Origin: a virus | Strand: one strand, 5' to 3' | Virus record (IMG/VR): IMGVR_UViG_3300009433_000007 | Length of the DNA stretch: 62,109 nucleotides | Part shown: one piece after another, positions 1 to 62,109 of the stretch | Position numbering within the stretch: position 1 is the first letter of the stretch | How the letters are laid out: every line of letters starts with the position of its first letter | Position numbers and translations under genes: made by a program | Notes under the pieces: generated by a model | Database searches by the model: none | Seen by the model: only the letters and a program-made list of their open reading frames with translations | What the model was told of the DNA's origin: nothing

Positions 1-62
1 CCGAAGGGAGAAGATTACCTGCGGTAATCGTCACTAAGTAACACTCACTCACACTTTCTAAA

Positions 63-260
63 ATGATGACACTCAATCAAATCGATCAACTGAAGAATGC
101 TTATGCAGAGATGATTGTAGAAGGAATGGATATGAATTCTTTGATTACTTTTGCTGTGGAAAGTATTGAACAGAACCTTAAAGATTATGATTTGAATGAT
201 ATAAAAGAAGAGATTATTGATTGCTATGGTATAGAGACTTGGTTTGATTTGAATCCTTAA
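63..260 (+). CDS. Small acidic hypothetical phage protein (65 aa)
   Basis: ORF track; same strand as all neighbouring genes; leader acactttctaaaATG resembles that of the next ORF. Confidence 0.7.
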   Translation: MMTLNQIDQLKNAYAEMIVEGMDMNSLITFAVESIEQNLKDYDLNDIKEEIIDCYGIETWFDLNP

Positions 261-330
261 ATCTAGAATTAAAACAGTCCTGGTGATGACTTAAAACCCA
301 CCGATTACAAACTCTATCTAACACTTTTAA

Positions 331-423
331 ATGTCTAAGTCTGATCTCTTTGCTGCTCTCGAATCTGCTGAGAATGGCAATGATATTCTTCTCATCCTGG
401 AGGCAATTGAGGCACTTTACTGA
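331..423 (+). CDS. 30-aa micro-ORF MSKSDLFAALESAENGNDILLILEAIEALY (absent from the ORF track)
   Basis: Manually translated ATG331..TGA423; leader acacttttaaATG like the one at 51-65; followed by a terminator. Confidence 0.6.
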   Translation: MSKSDLFAALESAENGNDILLILEAIEALY

Positions 424-452
424 TACTTAGTCAAAACAACTGAATAACACAT

Positions 453-478
453 AAAGGGGTTAAAATCACCCCTTTTTT
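453..478 (+). terminator. Intrinsic terminator
   Basis: AAAGGGGT-taaaatc-ACCCCTTT stem-loop running into a T tract, 30 nt after the micro-ORF stop. Confidence 0.75.
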
Positions 479-540
479 GCTCTAATATATAAAGATTAGT
501 CTTTTTTATGTTATTAAATACCTTTTTAAATGTATATGCG

Positions 541-604
541 TTCTCCACACCCTTGTGGAAAAGTATTAGATAACCTGTGTATTAAGGTGTATTTCTGTGG
601 AAAA
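541..604. repeat. Three DnaA-box-like 9-mers beside an AT-rich tract
   Basis: TTCTCCACA 541-549 (+); TGTGGAAAA (TTTTCCACA on the - strand) at 554-562 and 596-604; AT-rich 481-540. Confidence 0.45.
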
Positions 605-680
605 GTGTGTGTTTTAGATGTGTAATAGGGTGATACTTATGATGATTTAAATGTGTCATAGAGTAGTGATCTAAGCGAGC

Positions 681-709
681 AGTCTATCACGAACTCGCAG
701 AAATGTCAA
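681..709 (-). promoter_or_regulatory. Leftward sigma70-type promoter with no ORF downstream
   Basis: Minus strand: TTGACA (709-704), 17 nt, TAGACT (686-681), with TGn extended -10. Confidence 0.6.
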
Positions 710-763
710 GAGGGCGGCGATAAGAATTCCCACACAGAACATCGCAAAAATATCAAAGTTTCT

Positions 764-771
764 TATAAATA
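764..771 (+). promoter_or_regulatory. T4-type late promoter
   Basis: Exact TATAAATA in intergenic DNA. Confidence 0.5.
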
Positions 772-783
772 CTGATTGGAAGA

Positions 784-812
784 TTGACAATATCTCTCAG
801 ACATACTATACT
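784..812 (+). promoter_or_regulatory. Sigma70-type promoter
   Basis: TTGACA (784-789), 17 nt, TATACT (807-812). Confidence 0.8.
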
Positions 813-841
813 TGTTAAGTCACACCAACGGAGTCAGTCTC

Positions 842-1018
842 ATGTCAGTCGCTATCAGTCAGACACAGAAACAACGTTACCGCATTACGTTGGATTTAGA
901 GGTTATGGAAGACTTTGACCCGCATCAAATTGATTGGGAGAATCTATTTGAATTGGAGGGAAGTGAGCAGGTGATTGATAGTTACGTAGAGGACCTGAGT
1001 GTTCCTGTCAGTTGGTAG
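842..1018 (+). CDS. Small acidic hypothetical phage protein (58 aa)
   Basis: ATG842 follows a GGAG RBS; the track's TTG812 start lies inside the -10 box and is unlikely. Confidence 0.75.
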   Translation: MSVAISQTQKQRYRITLDLEVMEDFDPHQIDWENLFELEGSEQVIDSYVEDLSVPVSW

Positions 1019-1087
1019 TCTGATGGTAGTTTCTGACAGTTAGTCTCAGAACAGTGAGTATCACTTAGCAGTCTTATAACACGGGGG

Positions 1088-1116
1088 TTGACAACAGTGT
1101 TCCTCCGTGATATGAT
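1088..1116 (+). promoter_or_regulatory. Sigma70-type promoter with the -35 flanked by an inverted repeat
   Basis: TTGACA (1088-1093), 17 nt, TATGAT (1111-1116), TGn; ACGGGGG/CCTCCGT inverted repeat at 1081-1108. Confidence 0.75.
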
Positions 1117-1216
1117 GAGGGGTGATATGACAGTTGTTTTGTTTTATGGGGGCGTATATAAAAACCGCATACTACCCTAACCTACAGAGGTGACAAATCG
1201 ACTTAGATATATAAAA

Positions 1217-1262
1217 CAAAAAAAAATTTCCCGTGCCAAAAAAAATTCCCGGAGGTAAAAAA
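1217..1262 (+). repeat. Tandem A-tract direct repeat with ~20 bp period
   Basis: CAAAAAAAAATTTCCCG (1217-1233) and CAAAAAAAATTCCCG (1237-1251); third A tract at 1257. Confidence 0.7.
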
Positions 1263-1265
1263 CCA

Positions 1266-1484
1266 ATGGAAAAGGTTTATCACATCTATGCAAAAGAAGA
1301 GTGTATATATAACAATCTAAATGAGTTACAATTTAATCAAACATGGAATACCCTCAACGGTATGGTTGGTCTAATGAAGACTGATTATACCTTTGAGGAT
1401 TTATCATATGAGGAAGTAATTCGGCACCATGGAGGTTGTAGTACGGGTTCTTCTACAGAACCTATGGGAGATGACTCATATTGA
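1266..1484 (+). CDS. Hypothetical phage protein (72 aa)
   Basis: ATG1266 preceded by GGAGG at 1251-1255; in frame with the track ORF 1233..1484. Confidence 0.75.
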   Translation: MEKVYHIYAKEECIYNNLNELQFNQTWNTLNGMVGLMKTDYTFEDLSYEEVIRHHGGCSTGSSTEPMGDDSY

Positions 1485-1509
1485 CAGACTACATAAACAC
1501 TGATAGAAT
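1481..1509 (+). promoter_or_regulatory. Sigma70-type promoter for the glycosyltransferase
   Basis: TTGACA (1481-1486), 17 nt, TAGAAT (1504-1509), TGn. Confidence 0.8.
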
Positions 1510-1532
1510 TGAACTGAAGTAATTTCAAAAAC

Positions 1533-2303
1533 ATGGCAAAAGGATTTACTGTAAAAGCAAATGCACCCAAGAAGACTCAGACACCTGAGTGGGACATTAC
1601 AGCAATTAAGGAAAGAATGAAAGGAAAGACAATTGTATTTTGTCTTCCTGGACGAGGATGTTCTTTTATCTTCTTAAAGAACTTCGTACAACTGTGCTTT
1701 GATATGGTACAGAATGGAATGAGTATTCAGATTAGTCAAGACTACTCATCAATGGTTAACTTTGCACGTTGCAAGTGTTTAGGTGCAAATGTCCTTCGTG
1801 GTCCTAAGCAGATTCCTTGGGATGGAAAGTTGCAATATGACTATCAACTGTGGATTGACTCAGACATCGTGTTCGATACGAATAAGTTTTGGCAACTCTG
1901 TGATCTTGCTGTTCCTGCAGATGGTGCAGAGAAGGAAATTACTTCTGGATGGTATGCCACTGAAGATGGACACACAACTTCAGTTGCTCACTGGTTAGAG
2001 GAAGAAGAGTTCCGTACTAATGGTGGAGTGATGAATCACGAAACTGTCGATTCCATTCAGAAACGTAAGAAACCATTTACAGTTGATTACACTGGATTTG
2101 GATGGGTATTAGTGAAGAAGGGAGTCTTTGAGAATCTAGAGTATCCTTGGTTTGCTCCTAAGATGCAAGTCTTTGAGAGTGGAAATGTACAGGACATGTG
2201 TGGTGAGGATGTCTCATTCTGTCTTGATGCAAAGGAAGCTGGATTTGATATCTGGTGTGATCCTCGTATCAGAGTTGGTCACGAAAAAACTCGCGTAATC
2301 TAA
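1533..2303 (+). CDS. GT-A fold (family 2-like) glycosyltransferase
   Basis: N-terminal IVFCLPG strand, DxD motif LWIDSDIVF, GFGWVLVKKGVFE, catalytic-type GEDVSFC and C-terminal VGHEK motifs. Confidence 0.75.
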   Translation: MAKGFTVKANAPKKTQTPEWDITAIKERMKGKTIVFCLPGRGCSFIFLKNFVQLCFDMVQNGMSIQISQDYSSMVNFARCKCLGANVLRGPKQIPWDGKLQYDYQLWIDSDIVFDTNKFWQLCDLAVPADGAEKEITSGWYATEDGHTTSVAHWLEEEEFRTNGGVMNHETVDSIQKRKKPFTVDYTGFGWVLVKKGVFENLEYPWFAPKMQVFESGNVQDMCGEDVSFCLDAKEAGFDIWCDPRIRVGHEKTRVI

Positions 2304-2316
2304 GAGGTACTAAGTT

Positions 2317-2448
2317 ATGATGATGAAAGGCGGCACCTATGTAAAGGGTAAACCGAAAAAAACTCGTCAAGGTAAGTCACAATATACCTTACTATCCGCG
2401 ACTTCTCGCAACAAGGCAAAAAAGCGTTATCGTGGGCAGGGTAAATAG
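2317..2448 (+). CDS. 43-aa highly basic micro-protein (absent from the ORF track)
   Basis: Manual translation MMMKGGTYVKGKPKKTRQGKSQYTLLSATSRNKAKKRYRGQGK; GAGG RBS upstream; fills the gap between two genes. Confidence 0.75.
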   Translation: MMMKGGTYVKGKPKKTRQGKSQYTLLSATSRNKAKKRYRGQGK

Positions 2449-2468
2449 GACAGATACATTAATACATA

Positions 2469-3152
2469 ATGGCTGCTCTTATTTGTAACCTCCCCTCGGT
2501 AGAGGTCTGGGTACGTAAAGAATATTTGACTGATCACCAAAGTGGTCATGGCGAATTTGTAAAAGGCGTTTGGGTATCGTGTAAGTCGATACCTGGGCGC
2601 ACTTTTTATTTTGAAACGTACTTACCTGAATATGCTGCAATGTACGATAAGTTACCTATTAGTGCATTTGTTTCATCACCCGAAACTCCGAGTCCTGATA
2701 TGAATCTACCCAACCTACAGTTTTGGAACTGTATGGATTACGGTGTAGTTGCTATTACAAAGCAATTCATTGGTTCTATGGACTATGAATTGTATACTCG
2801 CGACTTTGGTATTCAAAAAGGTACATATATTTGTACTATAGATAACTACCATCAAGATCCTGAAGTAGTTGACTATGCTACAAGTGAAAACCCCGCAGAG
2901 CATAAGTCACATAATCTAATTGAATTAGAGAATGGACAGTATGCACTGTATCCAAATAATAGAATGCGTATCTTTGATAACAGTTTGACACCTGTCGAAC
3001 CAAAAATGCCTGACTTTAAGGTATCAACTCAATATTATCAAGTTGAAAATGGATTTGAACGTCTCGGTATGGGTCGTGAAGACGAATATTTTTGGAAAAC
3101 TGCTAAAGAACGTAAAGAATCACCCAACAAAGAGGAAAACACCGATGTCTGA
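2469..3152 (+). CDS. Hypothetical protein of T4-like marine phage type (227 aa)
   Basis: Long uninterrupted ORF with globular composition; no catalytic motif recognised. Confidence 0.8.
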   Translation: MAALICNLPSVEVWVRKEYLTDHQSGHGEFVKGVWVSCKSIPGRTFYFETYLPEYAAMYDKLPISAFVSSPETPSPDMNLPNLQFWNCMDYGVVAITKQFIGSMDYELYTRDFGIQKGTYICTIDNYHQDPEVVDYATSENPAEHKSHNLIELENGQYALYPNNRMRIFDNSLTPVEPKMPDFKVSTQYYQVENGFERLGMGREDEYFWKTAKERKESPNKEENTDV

Positions 3153-3333
3153 TGAACTCTATCCAAATAGAAATACAAAATTTATGCGTGAAGTATGGGG
3201 AACAACGAGTTTGACCTCTGATTATTGGTCATTACCCGTTAAAAAAGTACTTCAAGAGATTGAAAACGACGATTTGACCGCAAAAACCGATAATTTGGAC
3301 GTTGATGGTGAAATTTTTGATCCTAATCCCTAA
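3145..3333 (+). CDS. Hypothetical protein (62 aa)
   Basis: ATG3145 with GAGG RBS overlapping the previous stop (ATGTCTGA); shortened from the track's 3043 start. Confidence 0.65.
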   Translation: MSDELYPNRNTKFMREVWGTTSLTSDYWSLPVKKVLQEIENDDLTAKTDNLDVDGEIFDPNP

Positions 3334-3339
3334 TAAATA
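3332..3339 (+). promoter_or_regulatory. Late promoter for g25/g6/g7
   Basis: AATAAATA about 20 nt upstream of g25. Confidence 0.65.
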
Positions 3340-3360
3340 AAATATAATCGCTATATTCGT

Positions 3361-3762
3361 GTGCCGATACAACGGGTAAGTCAAGGTTTTAAAGATGTGA
3401 GCATGACTTTTCAGAGAAACCCTCTGAATGATGATCTTGTAACGCTTAAAAATCAGACTGCAATTTCCCGTTCAGTAAAAAATATCATATTTACGCAACC
3501 TGGAGAGAAATTTTTTGATGAGGACTTTGGTTCTCGCGTCTCCAGGTTTTTATTTGAGAATATTAACCCTGTCACTGCTTCTAACATTAGAGATGAGATA
3601 GTTCAATCTATTTTGAACTATGAACCTAGAGTTAAATTGTCAGATGTATTCGTTATTCCTGATTATGACGGAAATGTAATGAATGTAGCAATAGTATACA
3701 ACATCATTGGTGCTGATATACCACCACAATCATTAGATTTCGTTTTGCAACCAACCAGGTAA
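3361..3762 (+). CDS. g25: Baseplate wedge subunit gp25
   Basis: SVKNIIFTQPGEKFF...FGS...LFE...YEPRV gp25/GPW motifs; directly upstream of g6. Confidence 0.9.
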   Translation: MPIQRVSQGFKDVSMTFQRNPLNDDLVTLKNQTAISRSVKNIIFTQPGEKFFDEDFGSRVSRFLFENINPVTASNIRDEIVQSILNYEPRVKLSDVFVIPDYDGNVMNVAIVYNIIGADIPPQSLDFVLQPTR

Positions 3763-3765
3763 AAA

Positions 3766-5841
3766 ATGCCACTATCAAATTTCACTAACCTGGATTTTAA
3801 TCAGGTTAAAACAACACTTAGAGAATATTTAAAGGAAAATTCTAGTTTTACAGACTATGATTTTGAAGGATCTAACCTTTCTACGATTCTTGATGTTTTG
3901 GCATACAATACCTATATTACTTCATACAATGCAAACATGGTTGCAAATGAAGTTTTTATTGATAGTGCAACATTAAGAGAGAATGTGGTCTCTTTAGCAA
4001 GAAATATTGGGTACACACCAAAATCAAGGAAAGCTGCCCGTGCTACCATCACATTTTTTATTAACACTGGTGATCTTTCACCTGCACCAGCAACAATTAC
4101 CCTTCAAAAAGGAGTTGTAGCAAGTTCTTCTAGTTCTTTTGGTTCTCAATCGTTCGTTTTCTCAATTTTAGAGGATGTTACGGTTCCTGTTGTCAATGAT
4201 ACCGCACAATTCAACAATATTCCCATTTATGAGGGCAATTTAGTAAGTTCTAATTTCACTTATAACGCAAGAAACCCAGAACAAAAATTTATTCTGGATA
4301 ATATTGGTATTGACAGTGATTTAATGACAGTTTCTGTTAAACCAAACCAACAATCTTCTAGAAGTGTAAAATATAGTCTTCAAAACAGTTTATTTGATAT
4401 TAATAGTACTTCGACAGTTTACTTTATTCAAGAAGTTGATGATGAAAGGTATCAAGTCATTTTTGGAGACGGTGTTTTTGGTAAAAAACTTGAAGACTCT
4501 AATTTTGTCACTGTAAGTTATATCACTTCTAGTGGAGATGCTGCAAATGGAGTCAATAACTTTAAATTTTCTGGAAGACTTCAATATAATCGTAATTCTG
4601 CCGATTATATTGTTACTTCTGGTATTTCTGCACTCACAACAGGTATAACTGCATCTGGAGGTGAGTCAATTGAAGGTGTTGAGTCTATTAAGAAGTTTGC
4701 TCCTCGCATATATGCCTCTCAAAATAGAGCACTAACTGCAAATGATTATGAAACACTAATTCCAGCAAGAATTTATCCTGAAACTGAGTCAATTTCAGTT
4801 TTTGGAGGAGAAGAGTTAGTTCCACCTCAGTATGGTAAAGTTTTCATTAGTATAAAACCAAGATTTGGTGATTTTTTACCAAATTTGATGAAAGAGAATA
4901 TTAAAGCAAAACTAAAGCAATATGCTGTTGCAGGAATTGTTCCAGAAATATTGGATTTAAAATATCTTTATTTGGAAATTGATAGCAAAGTTTATTATAA
5001 CACAAACTTAGCACCATCAGCATCTGCAGTATCTACTATTATTCAGAATAACGCAAATAAATATTCTGAATCTTCTGAAATGAATAAGTATGGTGCTAGA
5101 TTTAAATATAGTAAATTTTTGAAAATTATTGATGATAGTCATGAAGCAGTGACTTCTAATATTACCACAATCAAGATGAGAAGAGACTTGAGAGTTGTTA
5201 TTAATGCTTTTGCAGAATATTCGATTGGATTTGGTAATGAATTCTATATTAAATCAATGAATGGTTACAATATCAAATCTTCAGGGTTTAATGTAGCAGG
5301 TATTAATGAACCAGTGTACTTGGGAGACCTTCCTGACACCAATAGAATAAATGGTACGGTATTCTTGTTTACTGTTCCATCTATTGGTTCTCAATCACCT
5401 ACCATTGTAAGAAGAAACGCTGGAACTATTAATTATGCATCTGGAATTATAACTCTTAATCCTATTAATATTCTTTCAGCAAAAAATAAAGATGGAATCC
5501 CAATTATAGAAATTGAAGCAACTCCTTTATCCAATGACGTTGTTGGATTACAGGATCTTTATTTGCAACTAGATATAGGGGGTAGCAATGTTGAAATGAT
5601 TGTTGATGAAATATCCTCTGGGTTAGATCCATCAGCATCAAATTACATTGTATCACCAAGTTACGTAAATGGCAACCTAGTTAGAGCAGGTGGTAGTACA
5701 TCTACTACAAGTACCTCACAAGGGACTACAGGCACCACTGGTGGAACGTTTACTACAAGGGGCACAACAGGTTCAACTTCTTCTGCACCAACTACAACTA
5801 CATCTACATCTGGATCCTCAGGATCAAGTTCTTCATACTAA
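3766..5841 (+). CDS. g6: Baseplate wedge subunit gp6 with a Ser/Thr-rich C-terminal tail
   Basis: LDFNQVK..L..YL, DYDFEGSNL, LDVLAYNT, FIDSATLRENVVSLARNIGY, QNRALTANDY and PPQYGKVFISIKP motifs. Confidence 0.95.
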   Translation: MPLSNFTNLDFNQVKTTLREYLKENSSFTDYDFEGSNLSTILDVLAYNTYITSYNANMVANEVFIDSATLRENVVSLARNIGYTPKSRKAARATITFFINTGDLSPAPATITLQKGVVASSSSSFGSQSFVFSILEDVTVPVVNDTAQFNNIPIYEGNLVSSNFTYNARNPEQKFILDNIGIDSDLMTVSVKPNQQSSRSVKYSLQNSLFDINSTSTVYFIQEVDDERYQVIFGDGVFGKKLEDSNFVTVSYITSSGDAANGVNNFKFSGRLQYNRNSADYIVTSGISALTTGITASGGESIEGVESIKKFAPRIYASQNRALTANDYETLIPARIYPETESISVFGGEELVPPQYGKVFISIKPRFGDFLPNLMKENIKAKLKQYAVAGIVPEILDLKYLYLEIDSKVYYNTNLAPSASAVSTIIQNNANKYSESSEMNKYGARFKYSKFLKIIDDSHEAVTSNITTIKMRRDLRVVINAFAEYSIGFGNEFYIKSMNGYNIKSSGFNVAGINEPVYLGDLPDTNRINGTVFLFTVPSIGSQSPTIVRRNAGTINYASGIITLNPINILSAKNKDGIPIIEIEATPLSNDVVGLQDLYLQLDIGGSNVEMIVDEISSGLDPSASNYIVSPSYVNGNLVRAGGSTSTTSTSQGTTGTTGGTFTTRGTTGSTSSAPTTTTSTSGSSGSSSSY

Positions 5842-5858
5842 GACGATAAATCCATAAA

Positions 5859-8800
5859 ATGTCAAAAAACAGAGTCCAACTTAACAGTGTTGTTTCTAGT
5901 CAACTTCCTCAATATGTGCAGGAAGATTATCCTCTAGTATCCAGTTTTTTAAAGCAGTACTATCTCGGACAAGAGTATCAGAGTGGACCTGTTGATCTAA
6001 TTCAAAATATTGATGAATATATTAAATTAGATGAGACAACAAACGTAGTTGAATCCGCTATCCTTCAAGGTGACTTAAGTTTTTATGATAAAACAATTAA
6101 AGTAGACCCTTCGGAATCTCCTACAGGGACAATTGGATTTCCAGATTCTTATGGATTGCTTAAAATTGATAATGAAATAATTACATATACAGGAAAAACT
6201 GATTATTCTTTTACTGGATGTAGAAGAGGATTTGTAGGAATTACCTCATATAAGAGCGGTACAAATAATAATGAACTAATATTTGAAGAAAGTGAATATG
6301 ATGATCATTTTGCAGGTTCAACTATTGAAAACCTGAGTATCTTATTTTTAAAGCAATTTTTACTCAAAACAAAAAATCAACTTCTTCCTGGATTAGAGAA
6401 TAGAACTTTAACTGAAGATCTTAATGAAAATATTTTTGTAAAGCAATCTAAAGATTTTTATCTTAGTAAAGGAACCGATCAATCCTATAAAATTTTATTT
6501 AAAGCATTATATAATAAAGATGTTTCTGTCATTAGACCATCGGAGTTTTTGGTTACTCCGTCTAATGCTAGATATGAAATTGTAAACCAATTAATTGTAG
6601 AACCTATTTCTGGAAACCCAGAAAATTTAGATACTGCAACTTTCTATCAAGATGCATATAAGTTTGATAATAATATTGGTAGATCATATGCTCCAATAAC
6701 TTCAGTGGAAAAAATTGAAGTTGGATATGGACAAACTTTTTATAAATTAAATTATGATGGAGGATATAACAGAGATATAGGTGTTTCTGGAGTAGAATAT
6801 GGTCAATTTAAGGTAGAACCATCTACAAGAGTCATTGGAGCAGTTTCTTCTGGTTCTACCATTTTTGATGTTGACTCTACTGTTGGATTTGGAACCACAG
6901 GAGAATTGTATGTAACTTACAATGATACTACAACTGGTGTTGTATCATACACCTCAAAATCTTTAACTCAGTTCTTTGGAGTAACAAATTTAAGTGGTAT
7001 CATTGATGATGCAACTACAGTTGGCATTAATACTTTTTCATATGGTAGATCAAGATTAAATCAAGATGAAATAATAAAGGTTAGATTATCCTCGGTATAT
7101 AATTCTGTAAAGTTACCAAAAAATACTAGGTCTTTTTTAAAAGGAACTACAGCAAATGTAACTACATATGGAATTTCTGAAAATAATTTTAAAACGGATA
7201 AATGGGAATATAACGTATCTCCTCGTTATAGTGTAGATAAAGTAGAATTAATTGATAGTTCAGACTTTACCTATGCAATTACGCTAAAATCTAAGCATTA
7301 TCTCAAGATTGGCAATTCTATTTTTATAGTTTTAAAAGATAAAACAAAAATTTCTTCTACAGTAATTAGTATTGATACTGAAAAATCTTGTAAAATACGA
7401 GGTCAGGGTTCTTTAGTAAATTCTCAAGTTTCTTCTATACAAAGAAAGATTCAAAAAGGAACTTCAAATACTTTTCCAAATATTACTTCTTTTTCAACTG
7501 GAGTTGATAATTTATATAAAAATGATGACGGAGAATATATCGTTGCATCTCCATCAATTCCTTCATATAATTCCCAACCAATCGAAGTTACCCCAAGAAA
7601 AGTAACTTTTTCTGGAACGTTTATAGGCACTGAACTTGAAATAACTCCAGGAATAGAACATGGATTTTATACTGGGGATGCAGTTTATTATACTGCGAGC
7701 ACATCAGATGAAAAATATGTTGATTCCTCAGGAAAAGTAAAGACCAGGCAAAAAAGAAATACGGGTCTATTTAATGACGGACTTTACTTTGTATCAAGAG
7801 TTGATGGATTTACTTTAAAATTTGCAAAGAGTAGAGATGATATTAACACTGGAAATTTTGTAAGTGTTGAAAGTTCGACAACTGTAAGTGATAGTGTTAT
7901 TCAACCATATATTTCTTTTAATAAAACATTAAAACCACAAAAACTCTTAAGAAAAATTATTGATCCGAAGAGTCAGGGAGTTAAAACAAAAACACTGCCA
8001 GGAACTACTGGAATATTAATTAATGGTGTTGAAGTTTTAAATTATAAATCCGAGGATGTTGTACGATATGGTGCCATTGAAAGTATTGATATTTTGTCAC
8101 CATCAAATAATATTGATATCATAAATCCTCCAAATTTAATTATTAGCGATACTGTTGGGACCGGTGCAACTGGACATATTGCAGTATCTGGTTCTTTAAG
8201 AGAAATAAGAGTATTGGATGGTGGGTTTGATTATCTATCAACACCAACTCTTAAAATTGATGGTGGAAATGGTGCGGGTGCATTTGGCACAGTCAACATG
8301 AAAATGATTGATCATTCTCCAGAGTTTTTTGCAGATGAAGCATCTGCAAAAGTATCATTAACAAACAATACAATTGGATTTTCGACATACCATAAATTCA
8401 GAAATGCGGAGCAAGTAATATACAAAACTTTTGATGAACAATCTATAGTTGGTTTAGACACTAGTGCATTATACTTTGTATCTGTATCTGATAATGTAAC
8501 AGTTAAATTGCATCCAACTCAAGCAGACGTTATATCTGGTATAAACACAGTAAATTTAACTGGATTTGGTATTGGTAAACATGCACTTCAAAGTGTAAAT
8601 AAAAAATCTATTGTATCTTCTATCAATATTGTTAATGGGGGAAGTGATTATGAAACGAAGAAGAGAACAACACATGTAGCAGGAATCAATACTTCCTCAA
8701 ATGTAATCACGATTAAAAATCATGGTTATAAAAATGGCGAAAAAATCAAATATACTGTAGTAGGTTCTGTTGCAGAGGGTCTTACAAATAATAATGAATA

Positions 8801-11800
8801 TTATGTAACCAGTAGGGATACTGATTCGTTTAGACTTTCTGCAGTTGGTGTTAGTTCCGATAAAGAATTTTATTATAGAACTAAGCAATATGAAGATATT
8901 AAATCTGTTGGTTTAGGAACACATGTTTTTAATTATCCAGATATCACCGCAACTTTGATTGGAGAAGTTGGAATATCTTCAATTGGAACAGAAACTTTTA
9001 AAGCAAATATTCAACCAATAGTTAGAGGTCAAATTTCTTCAGTTCATATTGAAAATGAGGGAGTTGGTTATGGATCTTCAGAAATACTAAATTACGATCG
9101 TCAACCAACCATTACGATTAGTAGTGGAAAAAATGCCCAAGTAAAACCAATCATTAGTAATGGAAGGATTACGCAAGTTATAGTTTTAAATTCTGGGACT
9201 GGATATAAATCCACACCAGATCTTAGAATTGTTGGTTCTGGTGTTGGTGCAGTCTTAATTCCTATTATTCTAAATGAATCTCTTTCAGAAATTAGAGTTT
9301 TAGAACCTGGTGGTGGATATGATGAATCGGATACTATAATTAATATTGAAACTAATTCTGAAACTGAAAATCAACCAGCATTCTATTCTAATCTTAAAAA
9401 GTGGAGAGTAAATCTTTTTGAGAAAAATTCCTCATTCTTTACTAAAGATGACGGTGTAGTATCACCTTCAAATTATGAACTTCAGTATTTTCATCTTTAT
9501 CCCCCCAGAGTTTTAAGAGAAAGTACATATTCTGTTAACTCAGAAGGAAATGTTTTATATGGGGAAAGTGATCTTCGTAAAGTTAGTAGTATTGAAGTGG
9601 ACTCTCAGCAGCATTCCCCCATATTAGGATTTGCATATGATGGTAACCCAATATATGGTCCATATGGATATACTACACAAACTGGCGGTGCAGTAACTCA
9701 ATTAAAATCTGGATATGCTCTTGATTTAAAATCAGGAAGACCACCCCTTTCAATTTATCCTGAAGGATTCTTTGTTGAAGATTATACTCATACTAAAACT
9801 ACTGATGTTTCAATCCTTGATGAAAATAACGGAAGATTTGGAGTAACTCCAGATTATCCCAATGGAACTTATGCATATTATATGACGGTCAATGATTTGC
9901 AGACCGAAGCATCTGGAGTATTTGAAAAATATAAAAAACCCGTTTTTCCATATATTATTGGAGAAAATTACTACTCTATTCCAGATAAATTTAATTTCGA
10001 TCCTTCATCAAATCAGGATGAATTTAATTTTCAAGCAAGTGATTTAAGAAGAAATACTAATCCACTCAATTTAATTGAAGATACTCAGGAATATCCATAT
10101 CTGTTTATTCCAAATAAATTTAATCAAACTGCAAAAATAAATGCTGCTTCTCCAGGAACTATTGATTCTATTGGAATTTTAACTGGTGGAAATAATTATA
10201 AAGTAAATGAAACTTTAGTATTCAATAATGATAGAACCAGTGGAGATAGTGCTTATGCTAGAATCAGTAGAGTAGCAGGTAAACCAGTTTCCAATATCAG
10301 TGTAGCAACTAGTTCTATTGCTGGGGTAGAAATATATCCCAAATCTTCTGGAACATATGAAGTTGTTTGCGATAATCCTCATGAGTTCCAAAACTTAGAT
10401 GTAATAAGAATTACTGGACTTTCCACAAATGCCAGTGGAATTGAGGGAACATATACAGTAGGAATTTCTTCTAACGTACTTCGTCTTGCTGGCGTTGGGA
10501 CAACCGCAGTTGCAATTGGAACTGAAGGTGTAACTGGATTGGTTACTTACTTTAGTGTAACTGGTGATATTCTTAGCACTAAGGTAAATGATGTTTTGGG
10601 TATTGGAACAGAGAAAGTAAAGGTGCTTAATGTAGACTTTGAGAACTCTAGATTGAGAGTCTTAAGAGCGGTTCGTGGAACGGTCTCTGCTGGTCATACT
10701 ATCGGTAAGTTTTTAATTGAAGATTCTAGGAATTTTGATATTAGCACGGGTATCACTTCGATCTATAAATTTATAAGAAATCAAGAAGTTTACTTTAATC
10801 CCAGCGAAACTGTTGGCGTAGGAACTACCGCTGGAGTTGGTATTGGTTCTACCCTATCTTTTGCTAATCCTGGTGCAGGTATTACTGAGAAATTTATTCC
10901 AACTAAAACTCTCTATTTTAGGAATCATAGTTTTAAAACCGGAGATCAATTAACTTACTCTACAGGGAACGGTGGAACAGGTCTTTATGTCCAAGATGAG
11001 ACTAATGTTGGTTTAGGAACAACTCTTGCTAGTGGAGACAAAGTATTTGTTGCTAGAATAGATGATAACCTTATTGGAATTTCAACTGTAAGGGTTGGTC
11101 TTGGGACCACTGGAACTTTTGTCGGGGTTGCTGCCTCTCACAGAGGGTCTTCAACGTTATTCTTCAAAGGTGTTGGTGTTGGCAATTCTCACAGTTTTAC
11201 AACTAATCATACAGTAATAACTGGAGAAGTAAAGAAAAATACTGTCACCGTAAATACAACAGAAGCACATGGAATTAGTGTAAAACATAGAGTAGATGTA
11301 TTTGTTAATCCCAGAACAAATAATAATATAACTGTAAAATATAATGATTACAATAGAAATGTTGTTTTCAATCCTCTTGGATTTTCTTCTACTGGAATTA
11401 ACACATCAACTGGAGCGATCAATATTCCGGATCATAAGTTTGAAGGTGGAGAAAAAGTAATTTACAATGTCGGAATTGGTAGTGATATTTCTGAAGGATT
11501 AATCAATGAAAACATTTATTACATTTCTAGAGTAGATGATAATAATTTTAAGTTATCTAATACTTACTATGATGCCACTAAAGACATTCCAGTCACAGTT
11601 GGAGTTGCCAGCACTGGATTAACTGGTGGTAATATTAATCCAATTAATCCACCAATATCATTATATAAAGATTCTACAGTTACTTTTGATCTTTCTGATT
11701 CTTCTCTTGGATATTCGGTATTAGGATCTAGTTATCCTGCATTTGAATTAAACCTTTATAGAGATAAAGACTGCAAAATTCGTTGGAATAAATCCGATGA

Positions 11801-14800
11801 CAGTAAAATATTTGAATATTCCTCTTCCGGTCAAGTTGGTTCTGCCGGTGGAGAATCTATTCTAAGTGTAAGTTCTAATTTACCAGAAAGTCTTTTCTAC
11901 AAACTCGATCTAGTCTATAATGCAAGTCTACCGTCTATTAAATCCGAAATAACAACTGATGATGATGTTATTTCTGGGAATGAATTAAAAATCGTAAGTA
12001 GTGGGTATAATGGAAATCATAGACTTATTGTAGGGTCTACGACTTCTTTCTTATATGATTTAAGCGAATTGCCAGAAAGCGTATCTTATGCGTCAACTAT
12101 ATCTGAAATATTTTATGAAACAGATTGTACTCATACTGAAGGTTCAATCGCCAAAATTGACATCATAAATCCAGGTAAAAATTATTATGCTTTACCAGGA
12201 ATCTCTACACTTAATAGTGTCTCTGGTGATGGAGCAATTTTAGAAGCACAAAGTTCTACTATTGGTAGTTTGAAATCTGTTTCTATTGAAGATATTGGAT
12301 TCAATCTTCCTTCTGATACTACTTTGAACCCCAGATTACTTTTTCCACAAACAATTCGTGTTGAACCATTAGCAACATTACAATCCGTTGGTATAACTTC
12401 TTTTGGGAGAGGGTTTTCCATAACACCAAAACTAGTTGTAATCGATGGGAAGACTAAGTTACCTGTCACTGATATAGATCTTAAGATGACTCTTGGAAGT
12501 TCTGAGGTCAAAATCTTAAAGAATTCAAATGGGTTATCTAATTTAAGTCCCACAATTATTCCAACACTTACTGATTCTGGAGTAGGAATTAGTACAATTG
12601 AATATTTCCCTACAACTAAGGATGCACTGGTAACTTTATCTGTAGGATTTAGCACGGTAAATAGTTTCCCATTTGCAGTTGGCGATAAAGTTCTAGTCGA
12701 AAATGTAAGTGTTGGAGTTGGATCGACAGGACAAAACTACAATTCATCTGGATATACTTATAAGTTATTTGAACTAACTGAGGTCAGTCCTAATCTTGGC
12801 GGAATTGGGTCGGTTAGATTTAATATGTCCAATCTTTTTGAAGAAGATCAATTCCCAGGTCAATTTGATGCTGTAAATTCCACTGCAAGAATAACGGCAC
12901 AAAAACATTTCCCCACCTTTAGTAGTGATTTAGTTCTTAATAATTACGTTATAGGAGAAACTGTCACCTCAGAATCTGCAACTGGAGTAGTTGAAGATTG
13001 GAATCCTATCACATCTATCGTTAGAGTATCCTCCAAGGACAACTTCGCAGTTGGAGAAAAGATAACTGGCAAATCATCTAGATTTGTCAGCATTGCTTCT
13101 TCTGCAACTTCATTTGAAACTTATCTCGAATATGATGCAGCATCAAAAGTTGTTAGGGGATGGCAAAGTGATTCTGGAGAACTTAACTACAATCTTCAAA
13201 GAATTCAAGACAATTTTTATTATCAAAAATTCTCATATTCTCTTAAATCCGAAGTCCCATATGATACTTGGAATGACGTTGTTTCATCAACCAACCATAC
13301 TTTAGGATATAAAAAATTCTCCGATTATCAGTTAGAATCTACAAATTCTAATCAAATGTCAGTTGGACTGTCTACTGAACTTGGATCTGTAGATACGGTA
13401 AATGATTTGAATGGATTTGGTAATTTAAATTGTGTTGCTGACTTTGATTTGGTGACAGAAAATAATATTAACTCGGGAACAATATCCGATGAAATGATAT
13501 TTGCTAATAGAATCCTAACGGACTATTTTGAATCTGTCGGAAACAGGGTTCTTTCTATTGATGATATTAGTGGAGAATTTAACAGTGAACCAAGATTAAC
13601 TCCGTTTAGTGTTATTAACACGTTCAGTCTCTCTGATGCAAGAGCATTAAAATATGTTACTTATGTTAGAGATAAGAGATATACTCAGGAAAGACAACTT
13701 CTTATTGTGGATTTGGTTCATGATGGCGTAAGAGCATATATGAATCAATACGGAAGAATTGAAACTCAATATGATCAAGGTTCTTTTGACTTCTCTGTTA
13801 GTGGAACAGATGGTCAATTGCTATTCTATCCAACTAAATCTACTGTTAATGACTATAATGTAACTACATTATCTTACAATATTAGTGGTATCGCAACTGT
13901 AGGAACTGGAGGTACTTATTTTGGTAGCGGTGTTTTAGTAGACACTTCTAGCACTGAAGTCACTTCTGGTTCCAGTTCTACGATTGTATCGATAGCGAGT
14001 ACATATAATTCTGCTAAAGTTTTGGTATCTATCAATCCAGATTCTACACAGAATGATAAATTTGAGATGGTTGAACTTAATGTCACTCATGATGGAACTA
14101 CAGTAGAGTTACTTGAATTTGGTCAACTAACTACTGGGGGATTTGATTCTTTTTCTGGTGGTGTAGGACTCGGAACTTACTCTGCGGCAATATCAGGAAG
14201 CAATTTGGAAATTGATTTCCATCCTGGAGTAAGTATCGCGACTACATGTTTAGTGAACACTGTTCAAGTTGCATTGTCTCAAAATACTTCTGGAATTGGA
14301 ACAACTAAATTACAATTTGCTGAAATTGATGGAAGGACAACCAGTATTTCTGCCTCTGGAACTCCTGGAGTTACAACTGTCTCTCAATATGGTAATGATT
14401 ACGACTCTGCATACTTCATAGCACAGGTTGCTGATACAACTAATGGTAGATATCAGATTTCTGAATTAGTTGTTGTTGATGATTATATTGATGCGACAAA
14501 TTCATATGACACCTATTTCACCGAGTATGGTAATGTTGAAACTGGTGTGGGATTAGGAACGTTTGGAACTAGTATTGATAGCACTGGTACGGTCTCTCTT
14601 CTGTTTACTCCAAATGCAAGCATTGCTACAAAAGTAACTGTATTTAAAAATGCAGTTACTCTTGATCAAGACACTAACCTAGGAGTTGCGATTACTTTCA
14701 GTAACGCTTCTATTGGAGGAGAATTTGGTACTTATGAAGGAACCGAATCAGATATTACGAGAGCATTTGGATTAACCCATGAAAATAATGAGATTTTTGA

Positions 14801-17800
14801 AAGATACTTCACTGGGAATGATAGTTCTATTGTTAATGTAACAAGTAATACTATTACTATTCCAAATCACTTCTTTGTAAGCGGTGAGAAGATTGAATAT
14901 GTTCACGTTGGAACTGCTTCCTCTGCTGTTGGAATCGCTACAACATCCTTCGTTGGTGCTTCAAATACAACATTCTTACCTGGAGAAAATATCTTTGCAG
15001 TTAAGGTTGATGATAACAATATTAAGATTGCGGCTAGTGCTGAAAAAGCACTTAAAGATGTTCCTGAAATAGTAGAACTTGAAAGTGTTGGTATTGGAAC
15101 CTCTCATAGATTTGTGGCAACTAATCAGAATGCTAAGATTATGGTTGCTATTGATAATCTCATACAATCTCCTATTGTTGCTACTTCAGTAACTACCGGA
15201 TTGTCCACAAATACAACCATCTTTGAAAACATAGTTAAATTTAGTGGAATAACGTCATTCTTTGGATCTGATCTAATCAGAGTTGGTAGTGAGATTATGA
15301 AAATTGAAGGTGTTGGTATCGGCAGCACCAATTTCATAAAAGTCCGTAGAGGATGGTTGGGGACTAAAGTTGCCGCTGCTGGAACTCATGCTTTAGTTAC
15401 TAAAATTACAGGAAACTACAATGTTGTAGATAATGTCCTTAATTTTGTAGAAGCACCTTTTGGAAATACTCCCATTGGTTCCACAACTAATCCACCAGAT
15501 CAAAGAGACTTTGTTGGAATTACAACAAGTTCTACTTTCCAAGGAAGAAGTTTTATTAGGTCGGGAATAACTGGAGGATCTAATAATGCTTACAATAAAA
15601 ATTATATCTTTGATAATGTTAATGACCAGTTTAATGGAACGACTAATCAATTTACTTTAGAACAATCTAGTAGTAATATAACGGGAATTACTGATGAAAA
15701 TGCAATTATTCTAGTTAATGATATTTTCCAAGTTCCTTCTTCGGATAAAGATTATGTTTTATCTGAGAATTCTGGAATTACTTCTATAACATTTAATGGT
15801 ACTTCTCCACAAACTCCTCTTGGACCTGATGTAGGAATTTCTAGTTTCCCTAAAGGTGGAATTATAGTTTCTGTTGGTTCGACTGAAGGATTTGGTTATC
15901 AACCTTTGGTTTCTGCTGGTGGAACTGCAATCATCTCTGGATTTGGTACTATCTCTTCTATCAGTATTGGTAATAGTGGGTCTGGATACAGATCTGGTAT
16001 TCAAACAACTGTCAATGTAGGGGTTGGGACTTCGAGCACTGGAACAGGAAACATTCAATTCGTTGGAGTTGCTTCTATCAGTAATGGACACATTGTAAGT
16101 GTTGCAATTACAAATCCAGGAACAGGTTACACTCATACCAATCAACCGTTTGTTGTATTTGATGATCCCTTATCATATTCCAATATGCGTTTATTCTACA
16201 GTTCTTCTTCTCCTGCTGGAGTTGGAACTGAAGCAACTATCGATGTTGTAGTTGGTAATGGATCTAGTGTAGTTGATTTTCAGATTGATAATACTGGATA
16301 TGGGTATAGAGATGGTGCCATTTTAACAGTTGCAATCGGAGGAACAACAGGAATACCAACTACATCATCCTATTCTGGGAATGAGTTCCAAGTTACTGTT
16401 GATGAAATTGCAGACGATAAGTTTGCAGGTTGGTCTGTAGGAACTTTACAGGTTCTTGATAATATTGAAGACCTTATTGATGGAGTAAGAAAAGATTTCC
16501 CACTTAAATTGAACGGAGCAATTACTTCAATTGTTTCTTCTCCAGGTTCAAAAATCGATGTTCAAGATGTATTAATTATTTTTGTAAATGATATTTTACA
16601 AGAACCAGGTGTAGGATATGAATTTGCAGGGGGAAGCACACTCACCTTTACCGAGGCATTAAAGATTGGTGATATTGTTACCATTATTTTCTATAAAGGA
16701 AATGGTGATAGTGACGTTATTTTTAGAGATGTGATCGAAACGGTTAAGAAAGGTGATACATTACAATTAAAACATATGGCAGGTTCTCAAGCACAAAGTC
16801 TTGATGAAGATGAAAGAAGTGTTCTTAACATTCTTTCAACCGGCAATGTTGCAACAAATCCTTACTTTGGACCAGGAAATACTAATGATGTAACTTTAGT
16901 AAGACCAGTTACCTGGTGCAGACAAACTGAAGATAAGATTATTGATGGTATTCCAACAGGAAAAGATAGGGAACTCTATGAACCCATTATTAATCCAACA
17001 GCATATATTATTAAAAATGTTGGTATAGGTTCAACTGCAGTATATGTCGATAGTCTGAGACCACTATTTAATCCTCAAAACGAGGCAGCAGACTTACAGT
17101 TCCAAAATAAAATTAAATTTATTGCTCAAGAACCAAAAGTTGGTGCATCTGCAACAGCTGTTGTTTCTGGGTTTGGAACTATTTCTTCCGTTGTAATATC
17201 TGATGGTGGTGTTGGATATAGCACTGCAACAGTAAGTTTCGGTTACACCTCTGCGTCTAGAGCATTTGGTACAGTTACCATAAGTGCTGGTGGAACTGTA
17301 ACTGGTGTTGCAATTACCTCCCCCGGAGTTGGTTATACATATACAAGCGTGCCTACTGTTCTTATCTCTCCTCCAGGACATACTGAAGAGGCATGTAGTG
17401 TAAATACTTATTCTGGTGATAATGGTATTGTTGTTGGATTTGGAACCACTGTTGGTCCAAAACTAATCTTTGACATTCATGTTCCATATGATTCTTTCCT
17501 CAGAAATACAGTTGTTGCTGGAACTGCCGTTACAATAACATCTATTCAAGCAAATGATTACTTCATGATTAAAAAATCCAACGTTGGTGTTGGATCTACA
17601 TTTGTAGACGGAATATATGAGGTCGCTAGTATTGAAACATTTGAGAGAGATGTTGTTGGAATATCAACGACAGTTAAGAGATTATTTGTTGACGCTACCA
17701 TTGTTCCTTCAGGATACTCTTCTGGAATTACAACTTCTGATACTGGTTTCGGTGACTTTAGTTGGGGAAGAATTGATGTTTCCTCAAGAGATCTCACAAG

Positions 17801-17894
17801 TTCTTATACTGCATATACTTCTGGTATAACTACTTCGACTAAAGTAGTTAGGACAAACTTCTTGAAGTCTAAAAATTATACCACAAACTCCTAA
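5859..17894 (+). CDS. g7: Giant baseplate wedge initiator gp7-like structural protein (4011 aa)
   Basis: N-terminal gp7-type segments (QLPQYVQEDYP..FLKQYY; KDFYLSKGTDQSYKILFKALY); position between g6 and g8; many repeated beta modules. Confidence 0.8.
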   Translation: MSKNRVQLNSVVSSQLPQYVQEDYPLVSSFLKQYYLGQEYQSGPVDLIQNIDEYIKLDETTNVVESAILQGDLSFYDKTIKVDPSESPTGTIGFPDSYGLLKIDNEIITYTGKTDYSFTGCRRGFVGITSYKSGTNNNELIFEESEYDDHFAGSTIENLSILFLKQFLLKTKNQLLPGLENRTLTEDLNENIFVKQSKDFYLSKGTDQSYKILFKALYNKDVSVIRPSEFLVTPSNARYEIVNQLIVEPISGNPENLDTATFYQDAYKFDNNIGRSYAPITSVEKIEVGYGQTFYKLNYDGGYNRDIGVSGVEYGQFKVEPSTRVIGAVSSGSTIFDVDSTVGFGTTGELYVTYNDTTTGVVSYTSKSLTQFFGVTNLSGIIDDATTVGINTFSYGRSRLNQDEIIKVRLSSVYNSVKLPKNTRSFLKGTTANVTTYGISENNFKTDKWEYNVSPRYSVDKVELIDSSDFTYAITLKSKHYLKIGNSIFIVLKDKTKISSTVISIDTEKSCKIRGQGSLVNSQVSSIQRKIQKGTSNTFPNITSFSTGVDNLYKNDDGEYIVASPSIPSYNSQPIEVTPRKVTFSGTFIGTELEITPGIEHGFYTGDAVYYTASTSDEKYVDSSGKVKTRQKRNTGLFNDGLYFVSRVDGFTLKFAKSRDDINTGNFVSVESSTTVSDSVIQPYISFNKTLKPQKLLRKIIDPKSQGVKTKTLPGTTGILINGVEVLNYKSEDVVRYGAIESIDILSPSNNIDIINPPNLIISDTVGTGATGHIAVSGSLREIRVLDGGFDYLSTPTLKIDGGNGAGAFGTVNMKMIDHSPEFFADEASAKVSLTNNTIGFSTYHKFRNAEQVIYKTFDEQSIVGLDTSALYFVSVSDNVTVKLHPTQADVISGINTVNLTGFGIGKHALQSVNKKSIVSSINIVNGGSDYETKKRTTHVAGINTSSNVITIKNHGYKNGEKIKYTVVGSVAEGLTNNNEYYVTSRDTDSFRLSAVGVSSDKEFYYRTKQYEDIKSVGLGTHVFNYPDITATLIGEVGISSIGTETFKANIQPIVRGQISSVHIENEGVGYGSSEILNYDRQPTITISSGKNAQVKPIISNGRITQVIVLNSGTGYKSTPDLRIVGSGVGAVLIPIILNESLSEIRVLEPGGGYDESDTIINIETNSETENQPAFYSNLKKWRVNLFEKNSSFFTKDDGVVSPSNYELQYFHLYPPRVLRESTYSVNSEGNVLYGESDLRKVSSIEVDSQQHSPILGFAYDGNPIYGPYGYTTQTGGAVTQLKSGYALDLKSGRPPLSIYPEGFFVEDYTHTKTTDVSILDENNGRFGVTPDYPNGTYAYYMTVNDLQTEASGVFEKYKKPVFPYIIGENYYSIPDKFNFDPSSNQDEFNFQASDLRRNTNPLNLIEDTQEYPYLFIPNKFNQTAKINAASPGTIDSIGILTGGNNYKVNETLVFNNDRTSGDSAYARISRVAGKPVSNISVATSSIAGVEIYPKSSGTYEVVCDNPHEFQNLDVIRITGLSTNASGIEGTYTVGISSNVLRLAGVGTTAVAIGTEGVTGLVTYFSVTGDILSTKVNDVLGIGTEKVKVLNVDFENSRLRVLRAVRGTVSAGHTIGKFLIEDSRNFDISTGITSIYKFIRNQEVYFNPSETVGVGTTAGVGIGSTLSFANPGAGITEKFIPTKTLYFRNHSFKTGDQLTYSTGNGGTGLYVQDETNVGLGTTLASGDKVFVARIDDNLIGISTVRVGLGTTGTFVGVAASHRGSSTLFFKGVGVGNSHSFTTNHTVITGEVKKNTVTVNTTEAHGISVKHRVDVFVNPRTNNNITVKYNDYNRNVVFNPLGFSSTGINTSTGAINIPDHKFEGGEKVIYNVGIGSDISEGLINENIYYISRVDDNNFKLSNTYYDATKDIPVTVGVASTGLTGGNINPINPPISLYKDSTVTFDLSDSSLGYSVLGSSYPAFELNLYRDKDCKIRWNKSDDSKIFEYSSSGQVGSAGGESILSVSSNLPESLFYKLDLVYNASLPSIKSEITTDDDVISGNELKIVSSGYNGNHRLIVGSTTSFLYDLSELPESVSYASTISEIFYETDCTHTEGSIAKIDIINPGKNYYALPGISTLNSVSGDGAILEAQSSTIGSLKSVSIEDIGFNLPSDTTLNPRLLFPQTIRVEPLATLQSVGITSFGRGFSITPKLVVIDGKTKLPVTDIDLKMTLGSSEVKILKNSNGLSNLSPTIIPTLTDSGVGISTIEYFPTTKDALVTLSVGFSTVNSFPFAVGDKVLVENVSVGVGSTGQNYNSSGYTYKLFELTEVSPNLGGIGSVRFNMSNLFEEDQFPGQFDAVNSTARITAQKHFPTFSSDLVLNNYVIGETVTSESATGVVEDWNPITSIVRVSSKDNFAVGEKITGKSSRFVSIASSATSFETYLEYDAASKVVRGWQSDSGELNYNLQRIQDNFYYQKFSYSLKSEVPYDTWNDVVSSTNHTLGYKKFSDYQLESTNSNQMSVGLSTELGSVDTVNDLNGFGNLNCVADFDLVTENNINSGTISDEMIFANRILTDYFESVGNRVLSIDDISGEFNSEPRLTPFSVINTFSLSDARALKYVTYVRDKRYTQERQLLIVDLVHDGVRAYMNQYGRIETQYDQGSFDFSVSGTDGQLLFYPTKSTVNDYNVTTLSYNISGIATVGTGGTYFGSGVLVDTSSTEVTSGSSSTIVSIASTYNSAKVLVSINPDSTQNDKFEMVELNVTHDGTTVELLEFGQLTTGGFDSFSGGVGLGTYSAAISGSNLEIDFHPGVSIATTCLVNTVQVALSQNTSGIGTTKLQFAEIDGRTTSISASGTPGVTTVSQYGNDYDSAYFIAQVADTTNGRYQISELVVVDDYIDATNSYDTYFTEYGNVETGVGLGTFGTSIDSTGTVSLLFTPNASIATKVTVFKNAVTLDQDTNLGVAITFSNASIGGEFGTYEGTESDITRAFGLTHENNEIFERYFTGNDSSIVNVTSNTITIPNHFFVSGEKIEYVHVGTASSAVGIATTSFVGASNTTFLPGENIFAVKVDDNNIKIAASAEKALKDVPEIVELESVGIGTSHRFVATNQNAKIMVAIDNLIQSPIVATSVTTGLSTNTTIFENIVKFSGITSFFGSDLIRVGSEIMKIEGVGIGSTNFIKVRRGWLGTKVAAAGTHALVTKITGNYNVVDNVLNFVEAPFGNTPIGSTTNPPDQRDFVGITTSSTFQGRSFIRSGITGGSNNAYNKNYIFDNVNDQFNGTTNQFTLEQSSSNITGITDENAIILVNDIFQVPSSDKDYVLSENSGITSITFNGTSPQTPLGPDVGISSFPKGGIIVSVGSTEGFGYQPLVSAGGTAIISGFGTISSISIGNSGSGYRSGIQTTVNVGVGTSSTGTGNIQFVGVASISNGHIVSVAITNPGTGYTHTNQPFVVFDDPLSYSNMRLFYSSSSPAGVGTEATIDVVVGNGSSVVDFQIDNTGYGYRDGAILTVAIGGTTGIPTTSSYSGNEFQVTVDEIADDKFAGWSVGTLQVLDNIEDLIDGVRKDFPLKLNGAITSIVSSPGSKIDVQDVLIIFVNDILQEPGVGYEFAGGSTLTFTEALKIGDIVTIIFYKGNGDSDVIFRDVIETVKKGDTLQLKHMAGSQAQSLDEDERSVLNILSTGNVATNPYFGPGNTNDVTLVRPVTWCRQTEDKIIDGIPTGKDRELYEPIINPTAYIIKNVGIGSTAVYVDSLRPLFNPQNEAADLQFQNKIKFIAQEPKVGASATAVVSGFGTISSVVISDGGVGYSTATVSFGYTSASRAFGTVTISAGGTVTGVAITSPGVGYTYTSVPTVLISPPGHTEEACSVNTYSGDNGIVVGFGTTVGPKLIFDIHVPYDSFLRNTVVAGTAVTITSIQANDYFMIKKSNVGVGSTFVDGIYEVASIETFERDVVGISTTVKRLFVDATIVPSGYSSGITTSDTGFGDFSWGRIDVSSRDLTSSYTAYTSGITTSTKVVRTNFLKSKNYTTNS

Positions 17895-17900
17895 TAAATA
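17893..17900 (+). promoter_or_regulatory. Late promoter for g8
   Basis: AATAAATA 18 nt upstream of the g8 ATG. Confidence 0.65.
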
Positions 17901-17918
17901 AAGAAAAACCTGCGTCAA

Positions 17919-19472
17919 ATGGCTGCTATTATAACGGATCAGATTAGGATATTAAATGCAAAGAATTTTATTGCTGGAGTGAATAATTCCAGCAACTCTT
18001 ATTATTCTTTTGTTGGGTTGCCTAATCCTACAGATTATCAAAGTGATTGGGATACTGATCCTCCTGCACCTAAAGATAATTTTGATCAAGAGAATGATTA
18101 TTGGGATACAATGATTGCTCTCAAGAAAATTGAAAGTTCTGATGCAAATCAAGTAGTTCCAAAAAGAACATGGAGTTCTGGTACTGCCTATGACATGTAT
18201 CGTCATGATTATAGTAGAACTAATACAGCAAAGATTTCTGGATCAACTTCATTATATCTTGCAAATTATTTTGTAATGAATAGTGACTTTAGAGTTTACA
18301 TTTGCCTACACAATGGAATAGACCCAGATAATCCTACAGGAAAGGCATCTTTGGATGAACCAACTTTCACTGATTTGGAACCAAGAAGTGCAGGGACTAG
18401 TGGTGATGGATATATTTGGAAATATTTGTATACTATTAAACCAAGTGAGGTAGTAAAATTTGAGTCTACCCAGTATATGCCAGTCCCAGCAAATTGGGGA
18501 ACTGCAACTAATAATGCAGCAGTTAGAGATAACTCTATTGATGGTAGTATTAAAATTGTGACTATTACTAATCGTGGAATTGGTTTAGGAACGGCAAATG
18601 CAACTTATACGGGAGTTCCTATCCGTGGAGATGGAACTGGAGCAGAATGTACTATTGTAATCAATGGCAATCAACAAGTAGGGCAAGTAATTGTTTCTAA
18701 TCAGGGTTCCGATTACACTTATGGAAATATTGATTTGGTTGCTGGTGGAGTTCCTACAGGAACCACTAGACCAACCTTTGATGTAATTATTCCTCCACAA
18801 GGAGGACATGGTGCAGACATTTATAGAGAATTGGGAGCATACAATGTTCTTCTCTATTCTAGAATTGAAAATGATAATGAAAATCCAGATTTTATTACTG
18901 GAAACCAAATATCTAGAATTGGAGTTGTAGAAAATCCAGAACAGTTTGGTTCATCTTCAAAATTAGAATTGAGTAAAGCATCTGCTGTAAATGCACTTAA
19001 ATTAGTAGGAACTGGGTATAGCACTGCAACCTTTACAGCAGATGCATATTTTACTCAAACGGTATCCACAGGATCAACTGCTGTAGGAAGAGTTGTTAGT
19101 TATGACCAGACCACTGGAGTTCTTAAATTTTGGCAGGACAGAAGTCTTGCAGGATTTAATACTGTTGGAACAGCACAAACTCAACCTACATATGGATTTG
19201 ATTTAACCGAATTTACATCAACTCCCGGAACAGGTGGAAGTTTATCCATCAGTCCATCTACTGGTTCAAATTTAAATATTGATGAAAACTTTACTGGTAT
19301 ATCTACGGTAATAAATAATCGTACTTACTATCTTGGTCAGAGTTTTACGAGCGGTGTTGCCAGTCCTGAGGTTAAAAAACACTCTGGAAATATTATTTAC
19401 GTTGACAACAGACCATCTATAACCAGATCGTCAAACCAAAAAGAAGACATAAAAGTTATTTTGCAGTTCTAA
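17919..19472 (+). CDS. g8: Baseplate wedge subunit gp8
   Basis: WSSGTAYDMYRHDYS, FVMNSDFRVYICL, DGYIWKYLYTI and SGNIIYVDNRPSITR motifs. Confidence 0.9.
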   Translation: MAAIITDQIRILNAKNFIAGVNNSSNSYYSFVGLPNPTDYQSDWDTDPPAPKDNFDQENDYWDTMIALKKIESSDANQVVPKRTWSSGTAYDMYRHDYSRTNTAKISGSTSLYLANYFVMNSDFRVYICLHNGIDPDNPTGKASLDEPTFTDLEPRSAGTSGDGYIWKYLYTIKPSEVVKFESTQYMPVPANWGTATNNAAVRDNSIDGSIKIVTITNRGIGLGTANATYTGVPIRGDGTGAECTIVINGNQQVGQVIVSNQGSDYTYGNIDLVAGGVPTGTTRPTFDVIIPPQGGHGADIYRELGAYNVLLYSRIENDNENPDFITGNQISRIGVVENPEQFGSSSKLELSKASAVNALKLVGTGYSTATFTADAYFTQTVSTGSTAVGRVVSYDQTTGVLKFWQDRSLAGFNTVGTAQTQPTYGFDLTEFTSTPGTGGSLSISPSTGSNLNIDENFTGISTVINNRTYYLGQSFTSGVASPEVKKHSGNIIYVDNRPSITRSSNQKEDIKVILQF

Positions 19473-19478
19473 AGAATT

Positions 19479-22400
19479 ATGCCTCAACAAACGAATCTCA
19501 ACGTAGCGCCATATTTTGACGATTTTGATGCCGCTAACGATTACCATAAGGTATTATTCAAACCTGGATATCCTGTTCAGGCAAGAGAGCTAACAAGTCT
19601 CCAGTCTATACTGCAAAATCAAATTGAAAAATTTGGTCTGCACTTTTTTAAAGAAGGCGCTAAAGTAATTCCTGGAAACACTGCATATACTAGATTATAT
19701 TATGCAATCCAATTAGATAATAATTTTCAAGGGGTTCCTGTATCTGCATATGCAGATCAGTTAATTGGAACAAAAATTACTGGAGTTAGATCTGGTGTAA
19801 CTGCTGTTGTTGATAGCATTATACTACCTGAAGATTCTGAAAATGGAAATATAACCCTTTATATTAATTATTTGGGTTCCAGTACAACAAATAACCAGAC
19901 TCAAATATTTTCTGATGCAGAAACATTAACTTGTAATGAAGTTATTATTTCTGGACTACTTGGTAATACAACTATTCCCGTTGGGTCTGCTTTTGCGAGT
20001 ACTATAGCATCTAATGCTGCTGCAACTGGATCTGCTTTTTCTGTAGAGAATGGTGTTTACTTTATTAGGGGTAGTTTTGTTAATGTTAATAGAGAAACTT
20101 TAGTTCTTGATCAATATAGCAATACTCCAAGTTATAGGATTGGTTTTTTCGTTGATGAAGAAATCGTTACTGCAGATTTAGACGAATCTCTTAATGATAA
20201 TTCTCAAGGATTTAATAACTATGCTGCTCCTGGTGCAGACAGACTTAGAGTTAGTGTAAGTTTATTTAAAAAACCTTTAGATGACTTTAGTGATGATAAT
20301 TTCATTTTACTAGCAACTGTAATTAATGGGGTTATTCAAACTGCTTCTTTACAGACAAATCAGGGAGGTGGATACCTCAATAAAGACTGGACCGATATTC
20401 TGGCAAGAAGAACTTTCGATGAGTCTGGTCATTATTATGTAAGACCATTTGATGTTTCTGTTGCAGAGTCACTAAACGATCAAGTTGGAAACAACGGAGT
20501 ATTTAATGCAGGACAATTCACTTCTGGAGGAGCAACTCCTACCGATAATCTTGCTCTGTATAAACTCTCTCCCGGAAAAGCATATGTAAAGGGATATGAG
20601 ATTGAAACTCTCAATACAACATATATCGATGTAGATAAACCGAGAACTACAAAAACTTTAGAAAACCAAAATTTCATTTATAATACAGGTGCAACTTTCA
20701 AAATTAATAGTGTTTACAGAGCACCTACAGTTGGAGTTGGTAACACTTTCGTTGTAAGTTTACGAGATCAAAGAGTTGGAGTTAATTCTGAAAGTGCTCC
20801 AGGAAAAGAAATTGGTCTTGCAAGAGTATATGACTTTAGACTTGAATCTGGAACTTATAGTATATCTAATGCAAATACAAACCAGTGGGATTTATCGCTG
20901 TATGACCTACAGACAACAACTGAAATTGCTTTAAATCAGGCACATACTTTAACTGTTCCTACTTTCGTAAAAGGAAATTCTAGTGGTGCTACTGGTTTCT
21001 TAAGACATCCTGTAAGTGCAGGAACTGCTGTTACTGTATATGATAGTAGGGGAACTTTTGTTGCTAATGAGAGACTCTCTTTTAATGGACTTGAAGATGG
21101 AAGAATTGCTATTGCAGTTACTGAAAATAAGATTTCTAACGTAAAATCTGTATATGGTTCTTCAAATACTTTAGATCTTGCTGATGGAATCACTGGAGTT
21201 AATACTTTTAGTGCAAATATACTTCAATCTAATAATTTTACAGTCGGTATTGCCTCTATCAGTCCCAAGTCTGGTGGAGTTAGTACGATTACTGCTTCAA
21301 ATCAACTGTTTCCTGGAACAGTTATCAAAGAAAATGATTTAATTAGATATACTGATACTACGCCAGGACTAACTGAGGACCCAATTATTGCCAGAGTTAC
21401 TGGTGTTGGCACTGCAACTGTTAGTATTGAGGGTGTTGCCACTGTTTCTGGAATTGCAAGTGGATTCTTACCTGCAACGACCTTAAATGTTACTGATTTG
21501 CAAGTTCTCAATACAGAACTTTCCAAATCTTCGGATAATACTTTATACACTCTTTTACCAAAACCAAACGTAGCAGCAGTAGATATTGCTGAATCCATTA
21601 TTACTATTAGAAAAACTATCAGTGTTGATATTTCTTCTGGTCAACTCTCTGTTCAAGCAACAGCAGGACCTAACGAAACTTTCCTTCCATTTGATGATGA
21701 AAGATATGTTCTTATCAGATCTGATGGAAAAACTGAACAACTTAGTTCAGATAGATTTGAACTATCATCAGATGGAAAATCATTACAGATTAGAAATCTT
21801 GGAACTGATAATAGTGGAGCAACCCTGATTGCCACTCTAAGAAAGACAAATCCAAAGTCTAAAGTAAAAATTAAAAATAGAATAAAATCTATCATTGTTG
21901 ATAAATCTAGACTTCAGGGATCTGGAATTGGAACCACTACATTGAATAATGGTCTTACTTATGGAAACTATCCATATGGAACTAGAGTTGAAGACCAATT
22001 AATTTCTTTAAATTCTCCAGACGTTATCTCAATTCAAGGAATCTTTGAATCTGTGGATACAAGTGCCGCTTCTGCTCCTAAGGTATCTCTTCTTAACATC
22101 ATTAGTCCTTCTACAACCACCTCTGATATGTTAATCGGAGAAAGAATAGTTGGTCAAACTAGTGGTGCTGTGGCAGTAGTTGCTGAAATTGTAGATGCAT
22201 CTACAATTTCTCTTATCTATAAAAATGAATCTGTACTCATTGAGGGAGAAACTATTGAATTTGATGAATCTAATGTTAGTGCTAGAGTTTCTACTTTAAC
22301 CACACCTAGTTTCAATATTTCTTCAAACTACACATTCAGAACTGGTCAAGAAGATACTCTTTATTCTTATGGATCTATAAAAAGAAAAGTAAAGAGCAGC

Positions 22401-25400
22401 GCACCAGTAAACCAGTTAAAGGTTTACTTTACCTCTGCTTATTTTGATACGACTGATAATGGTGATATTATAACTGTAGATTCGTATAAAAACTTTGATT
22501 ATTCTGAGGAAATCAAGACAGTTAATGGATATAGGACCAGTGATATTATTGATTTAAGACCAAGAGTTTCTGAATATAGTGTTGCTGAGAATGTTAGATC
22601 TCCATTGGAATTTGCAGGGAGAGTTTTTAATGGGGCAGGACAATCAGTTCAGCATATTTTAGCGTCTGACGAAGCTATTACTGCTGATGTTGATTACTAT
22701 CAAGGAAGAATTGATAGAGTTTTCCTCTCTAAAGATGGAAGATTTCAGGTTGTTTATGGAACTCCTTCTGATGATCCGGTAAACCCAAATCCTATTGATG
22801 ATGCAATTGAAATTTGTACTGTAGAATTGCCCCCATATCTCTTTAATGTTAGTGACGCAAAACTAGCATTTAACCAGCATAAGAGATATCGTATGCAGGA
22901 TATCAAAAGACTTGAAGATAGAATTAGAAGTCTTGAATATTATACTACTCTTTCTTTATTGGAGAAAGAAACTGCAAACTTATTTGTTTCTGATTCAGAA
23001 GGTTTAAACAGATTTAAATCAGGATTCTTCGTTGATAATTTTTCTGGATTCCAAACTCAAGACGATAGTTTTGATATTAATAATTCTATTGACATAAAGT
23101 ATAATGAACTTAGACCAAAACATTACACCAATTCGGTTGATATGATTCTTGGTCCTGTTGTTGACAGAGACCCGAATGCAGATTCTAGTGTTGCTGCTAT
23201 TGAAGGTAATAATGTAAGAAAAGGAGATGATGTCTTAACTCTTGATTATGCTGAGGTTGAATATATTACTCAAGCATTTGCAACTAGAACTGAAAGCGTT
23301 ACTCCATTCCTTATTAGTTTTTGGAATGGAACTATGGAGTTAACTCCATCAACTGATAGTTGGGTGGATACAACTCGTTTAGAAGCAAAAACTATCCTGC
23401 AAGAAGGTGATTATAATGAAACTTTTGATGCACTTGTAGCAAATGGGGAAGTTGACCCTCAAACGGGGTTTGGTCCAATTCTTTGGGATTCTTGGGAAAC
23501 TAACTGGGGCGGCATTACAGATGAAACCACTACTAGGAGAAGAGTTATTAATAATGGTCCTGATACTATTCACACCCAGGGCCCTGGTGGTAGAGCTAGA
23601 CAATGGAGAAGGAGCAGAACTGTAACTGATCAGGTTATTGAAGAAACTCTTATAAGTACAGTTCAAAGTGGTGTTCAATCTAGAAATGGTTCTAGAACTA
23701 TTGTTACTGAACAATTTGACAACACTTCTCTAGGAGATAGAACTATTAGTAGAGATTTGATTGCAAACATGAGATCCAGAAACATTGAATTTGTTTCTAG
23801 AAAAATGAAACCCCTTACAAGATTGTATGCATTCTTTGATGGGATAGATGTTACCCGATATTGTGTGCCCAAACTTCTTGAAATTTCCATGAATAGTGGA
23901 ACATTCCAAGTTGGAGAAACTGTAACTGGGTCAATTGTGAGAACAGGTCTTTCTGAAGAGTCTAATGAGACTTCTCCTAGAATTACCTTTAGAGTCGCTC
24001 AGGCAAATCATAGAGAGGGTGCTTATGATAGCCCAACAAAAACTTTCCGCGAAAATCCTTATACTAATCGCCCACTTGCAGGATCATATTCTTCAACATC
24101 AACAATTTTAAACGTTGATACTCTTTCTCTTTCTGAACAACCCCAAGGTAGTTATTTTGGGTATGTTCAGACAGGAATGACGTTTGTTGGAGAAACAAGT
24201 GGAGCACAAGCTACCTTAGATGATGTAAGACTCATTGCTGATTTGTCATCTACTATTATTGGTAGTCTTTTCATTCCTGATCCAAATAATGTCAACTTCC
24301 CTAGATTTGAAACCGGAACAAAAACATTTACTCTAGTAAATGATATTGATAATAATCAGGATTTAGCATCTACTATTGCAGAAGAAGCATTTACTTCTAC
24401 TGGTACTTTAGAAACTGTTCAAGAAAATATTCTTTCTGTTAGAAATGCAAGGATAGAACAAAAAAGAGAATTCCAAGATAGAAACGTGGAACAAACTCTT
24501 GGTACGCAAGTAGTTAATTCTAATGTAGTCAGTACACAACAAAGAACTCAAACAATTATTACTTGGTATGATCCACTTGCACAGTCTTTCTTAGTTGAAG
24601 ACGAAACTGGTTGTTTCTTAACCAGTTGTGATGTCTTCTTCAGAACAGTTGATGATTTGGATGTTCCAGTTGTTTTCCAACTGAGATCCATGGATAATGG
24701 TCTCCCAACCACTAAAATTCTTCCTGGTTCTGAGATTGTTTTAGACCCATCTGATATTCAAACTTCTTCTGACGGATCTGTTGCTACAAACGTTCAGTTT
24801 AAATCACCTGTTTATGTTGAAGGTGGTACAGAATACGCAATATGTTTAGCATCCAACTCTACTAAGTATACTGTATATATTTCTAGAATTGGTGAAAATG
24901 ACTTATTAACTGATACGTTTATCTCTAACCAACCATATCTTGGTTCTCTATTCAAATCTCAAAATAATACCACTTGGGAACCAAGTCAGTGGGAAGATCT
25001 TAAATTTACTTTGTATAGGGCAGATTTTGTTGAAAGTGGAAGTGTTGAATTCTATAGTCCAGAACTCACGCAAGGAAACGCTCAGATTGCTAAGTTACTT
25101 CCTGATCCTATTTCCATCGCATCTAAAAAAATTAGAGTTGGTCTAGGAACAACTGTTGCGGATTCTGGATATCAAATTGGAAATACATTCTTCCAAGATG
25201 GAACCAATGCTACAGGAGACCTGGTAGGTACTGCAGGTTCCGTAACAGGGACTCTTAGCGTATCTAACGCTGGCATAGGTTATACGCCTGCTAGCGGTTC
25301 TTATACGTTCGCTGGAGTCAACCTCGTCACGCTGACGGGTAGTGGTAGAGGTGCAACTGCAGAAATTAGTATCCTTAATGGCGGTATCGTTGCTTCTGGA

Positions 25401-27023
25401 GCAACCATTACTGCGGGAGGTTCTGGTTATGTAGTTGGAGATGTTCTTGGAATTTCTACCATCGGTATTGCCACCATCGGTAGAGATGCTCAACTCACCG
25501 TAACTGGAATCGGAGTTACAAACGAACTTATCTTTGATAACGTTCAAGGCAACTTTGTTGTTGGTGGTGGTAAGTCGATGAACTATTTCAACAGTGTTGG
25601 AGTCGCTCAGACATTAAATAATGATCTTCCTGGTGCTCCTGGTGGAGATGTTCAAATCGCATCTATTGTTACTATCAACGATGGTTTGCATATGAATATT
25701 AGTCATCAAAATCATGGAATGTATTTCACTGAAAATAGTGTTAGACTTTCTGGAGTGAAACCAGATATCAAACCAACAACGCTCTCTGTAGCGTATCCAG
25801 CAGACTCTACATCAGGTCTTACAGTTGGACTTGGCGCTACATTTGCTACATTTGAAAATGTTGGAGTCGGCACAACTAACTCAGGTTTACTGCTTATTGG
25901 TGATGAAGTAATCACATACACTAATGTGACTGGAAATACTATTGGTGGAAATATTGTAAGAGGTCGTAATCCAAAAACATATCCAGCAGGGACTCCAGTA
26001 TTTAAATATGAATTATCGGGTGTAAGTCTTGGCCGTATCAATAAGACACATTCTTTAGCAGATGTAACCGAATCTGACCCCTTTACATTCGATTCTTATA
26101 AAATTAAACTCGACGTGAGTGGAAACACGGGAACTGCTAGAAATACTGATGTTGGATTTCCTCAGTTATCCCTCAATCGTTCTAAATCTACAGGTGGTAC
26201 AAAGGTTAGAGCAACTCAGAATATGCCATTTGAATTAATTACTCCTAATGTACATAATATGACAGTTCCTGGAACAACCATTAGTGCTGAACTAAGGACT
26301 ACTACGTCCAAGAGTTTCAGTGGAACAGAAGTTCCTTTCTTAAATGCAGGATTTGATGATATCATTATCAATCAAAAGAATTATTTTGATTCTCCAAGAA
26401 TGATTGCATCTAAAATTAATGAAGATGCAAACTTAACTACAGTTCCTGGGTCCAAATCAATGAATATGAGGATGTTCTTGAATACTGTTGATACAAGACT
26501 TACCCCGGTTATCGATACCCAGAGAGTAAGTGCTGTGCTTACATCAAACAGAATAAATGATGTCATTACAAATTATGCAACCGATTCTAGAGTAGATAGT
26601 ATTGAAGAAGATCCCACAGCATGTCAATACATTTCTAAGGAAGTTGTATTAGAAAATTCAGCATCTTCTATCAAGGTTATAATTTCTGCTCATATCAATC
26701 TTGATGCAGATATTAGAGCATTCTATTCTGTAGCAAACGAACCTGGATTTGAACCAATCTTCTCACCATTCCCAGGTTATTCTAACCTCAATACTAGAGG
26801 TCAGGTAATTGCTCCTCAAAATAATAACGGTCAACCAGATGTATTCATAGTTAAATCCAATACTCTGGCTCATGATTCCGCTCTTGTGGATTATAGAGAA
26901 TATACATTCTCTATCGATAACCTGCCTTCGTTTAAAACTTATAGAGTAAAACTAAATCTAACATCTAGGAATCAATGTTATGTTCCTAGGATTAAGGACT
27001 TGAGAGTAATCGCTTTAGCTTAA
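19479..27023 (+). CDS. Large virion structural protein, DUF4815/VrlC-like (2514 aa)
   Basis: NLNVAPYFDDF...VLFKPGYPVQARELTSLQSILQNQIEKFG N-terminus; APGADRL, PGKAYVKGYE, RFKSGFFVDNF and DPLAQSF motifs. Confidence 0.8.
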   Translation: MPQQTNLNVAPYFDDFDAANDYHKVLFKPGYPVQARELTSLQSILQNQIEKFGLHFFKEGAKVIPGNTAYTRLYYAIQLDNNFQGVPVSAYADQLIGTKITGVRSGVTAVVDSIILPEDSENGNITLYINYLGSSTTNNQTQIFSDAETLTCNEVIISGLLGNTTIPVGSAFASTIASNAAATGSAFSVENGVYFIRGSFVNVNRETLVLDQYSNTPSYRIGFFVDEEIVTADLDESLNDNSQGFNNYAAPGADRLRVSVSLFKKPLDDFSDDNFILLATVINGVIQTASLQTNQGGGYLNKDWTDILARRTFDESGHYYVRPFDVSVAESLNDQVGNNGVFNAGQFTSGGATPTDNLALYKLSPGKAYVKGYEIETLNTTYIDVDKPRTTKTLENQNFIYNTGATFKINSVYRAPTVGVGNTFVVSLRDQRVGVNSESAPGKEIGLARVYDFRLESGTYSISNANTNQWDLSLYDLQTTTEIALNQAHTLTVPTFVKGNSSGATGFLRHPVSAGTAVTVYDSRGTFVANERLSFNGLEDGRIAIAVTENKISNVKSVYGSSNTLDLADGITGVNTFSANILQSNNFTVGIASISPKSGGVSTITASNQLFPGTVIKENDLIRYTDTTPGLTEDPIIARVTGVGTATVSIEGVATVSGIASGFLPATTLNVTDLQVLNTELSKSSDNTLYTLLPKPNVAAVDIAESIITIRKTISVDISSGQLSVQATAGPNETFLPFDDERYVLIRSDGKTEQLSSDRFELSSDGKSLQIRNLGTDNSGATLIATLRKTNPKSKVKIKNRIKSIIVDKSRLQGSGIGTTTLNNGLTYGNYPYGTRVEDQLISLNSPDVISIQGIFESVDTSAASAPKVSLLNIISPSTTTSDMLIGERIVGQTSGAVAVVAEIVDASTISLIYKNESVLIEGETIEFDESNVSARVSTLTTPSFNISSNYTFRTGQEDTLYSYGSIKRKVKSSAPVNQLKVYFTSAYFDTTDNGDIITVDSYKNFDYSEEIKTVNGYRTSDIIDLRPRVSEYSVAENVRSPLEFAGRVFNGAGQSVQHILASDEAITADVDYYQGRIDRVFLSKDGRFQVVYGTPSDDPVNPNPIDDAIEICTVELPPYLFNVSDAKLAFNQHKRYRMQDIKRLEDRIRSLEYYTTLSLLEKETANLFVSDSEGLNRFKSGFFVDNFSGFQTQDDSFDINNSIDIKYNELRPKHYTNSVDMILGPVVDRDPNADSSVAAIEGNNVRKGDDVLTLDYAEVEYITQAFATRTESVTPFLISFWNGTMELTPSTDSWVDTTRLEAKTILQEGDYNETFDALVANGEVDPQTGFGPILWDSWETNWGGITDETTTRRRVINNGPDTIHTQGPGGRARQWRRSRTVTDQVIEETLISTVQSGVQSRNGSRTIVTEQFDNTSLGDRTISRDLIANMRSRNIEFVSRKMKPLTRLYAFFDGIDVTRYCVPKLLEISMNSGTFQVGETVTGSIVRTGLSEESNETSPRITFRVAQANHREGAYDSPTKTFRENPYTNRPLAGSYSSTSTILNVDTLSLSEQPQGSYFGYVQTGMTFVGETSGAQATLDDVRLIADLSSTIIGSLFIPDPNNVNFPRFETGTKTFTLVNDIDNNQDLASTIAEEAFTSTGTLETVQENILSVRNARIEQKREFQDRNVEQTLGTQVVNSNVVSTQQRTQTIITWYDPLAQSFLVEDETGCFLTSCDVFFRTVDDLDVPVVFQLRSMDNGLPTTKILPGSEIVLDPSDIQTSSDGSVATNVQFKSPVYVEGGTEYAICLASNSTKYTVYISRIGENDLLTDTFISNQPYLGSLFKSQNNTTWEPSQWEDLKFTLYRADFVESGSVEFYSPELTQGNAQIAKLLPDPISIASKKIRVGLGTTVADSGYQIGNTFFQDGTNATGDLVGTAGSVTGTLSVSNAGIGYTPASGSYTFAGVNLVTLTGSGRGATAEISILNGGIVASGATITAGGSGYVVGDVLGISTIGIATIGRDAQLTVTGIGVTNELIFDNVQGNFVVGGGKSMNYFNSVGVAQTLNNDLPGAPGGDVQIASIVTINDGLHMNISHQNHGMYFTENSVRLSGVKPDIKPTTLSVAYPADSTSGLTVGLGATFATFENVGVGTTNSGLLLIGDEVITYTNVTGNTIGGNIVRGRNPKTYPAGTPVFKYELSGVSLGRINKTHSLADVTESDPFTFDSYKIKLDVSGNTGTARNTDVGFPQLSLNRSKSTGGTKVRATQNMPFELITPNVHNMTVPGTTISAELRTTTSKSFSGTEVPFLNAGFDDIIINQKNYFDSPRMIASKINEDANLTTVPGSKSMNMRMFLNTVDTRLTPVIDTQRVSAVLTSNRINDVITNYATDSRVDSIEEDPTACQYISKEVVLENSASSIKVIISAHINLDADIRAFYSVANEPGFEPIFSPFPGYSNLNTRGQVIAPQNNNGQPDVFIVKSNTLAHDSALVDYREYTFSIDNLPSFKTYRVKLNLTSRNQCYVPRIKDLRVIALA

Positions 27024-27024
27024 T

Positions 27025-27252
27025 ATGGATTTCTACGAACTAGATGGAAATAAGGATCTCGCAAGAGATCCTGAAACCAATGCAATCATCAATGTAAATG
27101 GTTTAGATTATTCTCAATATCTTTCTACTAAAAGTATTAAGAATGAAAAGAATCAAAAAATACATACAATGGAGCAAGACCTTGCTAATGTGAAAGGTGA
27201 ACTTAATGAAATTAAATCTTTACTAAAGGAGTTATTACATGGATCCAGATAG
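27025..27252 (+). CDS. Small protein with C-terminal coiled coil (75 aa)
   Basis: Starts 1 nt after the preceding stop; heptad-like LANVKGELNEIKSLLKELL. Confidence 0.75.
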   Translation: MDFYELDGNKDLARDPETNAIINVNGLDYSQYLSTKSIKNEKNQKIHTMEQDLANVKGELNEIKSLLKELLHGSR

Positions 27253-27421
27253 CATCGAACTAAGTAACTTATCAAAACAGTTTGCATACACTAAAGTAGC
27301 ATCAGAGATAGATAGTTGTGATAATCGTGATGAATTAAAGAATATTGCAAAGTCTTTTTGCAAACTTTATTATAAGCAGCAAGAAACCATGAAACTAATA
27401 GGAATAGTAGATGGCAACTAA
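27239..27421 (+). CDS. Hypothetical protein (60 aa)
   Basis: Overlaps both neighbours; GGAG RBS. Confidence 0.7.
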   Translation: MDPDSIELSNLSKQFAYTKVASEIDSCDNRDELKNIAKSFCKLYYKQQETMKLIGIVDGN

Positions 27422-27797
27422 AAATATTACTTTTGACCCCGACTCTGGTGTTCCATATGGAGTAAACCTGACTATTCAAGGCGGTTCAGATTTTAATGCA
27501 AATCTAAACATTTATACAACGTCAAACTCGGCATTTGATCTTACTGGATATACTGGATCAGCAGCAATGTCTAAAAGCGTTGCCGTTGGAGCAACACTTG
27601 GGATTACAACATCCTTTACTGTTGGTTTCACTAGTGCATATGATGGTAAAATGAAACTCTCACTTGGATCTACATCGACTAGAAGTTTGAATGAAGGTAG
27701 ATATGTATATGACGTAATTGTTGCTGCAGGAGGAACTTTTTATTCTCTTGCTAATGGTAATATATATGTTTATAACCCAGTATCAGCAGCACCCTAA
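27411..27797 (+). CDS. Beta-rich putative virion protein (BppU-N/Ig-like adaptor type)
   Basis: VNLTIQGGSDF...FDLTGYTGSAAM...LSL...GRYVYDV pattern seen in phage fibre-adaptor domains. Confidence 0.6.
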   Translation: MATKNITFDPDSGVPYGVNLTIQGGSDFNANLNIYTTSNSAFDLTGYTGSAAMSKSVAVGATLGITTSFTVGFTSAYDGKMKLSLGSTSTRSLNEGRYVYDVIVAAGGTFYSLANGNIYVYNPVSAAP

Positions 27798-27800
27798 ATA
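27794..27800 (+). promoter_or_regulatory. Late promoter for g13/g14
   Basis: CTAAATA 23 nt upstream of g13. Confidence 0.55.
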
Positions 27801-27823
27801 CACTTAGGAAACTTGTGGAATAA

Positions 27824-28666
27824 ATGGCGCAACCAGCAAGTAGAGCAGATTTAATTAACTATTGTAAGAGGCAACTGGGAGCTCCAGTGCTGGAGATTAA
27901 TGTTGCCGATGAACAAATAGATGATCTAGTTGATGATGCCCTTCAGCTATTTCACGAAAGGCATTTTGATGGGGTAGTTCAAACGTACTTAAAATATAAA
28001 ATAACACAAGACGATATAGATAGAGGTAGAGCGAGAGGTGGTAGTAGCACTGCAGGAATTGTAACTACAACTGCAAGTTCTAATATTGATGGAGCTAGTG
28101 TAACATTTTCATACGAAGAAAATAGTAATTACATTCAAGTTCCGCCAGCAGTAATTGGTATCAATAAAGTTTTTAGGTTTGATAACAGCACAATATCCGG
28201 CGGAATGTTTAGTCTAAAATATCAGTTATTTTTAAATGACTTATATTTTTTCAATTCATTGGAAATGTTGTCATATGCAATGACAAAGACATATCTTTCT
28301 GACATTGATTTTCTGTTAAATACAGAAAAACAAATACGATTTAATCAGAGACAAGATAGATTATATTTGGATATTGATTGGGGTAATGTACAAAAAGACG
28401 AGTATATTATACTTGATTGTTGGAGACTTTTAGACCCAAATGATTTTGCAAGGGTTTATAATGATTCATTTCTAAAAAGATATCTTACTGCTTTAATAAA
28501 AAGACAGTGGGGTCAGAACTTAATTAAATTCCAAGGAGTAAAACTTCCAGGAGGAATTGAATTGAATGGTAGACAAATTTATGATGATGCCGAAAGGGAA
28601 TTAGATAAGATTAAGGAGCAGATGTCTAATACTTATGAACTTCCACCTTTAGACATGATAGGATAA
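27824..28666 (+). CDS. g13: Neck protein gp13
   Basis: YCKRQLGAPVLEINVADEQIDD; TALIKRQWGQNLIKFQGVKLPGGIELNGRQIYDDA. Confidence 0.95.
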   Translation: MAQPASRADLINYCKRQLGAPVLEINVADEQIDDLVDDALQLFHERHFDGVVQTYLKYKITQDDIDRGRARGGSSTAGIVTTTASSNIDGASVTFSYEENSNYIQVPPAVIGINKVFRFDNSTISGGMFSLKYQLFLNDLYFFNSLEMLSYAMTKTYLSDIDFLLNTEKQIRFNQRQDRLYLDIDWGNVQKDEYIILDCWRLLDPNDFARVYNDSFLKRYLTALIKRQWGQNLIKFQGVKLPGGIELNGRQIYDDAERELDKIKEQMSNTYELPPLDMIG

Positions 28667-28670
28667 GATT

Positions 28671-30101
28671 ATGCTCAATCCATATTTTACACAAGGTACT
28701 ACTGGTGAGCAAAATCTTGTCCAAGATTTAATTAATGAACAGTTACGAACATATGGAGTAGATATATTTTATCTACCCAGAAAATATTTAACAGAAAATA
28801 CTGTTATTAGAGAAGTTGTTCAATCTAAATTTGATATTGCTCTTCCTTTGGAGGCATACATCGATAACTACGATCAGTATTCTGGTGCGGGTAATATACT
28901 ATCTAAGTTTGGCATTCAATCTCAAGATGAGGTGAGATTGATTATTTCAAGAGAAAGATTTGAAAATTACATAACTCCTTTAATCCAAGATCAATCAAAC
29001 GTAAAGTTATCGACTAGACCTAAAGGAGGAGACCTTATTTGGTTCCCTCTTGATGACAGAATTTACGAAATTAAAGATGTAGAATACGCTAAACCATATT
29101 ATCAGTTACAAAACCTCTATGTTTATGAGTTGTATTGTGAACTCTTTAGACTTCAGGATGAGGTTATTGCGACTGGTATTGAAGATGTTGATAATAATTT
29201 AATTGGAGAAAATTATGATGGTTTAACTGATGATGGTATTAATACTATTCAAGGACCAACTCAAACACTTACTCTTGTAGGTTCTGCTTCCAGTGCTACA
29301 GCAACAGCAGCAATATTCAATGGTGGTGTAAGATTCTTTACTGTTACGAATAGAGGTGGTGGGTATAGTAGCATCCCTACAGTTGGCGTGTCTTCCGCTC
29401 CAGCAGGAGGAACGACTGCTGTAGGTATTGCTACCATGATTGGTGGTATTAATGTATGCAATTTAAATGTTAATCCTAAGGATAGGTCTGTTCAGGCAGT
29501 TAACGTCGTTAATTCGGGTGCAGGGTACACTACAGCACCATCTGTAACTTTTAGTGGCGGTGGGACTAACGGTGTCGGTGCTGCAGCGACATCAACTATC
29601 GGTGATGGTGTTGTTGGTATTATCACTGTTACTTCTGGTGGTGGTGGATATACAGAAAATCCAACTATTACTTTCACTGGAATATCTACAGTATCTGCTG
29701 CTGCCACAGCAATTGTTAGTGCTGCAGGCACTATTTCTGCAATTCATATTACTAATGCTGGTCTTGCGTATACTGTCGCCCCAACAATAACTATTTCTTC
29801 TCCTGGTACTGGCGGATCTGGAACTTTCTCCTTTAATGAAATAGTTACCGGATCAGTTAGCGGAACTACTGGTAGAGTTAGAGTTTGGAATGCTACAACT
29901 AATAACCTTGAACTCGGAGCTGTTGATGGAGAGTTTTCTATTGGAGAAAATATCGTTGGTTCTACATCAGGAGCTTCTTATGAACTTAGAGTTGTTGATG
30001 TTCAACCTGTTGATGATGGATTTGCCGATAATATTAATATTGAAACTGAAGCAGATTCCATATTAGACTTCTCAGAACAGAATCCTTTCGGCACCCCCTA
30101 A
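28671..30101 (+). CDS. g14: Neck protein gp14 with a repeat insertion
   Basis: EQNLVQDLINEQLRTYGVDIFYLPR, LSKFGI, RPKGGDLIWFP, ILDFSEQNPFG. Confidence 0.92.
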   Translation: MLNPYFTQGTTGEQNLVQDLINEQLRTYGVDIFYLPRKYLTENTVIREVVQSKFDIALPLEAYIDNYDQYSGAGNILSKFGIQSQDEVRLIISRERFENYITPLIQDQSNVKLSTRPKGGDLIWFPLDDRIYEIKDVEYAKPYYQLQNLYVYELYCELFRLQDEVIATGIEDVDNNLIGENYDGLTDDGINTIQGPTQTLTLVGSASSATATAAIFNGGVRFFTVTNRGGGYSSIPTVGVSSAPAGGTTAVGIATMIGGINVCNLNVNPKDRSVQAVNVVNSGAGYTTAPSVTFSGGGTNGVGAAATSTIGDGVVGIITVTSGGGGYTENPTITFTGISTVSAAATAIVSAAGTISAIHITNAGLAYTVAPTITISSPGTGGSGTFSFNEIVTGSVSGTTGRVRVWNATTNNLELGAVDGEFSIGENIVGSTSGASYELRVVDVQPVDDGFADNINIETEADSILDFSEQNPFGTP

Positions 30102-30104
30102 ATA
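30098..30104 (+). promoter_or_regulatory. Late promoter for g15/g16
   Basis: CTAAATA at the g14 stop. Confidence 0.55.
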
Positions 30105-30142
30105 AAAACACATAATAGTGTCAGGATTTGTAGGATTAAACT

Positions 30143-31141
30143 ATGTTTGAATATTTTTACAACGAAATATTGAGAAGAACCATCATATCTTTTGGTACAC
30201 TTTTTAACAATATTTCAATTAAAAAGTCTGATTCTGACGACGATGTGTTTAGTGTTATCAAGGTTCCTCTTGCATATGGTCCTACTCAAAAATTTCTTGC
30301 AAGATTAGAGCAGTCTCCAGATTTAAACAAACCCTTTGCAATCACTTTGCCAAGGATGTCTTTTGAGTTTACTGGATTGACATATGATCCCGCTAGAAAA
30401 GTAACAACAACTCAAACCTTTACAGTTAAAGATCCTGATGATGGGTCCGAGACAAAAAAATCTTACATGCCAGTTCCATATAATATGGCATTTGAGTTGA
30501 GCATTATGGCAAAATTAAATGACGATGCACTTCAAATCGTAGAACAAATTTTACCATATTTTCAACCAGCATATAATTTATCTGTAGAATTAGTAGAAGC
30601 ATTACAAGAAAAAAGAGATATTCCTGTAGTATTGGAAAATATTACAATGTCTGATGAATATGAGGGAGACTTTAGTTCTAGAAGAGTTCTTCTTTACACT
30701 TTAAGATTTACTGCAAAAACTTATATGTTTGGACCTTCTACCAAGGTTTCCAAAGATATCATCAAAAAGGCAACGGTCAGTTATCTTACAGGCAAAGATT
30801 CCTCAAGTGCATCTAGGGAGTATACTTACTCTGTTACACCTAGAGCAATCAAAAATTATACCGGAGACATTGAGACCACTCTTGCAGGAGATGTTACTGC
30901 TAAATCAATTTACATCGAAGTCGCTGATGCTAGTGGACTTGCTGCAGATACTTACATTAATATTGGTACTGAGGAACTTTATATCAAATCCATTAATGGC
31001 AATAAATTAACAGTTAGACGTGGACAAGATGATACAACAGCAGCAGTTCATGTTAATGGTGCAGATGTTAAGAAAATCACTCCTGCGGATAATGCACTTA
31101 TTGAATCTGGTGATGACTTTGGTTTTGATGGTGCATTCTGA
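30143..31141 (+). CDS. g15: Tail terminator / proximal sheath stabiliser gp15
   Basis: FYNEILRRTIISFGTLFNNI, VPLAYGPTQKFLARL, TLPRMSFE, PVPYN, QILPYFQP. Confidence 0.95.
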   Translation: MFEYFYNEILRRTIISFGTLFNNISIKKSDSDDDVFSVIKVPLAYGPTQKFLARLEQSPDLNKPFAITLPRMSFEFTGLTYDPARKVTTTQTFTVKDPDDGSETKKSYMPVPYNMAFELSIMAKLNDDALQIVEQILPYFQPAYNLSVELVEALQEKRDIPVVLENITMSDEYEGDFSSRRVLLYTLRFTAKTYMFGPSTKVSKDIIKKATVSYLTGKDSSSASREYTYSVTPRAIKNYTGDIETTLAGDVTAKSIYIEVADASGLAADTYINIGTEELYIKSINGNKLTVRRGQDDTTAAVHVNGADVKKITPADNALIESGDDFGFDGAF

Positions 31142-31575
31142 TGGTTATGACAAAAAACTTCAACAAACTCAACGAGACTTTCGACACTTCAGACTCGGAT
31201 GATGTTGTCCAACCAGAAGTAATCAGAGATAAAATTGAAAAGGTAAAAGAAGGTATTGATGATATCAAAAAAGATTATGAATATACTAGAGGTAATCTTT
31301 ACTCTATCATCGAGAAAGGACAAGAAGCATTAAATGGTGTTCTTGAACTTGCACAAGAAAGCGAAATGCCAAGGGCATATGAAGTTGCAGGTCAGTTAAT
31401 TAAAAACGTTGCTGATGCTACAGATAAATTATTAGATCTTCAAAAGAAACTTAAAGACGTAGAAGCAGAGGATAAGATCAAAGGACCATCAACCGTCAAC
31501 AATGCTTTATTTGTTGGATCTACTGCAGACTTGGCAAAAATGCTAAAAGATGGACTTAAAGAGGATCCTAAATAA
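31141..31575 (+). CDS. g16: Terminase small subunit gp16
   Basis: DYEYTRGNLYSIIEKGQEAL...PRAYEVAGQLIKNVAD...NNALFVGSTADL. Confidence 0.92.
   Translation: MVMTKNFNKLNETFDTSDSDDVVQPEVIRDKIEKVKEGIDDIKKDYEYTRGNLYSIIEKGQEALNGVLELAQESEMPRAYEVAGQLIKNVADATDKLLDLQKKLKDVEAEDKIKGPSTVNNALFVGSTADLAKMLKDGLKEDPK
31568..31574 (+). promoter_or_regulatory. Late promoter for the 716-aa gene
   Basis: CTAAATA overlapping the g16 stop. Confidence 0.55.
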
Positions 31576-31618
31576 ATTGGAAGGGAGAGAAATCCCAAAG
31601 TATTAATGTACTAATAAG

Positions 31619-33769
31619 ATGTCAAAGGATTTACCCTCATATGAGGATTTTGGTGGAGATGAAAGTCTCCCATCAATAGAAGATTATATTACAGAAGAGA
31701 ACGCAGAGGAACTCCCTTCTGTAGAAGATTTTATTGAAGAAGAAGTAATAAGCGAAGAAACTGTTACCATAGAAGATGCTGATGGGAATGCGTTTGCAGA
31801 AGTAAAAGATATTATCCCACCATTTCCCGAATTAATTCGTCTGATTAATGATGTTAGAAAAGACATCCCAGACATTCCAGAAGTCAAATATTATGATAGA
31901 GAACTTGAAGATCTTGCAGAACAGATTTCTCAACTTCCAGAAGTCAAATATTATGATAGAGAAGTAGAAGCAATATGTAGTCAGATTGATCTTGTAAGAG
32001 AACAGATTAAAGATCTTCCAGAAGTCAAATATTATGATGAACAGGTAAACTCTATTGAAGACAGAATTGATAGTCTTCAAACTGATGTAGTTAACTTGCC
32101 AGAAGTAAAATATTATGATGCGGAGATTGAGGCAATTTGTGGGGCTATTGATGAGGTAAAAGCATCGATCCCAAAATTCCCAAAATGGGTTAATGAAATA
32201 AATGAAGTACCAGATTTTTCTTGGATAGGAAAAACTTTTAGTGTCATTGATGATGATTTTGTAAAGATCAATGATGCCATTAATACATTACAAGAAAGTG
32301 TTGTTATTGAGTTAAAGAAGGCATCTGAAGAAAATGAAGTTAAACACTTTGAAAACCGAGTACAGTTTGGCACTGAAGTAAAAGATCTTGATACTAAACT
32401 AGAGGAAGAAAAAGGTAAGATTTGGAAGGAGTTGAGATCTTCATCTATGAAGATCTGGGAATATCATAAAACATTCAAAGATGATGATCGTAAACTCAAG
32501 AAACAAATTCTTGGGGAATATAATACTCTTAAAGACAATCTCGACAAGAGACTTAAAGAAGTTAATGAATCCAGCGTAAAAACTGATGAGTTACTTCTGA
32601 ACTATTTTACTGACTTAAAGGAACAGATTACCGGCATTCCAAAAGTCAAGTATTATGATGAAGATATTGATTATGTGAAGTCCGATATCAAAGGTCTAAG
32701 AAAGATTATTGAGGATATTAAGTCCGCCCAAAAACAACTGCAGGAAGAGCAAAAACTTTTAGCAGAAACTAATGTTCCTCTTGGAGAAGACCCCCCTAAT
32801 ACAAAAAATTCAGATCCCCTTACTCCTATTGATCAGAACTTTGTTACTCTAGATCAGTTACAACAACATTATAGAAGATTCGTAGAAAGGGTACAGTATC
32901 AACTTGGATCTATCGGTGGCGGTGGTGCAGGATTCATCAAAGATCTTGACGATGTAGACATTTCTGGATTGCAAGATGGATATATCCTAAAGTGGAATGA
33001 TGCTACTAATAAGTGGAAAGTTGAGGATGGTGGTGGTGTTGGAGCTGGTGGAACCTGGGCATCCAATACAGTTGGTATTCATACTACGAAAAACGTTGGT
33101 ATTGGAACCACAACTGCTAAGTCGGGTGTTGCACTATTCGTTGCAGGTGATATTGAAGCAACAAACGTCAACGTTGCTGGCACAATCACATATGAAGATG
33201 TAAAAAATGTTGATTCCCTTGGTATTGTTACCGCAAGAACTGGAATTGATGTTTTATCAGGCGGCATCAATGTAGTTGGTGTTTCTACGATTAGTACTGG
33301 TATTGGAACTGTCAATATTGGTGTAGGCAACACTACACTATTGGTTCAAGGTGATGCAAGAATAACAGGTATTCTTACGATTGGTCAGGGATCTATTACT
33401 TTAGATCCAACTGCTAGAAAAATTGAAGGTATTGATGAAATAATAATTGGTGCTGCAACTACTGTTAGAATTCATCAAGATTCTTCGGGAGAAATTGCTT
33501 TTAGTGATAGACAAGGAAAGCAAGCATCTGTTGGTATTGGTACAACAGTTTCCATCAATACCACAGGTATAATTACTGCAGCAACATTAAAAGCTTCTAC
33601 TGCATTCTATCCACCATTGTATACAACAACTGCCAGAGATGCTGGATCTTTTTCGCAGGGTGCTATTATCTTCAATACAACATCATTAAAACTTGAGTTT
33701 TATGATGGAACATCCTGGCAGTCACTACCTGGTATGACTCTTGGTCTTACTGTGGCATTAGACGGATAA
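31619..33769 (+). CDS. Segmented coiled-coil protein with a fibre-like C-terminus (716 aa)
   Basis: Three LPSxED[FY] motifs, five PxVKYYD repeats in heptad-rich sequence, then DLDDVD and VGIGTT repeats and a GAIIFNTT..LEFYDGTSW terminal motif. Confidence 0.75.
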   Translation: MSKDLPSYEDFGGDESLPSIEDYITEENAEELPSVEDFIEEEVISEETVTIEDADGNAFAEVKDIIPPFPELIRLINDVRKDIPDIPEVKYYDRELEDLAEQISQLPEVKYYDREVEAICSQIDLVREQIKDLPEVKYYDEQVNSIEDRIDSLQTDVVNLPEVKYYDAEIEAICGAIDEVKASIPKFPKWVNEINEVPDFSWIGKTFSVIDDDFVKINDAINTLQESVVIELKKASEENEVKHFENRVQFGTEVKDLDTKLEEEKGKIWKELRSSSMKIWEYHKTFKDDDRKLKKQILGEYNTLKDNLDKRLKEVNESSVKTDELLLNYFTDLKEQITGIPKVKYYDEDIDYVKSDIKGLRKIIEDIKSAQKQLQEEQKLLAETNVPLGEDPPNTKNSDPLTPIDQNFVTLDQLQQHYRRFVERVQYQLGSIGGGGAGFIKDLDDVDISGLQDGYILKWNDATNKWKVEDGGGVGAGGTWASNTVGIHTTKNVGIGTTTAKSGVALFVAGDIEATNVNVAGTITYEDVKNVDSLGIVTARTGIDVLSGGINVVGVSTISTGIGTVNIGVGNTTLLVQGDARITGILTIGQGSITLDPTARKIEGIDEIIIGAATTVRIHQDSSGEIAFSDRQGKQASVGIGTTVSINTTGIITAATLKASTAFYPPLYTTTARDAGSFSQGAIIFNTTSLKLEFYDGTSWQSLPGMTLGLTVALDG
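31877..32660 (+). repeat. Intragenic repeats encoding P[EK]VKYYD
   Basis: ccagaagtcaaatattatgat-like units start at 31877, 31937, 32018, 32099 and 32639. Confidence 0.85.
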
Positions 33770-33774
33770 TATCT

Positions 33775-33782
33775 TATAAATA
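33775..33782 (+). promoter_or_regulatory. Late promoter for the 619-aa gene and g17
   Basis: Exact TATAAATA 21 nt upstream of the ATG. Confidence 0.75.
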
Positions 33783-33803
33783 TCTCTATGAACTATTGCT
33801 AAC

Positions 33804-35663
33804 ATGAAGAAAAACGGTAAATGTCCTTCTGGACAATACTATTGCTACACCGATAAAAAGTGTAAACCAATCCCTCAGGGATTTAAGGCAGTAGGTCGTG
33901 CCGGATATCTCCGTAAGGAGAATGGTCATTCTGTAGATGATGATGAGAATAAGAATGGTAATGGTTCAAATGGCAATGGTAATGGTAATGGTGGAGGAGT
34001 AAGTGAATCGAAAAGTGGTGATTCTTCTCTGCGTGACTGGTTTGGCAAGAGTAAGTCTAGTGATGGCAAGCCTGGTTGGGTTCAACTGGGTGGGAAATAC
34101 GCTGGAAAACCTTGCGCCAAGCAACCAGGACAAACCACAAAACCAAAATGTGGTTCTAGTAAAATGAAACGTAATCTCTCCAAAGATGAGGAGCAAGCAG
34201 CATTTCGTAGAAAGAATGCAAAGGATCCAAATCCAGATAGAAAAGGGAAGGCAATTAACGTGAAGACTGAAGAAACTAAAAAAGACCATGAGTTTTCCAT
34301 GGCACGTTCTGAAATAAAAACTATTAAGAATGCTGCATCAAGATTAGAGAAAAAAATGGGAAAGAAAGGAGAAGGTGAACTAAAAGCATGGGTCCAATCA
34401 AAAATCACAAAAGCAGCAGACTATATCGATACTGCAGCAGATTATGTGACCAATGAAGAATTTGTAACGCTACCTTTACAGATAGAAATTCCTAACAATA
34501 TTAGAGATTTCAATCTAGGACTTATGTTCCGCGAAAGTCTGGATATCAATAGTGGAATGCTGTTCATCTTTAATGAAGTTGCAGAGCAGTCTTTCCATAT
34601 GACAGAAACAAGAATTCCTCTCGATATTGCTTTCATTAGAGAGGATGGAATAATCGAAAGCATTAAAGAATTGGAACCATTTGACGAGAATCCAGTACAC
34701 TCAGAAGGAGATGTATTGTGTGCATTAGAAGTAAACCGTGGATGGTTCGTAGAAAATAATGTAGAAGTAGGTGATGAGATTGACATTGATGAAGCAGCGG
34801 GAGAAAAAGACGCTTGCTATCATAAGGTCAAGTCACGTTACTCTGTATGGCCAAGTGCATATGCGTCAGGAGCACTAGTCAAATGCAGAAAAGTAGGTGC
34901 AAAGAACTGGGGGAATAAATCCAAGAAGGAAGAATTTGAACTTGATACATCGGGATCCGAACTCGATGAAAAGTGTTGGAAAGGTTATGAAAAGAAAGGC
35001 ATGAAGACCATGTTTGGGAAGAGATATCCAAACTGCGTCAAAAAAGAAGAAGTTGAGCAGATTGATGAAGTGAAAGGATGCAATCACACCTATAAAGGTG
35101 AAGAGTGTCCTATTCATGGAATGTCTGCATGTGATGGACCTAAAGGTGGTGATGGTGGCAAACCAGGTCCCGATAAGAATTATGTAAAACCAATGAGTGA
35201 AGCGGTTAGAATGCCATCTAGAACTGGCAATATTATTATGACATCTCTCAACTGGAGAGGTAGATATTATGTCCTTAGAATGTTCTTCCCTTCTACCAGA
35301 GTTCCTACTAGAGCAGAAGTACAGATTGAAGTAGACAAAGTTTATCCTGGCGCAAGAGTACAAAGTTACCAAACCGCCGATTATGTCCCAGGACAACCAT
35401 TGCTCCAAGTTGCAGAAGGAGCAGCATGGACAAAAAAATCAGGAAAAAATAAAGAAGGTGGACTCAACGAAAAAGGACGCAAGTCTTATGAAAAGGAAAA
35501 TCCAGGATCTGACCTTAAGGCACCAAGCAAGAAGGTTGGAAATCCCAGGAGGGCATCCTTCTGCGCTAGAATGAAAGGAATGAAAAAGAAATTGACTTCT
35601 GCTAAGACTGCAAGAGATCCAGATAGCAGAATCAATAAATCACTTAGAAAGTGGAATTGCTGA
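33804..35663 (+). CDS. Modular basic/Cys-paired protein with an internal DUF192 domain; candidate capsid-internal polyprotein
   Basis: DUF192 motif LGLMFR...GMLFIF...FHMTETRIPLDIAFI (residues ~220-330) flanked by short Lys-rich modules bounded by hydrophobic-X-E or EE sites. Confidence 0.7.
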   Translation: MKKNGKCPSGQYYCYTDKKCKPIPQGFKAVGRAGYLRKENGHSVDDDENKNGNGSNGNGNGNGGGVSESKSGDSSLRDWFGKSKSSDGKPGWVQLGGKYAGKPCAKQPGQTTKPKCGSSKMKRNLSKDEEQAAFRRKNAKDPNPDRKGKAINVKTEETKKDHEFSMARSEIKTIKNAASRLEKKMGKKGEGELKAWVQSKITKAADYIDTAADYVTNEEFVTLPLQIEIPNNIRDFNLGLMFRESLDINSGMLFIFNEVAEQSFHMTETRIPLDIAFIREDGIIESIKELEPFDENPVHSEGDVLCALEVNRGWFVENNVEVGDEIDIDEAAGEKDACYHKVKSRYSVWPSAYASGALVKCRKVGAKNWGNKSKKEEFELDTSGSELDEKCWKGYEKKGMKTMFGKRYPNCVKKEEVEQIDEVKGCNHTYKGEECPIHGMSACDGPKGGDGGKPGPDKNYVKPMSEAVRMPSRTGNIIMTSLNWRGRYYVLRMFFPSTRVPTRAEVQIEVDKVYPGARVQSYQTADYVPGQPLLQVAEGAAWTKKSGKNKEGGLNEKGRKSYEKENPGSDLKAPSKKVGNPRRASFCARMKGMKKKLTSAKTARDPDSRINKSLRKWNC

Positions 35664-35670
35664 GTAATTT

Positions 35671-37320
35671 ATGTCTGATAATGTATATCTTGGTAATCCC
35701 AATCTAAAAAAAGCAAATACTGCAATTGAATTTACTCAGGAGCAAATCTATGAGTTTATGCGATGCAAAGAAGATCCTGTATATTTTGCCAATAACTATA
35801 TAAAAATTGTTTCTTTGGATGAGGGTCTTACTCAGTTTCATCCATATCATTTCCAAGAAAAATTAATTAATAATTTTCATGAGAATAGATTTAACATCTG
35901 TAAGATGCCCCGTCAAACTGGCAAGAGTACTACAGTTGTTTCTTATCTTCTTCATTATGCGGTATTCAATGACTCTGTTAATATTGGCATCCTTGCTAAC
36001 AAAGCAGCAACTGCTAGAGAACTTTTAGGTAGATTACAAACTGCATATGAGAACTTGCCCAAATGGATGCAGCAGGGTATTATTGCATGGAACAAGGGAT
36101 CTCTGGAGTTAGAAAATGGCAGTAAGATATTGGCAGCTTCTACGTCTGCAAGTGCTGTCCGAGGCATGTCGTTTAACATTCTCTTCCTCGACGAATTCGC
36201 ATTCGTTCCAAACCATGTTGCAGACTCGTTCTTTGCATCTGTTTATCCTACTATTACTTCTGGTAAAAACACCAAAGTAATTATTGTATCTACTCCACAT
36301 GGTATGAATCACTTCTACCGTATGTGGCATGATGCCGAGAAAGGTAAGAGTGAATATATTCCCACTGATGTTCATTGGTCTGAAGTTCCTGGTAGGGATT
36401 CTAAGTGGAAAGAAACAACAATCTCAAACACTTCAGAAGCACAGTTCAAAGTTGAGTTTGAGTGTGAATTTTTAGGATCGGTCAATACTCTGATTGCTCC
36501 AAGTAAATTAAGAACTTTAATCTACGATAATCCAATACAAAGAAATGCTGGATTGGATGTGTATGAAAATCCAATACAGGATCATGATTATGTTATGACA
36601 GTTGACGTTGCTAGAGGAGTTGGAGAAGACTACTCAGCATTCGTAGTTGTAGATATCACAGAATTTCCCCATAAGATAGTTGCAAAATATAGGAACAATG
36701 ATATTAAACCAATGCTATTTCCAAATATCATTTACGAAATAGCAAAAAATTATAATAGTGCATATATCTTATGCGAAGTTAATGATATTGGTGATCAGGT
36801 TGCAAGTATTTTACAGTATGATCTTGAGTATCAAAATCTTCTCATGTGTTCCATGAGAGGTAGAGCAGGTCAAATTGTAGGACAGGGATTCTCTGGTAAG
36901 AAAACTCAATTGGGGGTTAAGATGTCCAAGACTGTAAAAAAAGTTGGATCACTTAATCTTAAGACTCTTATAGAAGAAGATAAAGTTATCTTTAATGATT
37001 ATGAGATTATTTCTGAACTAACAACATTCATATCTAAACACAATTCATTTGAAGCTGAGGAAGGGTGTAATGATGACTTGGCAATGTGTCTTGTCATTTA
37101 TGCCTGGTTAGTCCAGATGGATTACTTTAAGGAGTTGACTGATCAAGATGTTCGTAAGAGATTATATGAGGAACAGAAAAATCAAATAGAACAGGACATG
37201 GCACCATTTGGATTCTTAAATGATGGTTTAGATGATACAAGTTTTGTTGATGCTGAAGGAGATACTTGGTTTAAAGCAGACGAGTACGGTGATAGATCTT
37301 TTATGTGGGAATATCGTTAA
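35671..37320 (+). CDS. g17: Terminase large subunit gp17
   Basis: Walker A MPRQTGKST, Walker B LFLDEFAF, IVSTPHG coupling motif, nuclease TVDVARG and DDLAM. Confidence 0.97.
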   Translation: MSDNVYLGNPNLKKANTAIEFTQEQIYEFMRCKEDPVYFANNYIKIVSLDEGLTQFHPYHFQEKLINNFHENRFNICKMPRQTGKSTTVVSYLLHYAVFNDSVNIGILANKAATARELLGRLQTAYENLPKWMQQGIIAWNKGSLELENGSKILAASTSASAVRGMSFNILFLDEFAFVPNHVADSFFASVYPTITSGKNTKVIIVSTPHGMNHFYRMWHDAEKGKSEYIPTDVHWSEVPGRDSKWKETTISNTSEAQFKVEFECEFLGSVNTLIAPSKLRTLIYDNPIQRNAGLDVYENPIQDHDYVMTVDVARGVGEDYSAFVVVDITEFPHKIVAKYRNNDIKPMLFPNIIYEIAKNYNSAYILCEVNDIGDQVASILQYDLEYQNLLMCSMRGRAGQIVGQGFSGKKTQLGVKMSKTVKKVGSLNLKTLIEEDKVIFNDYEIISELTTFISKHNSFEAEEGCNDDLAMCLVIYAWLVQMDYFKELTDQDVRKRLYEEQKNQIEQDMAPFGFLNDGLDDTSFVDAEGDTWFKADEYGDRSFMWEYR

Positions 37321-37541
37321 TGGATCTCGATGGTCAAATAAAACTTGGTCACCTTTTACTACAAGATAGAAAATGTAGATCCTGTGGAATACCAAAAAAT
37401 TTAATTGATGGATTTTATAGAACAAGAAAGGATAGAGGACCGGTTGCTTCATCATATTCTTATGAATGTAAAGAGTGTACAATAAAAAGAATATTGTCAA
37501 ATAAAAAATTAGATATAAGATGGGAATACCCAGATTGGTAA
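37320..37541 (+). CDS. Small CxxC...CxxC zinc-finger protein (73 aa)
   Basis: CRSC and CKEC pairs; ATG overlaps the g17 stop (TAATG). Confidence 0.75.
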   Translation: MDLDGQIKLGHLLLQDRKCRSCGIPKNLIDGFYRTRKDRGPVASSYSYECKECTIKRILSNKKLDIRWEYPDW

Positions 37542-37577
37542 TTCACGTCATATTTCCCCTGTGAAAACATAGTTTTT

Positions 37578-37585
37578 AATAAATA
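37578..37585 (+). promoter_or_regulatory. Late promoter for g18
   Basis: AATAAATA 35 nt upstream of g18. Confidence 0.7.
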
Positions 37586-37620
37586 TTTTCAGTTAAACAT
37601 GAGACCACGGAGAAAAAAAC

Positions 37621-39837
37621 ATGGCGACTCCTCAATTGTCTCCAGGCGTATTAGTCCGGGAGGTTGACCTTACAGTAGGAAGAGCTGAGAATGTAATAGA
37701 TAATATCGGAGCGATTGCGGGACCTTTTGCAATTGGACCCGTTGACGAACCAATTGACATCAGCACTGAGCAAGACCTAATTAGTACGTTTGGTAAACCA
37801 ATCTCGACAGATGCTCAATATGAGTACTGGATGAGTGCATCAAACTATCTTACCTATGGAGGAGTTCTTAAGGTTATAAGAACAGATGATACTCAACTGA
37901 ACAATGCTAACGCGGGTGTTGGTATTGCTTCAACCACATCTTTAAAGATCAACAACTACGACGATTATCAGCAGAATCACAAAGAAAGTGATAACACTTT
38001 CACTTATGCTGCTAAAAACCCAGGTGCTTGGGGCAACGGTTTAAAAGTCTGCTACATCGATGATTTTGCAGATCAAACTGTTGGTATAGCAACCACCTCT
38101 CTTGAGGGTATCGGTGCTCAAATTGGATTTGGTGTCACTTCTTCCTTGAGTGGAGTTGTAATTCCTGGAACAGGAACTACCTCTGAGTTCACGGGTTTCC
38201 TGAAAGGAATCATCACGGGTCTGACGACAGACTCTAGTGGTAATTCTAGTACAATCGACATTAAAGTTGTTTCTCGCGTAGAAACTGTCGGTACTGGATC
38301 CACTGAAACCAAGATCGATTATGCAGAGGGAACTTCTTTCGCAGCATTCGGAACTAGTGTTGCACTGAACATTGTTAACAACTCTGGTGTTAACACCACG
38401 GGCGTGATTTCATCTGCATTGACACCTGGAACTGCAGTTGACTGGTATGACCAACAAACTCTTGGTTTAAGCAACGCCACTCTGTTCTGGAAGTCCATCG
38501 CTCCAAGACCTACTTCTAATGTCTTTGTAACCGATAGAAGCGGTAAGAACGATGGTATTCACGTTGCAGTCGTTGATGATACTGGAAGCATTACTGGTAT
38601 CAAGGGCAATCTGATTGAGAATTTCTTAAATCTCTCCAAAGCCGGAGATGCTATCTCCGATTACAACGCTCCTACTAAGAACTACTATAAAGATTACATT
38701 GCAGACTTCTCTGCAAATGTTTACTCTGGATACAATCTTTCCTCTGGTATCACTACCAGTGGCGGTTCTACTTGTGTACCTAGAGCATCTGGATTCTCGA
38801 CGGACTTTACTCCAGTTACAACTGGCGATGGTCTTTTTGGACTTGACTCCCAGGACGTAACCTTCTCTGTTCTCGGTAATAAGACCTTCACCCTTGGTGG
38901 TGGTGTTGACTATTCCGCAACAAACGGAATGAAGGCAGAACTTTCTAGCCTCATCACTTCTTACGGTCTCTTCGCCAATAAAGATGAGATTGAAGTCGAT
39001 TATCTAATTATGGGTCCTGGTTGTACCAATGAGTCTGATTCACAGGCAAAAGCAAACTACATCATCTCTCTTGCAAATGCAAGAAAAGATTGTGTTGCGG
39101 TTGTTGGTCCTCATAGAGCAAACTTGGTTAACATCACCAACACCACGACTCAAACAAACAACTTAATTAACTACTTTGCTCCACTTCAATCGTCTTCATA
39201 CGCGATCTTCGATAGTGGTTACAAGTATCAGTATGACAGATTTAACAACATCTTCCGTTATGTACCATGTAACCCAGATGTTGCTGGTCTGATGACTCGC
39301 ACAAACTTGGTTGCATTCCCATGGTTCTCGCCTGCCGGACAACAGCGTGGAGTTATCAACAACTCGGTTAAACTTGCATACAACCCAACCAAAGCACAAA
39401 GAGATAAACTGTATCCTAACAGAATTAACTCCTTTATCACCACACCTGGTATCGGAACACTTCTGTTTGGAGACAAGACCGCTCTTGGATATGCCTCCGC
39501 ATTTGACAGAATTAACGTTCGCCGTTTGTTCCTCACTATTGAGCAAGCACTTGAGAGAGCAGCACAAGCTCAACTCTTTGAACTCAACGATGAGTTAACG
39601 AGAGCAAACTTCAGAAATATCGTTGAACCATTCTTGCGTGATATTGAAGCGAAGAGAGGACTCTACGGATTCTTGGTTATTTGTGATAGTACAAATAACA
39701 CTCCTGATGTTATTGATAATAATGAGTTCAGAGCAGACATCTTCCTGAAACCTGCTAAGAGCATCAACTACGTAACACTTACTTTTGTTGCTACCAGAAC
39801 TGGCGTCAGTTTTGAAGAAGTAGCAGGTAGAGTTTGA
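37621..39837 (+). CDS. g18: Tail sheath protein gp18
   Basis: LSPGVLVREVDLT, AKNPGAWGN, PWFSPAG, LFGDKT, FDRINVRRLF, KPAKSINYVTLTFVATRTGVSFEE. Confidence 0.98.
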   Translation: MATPQLSPGVLVREVDLTVGRAENVIDNIGAIAGPFAIGPVDEPIDISTEQDLISTFGKPISTDAQYEYWMSASNYLTYGGVLKVIRTDDTQLNNANAGVGIASTTSLKINNYDDYQQNHKESDNTFTYAAKNPGAWGNGLKVCYIDDFADQTVGIATTSLEGIGAQIGFGVTSSLSGVVIPGTGTTSEFTGFLKGIITGLTTDSSGNSSTIDIKVVSRVETVGTGSTETKIDYAEGTSFAAFGTSVALNIVNNSGVNTTGVISSALTPGTAVDWYDQQTLGLSNATLFWKSIAPRPTSNVFVTDRSGKNDGIHVAVVDDTGSITGIKGNLIENFLNLSKAGDAISDYNAPTKNYYKDYIADFSANVYSGYNLSSGITTSGGSTCVPRASGFSTDFTPVTTGDGLFGLDSQDVTFSVLGNKTFTLGGGVDYSATNGMKAELSSLITSYGLFANKDEIEVDYLIMGPGCTNESDSQAKANYIISLANARKDCVAVVGPHRANLVNITNTTTQTNNLINYFAPLQSSSYAIFDSGYKYQYDRFNNIFRYVPCNPDVAGLMTRTNLVAFPWFSPAGQQRGVINNSVKLAYNPTKAQRDKLYPNRINSFITTPGIGTLLFGDKTALGYASAFDRINVRRLFLTIEQALERAAQAQLFELNDELTRANFRNIVEPFLRDIEAKRGLYGFLVICDSTNNTPDVIDNNEFRADIFLKPAKSINYVTLTFVATRTGVSFEEVAGRV

Positions 39838-39849
39838 TTATATTATTAT

Positions 39850-39856
39850 CTAAATA
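39850..39856 (+). promoter_or_regulatory. Late promoter for g19
   Basis: CTAAATA 19 nt upstream of g19; GGAG RBS follows. Confidence 0.6.
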
Positions 39857-39875
39857 ACAATAAGGAGAATTAAAA

Positions 39876-40454
39876 ATGGCACATTCACTTACCGACTTTA
39901 AATCAAAACTTGTAGGGGGCGGCGCACGCCCCAATCTATTTGAAGTTGAAATCACACCTGGCGACCTCCCTACTGGGGTTGCCAAATATGATGGAGACGT
40001 TTTTAAATACATGTGTAAGGCAGCAAACCTTCCTGCTTCTAATGTAGCTTCGATTGATGTTCCTTTTAGAGGACGTACTTTCAAAGTTAATGGTGATCGC
40101 ACATTTGATAACTGGACCATTACCGTCATTAATGACACTGATTTCAAAATCAGAAGAGCATTTGAAGAATGGACACAGTTCGTTGCTAACTATCAAGAAG
40201 CATCTGGTGCAACCAATCCCCAATCTTATATGAGATCTGCTACCGTTAAGCACTTAGGCAGGAAAAAGTCTAACATTGGTTACGGCGAAAACAACTCTAA
40301 AGGTGAAGGTCTTAAGACTATTGCCCAATATAAATTTGCGGACATCTTTCCTGTTAATGTTTCTGCAATTGATCTTTCTTATGATACCACAGATACTATT
40401 GAAGAGTTTACTGTAGAATTTGCAGTTAACTACTGGTATCCTGAGCAGGTTTGA
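39876..40454 (+). CDS. g19: Tail tube protein gp19
   Basis: GGGARPNLFEV, CKAANLPAS, VPFRGR...GDRTFDNWTITVIND, IEEFTVEF. Confidence 0.96.
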   Translation: MAHSLTDFKSKLVGGGARPNLFEVEITPGDLPTGVAKYDGDVFKYMCKAANLPASNVASIDVPFRGRTFKVNGDRTFDNWTITVINDTDFKIRRAFEEWTQFVANYQEASGATNPQSYMRSATVKHLGRKKSNIGYGENNSKGEGLKTIAQYKFADIFPVNVSAIDLSYDTTDTIEEFTVEFAVNYWYPEQV

Positions 40455-40462
40455 TATCTGGT

Positions 40463-40469
40463 CTAAATA
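40463..40469 (+). promoter_or_regulatory. Late promoter for g20
   Basis: CTAAATA 28 nt upstream of g20. Confidence 0.6.
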
Positions 40470-40497
40470 GTCTAAGGAAACTTAGATTCATATAATC

Positions 40498-42168
40498 ATG
40501 TCCAAGTTATTTGGGTTCTCAATAGAGGACACCGAACCACTATCTCCAAGTGCAGTCAGTCCCGTTCCTCCTAACAATGAGGATGGGTCTGACCACTATA
40601 TGAGTAGTGGTTTTTTTGGTACTCATGTAGACATTGAAGGTGTTTTTAAAAATGAGTTTGAACTAATCAAACGATATCGTGAAATGTCACTTCATCCAGA
40701 AGCAGACAGTGCAATTGAAGATATTGTAAATGAGGCAGTTGTTTCAGATTCCAATGATAGTCCTGTAGAAATAGAACTTTCAAATTTAAATGCCAGTGAT
40801 GGTATTAAAACAAAAATTCGTAAAGAATTTAAATATATTTTAGATTTATTGGATTTTGATAAGAAGGCACATGAAATTTACCGTAACTGGTATATTGATG
40901 GTCGTATCTATTATCATAAAATTATTGACTTAAAGAAACCCGAAGAAGGTATTCAGGAGTTACGTTATATTGACGCTATGAAAATGCGTTATGTTCGACA
41001 ACAAAAGAAAAAACCTAATGATGGTACTGGTAGAAATAATTTATTAGTTAATTCTAGAAATGATAATCCTATGGATTATGACTTTCCAGAAATTGAAGAG
41101 TATTTTATTTACAATCCTAAGACTACATATGGGGGAAACCCTATGCAGTCCAGTGCAAATCAGGGAATTAAAATTGCTAGAGATGCAGTTACATATTGTA
41201 CCTCTGGTTTAGTAGATAGAAATAAGGGGTCAACTCTTTCATATCTACACAAAGCAATTAAGTCACTCAATCAACTTCGTATGATTGAGGACTCTTTGGT
41301 AATCTATCGTTTGAGCAGAGCACCAGAACGTAGAATTTTCTACATTGATGTTGGCAATCTACCAAAACAAAAAGCAGAACAATATCTACGTGACGTTATG
41401 ATGCGTTATCGTAACAAACTCGTATACGATGCGAACACCGGAGAGATTCGTGATGACAAAAAATACATGGCAATGCTTGAGGACTTCTGGCTTCCCAGGC
41501 GTGAGGGTGGAAGAGGAACTGAAATCACCACTCTCCCTGGCGGACAAAACCTGGGTGAAATCACTGATATTGAGTATTTTAAAAAGAAACTCTACCGTTC
41601 ACTTAACGTCCCTCCATCACGAATGGATGGAGAAGGTGGGTTTAACTTGGGGAGATCTTCTGAGATCTTAAGAGATGAACTCAAGTTCACTAAGTTTGTT
41701 TCTCGTTTAAGAAAGAGATTCTCCAACATGTTTAATGACATGCTGAAGACCCAATTACTCCTGAAGAATGTAATTACTCCAGAAGATTGGGAGATTATGA
41801 GTGAGCACATTCAGTATGATTTCCTGTATGACAATCACTTCTCTGAATTAAAAGAAGCAGAGTTGATGAATGAAAGATTGACTCTAGCTGCAACTGCAGA
41901 ACCATATATTGGTAAGTATTACTCTCAAGATTATGTTCGTCGTAAAATCCTACGTCAAACTGATATGGAGATTATTGAGCAGGATAAATTGATTGAAAAT
42001 GAAATTAAGAAAGGTATTATTCCTGACCCTGCAACTATTGATCCTTCGACAGGATTGCCCTTTGCACCAGAAGGTGCTGGTGGAGATTTAGGTGCTCCAG
42101 TGATGGAACCCGAAATAGATGGATCTGCAACAGAAGCACCCGAATTACCCAAGGGTGGCGAAATATAA
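40498..42168 (+). CDS. g20: Portal protein gp20
   Basis: LIKRYREMSLHPE, WYIDGRIYYHK, RMIEDSLVIYRLSRAPERRIFYIDVGNLPK, EDFWLPRREGGRGTEITTLPGG. Confidence 0.98.
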   Translation: MSKLFGFSIEDTEPLSPSAVSPVPPNNEDGSDHYMSSGFFGTHVDIEGVFKNEFELIKRYREMSLHPEADSAIEDIVNEAVVSDSNDSPVEIELSNLNASDGIKTKIRKEFKYILDLLDFDKKAHEIYRNWYIDGRIYYHKIIDLKKPEEGIQELRYIDAMKMRYVRQQKKKPNDGTGRNNLLVNSRNDNPMDYDFPEIEEYFIYNPKTTYGGNPMQSSANQGIKIARDAVTYCTSGLVDRNKGSTLSYLHKAIKSLNQLRMIEDSLVIYRLSRAPERRIFYIDVGNLPKQKAEQYLRDVMMRYRNKLVYDANTGEIRDDKKYMAMLEDFWLPRREGGRGTEITTLPGGQNLGEITDIEYFKKKLYRSLNVPPSRMDGEGGFNLGRSSEILRDELKFTKFVSRLRKRFSNMFNDMLKTQLLLKNVITPEDWEIMSEHIQYDFLYDNHFSELKEAELMNERLTLAATAEPYIGKYYSQDYVRRKILRQTDMEIIEQDKLIENEIKKGIIPDPATIDPSTGLPFAPEGAGGDLGAPVMEPEIDGSATEAPELPKGGEI

Positions 42169-42171
42169 ATA
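42164..42171 (+). promoter_or_regulatory. Late promoter
   Basis: Exact TATAAATA at the g20 stop. Confidence 0.7.
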
Positions 42172-42199
42172 AATCTAGTTGTTTACTATACAATTCCAA

Positions 42200-42400
42200 A
42201 TGGATGACCTTTTAGATATGATGATTGCTGACGAGTCACCATCTCAAATCAGTGATGCTCTCAAAGATATGCTATATACGAAATCGGCAGAAAGACTTGA
42301 TGCTTTCCGTCCGATAGTAGCAAATGGTGTGTTTGCCGGAGAGGATCCTATTGAAGTTGAAGTTGATGATGAGGAACTTGAGACCAGTGATGGCGTTTAA
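42200..42400 (+). CDS. Small acidic protein between g20 and g21 (prohead-core gp67/gp68 position)
   Basis: 66 aa from ATG42200; strongly acidic; synteny only. Confidence 0.7.
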   Translation: MDDLLDMMIADESPSQISDALKDMLYTKSAERLDAFRPIVANGVFAGEDPIEVEVDDEELETSDGV

Positions 42401-42408
42401 TATAAATA
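42401..42408 (+). promoter_or_regulatory. Late promoter
   Basis: Exact TATAAATA. Confidence 0.7.
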
Positions 42409-42431
42409 AATTATACTGAAAGTTAGGAAAG

Positions 42432-42689
42432 ATGAAAGTCTTAGGAGATGCCACTGCGTTGGCAACAGGCACAACCAAATTTAAAACCTCAACAGCAGTT
42501 TATATTGGCAATACTGACAATACAAATGATTATGATGTGACTGTTCGGAATGCCGCTGATGATGCAGACCTAGGATCTATAACAGTTCCCGCTGCAGGTT
42601 CTCTCGTTATCCACATAGATATCGGTCAGGGTCTGAGAGGTAATGCTGCGTTAAAAGGAACTAAAGTTAATGTAGACGCACGCACTTAA
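42432..42689 (+). CDS. Small beta-rich hypothetical late protein (85 aa)
   Basis: ORF with own late promoter and AGGA RBS. Confidence 0.7.
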   Translation: MKVLGDATALATGTTKFKTSTAVYIGNTDNTNDYDVTVRNAADDADLGSITVPAAGSLVIHIDIGQGLRGNAALKGTKVNVDART

Positions 42690-42716
42690 TTTCAAGTAAA
42701 ATAATCTACCAGTCAA

Positions 42717-43367
42717 ATGAAACTAATCAGAGAAGAAATAGAATCAGTAGAGTTTCTTGTCGAATCTAAAAACGGCAAAAAATCTATGTATATTGAAGGA
42801 GTGTTCCTTCAAGGAAACATCAAAAACCGTAATGGTCGTATGTATCCGATGGAAACACTTCGTCGTGAAGTGGGTCGCTATAATGAAGCGCATGTTAATG
42901 CTGGTAGAGCACTTGGAGAACTTGGACATCCCGATGGACCCACTGTCAATCTAGATAGAGTTTCTCATAAAATTGTATCACTTAGAGAAAGTGGATCCAA
43001 CTTTGTTGGAAAAGCAAAGATTCTCAGCACTCCTATGGGTATGATTGCACAGTCACTTATCGGTGAGGGTGTAAAACTCGGTGTTTCTTCTCGTGGTATT
43101 GGTTCATTAAAGCAGACCCGTGAAGGTGTTAATATCGTCGGTGATGATTTTATGTTAGCAACTGCTGCTGATATCGTTGCTGATCCTTCTGCACCAGATG
43201 CTTTTGTTGAAGGTATTATGGAAGGTAAGGATTGGGTATGGGATGGAGGTATTCTTCGTGAGAAGTTTGCTGAGAAGACATACAAGCAAATCAATACACT
43301 TGTAGACCAAAAACAATTAGATGAGAATAAGTTAAACTTATTCAATGACTTCTTATCTAATCTTTAA
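42717..43367 (+). CDS. g21: Prohead protease gp21
   Basis: YIEGVFLQGNIKNRNGRMYP, ALGELGHP, GVSSRGIGS, DIVADPSAPDAFV. Confidence 0.97.
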   Translation: MKLIREEIESVEFLVESKNGKKSMYIEGVFLQGNIKNRNGRMYPMETLRREVGRYNEAHVNAGRALGELGHPDGPTVNLDRVSHKIVSLRESGSNFVGKAKILSTPMGMIAQSLIGEGVKLGVSSRGIGSLKQTREGVNIVGDDFMLATAADIVADPSAPDAFVEGIMEGKDWVWDGGILREKFAEKTYKQINTLVDQKQLDENKLNLFNDFLSNL

Positions 43368-43370
43368 TTT

Positions 43371-43378
43371 TATAAATA
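43371..43378 (+). promoter_or_regulatory. Late promoter for g22/g23
   Basis: Exact TATAAATA; GGAG RBS follows. Confidence 0.75.
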
Positions 43379-43414
43379 AATATAGTTTTAATACGGAAAA
43401 AACGGAGAGTTCAA

Positions 43415-44518
43415 ATGTCTCGTGGTAAAAAATTACAAGAAATGGATGTAAAGACACAGCAATCCCGCACCGCTGTTAATGCTGGGGCAAAACCTGCTGA
43501 TCCCATGCCTACCATGGCAGATCCAGGAACCCAGTTAGCAAGTGTCGAGGATCTTGGTGGTCCTACCCCAGAAAATTATAAGTCAGATGACGATTCAGCG
43601 AAGCTGAAGACACCTGGTGGAACCCTTAAGCAAGTTAAGGATGTAGTAACTAAGAGTGCTGGTAAAGCAGATCCCATGAAAGGCATGAAGGAAGAAGAAG
43701 AAGTTTCTACCGAAGAAACCATCGAAGAGGAAGAAATTTCTACTGAAGATGTAGTTTCGGAAGAAGAAACAGTTGTTGCCGAGTATGATGTCGAAGAAGA
43801 TGTCAATGCTCTCCTCGGTGGCGAAGAACTCTCCGAAGATTTCAAAGAAAAGGCAAAGACCATCTTTGAAGCAGCAATCAACTCTAAGGTTGCTGCCGTT
43901 AAAGAAGAACTGGAAGCACAGTATCAAGAAAAATTGGCAGAAGAAATTCAGTCTGCTAAAGAATCCCTCGCTGAGCGTGTAGATTCTTATCTTGAGTATG
44001 TCTCTGACGAGTGGTTTGAAGAAAACTCACTCGCCATTGAGGCAGGTCTCAAGACTGAAATGACCGAATCGTTCCTTGAAGGAATGAAGGGTCTTTTTGA
44101 AGAACATTATGTATCAATCCCTGAAGATAAGTATGATGTGCTTGAGAGCATGGTAGAAAAACTTGATGATATGGAGACAAAACTCAACGAGCAGATTGAG
44201 AAGAACATCAATTTAAACGGTCGCCTCTCCGAAGCAACCGCCGATGGTATTCTTGATCAAGTTTCTGAAGGACTCGCGTCTACTCAGAAGGAGAAACTCG
44301 CTTCACTTTCCGAAAGTGTAGAGTTTGAAAGTGAAGAACAATATCGTGACAAACTGGAAACCCTCAAAGAGTCGTATTTCAACTCTAAGAAAGAGATTTC
44401 CAATGCTAAGTCCGAAACCCTTTCTGAGGGTGTAGATAGTGCAGAGGGACTTGAATCTCATTCTGCATCTATGTCAGCATACCTGAGAACCTTAGGTTCT
44501 TTCGGAAAGCAAAACTGA
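43415..44518 (+). CDS. g22: Prohead core scaffold gp22
   Basis: Acidic coiled coil; LSEDFKEKAKTIFEAA, VDSYLEYV..EW, FLEGMKGLFEEHYV; between g21 and g23. Confidence 0.95.
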   Translation: MSRGKKLQEMDVKTQQSRTAVNAGAKPADPMPTMADPGTQLASVEDLGGPTPENYKSDDDSAKLKTPGGTLKQVKDVVTKSAGKADPMKGMKEEEEVSTEETIEEEEISTEDVVSEEETVVAEYDVEEDVNALLGGEELSEDFKEKAKTIFEAAINSKVAAVKEELEAQYQEKLAEEIQSAKESLAERVDSYLEYVSDEWFEENSLAIEAGLKTEMTESFLEGMKGLFEEHYVSIPEDKYDVLESMVEKLDDMETKLNEQIEKNINLNGRLSEATADGILDQVSEGLASTQKEKLASLSESVEFESEEQYRDKLETLKESYFNSKKEISNAKSETLSEGVDSAEGLESHSASMSAYLRTLGSFGKQN

Positions 44519-44559
44519 ATTTAACATTAAATCAAACGTAAACATTACACTTTAAGCAA

Positions 44560-45954
44560 ATGTTCCAATCCGAACAGTTGCAGGAAAAGTGGGCACCCCT
44601 TCTAAACGCTGAAGGATGCGATAAGATTCAAGATTCTCATCGTAGAGCTGTTACCGCTGTCCTGCTCGAAAACCAAGAAAAATTTATGCGTGAGCAGTCT
44701 GCCTTTGATCAAGGCGGAATGCTTACCGAGCAACCAACGAACCAAGTAGGCAACGGTGGATTCACCGGTTCCTCTGCTGCTGCAGGTCCTACTGCTGGTT
44801 TCGACCCCGTTCTGATCTCCTTGATCAGACGCTCAATGCCTAACCTGGTCGCATATGACCTCGCAGGCGTTCAACCCATGAGCGGACCTACTGGACTCAT
44901 CTTCGCGATGCGCTCCCGTAAGACCGATCAGTCTGGAAGCGAGACCTTCTTCGATGAAGTCGATTCCGCGTTCTCTGGACAACCCGCAGGACTCAACAAC
45001 GCAAACGGATTCTCCGACGCTGCTGCTGGTCTTGGTACTACTTCTCAGTCTGGTACTAATCCTGGTGTCCTGAACCCAACTGGTTCTGCATCTTCGACCG
45101 GATATAACGTCGGTCAGGGTATGCGTACCGACACTGCTGAAGCACTTGATGGAACTGGTGCATCAGCATTCAACCAGATGGCATTCTCGATCGAGAAAGT
45201 CACTGTAACCGCTAAGTCCAGAGCTCTGAAAGCAGAGTACTCCTTGGAACTGGCACAAGACCTTAAGGCAATCCACGGTCTTAACGCTGAAGCAGAACTT
45301 GCTAACATCCTCTCTACTGAAATCCTTGCGGAAATCAACAGAGAAGTCATCAGAACCATCTATAAGGTTGCTGAGCAAGGTGCTGCTACCAACGTTGCAA
45401 CCCAAGGTGAGTTTGACCTTGACATCGACTCAAACGGACGTTGGTCTGTTGAGAAGTTCAAAGGTCTTCTGTTCCAAATCGAGAGAGATGCAAACCGCAT
45501 CGCCCAAAGAACTCGTAGAGGAAAGGGCAACATCATCATGTGTTCTGCTGACGTTGCGTCTGCACTGACCATGGCTGGTGTGCTCGACTACACCCCTGCA
45601 CTCAACGCTAACCTTAACGTTGATGACACGGGTAACACCTTCGCTGGTGTTCTGCAAGGTAAGTATCGTGTATATATCGATCCTTATTCTGCAAACTCTG
45701 CTGCTAACCAGTACTACGTTGTTGGTTATAAGGGTTCTTCACCTTATGATGCAGGTCTATTCTATTGCCCTTACGTTCCCCTCCAAATGGTTCGTGCTGT
45801 TGGAGAGAACTCCTTCCAGCCCAAAATTGGCTTCAAGACTCGTTATGGTCTTGTTTCCAACCCATTCGCAGAAGGAACCACTCAGGGACTTGGACGCCTC
45901 CGCGTCAACAGCAACCGCTACTATCAGCGCGTTACTGTCAAGAACCTCATGTGA
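44560..45954 (+). CDS. g23: Major capsid protein gp23
   Basis: KWAPLL, FDPVLISLIRRSMPNL, GVQPMSGPTGLIFAMR, AKSRALKAEYSLELAQDLKAIHGL, FQPKIGFKTRYG. Confidence 0.99.
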   Translation: MFQSEQLQEKWAPLLNAEGCDKIQDSHRRAVTAVLLENQEKFMREQSAFDQGGMLTEQPTNQVGNGGFTGSSAAAGPTAGFDPVLISLIRRSMPNLVAYDLAGVQPMSGPTGLIFAMRSRKTDQSGSETFFDEVDSAFSGQPAGLNNANGFSDAAAGLGTTSQSGTNPGVLNPTGSASSTGYNVGQGMRTDTAEALDGTGASAFNQMAFSIEKVTVTAKSRALKAEYSLELAQDLKAIHGLNAEAELANILSTEILAEINREVIRTIYKVAEQGAATNVATQGEFDLDIDSNGRWSVEKFKGLLFQIERDANRIAQRTRRGKGNIIMCSADVASALTMAGVLDYTPALNANLNVDDTGNTFAGVLQGKYRVYIDPYSANSAANQYYVVGYKGSSPYDAGLFYCPYVPLQMVRAVGENSFQPKIGFKTRYGLVSNPFAEGTTQGLGRLRVNSNRYYQRVTVKNLM

Positions 45955-45977
45955 TCCGTATTCACATATACATACTG

Positions 45978-46002
45978 GAGGGTCTTCGGACCCTCTTTTT
46001 TT
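45978..46002 (+). terminator. Intrinsic terminator after g23
   Basis: GAGGGTC-TTCG-GACCCTC (cUUCGg tetraloop) followed by T7. Confidence 0.92.
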
Positions 46003-46005
46003 ATG

Positions 46006-46012
46006 CTAAATA
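46006..46012 (+). promoter_or_regulatory. Late promoter restarting transcription after the g23 terminator
   Basis: CTAAATA 3 nt after the T tract. Confidence 0.6.
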
Positions 46013-46035
46013 AAAATGTAGAGAACTACTAAAAA

Positions 46036-46221
46036 ATGGCATACCATATCAAAAAACCTAGTTTAATTAATTCCAGTGTAAATGTCTACTACACTGGTAA
46101 TAGAAGATGGACTGATGATTTTTCTGAGAGAAAAGTCTACTCCAGCGATCCGTCAAGTGATATGACCAACTCGGATGGAAAGAATGGTGGATGGACAGGT
46201 GCTACTGTTGTTAGTGAATAA
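46036..46221 (+). CDS. Hypothetical late protein (61 aa)
   Basis: ORF between the late promoter and g3. Confidence 0.7.
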   Translation: MAYHIKKPSLINSSVNVYYTGNRRWTDDFSERKVYSSDPSSDMTNSDGKNGGWTGATVVSE

Positions 46222-46223
46222 TA

Positions 46224-46787
46224 ATGCCTGATACTTCATCAAGACAAATTGAAAATAGAAATTTTCTTTCCCCAACAGGATTTAAATTTCTCCTGAAGAG
46301 AAGTCCTCAAGTTGCTTTCTTTTGCAATCAAGCAAATATCCCATCAATGGATATGGGAACAGCAACTCAATCAACTTATCTGAGAGATCTTGATATCCCT
46401 GGAGATAAGGTTCAGTTTGGGGATTTGACGATCAGATTCTTGGTTGATGAAGATCTTGCTAATTACATGGAGATTCAAAAATGGATACGTGGTCTGGGAT
46501 ATCCTGAATCTGGAAAAGATATCACAAACTTACAATTACTTGGACCTGGTGACGTTGGTGGAGAATATTATAACGAAGGATTGAATATCTATTCTGATGC
46601 TACCTTACAAATCCTCAGTAATAACTTGGTTCCTAAATTTCAAGTAACCTTTAAAGATGTATTTCCAACTTCCCTTTCAACTGTTACTTTCGATGCAACT
46701 GATACAGATATCGAGTACTTTACAGCAGAGGTAAGTTTCAAGTATACTATGTACAATATAGTTGATATGCGAAATCGTCCTTTATGA
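46224..46787 (+). CDS. g3: Tail completion / tube terminator gp3
   Basis: NRNFLSPTGFKF, FFCNQANIP, IPGDK..FGDLTIRFLVDEDLANY.EI..W, FPTSLS...FDAT; synteny after g23. Confidence 0.88.
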   Translation: MPDTSSRQIENRNFLSPTGFKFLLKRSPQVAFFCNQANIPSMDMGTATQSTYLRDLDIPGDKVQFGDLTIRFLVDEDLANYMEIQKWIRGLGYPESGKDITNLQLLGPGDVGGEYYNEGLNIYSDATLQILSNNLVPKFQVTFKDVFPTSLSTVTFDATDTDIEYFTAEVSFKYTMYNIVDMRNRPL

Positions 46788-47218
46788 TCGATCTTGATAA
46801 ACTTCAAGAGATGTGGGAGAAAGATTCAAAAATTGATAGAGACAATCTACATGATGAATCACTAAGTATCCCCTCTCTACATGCAAAGTACTTTGAACTT
46901 TATAATACACTTTTTCTTTTAAGAAAAAAAGCAGAGCAACAAAGAAAAAATATAAGACACGAACGTTATGAATACTTCAGTGGTAAAGCAGACCCTGAGG
47001 TATATGTTGAATCTCCATTTCCCAAAAAAATTAGAGATAAAGATACTATGCAAAAGTATCTTGATGCAGACGAAAAACTATCTACAGTATGTTTAAAGAT
47101 TGATTACTATGATACGATGCTTGTCTATATTGAGAGTATACTAAAGCAGATAACTAATAGAACTTATCAAATCAAAAACGCAATAGAATTCATGAGGTTT
47201 AATTCGGGACTAGGATAA
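46784..47218 (+). CDS. uvsY: Recombination mediator UvsY
   Basis: WEKDSKID..LHDESL.IP.LHAKY...RTYQIKNAIEFMRF; upstream of uvsW. Confidence 0.9.
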   Translation: MIDLDKLQEMWEKDSKIDRDNLHDESLSIPSLHAKYFELYNTLFLLRKKAEQQRKNIRHERYEYFSGKADPEVYVESPFPKKIRDKDTMQKYLDADEKLSTVCLKIDYYDTMLVYIESILKQITNRTYQIKNAIEFMRFNSGLG

Positions 47219-47400
47219 TGGATGAAGAAGGGTATTACCATTTAGAATTACCTATAGAAGGAATTCGTCTTATTCATACAGGTCTATCTCAAGCTGTCGA
47301 GAGATGGCCTGGTGGAGATGCTCAGGAGCAAGAGAATCTTATCATGATGAGAGATAATTTTTACAGAATTGTATTAGAACATCAGTTTGACAATATGTAA
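47218..47400 (+). CDS. Hypothetical protein (60 aa)
   Basis: TAATG overlap with uvsY; fills the gap to uvsW. Confidence 0.7.
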   Translation: MDEEGYYHLELPIEGIRLIHTGLSQAVERWPGGDAQEQENLIMMRDNFYRIVLEHQFDNM

Positions 47401-47406
47401 TAAATA
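47399..47406 (+). promoter_or_regulatory. Late-type promoter for uvsW
   Basis: AATAAATA 21 nt upstream of uvsW. Confidence 0.5.
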
Positions 47407-47427
47407 TTAGTAGATGAATGGATTTTT

Positions 47428-48903
47428 GTGATTGACACGACTGCCAATCTTGTTATATCTAAATCAAACGAAGTATTTTTAAAAATCAATACTGAACCGC
47501 ATATAGAATACGAACTTAGAGACCACTTTAAGTTTGAGGTTCCTAATGCAAAATTTATGCCACAATATCGTGGAAGGAATTGGAACGGAGAGATTCACCT
47601 TTACGATATGCGGTCTAAACAGATCTATGTTGGTCTGTTAGATAAGATTGTTCAGTTCTGTGATAACTACGGATACAGTTATAAGTTTGAAGATAATAAA
47701 TTTTATGGTACACCATTTGAAGAGAATGACAATATCTCTTTAGAAGGTGTCAAGGATTATATGTATTCTATTTGTTCTCATACTCCTCGTAAATACCAAA
47801 TTGAGGGAGTATACGGTGCTCTAAAGCACAATAGAAAGCTATTGATAAGCCCCACTGCTTCTGGCAAATCATTGATGATCTATTCTCTCGTAAGATATTA
47901 CGTAGACCGAGGAGAAAAAATTCTTTTAGTTGTTCCCACGACATCTCTTGTAGAGCAGATGTACAAGGATTTTCTTGATTATGGTTGGGATGCTGATTCA
48001 TATTGTCACAAAATTTATTCTGGTAAGGAAAAGAGTAATGAATCTCCAGTGACAATTACAACTTGGCAATCTGTATATAAACTAGAGAGATCTTTTTTTG
48101 AAGACTATGGTGTTATTATAGGTGATGAAGCACATTTATTCAAGTCTAAATCATTGATTAATATCATGACTAAACTTCATCATGCAAAGTATAGATTTGG
48201 ATTTACTGGTACTTTAGACGGCACACAGACGCACAAGTGGGTATTAGAGGGATTGTTTGGACCATCATACAAAGTAACCAGAACTGATGAGTTGATGAGA
48301 CAGGGACATCTATCTCAGTTAGATATTCAGTGTCTTGTTCTCAAGCATAAACCACAAACGTTTGAAACTTATAATGATGAAATTGAATATCTTATCTCTC
48401 ATGAGCAAAGAAACCGTTTCATTAAAAATCTAGCACTTGACCTTAAAGGAAATACTCTCATTCTTTTTGCAAGAGTCGAAGCACATGGACAGGTTCTCTA
48501 CGATGAGATAAATAATAACAAGCGAGGTGACCGTAAGGTATTTTTTATACATGGCGGAGTAGATGCAGTAGAAAGAGAACAAGTACGAGAAATAACTGAA
48601 AAAGAAAACAACGCCATCATTGTTGCTTCTTATGGAACTTTTAGTACAGGTATCAATATTAAAAAACTCCATAATGTTATCTTTGCCTCTCCAAGTAAGT
48701 CCAGAATCCGCAATCTTCAGAGTATTGGACGAGTTCTTAGAAAAGGAAAAGATAAAGTAAAAGCAACTCTGTATGACATCTCAGATGATTGTTCCACCAA
48801 GTCTAGACGAAATTACACACTCAACCATTTCATAGAAAGAATTAAAACTTATAATGAAGAAAATTTTAATTATGAAATAATCACTATTCAACTAAAAGTA
48901 TGA
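47428..48903 (+). CDS. uvsW: SF2 DNA helicase UvsW
   Basis: SPTASGKS Walker A, DEAH, GFTGT, STGINI, QSIGRVLR. Confidence 0.96.
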   Translation: MIDTTANLVISKSNEVFLKINTEPHIEYELRDHFKFEVPNAKFMPQYRGRNWNGEIHLYDMRSKQIYVGLLDKIVQFCDNYGYSYKFEDNKFYGTPFEENDNISLEGVKDYMYSICSHTPRKYQIEGVYGALKHNRKLLISPTASGKSLMIYSLVRYYVDRGEKILLVVPTTSLVEQMYKDFLDYGWDADSYCHKIYSGKEKSNESPVTITTWQSVYKLERSFFEDYGVIIGDEAHLFKSKSLINIMTKLHHAKYRFGFTGTLDGTQTHKWVLEGLFGPSYKVTRTDELMRQGHLSQLDIQCLVLKHKPQTFETYNDEIEYLISHEQRNRFIKNLALDLKGNTLILFARVEAHGQVLYDEINNNKRGDRKVFFIHGGVDAVEREQVREITEKENNAIIVASYGTFSTGINIKKLHNVIFASPSKSRIRNLQSIGRVLRKGKDKVKATLYDISDDCSTKSRRNYTLNHFIERIKTYNEENFNYEIITIQLKV

Positions 48904-49295
48904 TAGAAGACGATTTTTATGCAACATTAAAACTAAAGACTGGGGAAGAACTTTTTGCAAAAGTTGCTGCCTCAGAAGAAGATGATAGAACGATGCTCAT
49001 CGTTTCTAATCCAATCATTGTTGATGAAATTAAAAGTAAAATGGGTATTGTTGGATATAAGGTAGAACCTTGGTTAAAAACAACCACAGAAGATATGTTC
49101 ATAATTAATATGAACGACGTTCTCACCCTATCAGAATCATCTGATATAGAAATGATTATGATGTATCAAGATTACATAAGGTCTTCTGACAAAACTACTC
49201 CTAACGAATCTAAGATTAATCGTAGAATGGGTAGGATTGGTAATGTCAATGATGTAAAAGAACTATTAGAAAAGATATACAAGAGCAATAGCTAA
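48900..49295 (+). CDS. Hypothetical protein, possible Sm-like fold (131 aa)
   Basis: ATGA overlap with uvsW; LKLKTGEELFAKV motif shared with 61060..61353. Confidence 0.75.
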   Translation: MIEDDFYATLKLKTGEELFAKVAASEEDDRTMLIVSNPIIVDEIKSKMGIVGYKVEPWLKTTTEDMFIINMNDVLTLSESSDIEMIMMYQDYIRSSDKTTPNESKINRRMGRIGNVNDVKELLEKIYKSNS

Positions 49296-49343
49296 GCCAT
49301 TCCTATCAACCTCCACAAAGGTATTCTACTGTATTTTTAGTAC

Positions 49344-49372
49344 TTGTCAAGTGTTTATTAAAATGATATAAT
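49344..49372 (+). promoter_or_regulatory. Sigma70-type promoter for g55-g47-g46
   Basis: TTGTCA (49344-49349), 17 nt, TATAAT (49367-49372), TGn. Confidence 0.75.
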
Positions 49373-49396
49373 TAATAGATATTATGATATAAACTT

Positions 49397-49888
49397 ATGA
49401 TAAGACCCATGGCAAAGAGAAAACGGTCAGAACATTACGTTAACAATAAAGAGTTTTTGGCAGCACTCATCAAGTATCGTGAAGATAAAGAAATTGCTTT
49501 AATTAGAGATCTTCCTAAACCTCCTATCCCTCGCTACATTGGGGAGTGTTTCTTGAAGATTGCAAATCATCTATCATTTAAACCAAACTTCGTCAATTAC
49601 ATGTTTAAAGAGGACATGATCTCTGACGGAATTGAGAACTGCGTTCAGTATATACATAACTTTAACCCAGAGAAATCCCAGAATCCCTTTGCGTATTTCA
49701 CTCAGATTATTCATTACGCTTTTCTGCGTCGTATTCAGCGAGAGAAAAGACAGTTAGAAATCAAGAACAAGATTATTGAACGGTCTGGTTACAGTGAAGT
49801 GTTTGACGACAACAACACTCTTGACGGATCGAATTACAGCGACTATAATAGTATCAAAGACGCTGTGCATTCCAAGCTCCGTAATTGA
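49397..49888 (+). CDS. g55: Late-transcription sigma factor gp55
   Basis: HYVNNKEFL, YIGECFLKIANHLS..PNF.NY...DMISDGIENC, NPFAYFTQI...AFLRRI.REK.Q. Confidence 0.97.
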   Translation: MIRPMAKRKRSEHYVNNKEFLAALIKYREDKEIALIRDLPKPPIPRYIGECFLKIANHLSFKPNFVNYMFKEDMISDGIENCVQYIHNFNPEKSQNPFAYFTQIIHYAFLRRIQREKRQLEIKNKIIERSGYSEVFDDNNTLDGSNYSDYNSIKDAVHSKLRN

Positions 49889-50928
49889 TGAAAGTTGCAA
49901 TCATTACCGATCAACACTTTGGTGCTCGCAAGAACTCTAAGTTATTTCATGACTATTTTCTGAAGTTCTACAATGACGTGTTCTTTCCTTATTTGGAAGA
50001 GCATGGAATTACTACAGTTGTAGATATGGGAGATACCTTCGATAGTCGTAAAGGTATTGATTTTTCTTCTCTTGCTTGGGCAAAAGATAATTATTATGAT
50101 CGTCTTATGGACATGGGAATCCAAGTTCATACTATTGTTGGAAATCATACAGCATATTACAAAAATACTAATGAAGTAAATGCAGTTGATCTTCTTCTTC
50201 GTGAATATCGCAATGTAATTGTTTACTCCGAAACTGTTGAAGTTAAACTGGATAAATTAAAAGTATTGTTTATTCCGTGGATTAATAAGGAAAATGAAGA
50301 AAGCACTTTTAAACTTATTAAAGGTTCAACTTGCAAGTGCGCGATGGGGCACCTTGAGCTTAACGGATTTAGAGCTCATAGAGGGTGCGTCATGGACCAT
50401 GGTCATGCAAGCGAATTATATTCAGAGTTCACCAAGGTCTTCAGCGGTCACTACCACACTCGATCGGATGATGGACGGATCTATTACCTGGGAAATCCAT
50501 ACGAAATGTTCTGGAACGATTGCAGTGATAGGAGAGGATTCACCATCTTTGATACAGAAACTCTGGAACATTTTCACGTAGATAATCCTTATAGACTTTT
50601 TTATAATATCTATTATGAAGATACTCCGCATCAACTCTTTGATTCTAGTGAGTATGAGAACAAAATTGTAAAGGTAATTGTTCGTAAGAAAACTGATACG
50701 AAAAACTTTGAAAAGTTTATTGATAAATTGTACTCCAGTGGAGTTGCAGATTTAAAAGTAGTAGAGAGTTTCGTCTTACAAGAGTCTGAAGAGTTTGAAG
50801 TCTTTGAATCTGAGGATACTCTGTCTATCTTGGATAGATATATTCAAGAAGCAGAAATCGATCTTGATAAAACGGTCATCCAGAATATAATGAAGGAGAC
50901 CTATCAAGAAGCATGTGAACTGATTTGA
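49888..50928 (+). CDS. g47: Recombination endonuclease gp47 (Mre11/SbcD-like)
   Basis: ITDQHFG, MGDTFD, IVGNH, MGHLE and FSGHYH metallophosphoesterase motifs. Confidence 0.96.
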   Translation: MKVAIITDQHFGARKNSKLFHDYFLKFYNDVFFPYLEEHGITTVVDMGDTFDSRKGIDFSSLAWAKDNYYDRLMDMGIQVHTIVGNHTAYYKNTNEVNAVDLLLREYRNVIVYSETVEVKLDKLKVLFIPWINKENEESTFKLIKGSTCKCAMGHLELNGFRAHRGCVMDHGHASELYSEFTKVFSGHYHTRSDDGRIYYLGNPYEMFWNDCSDRRGFTIFDTETLEHFHVDNPYRLFYNIYYEDTPHQLFDSSEYENKIVKVIVRKKTDTKNFEKFIDKLYSSGVADLKVVESFVLQESEEFEVFESEDTLSILDRYIQEAEIDLDKTVIQNIMKETYQEACELI

Positions 50929-50929
50929 G

Positions 50930-51202
50930 ATGTATATATTAACGATCTATGGAAAAGAAACTGATGGAGCATATTCGGTAGTAGATGATGAAGGAGAACA
51001 GATTCTTTATCTGTTTGAAGGCGAAGACGATGCCATGAGATATGCTATGATGCTAGAGGACGAAGGTAGTCCCGATATGCATGTCATAGAAATTGAAGAT
51101 AAGATAATGATAAAAACATGCGAAATGCATGACTATAAGTATGCTATCATTAGCAAAAACGACCTTGTAATTCCTCCTAAAGAGACACATGATTTTATTT
51201 GA
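50930..51202 (+). CDS. Hypothetical protein (90 aa), DUF3110-like
   Basis: GAYSV...ILYLFE.EDDA.RYA.ML pattern; between g47 and g46. Confidence 0.65.
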   Translation: MYILTIYGKETDGAYSVVDDEGEQILYLFEGEDDAMRYAMMLEDEGSPDMHVIEIEDKIMIKTCEMHDYKYAIISKNDLVIPPKETHDFI

Positions 51203-52901
51203 AAAGGTTCGTTGGAAGAACTTTTTATCAACTGGAAACCAATATACTGAAATTTGTTTCACAGAGAACACCACTAATATTGTTATCGGCACTAACGGTG
51301 CAGGTAAGAGTACAGTATTAGATGCTCTTTGCTTTTCCTTATTTGGAAAACCTTTTCGTAAAATCAATAAACCTCAACTTGTTAACTCTGTCAATGAAAA
51401 GGACTGTAATGTAGAAGTTGAATTTTCTATTGGTAGTGTGGAATGGAAAGTTGTGCGAGGAATCAAACCAAACCTGTTTGAAATCTATCGCGATGGTAAT
51501 CTTCTTAATCAATCTGCAGCAGCATTAGACCAACAGAAATGGTTGGAGCAGAATGTTTTGAAGATGAACTATAAATCTTTTACTCAGATTGTAATTTTGG
51601 GTAGCAGCACCTTCGTGCCTTTCATGCAATTGACTGCTGCTAATCGTAGAGAAGTTATTGAGGACCTTCTTGATATTAGAATATTTTCATCAATGAATAA
51701 TCTAATCAAAGATAAGATTCGTAGTGTCAAAGAAGAAGTTAAAGTCTTTGAATTGAAGAAAGATTCTCTTTCCGATAAAGTAAATATGCAGGAGAACTTT
51801 ATCGAAGAACTTGAGAGTCGTGGAAAAGAGAATGTAAAGAATAAAGAAAGTAAGATTCAAGAACTTCTTGTCGAAGAGAATAACTTGATGAATGGTAATG
51901 CTGTCATAGAAGAAGATGTATTTAAATTGAATAAAGAGATTGAAGAAGTAACTGGAGCAACTAGTAAACTTCGCAAACTAGGAAATCTTAAAGGTAAGAT
52001 TTCTAACAAAGTATCAACTATTACTAAGGAACATAAATTTTTTACAGAGAATACGGTCTGCCCCACCTGTAATCAAGACATTGAAGAGACCTTCAGAATA
52101 AATAGGATTAACGACGCTCAAAATAAAGCGAAAGAGTTGCAATCTGGTTATAAAGAACTAGAGCAGGCAATTAAAGAAGAAGAAGAGCGAGAGCGTCAAT
52201 TCACAATTCTATCTAAGGAGATTACTACACTCACACATGGCATTTCTCAAAACAATACTAAGATCGCTGGATGTCAACGGCAAGTCAGGGATCTGGAATC
52301 GGAAATTCAAAGAATTGCCGATAACATTGCAAACAGAAATACTGAGAATGAAAAGTTAGCAACCTTCAAGGATAATTTACAAACTACATACGAAGAACTC
52401 GCTCAACGAAAAGATACGATTAACTATTACGATTTTTCGTATAGTTTGCTGAAAGACGGTGGAGTCAAGACTAAAATTATTAAGAAGTATCTTCCTCTGA
52501 TAAATCAGCAAGTCAATAAGTATCTACAACTTATGGACTTTTATATTAACTTCTCTCTTGATGAGGAGTTTAACGAAACTGTCCAGTCCCCAATTCACGA
52601 AAACTTTTCTTATGCTTCTTTCAGCGAGGGAGAGAAGATGAGAATTGATTTGGCATTATTGTTTACCTGGAGAGAGGTAGCAAGAATGAAGAACTCTGTC
52701 AACACAAATCTACTCATAATGGATGAGGTATTTGATAGTTCTTTGGATGGTCTTGGTACAGAAGACTTTTTAAAAATTATTAGATTTATTGTCAAAGACG
52801 CAAATATATTTGTTATCTCGCATAAGGAGTCTCTGCATGATAAGTTTGATCAGGTAATAAAATTTGAAAAGGTAAAGGGATTTAGTAGGATGGCTCTTTA
52901 A
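51189..52901 (+). CDS. g46: Recombination ATPase gp46 (Rad50/SbcC-like)
   Basis: GTNGAGKST Walker A, CPTC zinc hook, FSEGEKMR signature, IMDEVFDSSLD, ISH. Confidence 0.97.
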   Translation: MILFEKVRWKNFLSTGNQYTEICFTENTTNIVIGTNGAGKSTVLDALCFSLFGKPFRKINKPQLVNSVNEKDCNVEVEFSIGSVEWKVVRGIKPNLFEIYRDGNLLNQSAAALDQQKWLEQNVLKMNYKSFTQIVILGSSTFVPFMQLTAANRREVIEDLLDIRIFSSMNNLIKDKIRSVKEEVKVFELKKDSLSDKVNMQENFIEELESRGKENVKNKESKIQELLVEENNLMNGNAVIEEDVFKLNKEIEEVTGATSKLRKLGNLKGKISNKVSTITKEHKFFTENTVCPTCNQDIEETFRINRINDAQNKAKELQSGYKELEQAIKEEEERERQFTILSKEITTLTHGISQNNTKIAGCQRQVRDLESEIQRIADNIANRNTENEKLATFKDNLQTTYEELAQRKDTINYYDFSYSLLKDGGVKTKIIKKYLPLINQQVNKYLQLMDFYINFSLDEEFNETVQSPIHENFSYASFSEGEKMRIDLALLFTWREVARMKNSVNTNLLIMDEVFDSSLDGLGTEDFLKIIRFIVKDANIFVISHKESLHDKFDQVIKFEKVKGFSRMAL

Positions 52902-53524
52902 TGCCTACTTTTATCCATAAGGATACGAGTAAGAAAGTATTCTTTGCCCACATACCTAGAACAGCTGGAAGATTTGTAGAAGCAAACCTTCTTGCTAATG
53001 GATTTGAGTGGGGAGAAAGTCATATGGATACTGGTCTTGGGGTTATGTCTGTAGTCAATGGTGTGGAGATCGCACACTATCATCGTGACCACTATCATAA
53101 TTATTTGGATGTAGAAAATATTCCACATTTCTCTATTGTTAGAAGTCCTATCACCAGATTTATTTCTGGTTCGGTTTATCTAAAGAGAACATATGGAAAT
53201 GATATTCAATCAGTCATGGAAGACCCCATGATGTTTGCATCAATGATTCAGAATCTTCCCTTTGAGGGAGCATGGAATTGGTACAGACCACAGACTGATT
53301 TTCTGACTAACAAGACTCACGTCTGGAAATTTGAAGATAATATTGGTGATGAGTTTGTGTCTTGGTTGAGTGAGATTATCGGAGTTGACCTGAAGTTTCG
53401 GGATGATATTGATTATCCTAAGTCTGGAGATGAAGGAAATAAATTGAAGGGTAGTCCAGCATTAGAGGTGAACATTCGTTCTTGCTATAGAAAAGACTTT
53501 GAAGTTTTGTATAAAGATGTATAG
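52901..53524 (+). CDS. Putative PAPS-dependent sulfotransferase (Sulfotransfer_2-like)
   Basis: FAHIPRTAG (5'-phosphosulfate-binding-like) and IVRSPITRFISG (3'-phosphate-binding-like) motifs. Confidence 0.65.
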   Translation: MPTFIHKDTSKKVFFAHIPRTAGRFVEANLLANGFEWGESHMDTGLGVMSVVNGVEIAHYHRDHYHNYLDVENIPHFSIVRSPITRFISGSVYLKRTYGNDIQSVMEDPMMFASMIQNLPFEGAWNWYRPQTDFLTNKTHVWKFEDNIGDEFVSWLSEIIGVDLKFRDDIDYPKSGDEGNKLKGSPALEVNIRSCYRKDFEVLYKDV

Positions 53525-53570
53525 ATTATATTAAGTATAACAAGAACTTCATTAAGTTAGCATACGCACA

Positions 53571-53577
53571 CTAAATA
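53571..53577 (+). promoter_or_regulatory. Late-type promoter
   Basis: CTAAATA in the intergenic gap. Confidence 0.5.
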
Positions 53578-53641
53578 ATAACAGAATTGGAGAAATGGAT
53601 GTAGTAAACTCTCTTTATTATTTTTTCATGAGGAGGACATC

Positions 53642-53827
53642 ATGCACAATCTAGTATCATTTAATCAATTAGCAGACTGGACTAGGAGTCTTAACAAACT
53701 TAGTAAAACTTTAGACACTACAATGGAGGAGAGCGATCAAATCAACGATTATTACGAATGTTTAATCGACTGTAGTGATAACCAAGCAACATGTAAACGA
53801 ATTTGCAGACCAATTTTAACGACCTGA
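53642..53827 (+). CDS. Small twin-Cx3C protein (61 aa)
   Basis: GAGGAGG RBS; C-terminal CLIDC-x6-CKRIC. Confidence 0.8.
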   Translation: MHNLVSFNQLADWTRSLNKLSKTLDTTMEESDQINDYYECLIDCSDNQATCKRICRPILTT

Positions 53828-53847
53828 CCGAGACCAACCAATTGGAG

Positions 53848-53893
53848 AACTGTCACCTAATACCCCTGCCGTAAGGTGGGGGTTTGGTATTAT
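53848..53893 (+). promoter_or_regulatory. AACTGTCAC motif, GC hairpin and extended -10 (promoter and/or terminator)
   Basis: TGTCAC 53851-53856; ACCCCTGCC-GTAA-GGTGGGGGT 53862-53883; TG-g-TATTAT 53885-53893. Confidence 0.6.
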
Positions 53894-53914
53894 AGGTACA
53901 TACGAGACAAACCT

Positions 53915-56056
53915 ATGGCAGTCAAGCACGAAATCAAATCACAACTTGCTAAACTTCTTGCTACTGAGGATTTGATTGTAGAGCATAAGAACTGTGAGAC
54001 TGCCTGCTTTAATGTTCACACCCGTGTTCTGACTCTTCCCATGTGGGACAAGGCAAGTAACACCGTATACGATCTTCTGGTGGGTCATGAGGTGGGACAT
54101 GCACTATTCACGCCAGATGAAAACTGGTTAGAGAAAGTAGCAATTCCTCCCCAGTTTGTGAACGTAGTTGAAGATGCTCGCATTGAAAAAATGATGAAGC
54201 GCAAATATGCTGGACTAGCAAAAACTTTCTACCATGGCTACAAGGAACTACAAGCAGAAGACTTTTTCTCTATATCTGACAGCAATGTTGCTGATCTTAA
54301 TCTTGCTGATCGTGCAAATTTATACTTTAAGGTCGGTAATTTTGTAGATTGTTGCTTCAAAACATTTGAAGAAAAAATAATCATTCAAAAAATTTCTGAG
54401 ACAGAAACGTTTGATGATGTATTGAGAGTTGCTGAAGAATTGTATCTGCACTGTAAGAATGAGAAGGAAGAAGAAAAAGTAGATGATATGCCAATGCCAC
54501 CTAATGAAATGGGTGGAGAGTCTGAACAACCTGCAAATGAACCAGTAGAGCAGCAGAATTCTCCTGGAGAGGGTTCTGGTGACTCCATGACTCATGAGGA
54601 AATGCTTGAAGAGGCACAACGTAGGGAATCTGCTTCTGCTACCTTAAATGATGAGCCTGAAATTCAAACTGCTGATGCCCTCCAAGAAAACCTGCAAGAT
54701 CTTGTAGACACTGATAGTCGTGAGAACGTGTATGTTGAGATTCCTCAGGTTGATTTGAAGTATATTATTGCCAAGAACGAAGATATTCATAAAGAGATTA
54801 ATGGGTGGTTTAATCATCAGAACAATCAGTTCACCCATAATATTTTTGAGAGTAGTGATGGAGAGTTTGTCAAGTTCAAACGTAATGCTCAGAAAGAAGT
54901 TAACTATCTTGTGAAAGAGTTTGAGTGTCGCAAGGCAGCAGATTCTTATGCCCGTGCTACCACTGCTCGTACTGGTGTCCTTGATACCTCTAAATTGCAT
55001 ACGTACAAGTACAATGAAGACTTATTCAAGAAAGTTTCTGTGATTCCTGATGGTAAGAATCATGGTCTGATTTTTGTACTTGACTGGAGTGGGTCTATGA
55101 GTCGTGTAATGCTGGATACAATCAAGCAACTCTACAACTTAATTTGGTTTTGTAAGAAGGTCTCTATTCCCTTTGAGGTGTATGCTTTCACAAATGAATG
55201 GAAGAGACCTGAAGTTAATTATGAAACTGGTGATATGATAAAATCAGCAGATTGGACTTCTTCATATGAAAAGAAAGAGAATCTTCTCTCTGTCCATGAA
55301 CAGTTCTCTATGATGAATTTGTTAACTAGCAAGACTAATGGTAAACAACTTGAGAATCAGATGATTAATATCTGGCGTATTGCAAAATCCTTCAGCAATT
55401 ACTATGGTTCTCCTTATTCTGTTCCTTCTCGTTTAGGTCTGTCTGGCACTCCTCTGAACGAAGCATTTGTATGTCTTCACCAGATTCTTCCTCAGTTCCA
55501 GAAGCAGAACAAACTACAGAAGGTTCAGTGTATTGTCCTGACTGATGGTGAAGCAAATCATCTTTCTAGACATGTTGAAGTTCAACGTCGATGGGAGAAA
55601 GAACCTTATATGGGAACTCGTCAGTTATCTGGTGGTGTTACCTTCCTTAGGGATAGGAAGACTGGTAATACTTATCGAGTTCCGTATGGTTGGCATGGTT
55701 TCACTGATTTGATGATTGAAAACCTGCGTGACAATTTCCCTTCTGTCAACTTTGTAGGTATTCGTGTTCTTGAGGGTCGCGATGCAAATCATTTCATGAA
55801 ACTGTATTACGATCAAAATTCTGATGACTTCCGTAAGATTCAGAGTGAATGGAAAAAGCAGCGGAGTTGCAACATTAAGACCTCTGGTTATCATGCATAC
55901 TTTGCGATGTCTGCCGCTTCTCTATCTCAAGATGCAGACTTTGAAGTTGATGATGGTGCTACCAAAGCAAGAATTAAATCTGCCTTCATTAAATCTTTGA
56001 AGACTAAGAAACTAAATAAAAAAGTTCTTGGAGAATTCATTTCCTTAGTAGCATGA
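53915..56056 (+). CDS. HExxH metallopeptidase-like plus VWA-domain protein (CobT-like partner of the AAA+ ATPase)
   Basis: LLVGHEVGHALFT, NVVEDARIE, MIDAS FVLDWSGSM, LSGTPLN, IVLTDGE; ATG53915 (the track's GTG53876 lies in the hairpin). Confidence 0.8.
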   Translation: MAVKHEIKSQLAKLLATEDLIVEHKNCETACFNVHTRVLTLPMWDKASNTVYDLLVGHEVGHALFTPDENWLEKVAIPPQFVNVVEDARIEKMMKRKYAGLAKTFYHGYKELQAEDFFSISDSNVADLNLADRANLYFKVGNFVDCCFKTFEEKIIIQKISETETFDDVLRVAEELYLHCKNEKEEEKVDDMPMPPNEMGGESEQPANEPVEQQNSPGEGSGDSMTHEEMLEEAQRRESASATLNDEPEIQTADALQENLQDLVDTDSRENVYVEIPQVDLKYIIAKNEDIHKEINGWFNHQNNQFTHNIFESSDGEFVKFKRNAQKEVNYLVKEFECRKAADSYARATTARTGVLDTSKLHTYKYNEDLFKKVSVIPDGKNHGLIFVLDWSGSMSRVMLDTIKQLYNLIWFCKKVSIPFEVYAFTNEWKRPEVNYETGDMIKSADWTSSYEKKENLLSVHEQFSMMNLLTSKTNGKQLENQMINIWRIAKSFSNYYGSPYSVPSRLGLSGTPLNEAFVCLHQILPQFQKQNKLQKVQCIVLTDGEANHLSRHVEVQRRWEKEPYMGTRQLSGGVTFLRDRKTGNTYRVPYGWHGFTDLMIENLRDNFPSVNFVGIRVLEGRDANHFMKLYYDQNSDDFRKIQSEWKKQRSCNIKTSGYHAYFAMSAASLSQDADFEVDDGATKARIKSAFIKSLKTKKLNKKVLGEFISLVA

Positions 56057-56196
56057 AAATGAATTGGAAAGAAATCGCACTTCAGTGTGAAAGCGATCCT
56101 AAAGTAAGAAAGGTCCTTAAAGAAGGTCCAAAGAGTCTTGCTCAGGCATGGATGATGCAGGCAATGAAATTCAAATATAGACAATATGAAAGGTGA
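56053..56196 (+). CDS. 47-aa hypothetical protein (absent from the ORF track)
   Basis: Manual translation MKMNWKEIALQCESDPKVRKVLKEGPKSLAQAWMMQAMKFKYRQYER; ATGA overlap with the upstream stop. Confidence 0.7.
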   Translation: MKMNWKEIALQCESDPKVRKVLKEGPKSLAQAWMMQAMKFKYRQYER

Positions 56197-56235
56197 CACA
56201 AGGCGGGTTTGAGACCCGCTTTTTTCGATTATAAT
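56193..56235 (+). promoter_or_regulatory. GTGACAC motif, GC hairpin/T tract and -10 box upstream of the AAA+ gene
   Basis: GTGACAC 56193-56199; GCGGGT-ttgag-ACCCGC 56203-56219 plus T6; TATAAT 56230-56235. Confidence 0.6.
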
Positions 56236-56257
56236 AACTTCAGTTCAAACAAACCAA

Positions 56258-57322
56258 ATGTCCCTCTCACCTGAGTTCATTCGCACTTCCCTTCAGGGGT
56301 TGTATGGTGAGTCTGTTGCTACTGCTGATATTCGTGCCTGGTGTGCTATGAATGGTGCGAACTATCAAACTGTCACCAATAAACTCACTCAATACAAGAC
56401 TAGTCGTGGAAAGTGGAACTTGACCGTACAAGAAAAACTAGAGCAAAACTATCAGGCACCACCTGCTATGCCTGCCGTTGAACAGAACCTTATTCCTGCA
56501 AAAGATGATACCTTCGTCAGCTTTGGTAACTTCGCTGATATTAAAAAAATTATTAAGTCCGGTCTGTTCTATCCAACGTTCATTACGGGTCTTTCGGGTA
56601 ATGGTAAGACGTTCTCTGTGGAGCAAGCATGTGCTCAACTGGACAGAGAACTTATTCGAGTCAACATCACAGTAGAAACAGATGAAGATGATCTTATTGG
56701 CGGTTTCCGTCTTATTGGTGGAGAAACCGTCTGGCACAATGGACCAGTCATTGAAGCACTTCAACGTGGAGCAGTCTTGCTCCTTGACGAAATCGACCTT
56801 GCCTCAAACAAAATCCTTTGTCTCCAATCTATTCTCGAAGGAAAAGGAGTTTTCCTCAAGAAGATTGGCAAATGGGTTGCGCCCACAGAAGGTTTCCAAG
56901 TATTCGCAACCGCCAATACTAAAGGTAAAGGAAGTGACGACGGACGATTTATTGGAACTAACGTGCTCAACGAAGCATTCCTTGAGCGATTCCCTGTAAC
57001 CTTTGAGCAAGAGTATCCTGCAGCTGCTACCGAACAGAAAATTCTTGGTAAAATCTGTAAGGATGTTGAGTTCTGTAAGCGCCTCTCTGACTGGGCAGAC
57101 ATTATCCGCAAGACCTTCTATGATGGTGGTATTGAGGAGATTATCTCTACCCGTCGTCTGGTTCATATTGTGAAGGCATACAGTATTTTTGGTGACAAGG
57201 CAAAGGCAATTCAGGTTTGTGTCAATCGTTTTGATGATGAAACCAAGCAGGCGTTTCTAGAACTGTATGATAAAGTTGATGCCGACTTCGTAATGCCCAT
57301 TGACGGAGAGGTGGTCTCCTGA
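56258..57322 (+). CDS. cobS: MoxR/CobS-like AAA+ ATPase
   Basis: GLSGNGKT Walker A, DEDDLIGGF, LLLDEID Walker B, ATAN, NEAFLERF arginine finger, ISTRRL. Confidence 0.9.
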   Translation: MSLSPEFIRTSLQGLYGESVATADIRAWCAMNGANYQTVTNKLTQYKTSRGKWNLTVQEKLEQNYQAPPAMPAVEQNLIPAKDDTFVSFGNFADIKKIIKSGLFYPTFITGLSGNGKTFSVEQACAQLDRELIRVNITVETDEDDLIGGFRLIGGETVWHNGPVIEALQRGAVLLLDEIDLASNKILCLQSILEGKGVFLKKIGKWVAPTEGFQVFATANTKGKGSDDGRFIGTNVLNEAFLERFPVTFEQEYPAAATEQKILGKICKDVEFCKRLSDWADIIRKTFYDGGIEEIISTRRLVHIVKAYSIFGDKAKAIQVCVNRFDDETKQAFLELYDKVDADFVMPIDGEVVS

Positions 57323-57328
57323 TATAAT
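57300..57328 (+). promoter_or_regulatory. Sigma70-type promoter with a hairpin in the spacer
   Basis: TTGACG, 17 nt (GGAGA/TCTCC inverted repeat), TG-a-TATAAT. Confidence 0.65.
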
Positions 57329-57898
57329 ATGACTAACTCATGGTCCTTTCTATTTGACGAATTAAATATGTCTAATCAAGATTATTGGGAAGAGGACGGA
57401 TTCAGTGTTGTGGGTAATCCCGGCACTGCATCTCCAGACACTATTGTTTTTGGTGGTTCTGCTCTTCCAGGTGGTATGGGGAATGATCATATCACTTTCT
57501 CAAGTGATGGTATTAATGCCGCACAACCCGTCTCATTCAATTACTTTGGAGCAGAATCAGAAGATAGTATTTCTCTTGATTTATCCGTTCCTTCCAAACC
57601 TTCATCTAACAATAGACAGAAGTATAGTGAAGATGTAATTATCAAAGAACTTAAAGATTACATCACTAGAACATATGATCAGCATTATTCTGCTGGTTCA
57701 GATAAGATTCAAACTCTTGATCTTATTGAAGCTTGTGGTGATGGTGAGGCATTTTGTCGCAGCAACATCCTCAAGTATGCGTCACGATATGATAAGAAGG
57801 GAACCGCCCGTCGTGACATTATGAAGATTCTGCATTATGCTGTACTTCTGATGCATTTCAATGACAAAAATGCACAAAATGAAACTTACCCTCAGTGA
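57329..57898 (+). CDS. DUF3310-type protein with a low-complexity N-terminal extension
   Basis: YDQHYS...IQTLDLI...FCRSNILKYASRYDKKG..RRDIMKILHYA C-terminal domain; start uncertain (57329 or 57368). Confidence 0.75.
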   Translation: MTNSWSFLFDELNMSNQDYWEEDGFSVVGNPGTASPDTIVFGGSALPGGMGNDHITFSSDGINAAQPVSFNYFGAESEDSISLDLSVPSKPSSNNRQKYSEDVIIKELKDYITRTYDQHYSAGSDKIQTLDLIEACGDGEAFCRSNILKYASRYDKKGTARRDIMKILHYAVLLMHFNDKNAQNETYPQ

Positions 57899-58581
57899 TG
57901 AAAATTCGACCTGTTATGAAACTTTCTGATAAGACTATTTCTGTTTTGAAGAACTTCTCTTCAATCAATCAATCCATTTTGTTTAAAGAGGGTAGTAAAC
58001 TTCGCACTATTAGTGTGATGAAGAATATTCTTGCAGAGGCAACGATTAATGAAGAGTTCATGAAGGACTTTGGAATCTATGACCTAAACCAGTTTCTTAA
58101 TGGTTTGAGTTTGCATTCCAGTCCTGAACTTGACTTTGCTAATGATGGATACGTTGTTATCCGTGAAGGTCGGTCTCGCACCAAGTATTTTTTTGCAGAC
58201 CCCAATGTAATTGTAACACCTCCAGAAAAAGCAATTCAACTTCCTAGTGAGGATGTTCAATTTGAACTCAGCACTGAGCAGTTGGACAAACTGCTGAAAG
58301 CGTCTGCTGTTTATCAACTTCCTGACCTTTCTGCTGTTGGTGAAGCAGGTGTCGTCAAATTGGTTGTTCGTGATAAGAAGAACGACACTTCTAATGACTT
58401 CTCTGTTATTGTTGGTGAAACCGACAAAGAGTTCTCATTCAATTTCAAAGTTGAGAATATCAAGATTCTTCCAGGAACCTATGATGTTGTTGTGTCGCAA
58501 AAACTTCTGTCTCGATTCACATCTAAGAATCATGATCTGACGTATTATATTGCTTTAGAACCTGATTCTACTTTTGGTTGA
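57898..58581 (+). CDS. g45: Sliding clamp gp45
   Basis: MKLSDKT..VLKNFSSINQSI, FGIYDLNQFL, NIKILPGTYDV, YYIALE. Confidence 0.96.
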   Translation: MKIRPVMKLSDKTISVLKNFSSINQSILFKEGSKLRTISVMKNILAEATINEEFMKDFGIYDLNQFLNGLSLHSSPELDFANDGYVVIREGRSRTKYFFADPNVIVTPPEKAIQLPSEDVQFELSTEQLDKLLKASAVYQLPDLSAVGEAGVVKLVVRDKKNDTSNDFSVIVGETDKEFSFNFKVENIKILPGTYDVVVSQKLLSRFTSKNHDLTYYIALEPDSTFG

Positions 58582-58790
58582 TGACCTTTGATGTTGCCAT
58601 GAGAATCACGGGCAGTGCTCTTGCGATCATTGCTTACTTCGTGGTTCTTCATGTCAGTGTTGCTTTTGGAGTGCTTCTTCACTTTATTGGTGATGCTATT
58701 TCAGTTCCTTACTTTATTAAGACAAAATCCTGGGATGTGGTTATAATGCTATCATTCCTTTTGATAATCTCTTTGTCAAAGTTACTATGA
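58581..58790 (+). CDS. Small multi-pass membrane protein (69 aa)
   Basis: Three hydrophobic stretches; overlaps both neighbours. Confidence 0.7.
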   Translation: MTFDVAMRITGSALAIIAYFVVLHVSVAFGVLLHFIGDAISVPYFIKTKSWDVVIMLSFLLIISLSKLL

Positions 58791-59314
58791 ATATCTTTGT
58801 AACCTCTCCCAGTCCTTGGGAGTCTGCCAGGGTTCTCCCTGACAAGCACATCGTCAAGATGCCCTTAGAAACCTGTCAGATGCTTGCTATTGTTTGCTCT
58901 GACAAATGGGGTCATAACTTCGGCACTCTTCCTAGAGCAGATGGTACTCCCTATGCTACTGAGAAGGGTGCTTTTCGTAATCACCCTTGTACTATTTGGG
59001 CAAATGAGTTTGTGAGTAATTGGCAGTGGTTGCTTGCTCATGGACTTGCTATGTGTGATGAGTATACTGCTCGTTATGGTAAGGTTCATACCTGTCAGAA
59101 GACCCTTCTAGCAGCAAAGGAGATACTCCCTACAGCAGACCCACAAGGTCGTAGTGGAAAGGATACAACACCCTTTGTTTTTGCTGGACCTGATGAGTTC
59201 AAGTTAGATACTTCAATATCCATCTTTGACAAATATAAGATGTACATTGCATCTAAACCATGGGTATGTGATAATTATCTTCGCATCCCTGATCGTAAAC
59301 CTGATTGGATTTGA
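58787..59314 (+). CDS. Pyrimidine-dimer DNA glycosylase (DenV/PDG)-related protein
   Basis: MNIF...DKHIVKMPLETCQML...NHPCTIWA...H family pattern. Confidence 0.7.
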   Translation: MNIFVTSPSPWESARVLPDKHIVKMPLETCQMLAIVCSDKWGHNFGTLPRADGTPYATEKGAFRNHPCTIWANEFVSNWQWLLAHGLAMCDEYTARYGKVHTCQKTLLAAKEILPTADPQGRSGKDTTPFVFAGPDEFKLDTSISIFDKYKMYIASKPWVCDNYLRIPDRKPDWI

Positions 59315-59316
59315 TT

Positions 59317-59445
59317 ATGACTAATCGTTGGTTGCTTGAAAAATTAAAAAAACTTTCAGAAGAAAAGTTAGATGAAGATTTTGATTCTCGTCAGTGGGTT
59401 GCGAAACATTGCCGAGAAGTTATTCCCCCTGGTAAGTGGACATGA
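59317..59445 (+). CDS. 42-aa hypothetical protein (absent from the ORF track)
   Basis: Manual translation MTNRWLLEKLKKLSEEKLDEDFDSRQWVAKHCREVIPPGKWT; stop overlaps the speD ATG. Confidence 0.6.
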   Translation: MTNRWLLEKLKKLSEEKLDEDFDSRQWVAKHCREVIPPGKWT

Positions 59446-59777
59446 AACACATTCTTTTTACTTTGAAAGGTTGTCCTTTTTATTTGCTTGACGACAAAGA
59501 GTTCATACGAATGGTTTTGTTTAGAGCATCAAAAGAATGTAAATCAACTCTGCTTGATTTGACAGTACATAAGTTTGATCCTCAGGGTGTGACTGGAATT
59601 GCTATGCTTGCTGAGAGTCATCTCAGTATACATACTTGGCCTGAGAATGGTATGGCAGTTTGTGATGTCTTTACTTGTGGTGATACTGCTATACCTGAAA
59701 ATGGTGTAGAATATATGAAAGAACAATTGAAGGCAACTGATATTGTATCTAATGAATTTGTTCGTCCTTTAGAATGA
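59442..59777 (+). CDS. speD: S-adenosylmethionine decarboxylase proenzyme (polyamine AMG)
   Basis: HKFDPQGVTG..MLAESHLSIHTWPE..AVCDVFTCG with the E/S autocleavage site. Confidence 0.93.
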   Translation: MKHILFTLKGCPFYLLDDKEFIRMVLFRASKECKSTLLDLTVHKFDPQGVTGIAMLAESHLSIHTWPENGMAVCDVFTCGDTAIPENGVEYMKEQLKATDIVSNEFVRPLE

Positions 59778-59923
59778 AAACTACTTTGACAGTTGATAAA
59801 AATGGAATCTTAACCTTTACTCCAGAAATTCTAGAAGTGACTGGATGGAAAGAGGGAGATATGCTAGAATGGATTCCTAATGATGATGGTTCGTTTAATT
59901 TGGTGAAAAAAGAACATGCGTGA
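59774..59923 (+). CDS. 49-aa AbrB/MazE/SpoVT-like protein (absent from the ORF track)
   Basis: Manual translation MKTTLTVDKNGILTFTPEILEVTGWKEGDMLEWIPNDDGSFNLVKKEHA; swapped-hairpin pattern; overlaps speD and g44. Confidence 0.7.
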   Translation: MKTTLTVDKNGILTFTPEILEVTGWKEGDMLEWIPNDDGSFNLVKKEHA

Positions 59924-60860
59924 TGAATTTCTTTGGGTTGAAAAATACAGACCCAAAACTATTGAAGAATGTATTTTACCACCAAGTATTAAGAAGACTT
60001 TTCAAGACTTCCTAGATAAGGGTGAGATACCAAATATGCTCCTTGCAGGTCCTGCTGGGTGTGGAAAGACTACGGTAGCAAAAGCACTCTGCAATGAACT
60101 AGGAGTAGATTTTTATGTCATCAACGGATCCGATGAAGGACGATTCCTCGATACCGTCAGAAATACTGCGAAGAATTTCGCTTCGACCGTCTCGCTTTCT
60201 TCAACTGCAAAACACAAAGTCATCATCATTGATGAGGCAGATAACACAACCAATGATGTACAACTCCTCCTACGGGCGTTTATTGAGGAGTTTAGTGGCA
60301 ACTGCAGATTCATCTTTACCTGCAACTTCAAAAACAAAATTCTCGAACCACTTCATTCCCGCACAACGGTTGTCGAGTTCTCCATTAAGGGAAAAGATCG
60401 ACAGGGACTTGCAGCCTCATTCTTCAAACGCATCCAAGAAATCTTGGATACAGAAGGTGTTAAATATGATAACAAGGTCCTGGTAGAACTTATTAATAAG
60501 CACTTCCCAGATTGGAGACGTGTTCTTAATGAGTGTCAGAGATATTCTTCTTCTGGTACTATTGATCCTGGTATTCTTGCAACTTTTAGTGATGTAAAAG
60601 TAAATGACTTGGTTAAGAAACTTAAGGAAAAAGATTTTCCCGAAGTACGTAAATGGGTTGTCAATAACCTGGACAATGATACTGCTGTCCTATTGCGTCG
60701 TATTTACGATGCTTGTTATGATTCCATGGTTCCGAATAGTATTCCTGCTGCTGTGCTTACTCTGGCTAAGTATCAGTATCAAATGGCATTCGTTGCGGAT
60801 CAAGAAATAAATATGCTGGCATGTCTAACTGAACTTATGGTGGAGTGTGAATTCAAATGA
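59916..60860 (+). CDS. g44: Clamp loader large subunit gp44
   Basis: LWVEKYRPKTIEECIL, GPAGCGKTT, IIIDEAD, PLHSR, FPDWRR. Confidence 0.97.
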   Translation: MRDEFLWVEKYRPKTIEECILPPSIKKTFQDFLDKGEIPNMLLAGPAGCGKTTVAKALCNELGVDFYVINGSDEGRFLDTVRNTAKNFASTVSLSSTAKHKVIIIDEADNTTNDVQLLLRAFIEEFSGNCRFIFTCNFKNKILEPLHSRTTVVEFSIKGKDRQGLAASFFKRIQEILDTEGVKYDNKVLVELINKHFPDWRRVLNECQRYSSSGTIDPGILATFSDVKVNDLVKKLKEKDFPEVRKWVVNNLDNDTAVLLRRIYDACYDSMVPNSIPAAVLTLAKYQYQMAFVADQEINMLACLTELMVECEFK

Positions 60861-61057
60861 AAACTAAAATTAAAGCACAAGTAAAATCCAGATTCTATTA
60901 TGTATTCTGGGGAACTGCTACTATAGCAGTTGTCTTAGGTCAACTATATGTTGGCACTGGATATCGCGTTCTGCATAGTGATATGCGAGAACTACTTTCA
61001 AAAGTGGATGGAGTTCTTCTCCATGCAATTGAAGATAACAATTCTAAATTTTATTGA
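60857..61057 (+). CDS. Small single-TM hypothetical protein (66 aa)
   Basis: YVFWGTATIAVVLGQLYVG hydrophobic segment; ATGA overlap. Confidence 0.7.
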   Translation: MKTKIKAQVKSRFYYVFWGTATIAVVLGQLYVGTGYRVLHSDMRELLSKVDGVLLHAIEDNNSKFY

Positions 61058-61059
61058 TT

Positions 61060-61353
61060 ATGATTGATGTTAAACTAATTCGCATTGTTACTGGCGAAGA
61101 GATTATTGCTGAACTCATCTCTGAAGATGAGAATACAATTACCGTAAAGAACGGTCTTGTAGTTCTACCTAATGCTAATGGTGTTGGATTCGCGCAGTGG
61201 GCAACTGTGATTGATCCAGACAATCCTGAAGTCACCATGAAACAGCAGCACATTGTTTACGTTTGTGCTGTTCAAGAAGATGTGAGTAAGAAGTACAATG
61301 AAATGTTTGGGAGTAAACTAGTTACCCCATCATCTAAGAAATTGATTGTGTGA
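61060..61353 (+). CDS. Hypothetical protein, possible Sm-like fold (97 aa)
   Basis: VKLIRIVTGEEIIAEL motif; similar to 48900..49295. Confidence 0.75.
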   Translation: MIDVKLIRIVTGEEIIAELISEDENTITVKNGLVVLPNANGVGFAQWATVIDPDNPEVTMKQQHIVYVCAVQEDVSKKYNEMFGSKLVTPSSKKLIV

Positions 61354-62109
61354 TGAAATCGTATAAAACTCCTCTTCGTTATCCTGGGGGCAAGTCCCGT
61401 GCTTGCATCAAGATGGATCCCTATTTTCCTGACCTCCGTGACTATAAGGAGTACCGTGAACCATTCTTAGGTGGTGGTAGCGTAGCGATACATATTACTA
61501 AGAAGTATCCTAAGTTGGATATCTGGGTTAATGACTTGTATGAACCCTTGTATAATTTCTGGAGGGTTCTGCAAGATGAAGGTAATCCTTTATATGAGAG
61601 TTTACAGGAATTAAAGTCTTTGCATTCTGATGAAGAATCTGCAAGAGAATTATTTTTAAAATCAAAGAGTATTGTTAATGATTACACTGAATCAAATTTA
61701 TTTCGCGCTAGTAGCTTTTATATTATCAATAAGTGCTCTTTTTCTGGTCTCACCGAGTCCTCATCCTTCAGCAGACAAGCAAGCGTCTCCAACTTCTCAA
61801 TGCGAGGAATCCAAAAACTTCCAGGATACACTCAACTAATTCAGAACTGGAAAATTACTAACTGGTCGTATGAGTCACTTCTCACTGATCGTAAAGATGT
61901 ATTCACATATCTAGATCCTCCATATGACATTAAAGATAATCTCTATGGTAAGAAGGGAAGTATGCACAACGGATTTAATCACGATGATTTTTCTTCCGAT
62001 TGTGATAGGCATGTTGGTCCTCAACTCATATCTTATAATTCTTCTAACTTAGTTAAGGAGAGATTTAATGGGTGGGAAGCAGGTGAGTTTGATTTAACTT
62101 ACACGATGC
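61353..62109 (+). CDS. dam: DNA adenine methyltransferase (D12 class), truncated by the window end
   Basis: Manual translation open to the end: TPLRYPGGKS, EPFLGGGS (SAM binding), NDL, YLDPPY (61908-61925). Confidence 0.93.
   Translation, partial: MKSYKTPLRYPGGKSRACIKMDPYFPDLRDYKEYREPFLGGGSVAIHITKKYPKLDIWVNDLYEPLYNFWRVLQDEGNPLYESLQELKSLHSDEESARELFLKSKSIVNDYTESNLFRASSFYIINKCSFSGLTESSSFSRQASVSNFSMRGIQKLPGYTQLIQNWKITNWSYESLLTDRKDVFTYLDPPYDIKDNLYGKKGSMHNGFNHDDFSSDCDRHVGPQLISYNSSNLVKERFNGWEAGEFDLTYTM

Follow-up and report, generated by a model that had tools for sequence, protein, structure and literature searches.

What does a 619-aa late protein encoded between gp16 and gp17 of a T4-like cyanophage do, and is it made to be cut into pieces? 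The original prediction for this locus held that a single late gene encodes a string of about nine small modules, separated at prohead-protease sites and delivered as injected effectors or DNA-condensing peptides. The window, that is the whole stretch of 62,109 nt that was analyzed, belongs to a T4-like cyanomyovirus (Kyanoviridae) whose nearest records, ~80% identical in nucleotide sequence across part of the region, are the Synechococcus phages Bellamy and S-SM2. The coordinates and length of the ORF (P0001; Table 1) were correct when verified in the sequence, and the ORF is a real gene. A TATAAATA motif, a candidate late promoter, lies 21 nt 5' of its ATG. The gene is preceded by gp14, gp15, gp16 and a 716-aa fiber-like gene and followed by gp17, gp18, gp19, gp20, gp21, gp22 and gp23; it sits in the hypervariable region between gp16 (31141-31575) and gp17 (35671-37320), a position common to its homologues in Bellamy, S-SM1, S-SCSM1 and Syn9.

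Table 1. Coordinates of P0001, its modules and associated features in the window (slashes here and in the text mark the bond after Glu)
Feature	Coordinates	Strand	Description	Basis
TATAAATA, candidate T4-type late-promoter motif	33775..33782	+		read in the sequence, motif match alone
ORF P0001	33804..35663	+	T4-GC119 / phrog_727 member; proposed gp21-processed head-cargo polyprotein	phrog_727, E 2.4e-159
M1	33804..34007	+	aa 1-68; Cys-rich beta-hairpin motif (C7, C14, C20) and Gly-Asn repeat; end VSE68	
M2	34008..34274	+	aa 69-157; basic (+12); C104/C116	motif precedes in 27/35 independent flanks
M3	34275..34460	+	aa 158-219; predicted long helix	protease motif at neither end (TEE157, NEE219)
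M4	34461..34793	+	aa 220-330; DUF192 domain, acidic (-19); end IDE330	Pfam PF02643, 1.8e-24
M5	34794..34970	+	aa 331-389; basic Cys-pair (C338/C361, core ...WPSAYASGALVKC...) and acidic tail; end LDE389	phrog_38880 over residues 330-375
M6	34971..35069	+	aa 390-422; CWKGY...NCVKK, C391/C411; end IDE422	
M7	35070..35201	+	aa 423-466; Cys/His-rich (C426, H428, C435, H438, C443); end MSE466	
M8	35202..35417	+	aa 467-538; compact beta-beta-alpha-beta domain; end VAE538	AF2 core pLDDT >90
M9	35418..35660	+	aa 539-619; DUF6321, very basic (+17), helical, C587/C619	Pfam PF19846, 7.9e-22
gp21 prohead protease (Peptidase_S77)	42717..43367	+	presumed processing enzyme	PF03420, 3.7e-34
gp23 L55-T56-E57 maturation site	44722..44730	+		aligned with T4 gp23 LTE65/A

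The protein matches phrog_727 as a whole, all of its PHROG matches are of unknown function, and it is 58-63% identical to proteins of Bellamy, S-SM2 and SynMITS9220M01. The S-SM1 homologue SSM1_115 is annotated as T4-GC 119, and P0001 falls into T4-GC119 both by sequence along its length and by genome position. The family comprises 19,410 cluster representatives (50% identity) at E<=1e-3, and the T4-GC119 genes of 15 cyanophages vary in length between 276 and 2985 nt (PMC3037559 Table S8). Annotation of the family reads merely 'hypothetical' or 'DUF6321'. The JGI name 'membrane protein (UPF0127)' was rejected, since it is just the COG label of DUF192 and no long hydrophobic stretch was seen on reading the translation.

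Virion association of the T4-GC119 family is already published and is known for homologues of P0001. T4-GC119 was classed as 'Structural protein' with 13 peptides in S-SM1 virions (PMC3037559 Table S8, Sullivan et al. 2010), and S-SCSM1 ORF29, which like P0001 starts with an M1 module, was reported as a 'virion protein' by MS (PMC9602691). The supplements of PMC3037559 and PMC9602691 give counts or presence only, with no peptide positions. In the searchable literature we saw neither processing nor targeting nor a modular make-up proposed for T4-GC119, and no publication on DUF6321 or on capsid-targeting sequences in cyanophages.

The modular make-up is visible in the protein itself. Pfam at E<=1 named no domains beyond DUF192 (PF02643; residues 226-328, 86.1 bits against a cut-off of 27) and DUF6321 (PF19846; residues 547-617, 78.1 bits against a cut-off of 28.5, the full profile 1-72 being covered), and Foldseek matched the DUF192 fold to 3m7a and 3pjy (E 4e-6, 36% identity). 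The ten tripeptides and the Cys-pair motifs quoted in the original prediction all occur where it had placed them. The modules, which it described as mostly Lys-rich and often Cys-paired, have basic charges from +4 to +17 (M2 +12, M5 +7, M6 +6, DUF6321 +17), the exception being DUF192, which is acidic (-19). The pairs C104/C116, C338/C361, C391/C411 and C587/C619 vary little or not at all in 56 relatives. AF2 modeled the whole protein poorly (pLDDT 49), as would be expected for beads on a string. The ordered parts are DUF192, M8 (pLDDT >90 when modeled with M9), the C-terminal half of DUF6321 and the long M3 helix; most modules are predicted to be disordered and are highly basic, and all proposed cut sites fall in low-confidence linkers of the model. 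For M8, a wide PDB search gave no match above Z 5.1, too little for a fold assignment, and BFVD returned family members only.

Per-module profile comparisons also show that the modules shuffle independently, as had been anticipated. Profiles for the nine modules M1 to M9 were scanned over 270, later 384 family proteins, and the 270 proteins alone contain 106 architectures in which module order is permuted, for example M5-M6 versus M6-M5, or M3 before or after M2. M3 itself is found in merely ~40% of close relatives. Some metagenomic proteins are fragments, yet truncation cannot yield a permuted order; cultured phages are equally varied in module architecture.

Whether the modules also meet at protease sites has a more divided answer. 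Six of the ten boundaries named in the original prediction (VSE68, IDE330, LDE389, IDE422, MSE466 and VAE538) fit the pattern hydrophobic-x-Glu, and the remaining four (TEE157, NEE219, KEE377 and KEE416) were rejected as sites because they do not obey this rule. The motif was likewise not seen across relatives at the M3 and DUF192 junctions. Six fitting sites would yield about seven products, including a 262-aa piece comprising M2, M3 and DUF192, and the proposal of about nine separated modules was too generous. A seventh motif, LNE556, falls within DUF6321, and the folded DUF192 domain contains five others. As a count, the sites in P0001 are unremarkable; what is remarkable is their placement and conservation. 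Among 120 close homologues, the Glu is conserved or invariant at five of the six fitting sites (IDE422 excepted) and at LNE556, and P3 is hydrophobic wherever it could be aligned, even with varying linkers: I-x-E330 is present in 120/120, [LIM]-x-E389 in 119/120 and E466-A467 in 120/120.

The same motif recurs when a module is found behind different neighbors. In a test that kept only junctions whose upstream flanks share <=2/8 residues, it stands directly before M8 in 30/30 independent flanks, M2 in 27/35, M6 in 28/54, M9 in 26/50 and M7 in 7/18. The motif background is 0.0215 per residue and 0.038 in linkers; against the linker rate, enrichment at the junctions has p values of 1e-6 to 1e-43, with counts that are partly dependent through shared ancestry. 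Residue P1 at these junctions is Glu in 135 cases and Asp in 5, compared with a Glu:Asp ratio of 1.7:1 in linkers. Of the unique junctions of M8, 97% carry a hydrophobic P3, 98% a Glu and 0% an Asp at P1, and 88% an Ala at P1'; P2 and P4 to P10 are variable, and eight different modules stand upstream. Unique junctions of M9, M6 and M7 show an M8-like pattern in 59-74%; before M2 the motif sits one residue further upstream, and before M5 often eight residues upstream. Across relatives, a conserved gp21-type motif is found at most module starts, in support of the original prediction.

T4 gp21 cuts after Glu in L/I-x-E, a Glu-Ala bond having been the first site found, and an Asp in place of Glu at P1 prevents processing (PMC9026906). 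Judged by sequence, the junction pattern appears to match what is established for this enzyme, with one difference: Val and Met are common at P3 of the family junctions, whereas T4 gp21 prefers Leu and Ile. The window carries an intact gp21 gene at the location predicted for it; the product is 39% identical to T4 gp21, and the GELxHP and GVSSRG motifs (His and Ser) are aligned. The gp23 of the window has the same type of site, as had been pointed out, its LTE57/QP aligning with LTE65/A of T4 gp23.

A second line of evidence comes from the N-termini. The T4 capsid-targeting sequence is MKTYQEFIAE (PMC8442874). P0001 starts MKKNGKCPSG... and lacks an N-terminal targeting decapeptide of the MKTYQEFIAE type, which counts against its entry into the prohead, and neither a strict nor a relaxed pattern found a tagged ORF in the window. 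In some homologues, the place of M1 is taken by such a decapeptide: P0036, which is 79% identical to P0001, starts MKSFRDFISE/ANKSGD, the tag replacing M1. Tag-like starts are also found in P0254, P0176, P0178, P0130 and P0238, and besides that of P0036 the family shows the starts MKTFADFINE/SKSGD, MKEFNQFVKE/E, MIKFKSFTEE/T and MKTFKNFME/A. Given that the M1-type protein of S-SCSM1 is present in virions, entry may depend on M1 as another signal, or on binding of the acidic scaffold by the basic modules.

Similar tags mark single-module genes that adjoin the locus. M8 is found in other cyanophages as a tagged gene of its own: S-SCSM1 ORF30 (MKTFKQFMSE/S) matches residues 471-521 of P0001 (blastp E 1e-6), and S-SZBM1 ORF191 consists of MKSFKSFLSE/S and an M8-like domain. 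Bellamy gp122 is a tagged basic protein of 51 aa with a Cys pair; the neighbor of ORF191, S-SZBM1 ORF192, joins MKTFKQYITE/A to a small Cys module and DUF6321. Across 80 related IMG/VR loci, the strict tag pattern identified 32 ORFs on the gene strand and 0 on the other, with ~1 expected, and tagged ORFs lie directly upstream in 12/56 and directly downstream in 15/62 of such loci; neighboring genes carry the tag in 27 related loci. A 144-aa protein present in three loci is an in-frame fusion of the 51-aa gene in which the tag is retained as internal RKTFEQFQE/, showing how such polyproteins can arise, and relic tags (e.g. SFQDFQE/K) precede M6 in relatives, among them the S-SM1 and Syn9 proteins. 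In five non-T4-like phages (P-SCSP1q, HTVC022P, HTVC115P, Pag-Yong1 and MaMV-DL01), DUF6321 occurs solely as a stand-alone protein of 72-87 aa, whose start, MAKSPAW, corresponds to GAAW after VAE538, the predicted N-terminus of the product. In P-SCSP1q and HTVC022P, both T7-like, the gene is located among portal, scaffold and capsid genes; the P-SCSP1u cryo-EM paper is silent on a stand-alone DUF6321 protein.

We propose that P0001 is a polyprotein of head cargo resembling the T4 internal proteins and processed by gp21, a reading to which we assign a probability of roughly 0.55 and in which entry into the head, the cutting and the roles of the pieces are what we infer. The polyprotein would be expressed late and its precursor built into the prohead core, where the gp21-type protease would cut after the Glu of hydrophobic-x-Glu in the disordered linkers. 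Cuts at VSE68, IDE330, LDE389, IDE422, MSE466 and VAE538, perhaps also at LNE556, would release about seven products: M1, the M2-M3-DUF192 piece, M5, M6, M7, M8 and DUF6321. These would remain inside the head alongside the DNA and probably exit with it at infection. The most likely roles would be early action in the host or, for the basic modules, neutralization of DNA charge; here, as for injected effectors and DNA-condensing peptides, it is the analogy to the T4 internal proteins that suggests the role.

The alternative that fares best, and that we regard as a minority prospect still deserving attention, is that P0001 is packaged in the virion but remains whole or is trimmed at one or two sites, the motifs then marking linkers or domain caps, or offering the scaffold a place to dock. 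In other phages the modules clearly function with no prohead protease, and so the motif could serve another purpose. T4 Alt is cut at its ends alone, we found no peptide-level MS, gel or biochemical data showing cleavage of any family member, and the automatic ESM Atlas cluster name ('Virion protein family protein') and the record annotations name whole proteins, although these labels are silent on processing. Fold-specific caps, however, would not give five unrelated modules the same flanking motif with Glu over Asp at 135:5. Stand-alone forms that begin exactly at a predicted cut and tag relics at internal junctions likewise argue for processing.

P0001 might instead be an external component of the virion (neck, whisker, fiber-associated or decoration) with disulfide-stabilized modules facing seawater. 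The gene does come after the 716-aa fiber-like gene, conserved Cys pairs would suit an oxidizing exterior, and virion MS is blind to inside versus outside. We nevertheless hold this to be rather improbable, given that the T4-type tags on homologues and on neighboring single-module genes point to the head interior, as do the stand-alone DUF6321 genes among the portal, scaffold and capsid genes of T7-like phages, and that the modules are mostly predicted to be disordered and are highly basic.

We consider it quite unlikely that P0001 is a late protein with no structural role, acting for instance on DNA or on the host, and merely contaminates virion preparations. Family members turned up independently in the CsCl-purified virions of two phages, its place inside the structural gene block is conserved, and relatives carry tags. 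A basic, disordered protein would indeed stick to DNA or particles, and the S-SM1 study reported that one comparison phage lacks T4-GC119 and that in the other it went undetected (PMC3037559 Table S8). Since Syn9 has gp114, the latter must be Syn9, from whose virions no gp114 peptides were obtained; it could equally be that the fragments, small and rich in Lys, escaped detection. That the sites are coincidental, a three-residue pattern recurring by chance in a protein rich in Glu, as the shortness of the motif, its background of 0.02-0.04 per residue and the four non-matching sites might suggest, is a reading already disfavored to the point of being hardly credible, since the motif is kept at junctions across non-homologous flanks and the sites are conserved in close relatives despite varying linkers.

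The proposed head-cargo polyprotein has three partial counterparts. Like the modules of P0001, the T4 internal proteins are small, basic, non-conserved proteins of the head, a location that for P0001 is part of the proposal. As in T4, relatives of P0001 and neighboring single-module genes start with near-copies of the tag ending in hydrophobic-x-Glu, a gp21 homologue is encoded nearby and the locus is hypervariable. We saw no similarity of the P0001 sequence to IPI-III. The T4 internal proteins are products of separate genes and each is cut once, whereas here up to nine modules share one ORF with internal sites, and P0001 starts with a Cys-rich module, not a tag. Internal cutting is familiar from the T4 core proteins gp22, gp67 and gp68, which are broken into a number of fragments within the prohead as gp21 cuts them at several L/I-x-E sites (PMC9026906). 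These are acidic scaffold proteins and their fragments mostly leave the head; the pieces of P0001, in contrast, are mostly basic, Cys-paired, and independent proteins elsewhere. Many inner-body and ejection proteins of phiKZ, 201phi2-1 and SPN3US are processed after Glu (S/A-x-E) by a diverged gp21-like protease, at several sites each, but they belong to another lineage and other families, mainly lose propeptides, and are not chains of shuffled mini-modules. P0001 may work like the internal-protein, core-protein and phiKZ-type systems without sequence kinship to any of them, and it lacks the N-terminal tag that defines the T4 internal proteins. What appears to be new is a polyprotein of otherwise independent cargo modules in which relic tags serve as joints.

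A wider and distinctly more tentative reading, which we consider less likely than not, is that T4-like cyanophages possess a plug-in head-cargo system. Tagged small genes between gp16 and gp17 would have been repeatedly fused in frame, with the downstream tag surviving as an internal gp21 site, and one late gene would fill every capsid with proteins whose selection can change (DUF192, DUF6321, basic Cys-pair peptides and, in other phages, enzymes) for delivery with the DNA, some of them against host defenses. Such proteins would form an abundant, undescribed class of injected proteins of ocean phages.

T4-like cyanophages are among the most abundant marine viruses. If our proposal is true, the cyanophage counterpart of the T4 internal-protein system would be identified, and with it a new coding strategy for such cargo, the fusion of tagged genes into a polyprotein. 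The tag and the hydrophobic-x-Glu rule would then predict unknown capsid-borne cyanophage proteins that enter Prochlorococcus and Synechococcus, and the first minutes of infection, perhaps including anti-defense functions, would become directly testable. The modules would also provide a function-level handle on DUF192, DUF6321, DUF5872-like and DUF5661 proteins. The protein-atlas search contributed DUF5872 and DUF5661 as leads only, and it is from this search that the nearest named look-alikes of M2 come, stand-alone DUF5872-type viral proteins of 82-88 aa.

DUF6321, the last module of the 619-aa family protein, contains the motif GGLNE/KGR (slash, possible cut), which is conserved in 297 of the 299 T4-like family copies. 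The Glu is replaced by Ala (GGLNA or GGLTA) in each of the five stand-alone DUF6321 proteins, which are encoded by non-T4-like phages. This Glu may constitute an additional site for the prohead protease gp21, removing 18 residues, or may be unrelated to processing. Two of the phages carrying a stand-alone copy, HTVC022P and P-SCSP1q, are T7-like marine phages with different hosts, and in both the DUF6321 gene is adjoined, within the head gene cluster, by a gene for a tiny, very basic and conserved protein (..KKGLYANIHAKRKRI.AGSGEKMRK.GAKG..). The two products may be small DNA-associated head proteins.

Coordinates of the features discussed
Feature	Coordinates	Position or context
L554-N555-E556	window 35463-35471	GGLNE/KGR, within DUF6321
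144-aa protein	L039:1112-1546; L048:259-690; L085:1737-2168	related loci; next gene upstream of the family gene
M7	window 35070-35201	aa 423-466; C426, H428, C435, H438, C443
Tiny basic protein	L007:2846-2992; L004:3659-3835	HTVC022P gp31; P-SCSP1q gp19
716-aa gene	window 31619-33769	between gp16 and the 619-aa ORF; tail-fibre PHROG matches
Small ORFs of 73 aa and 85 aa	window 42179-42689	between portal and gp21

The 144-aa protein starts with a T4-like capsid-targeting tag, MKNFNQFLNE, followed by QPTNNVGNGGYT, which is near-identical to the N-terminus predicted for mature gp23 of the window (QPTNQVGNGGFT, after LTE57). At its C-terminal end, the 51-aa tagged Cys-pair gene is present as an in-frame fused copy. 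The 144-aa protein may represent a packaged mimic of the gp23 N-terminal arm. Within the 619-aa protein, the Cys/His spacing of module M7 resembles a zinc knuckle, and the S-SCSM1 and S-SM1 proteins carry a distinct, differently positioned C-x2-C ... C module (RYCPKC/RYCRLC...CAYG).

Among the neighbouring genes, the 716-aa gene matches tail-fibre PHROGs (phrog_30742 at 2e-63). Both S-SCSM1 and Bellamy have an equivalent gene with a tail-fibre annotation, and mass spectrometry identifies the product of the one in S-SCSM1 as a virion protein. The two small ORFs, neither of which has a match in Pfam, occupy the place of gp67 and gp68 in T4, and the first encodes an acidic protein with the C-terminal end ...EVEVDDEELETSDGV.
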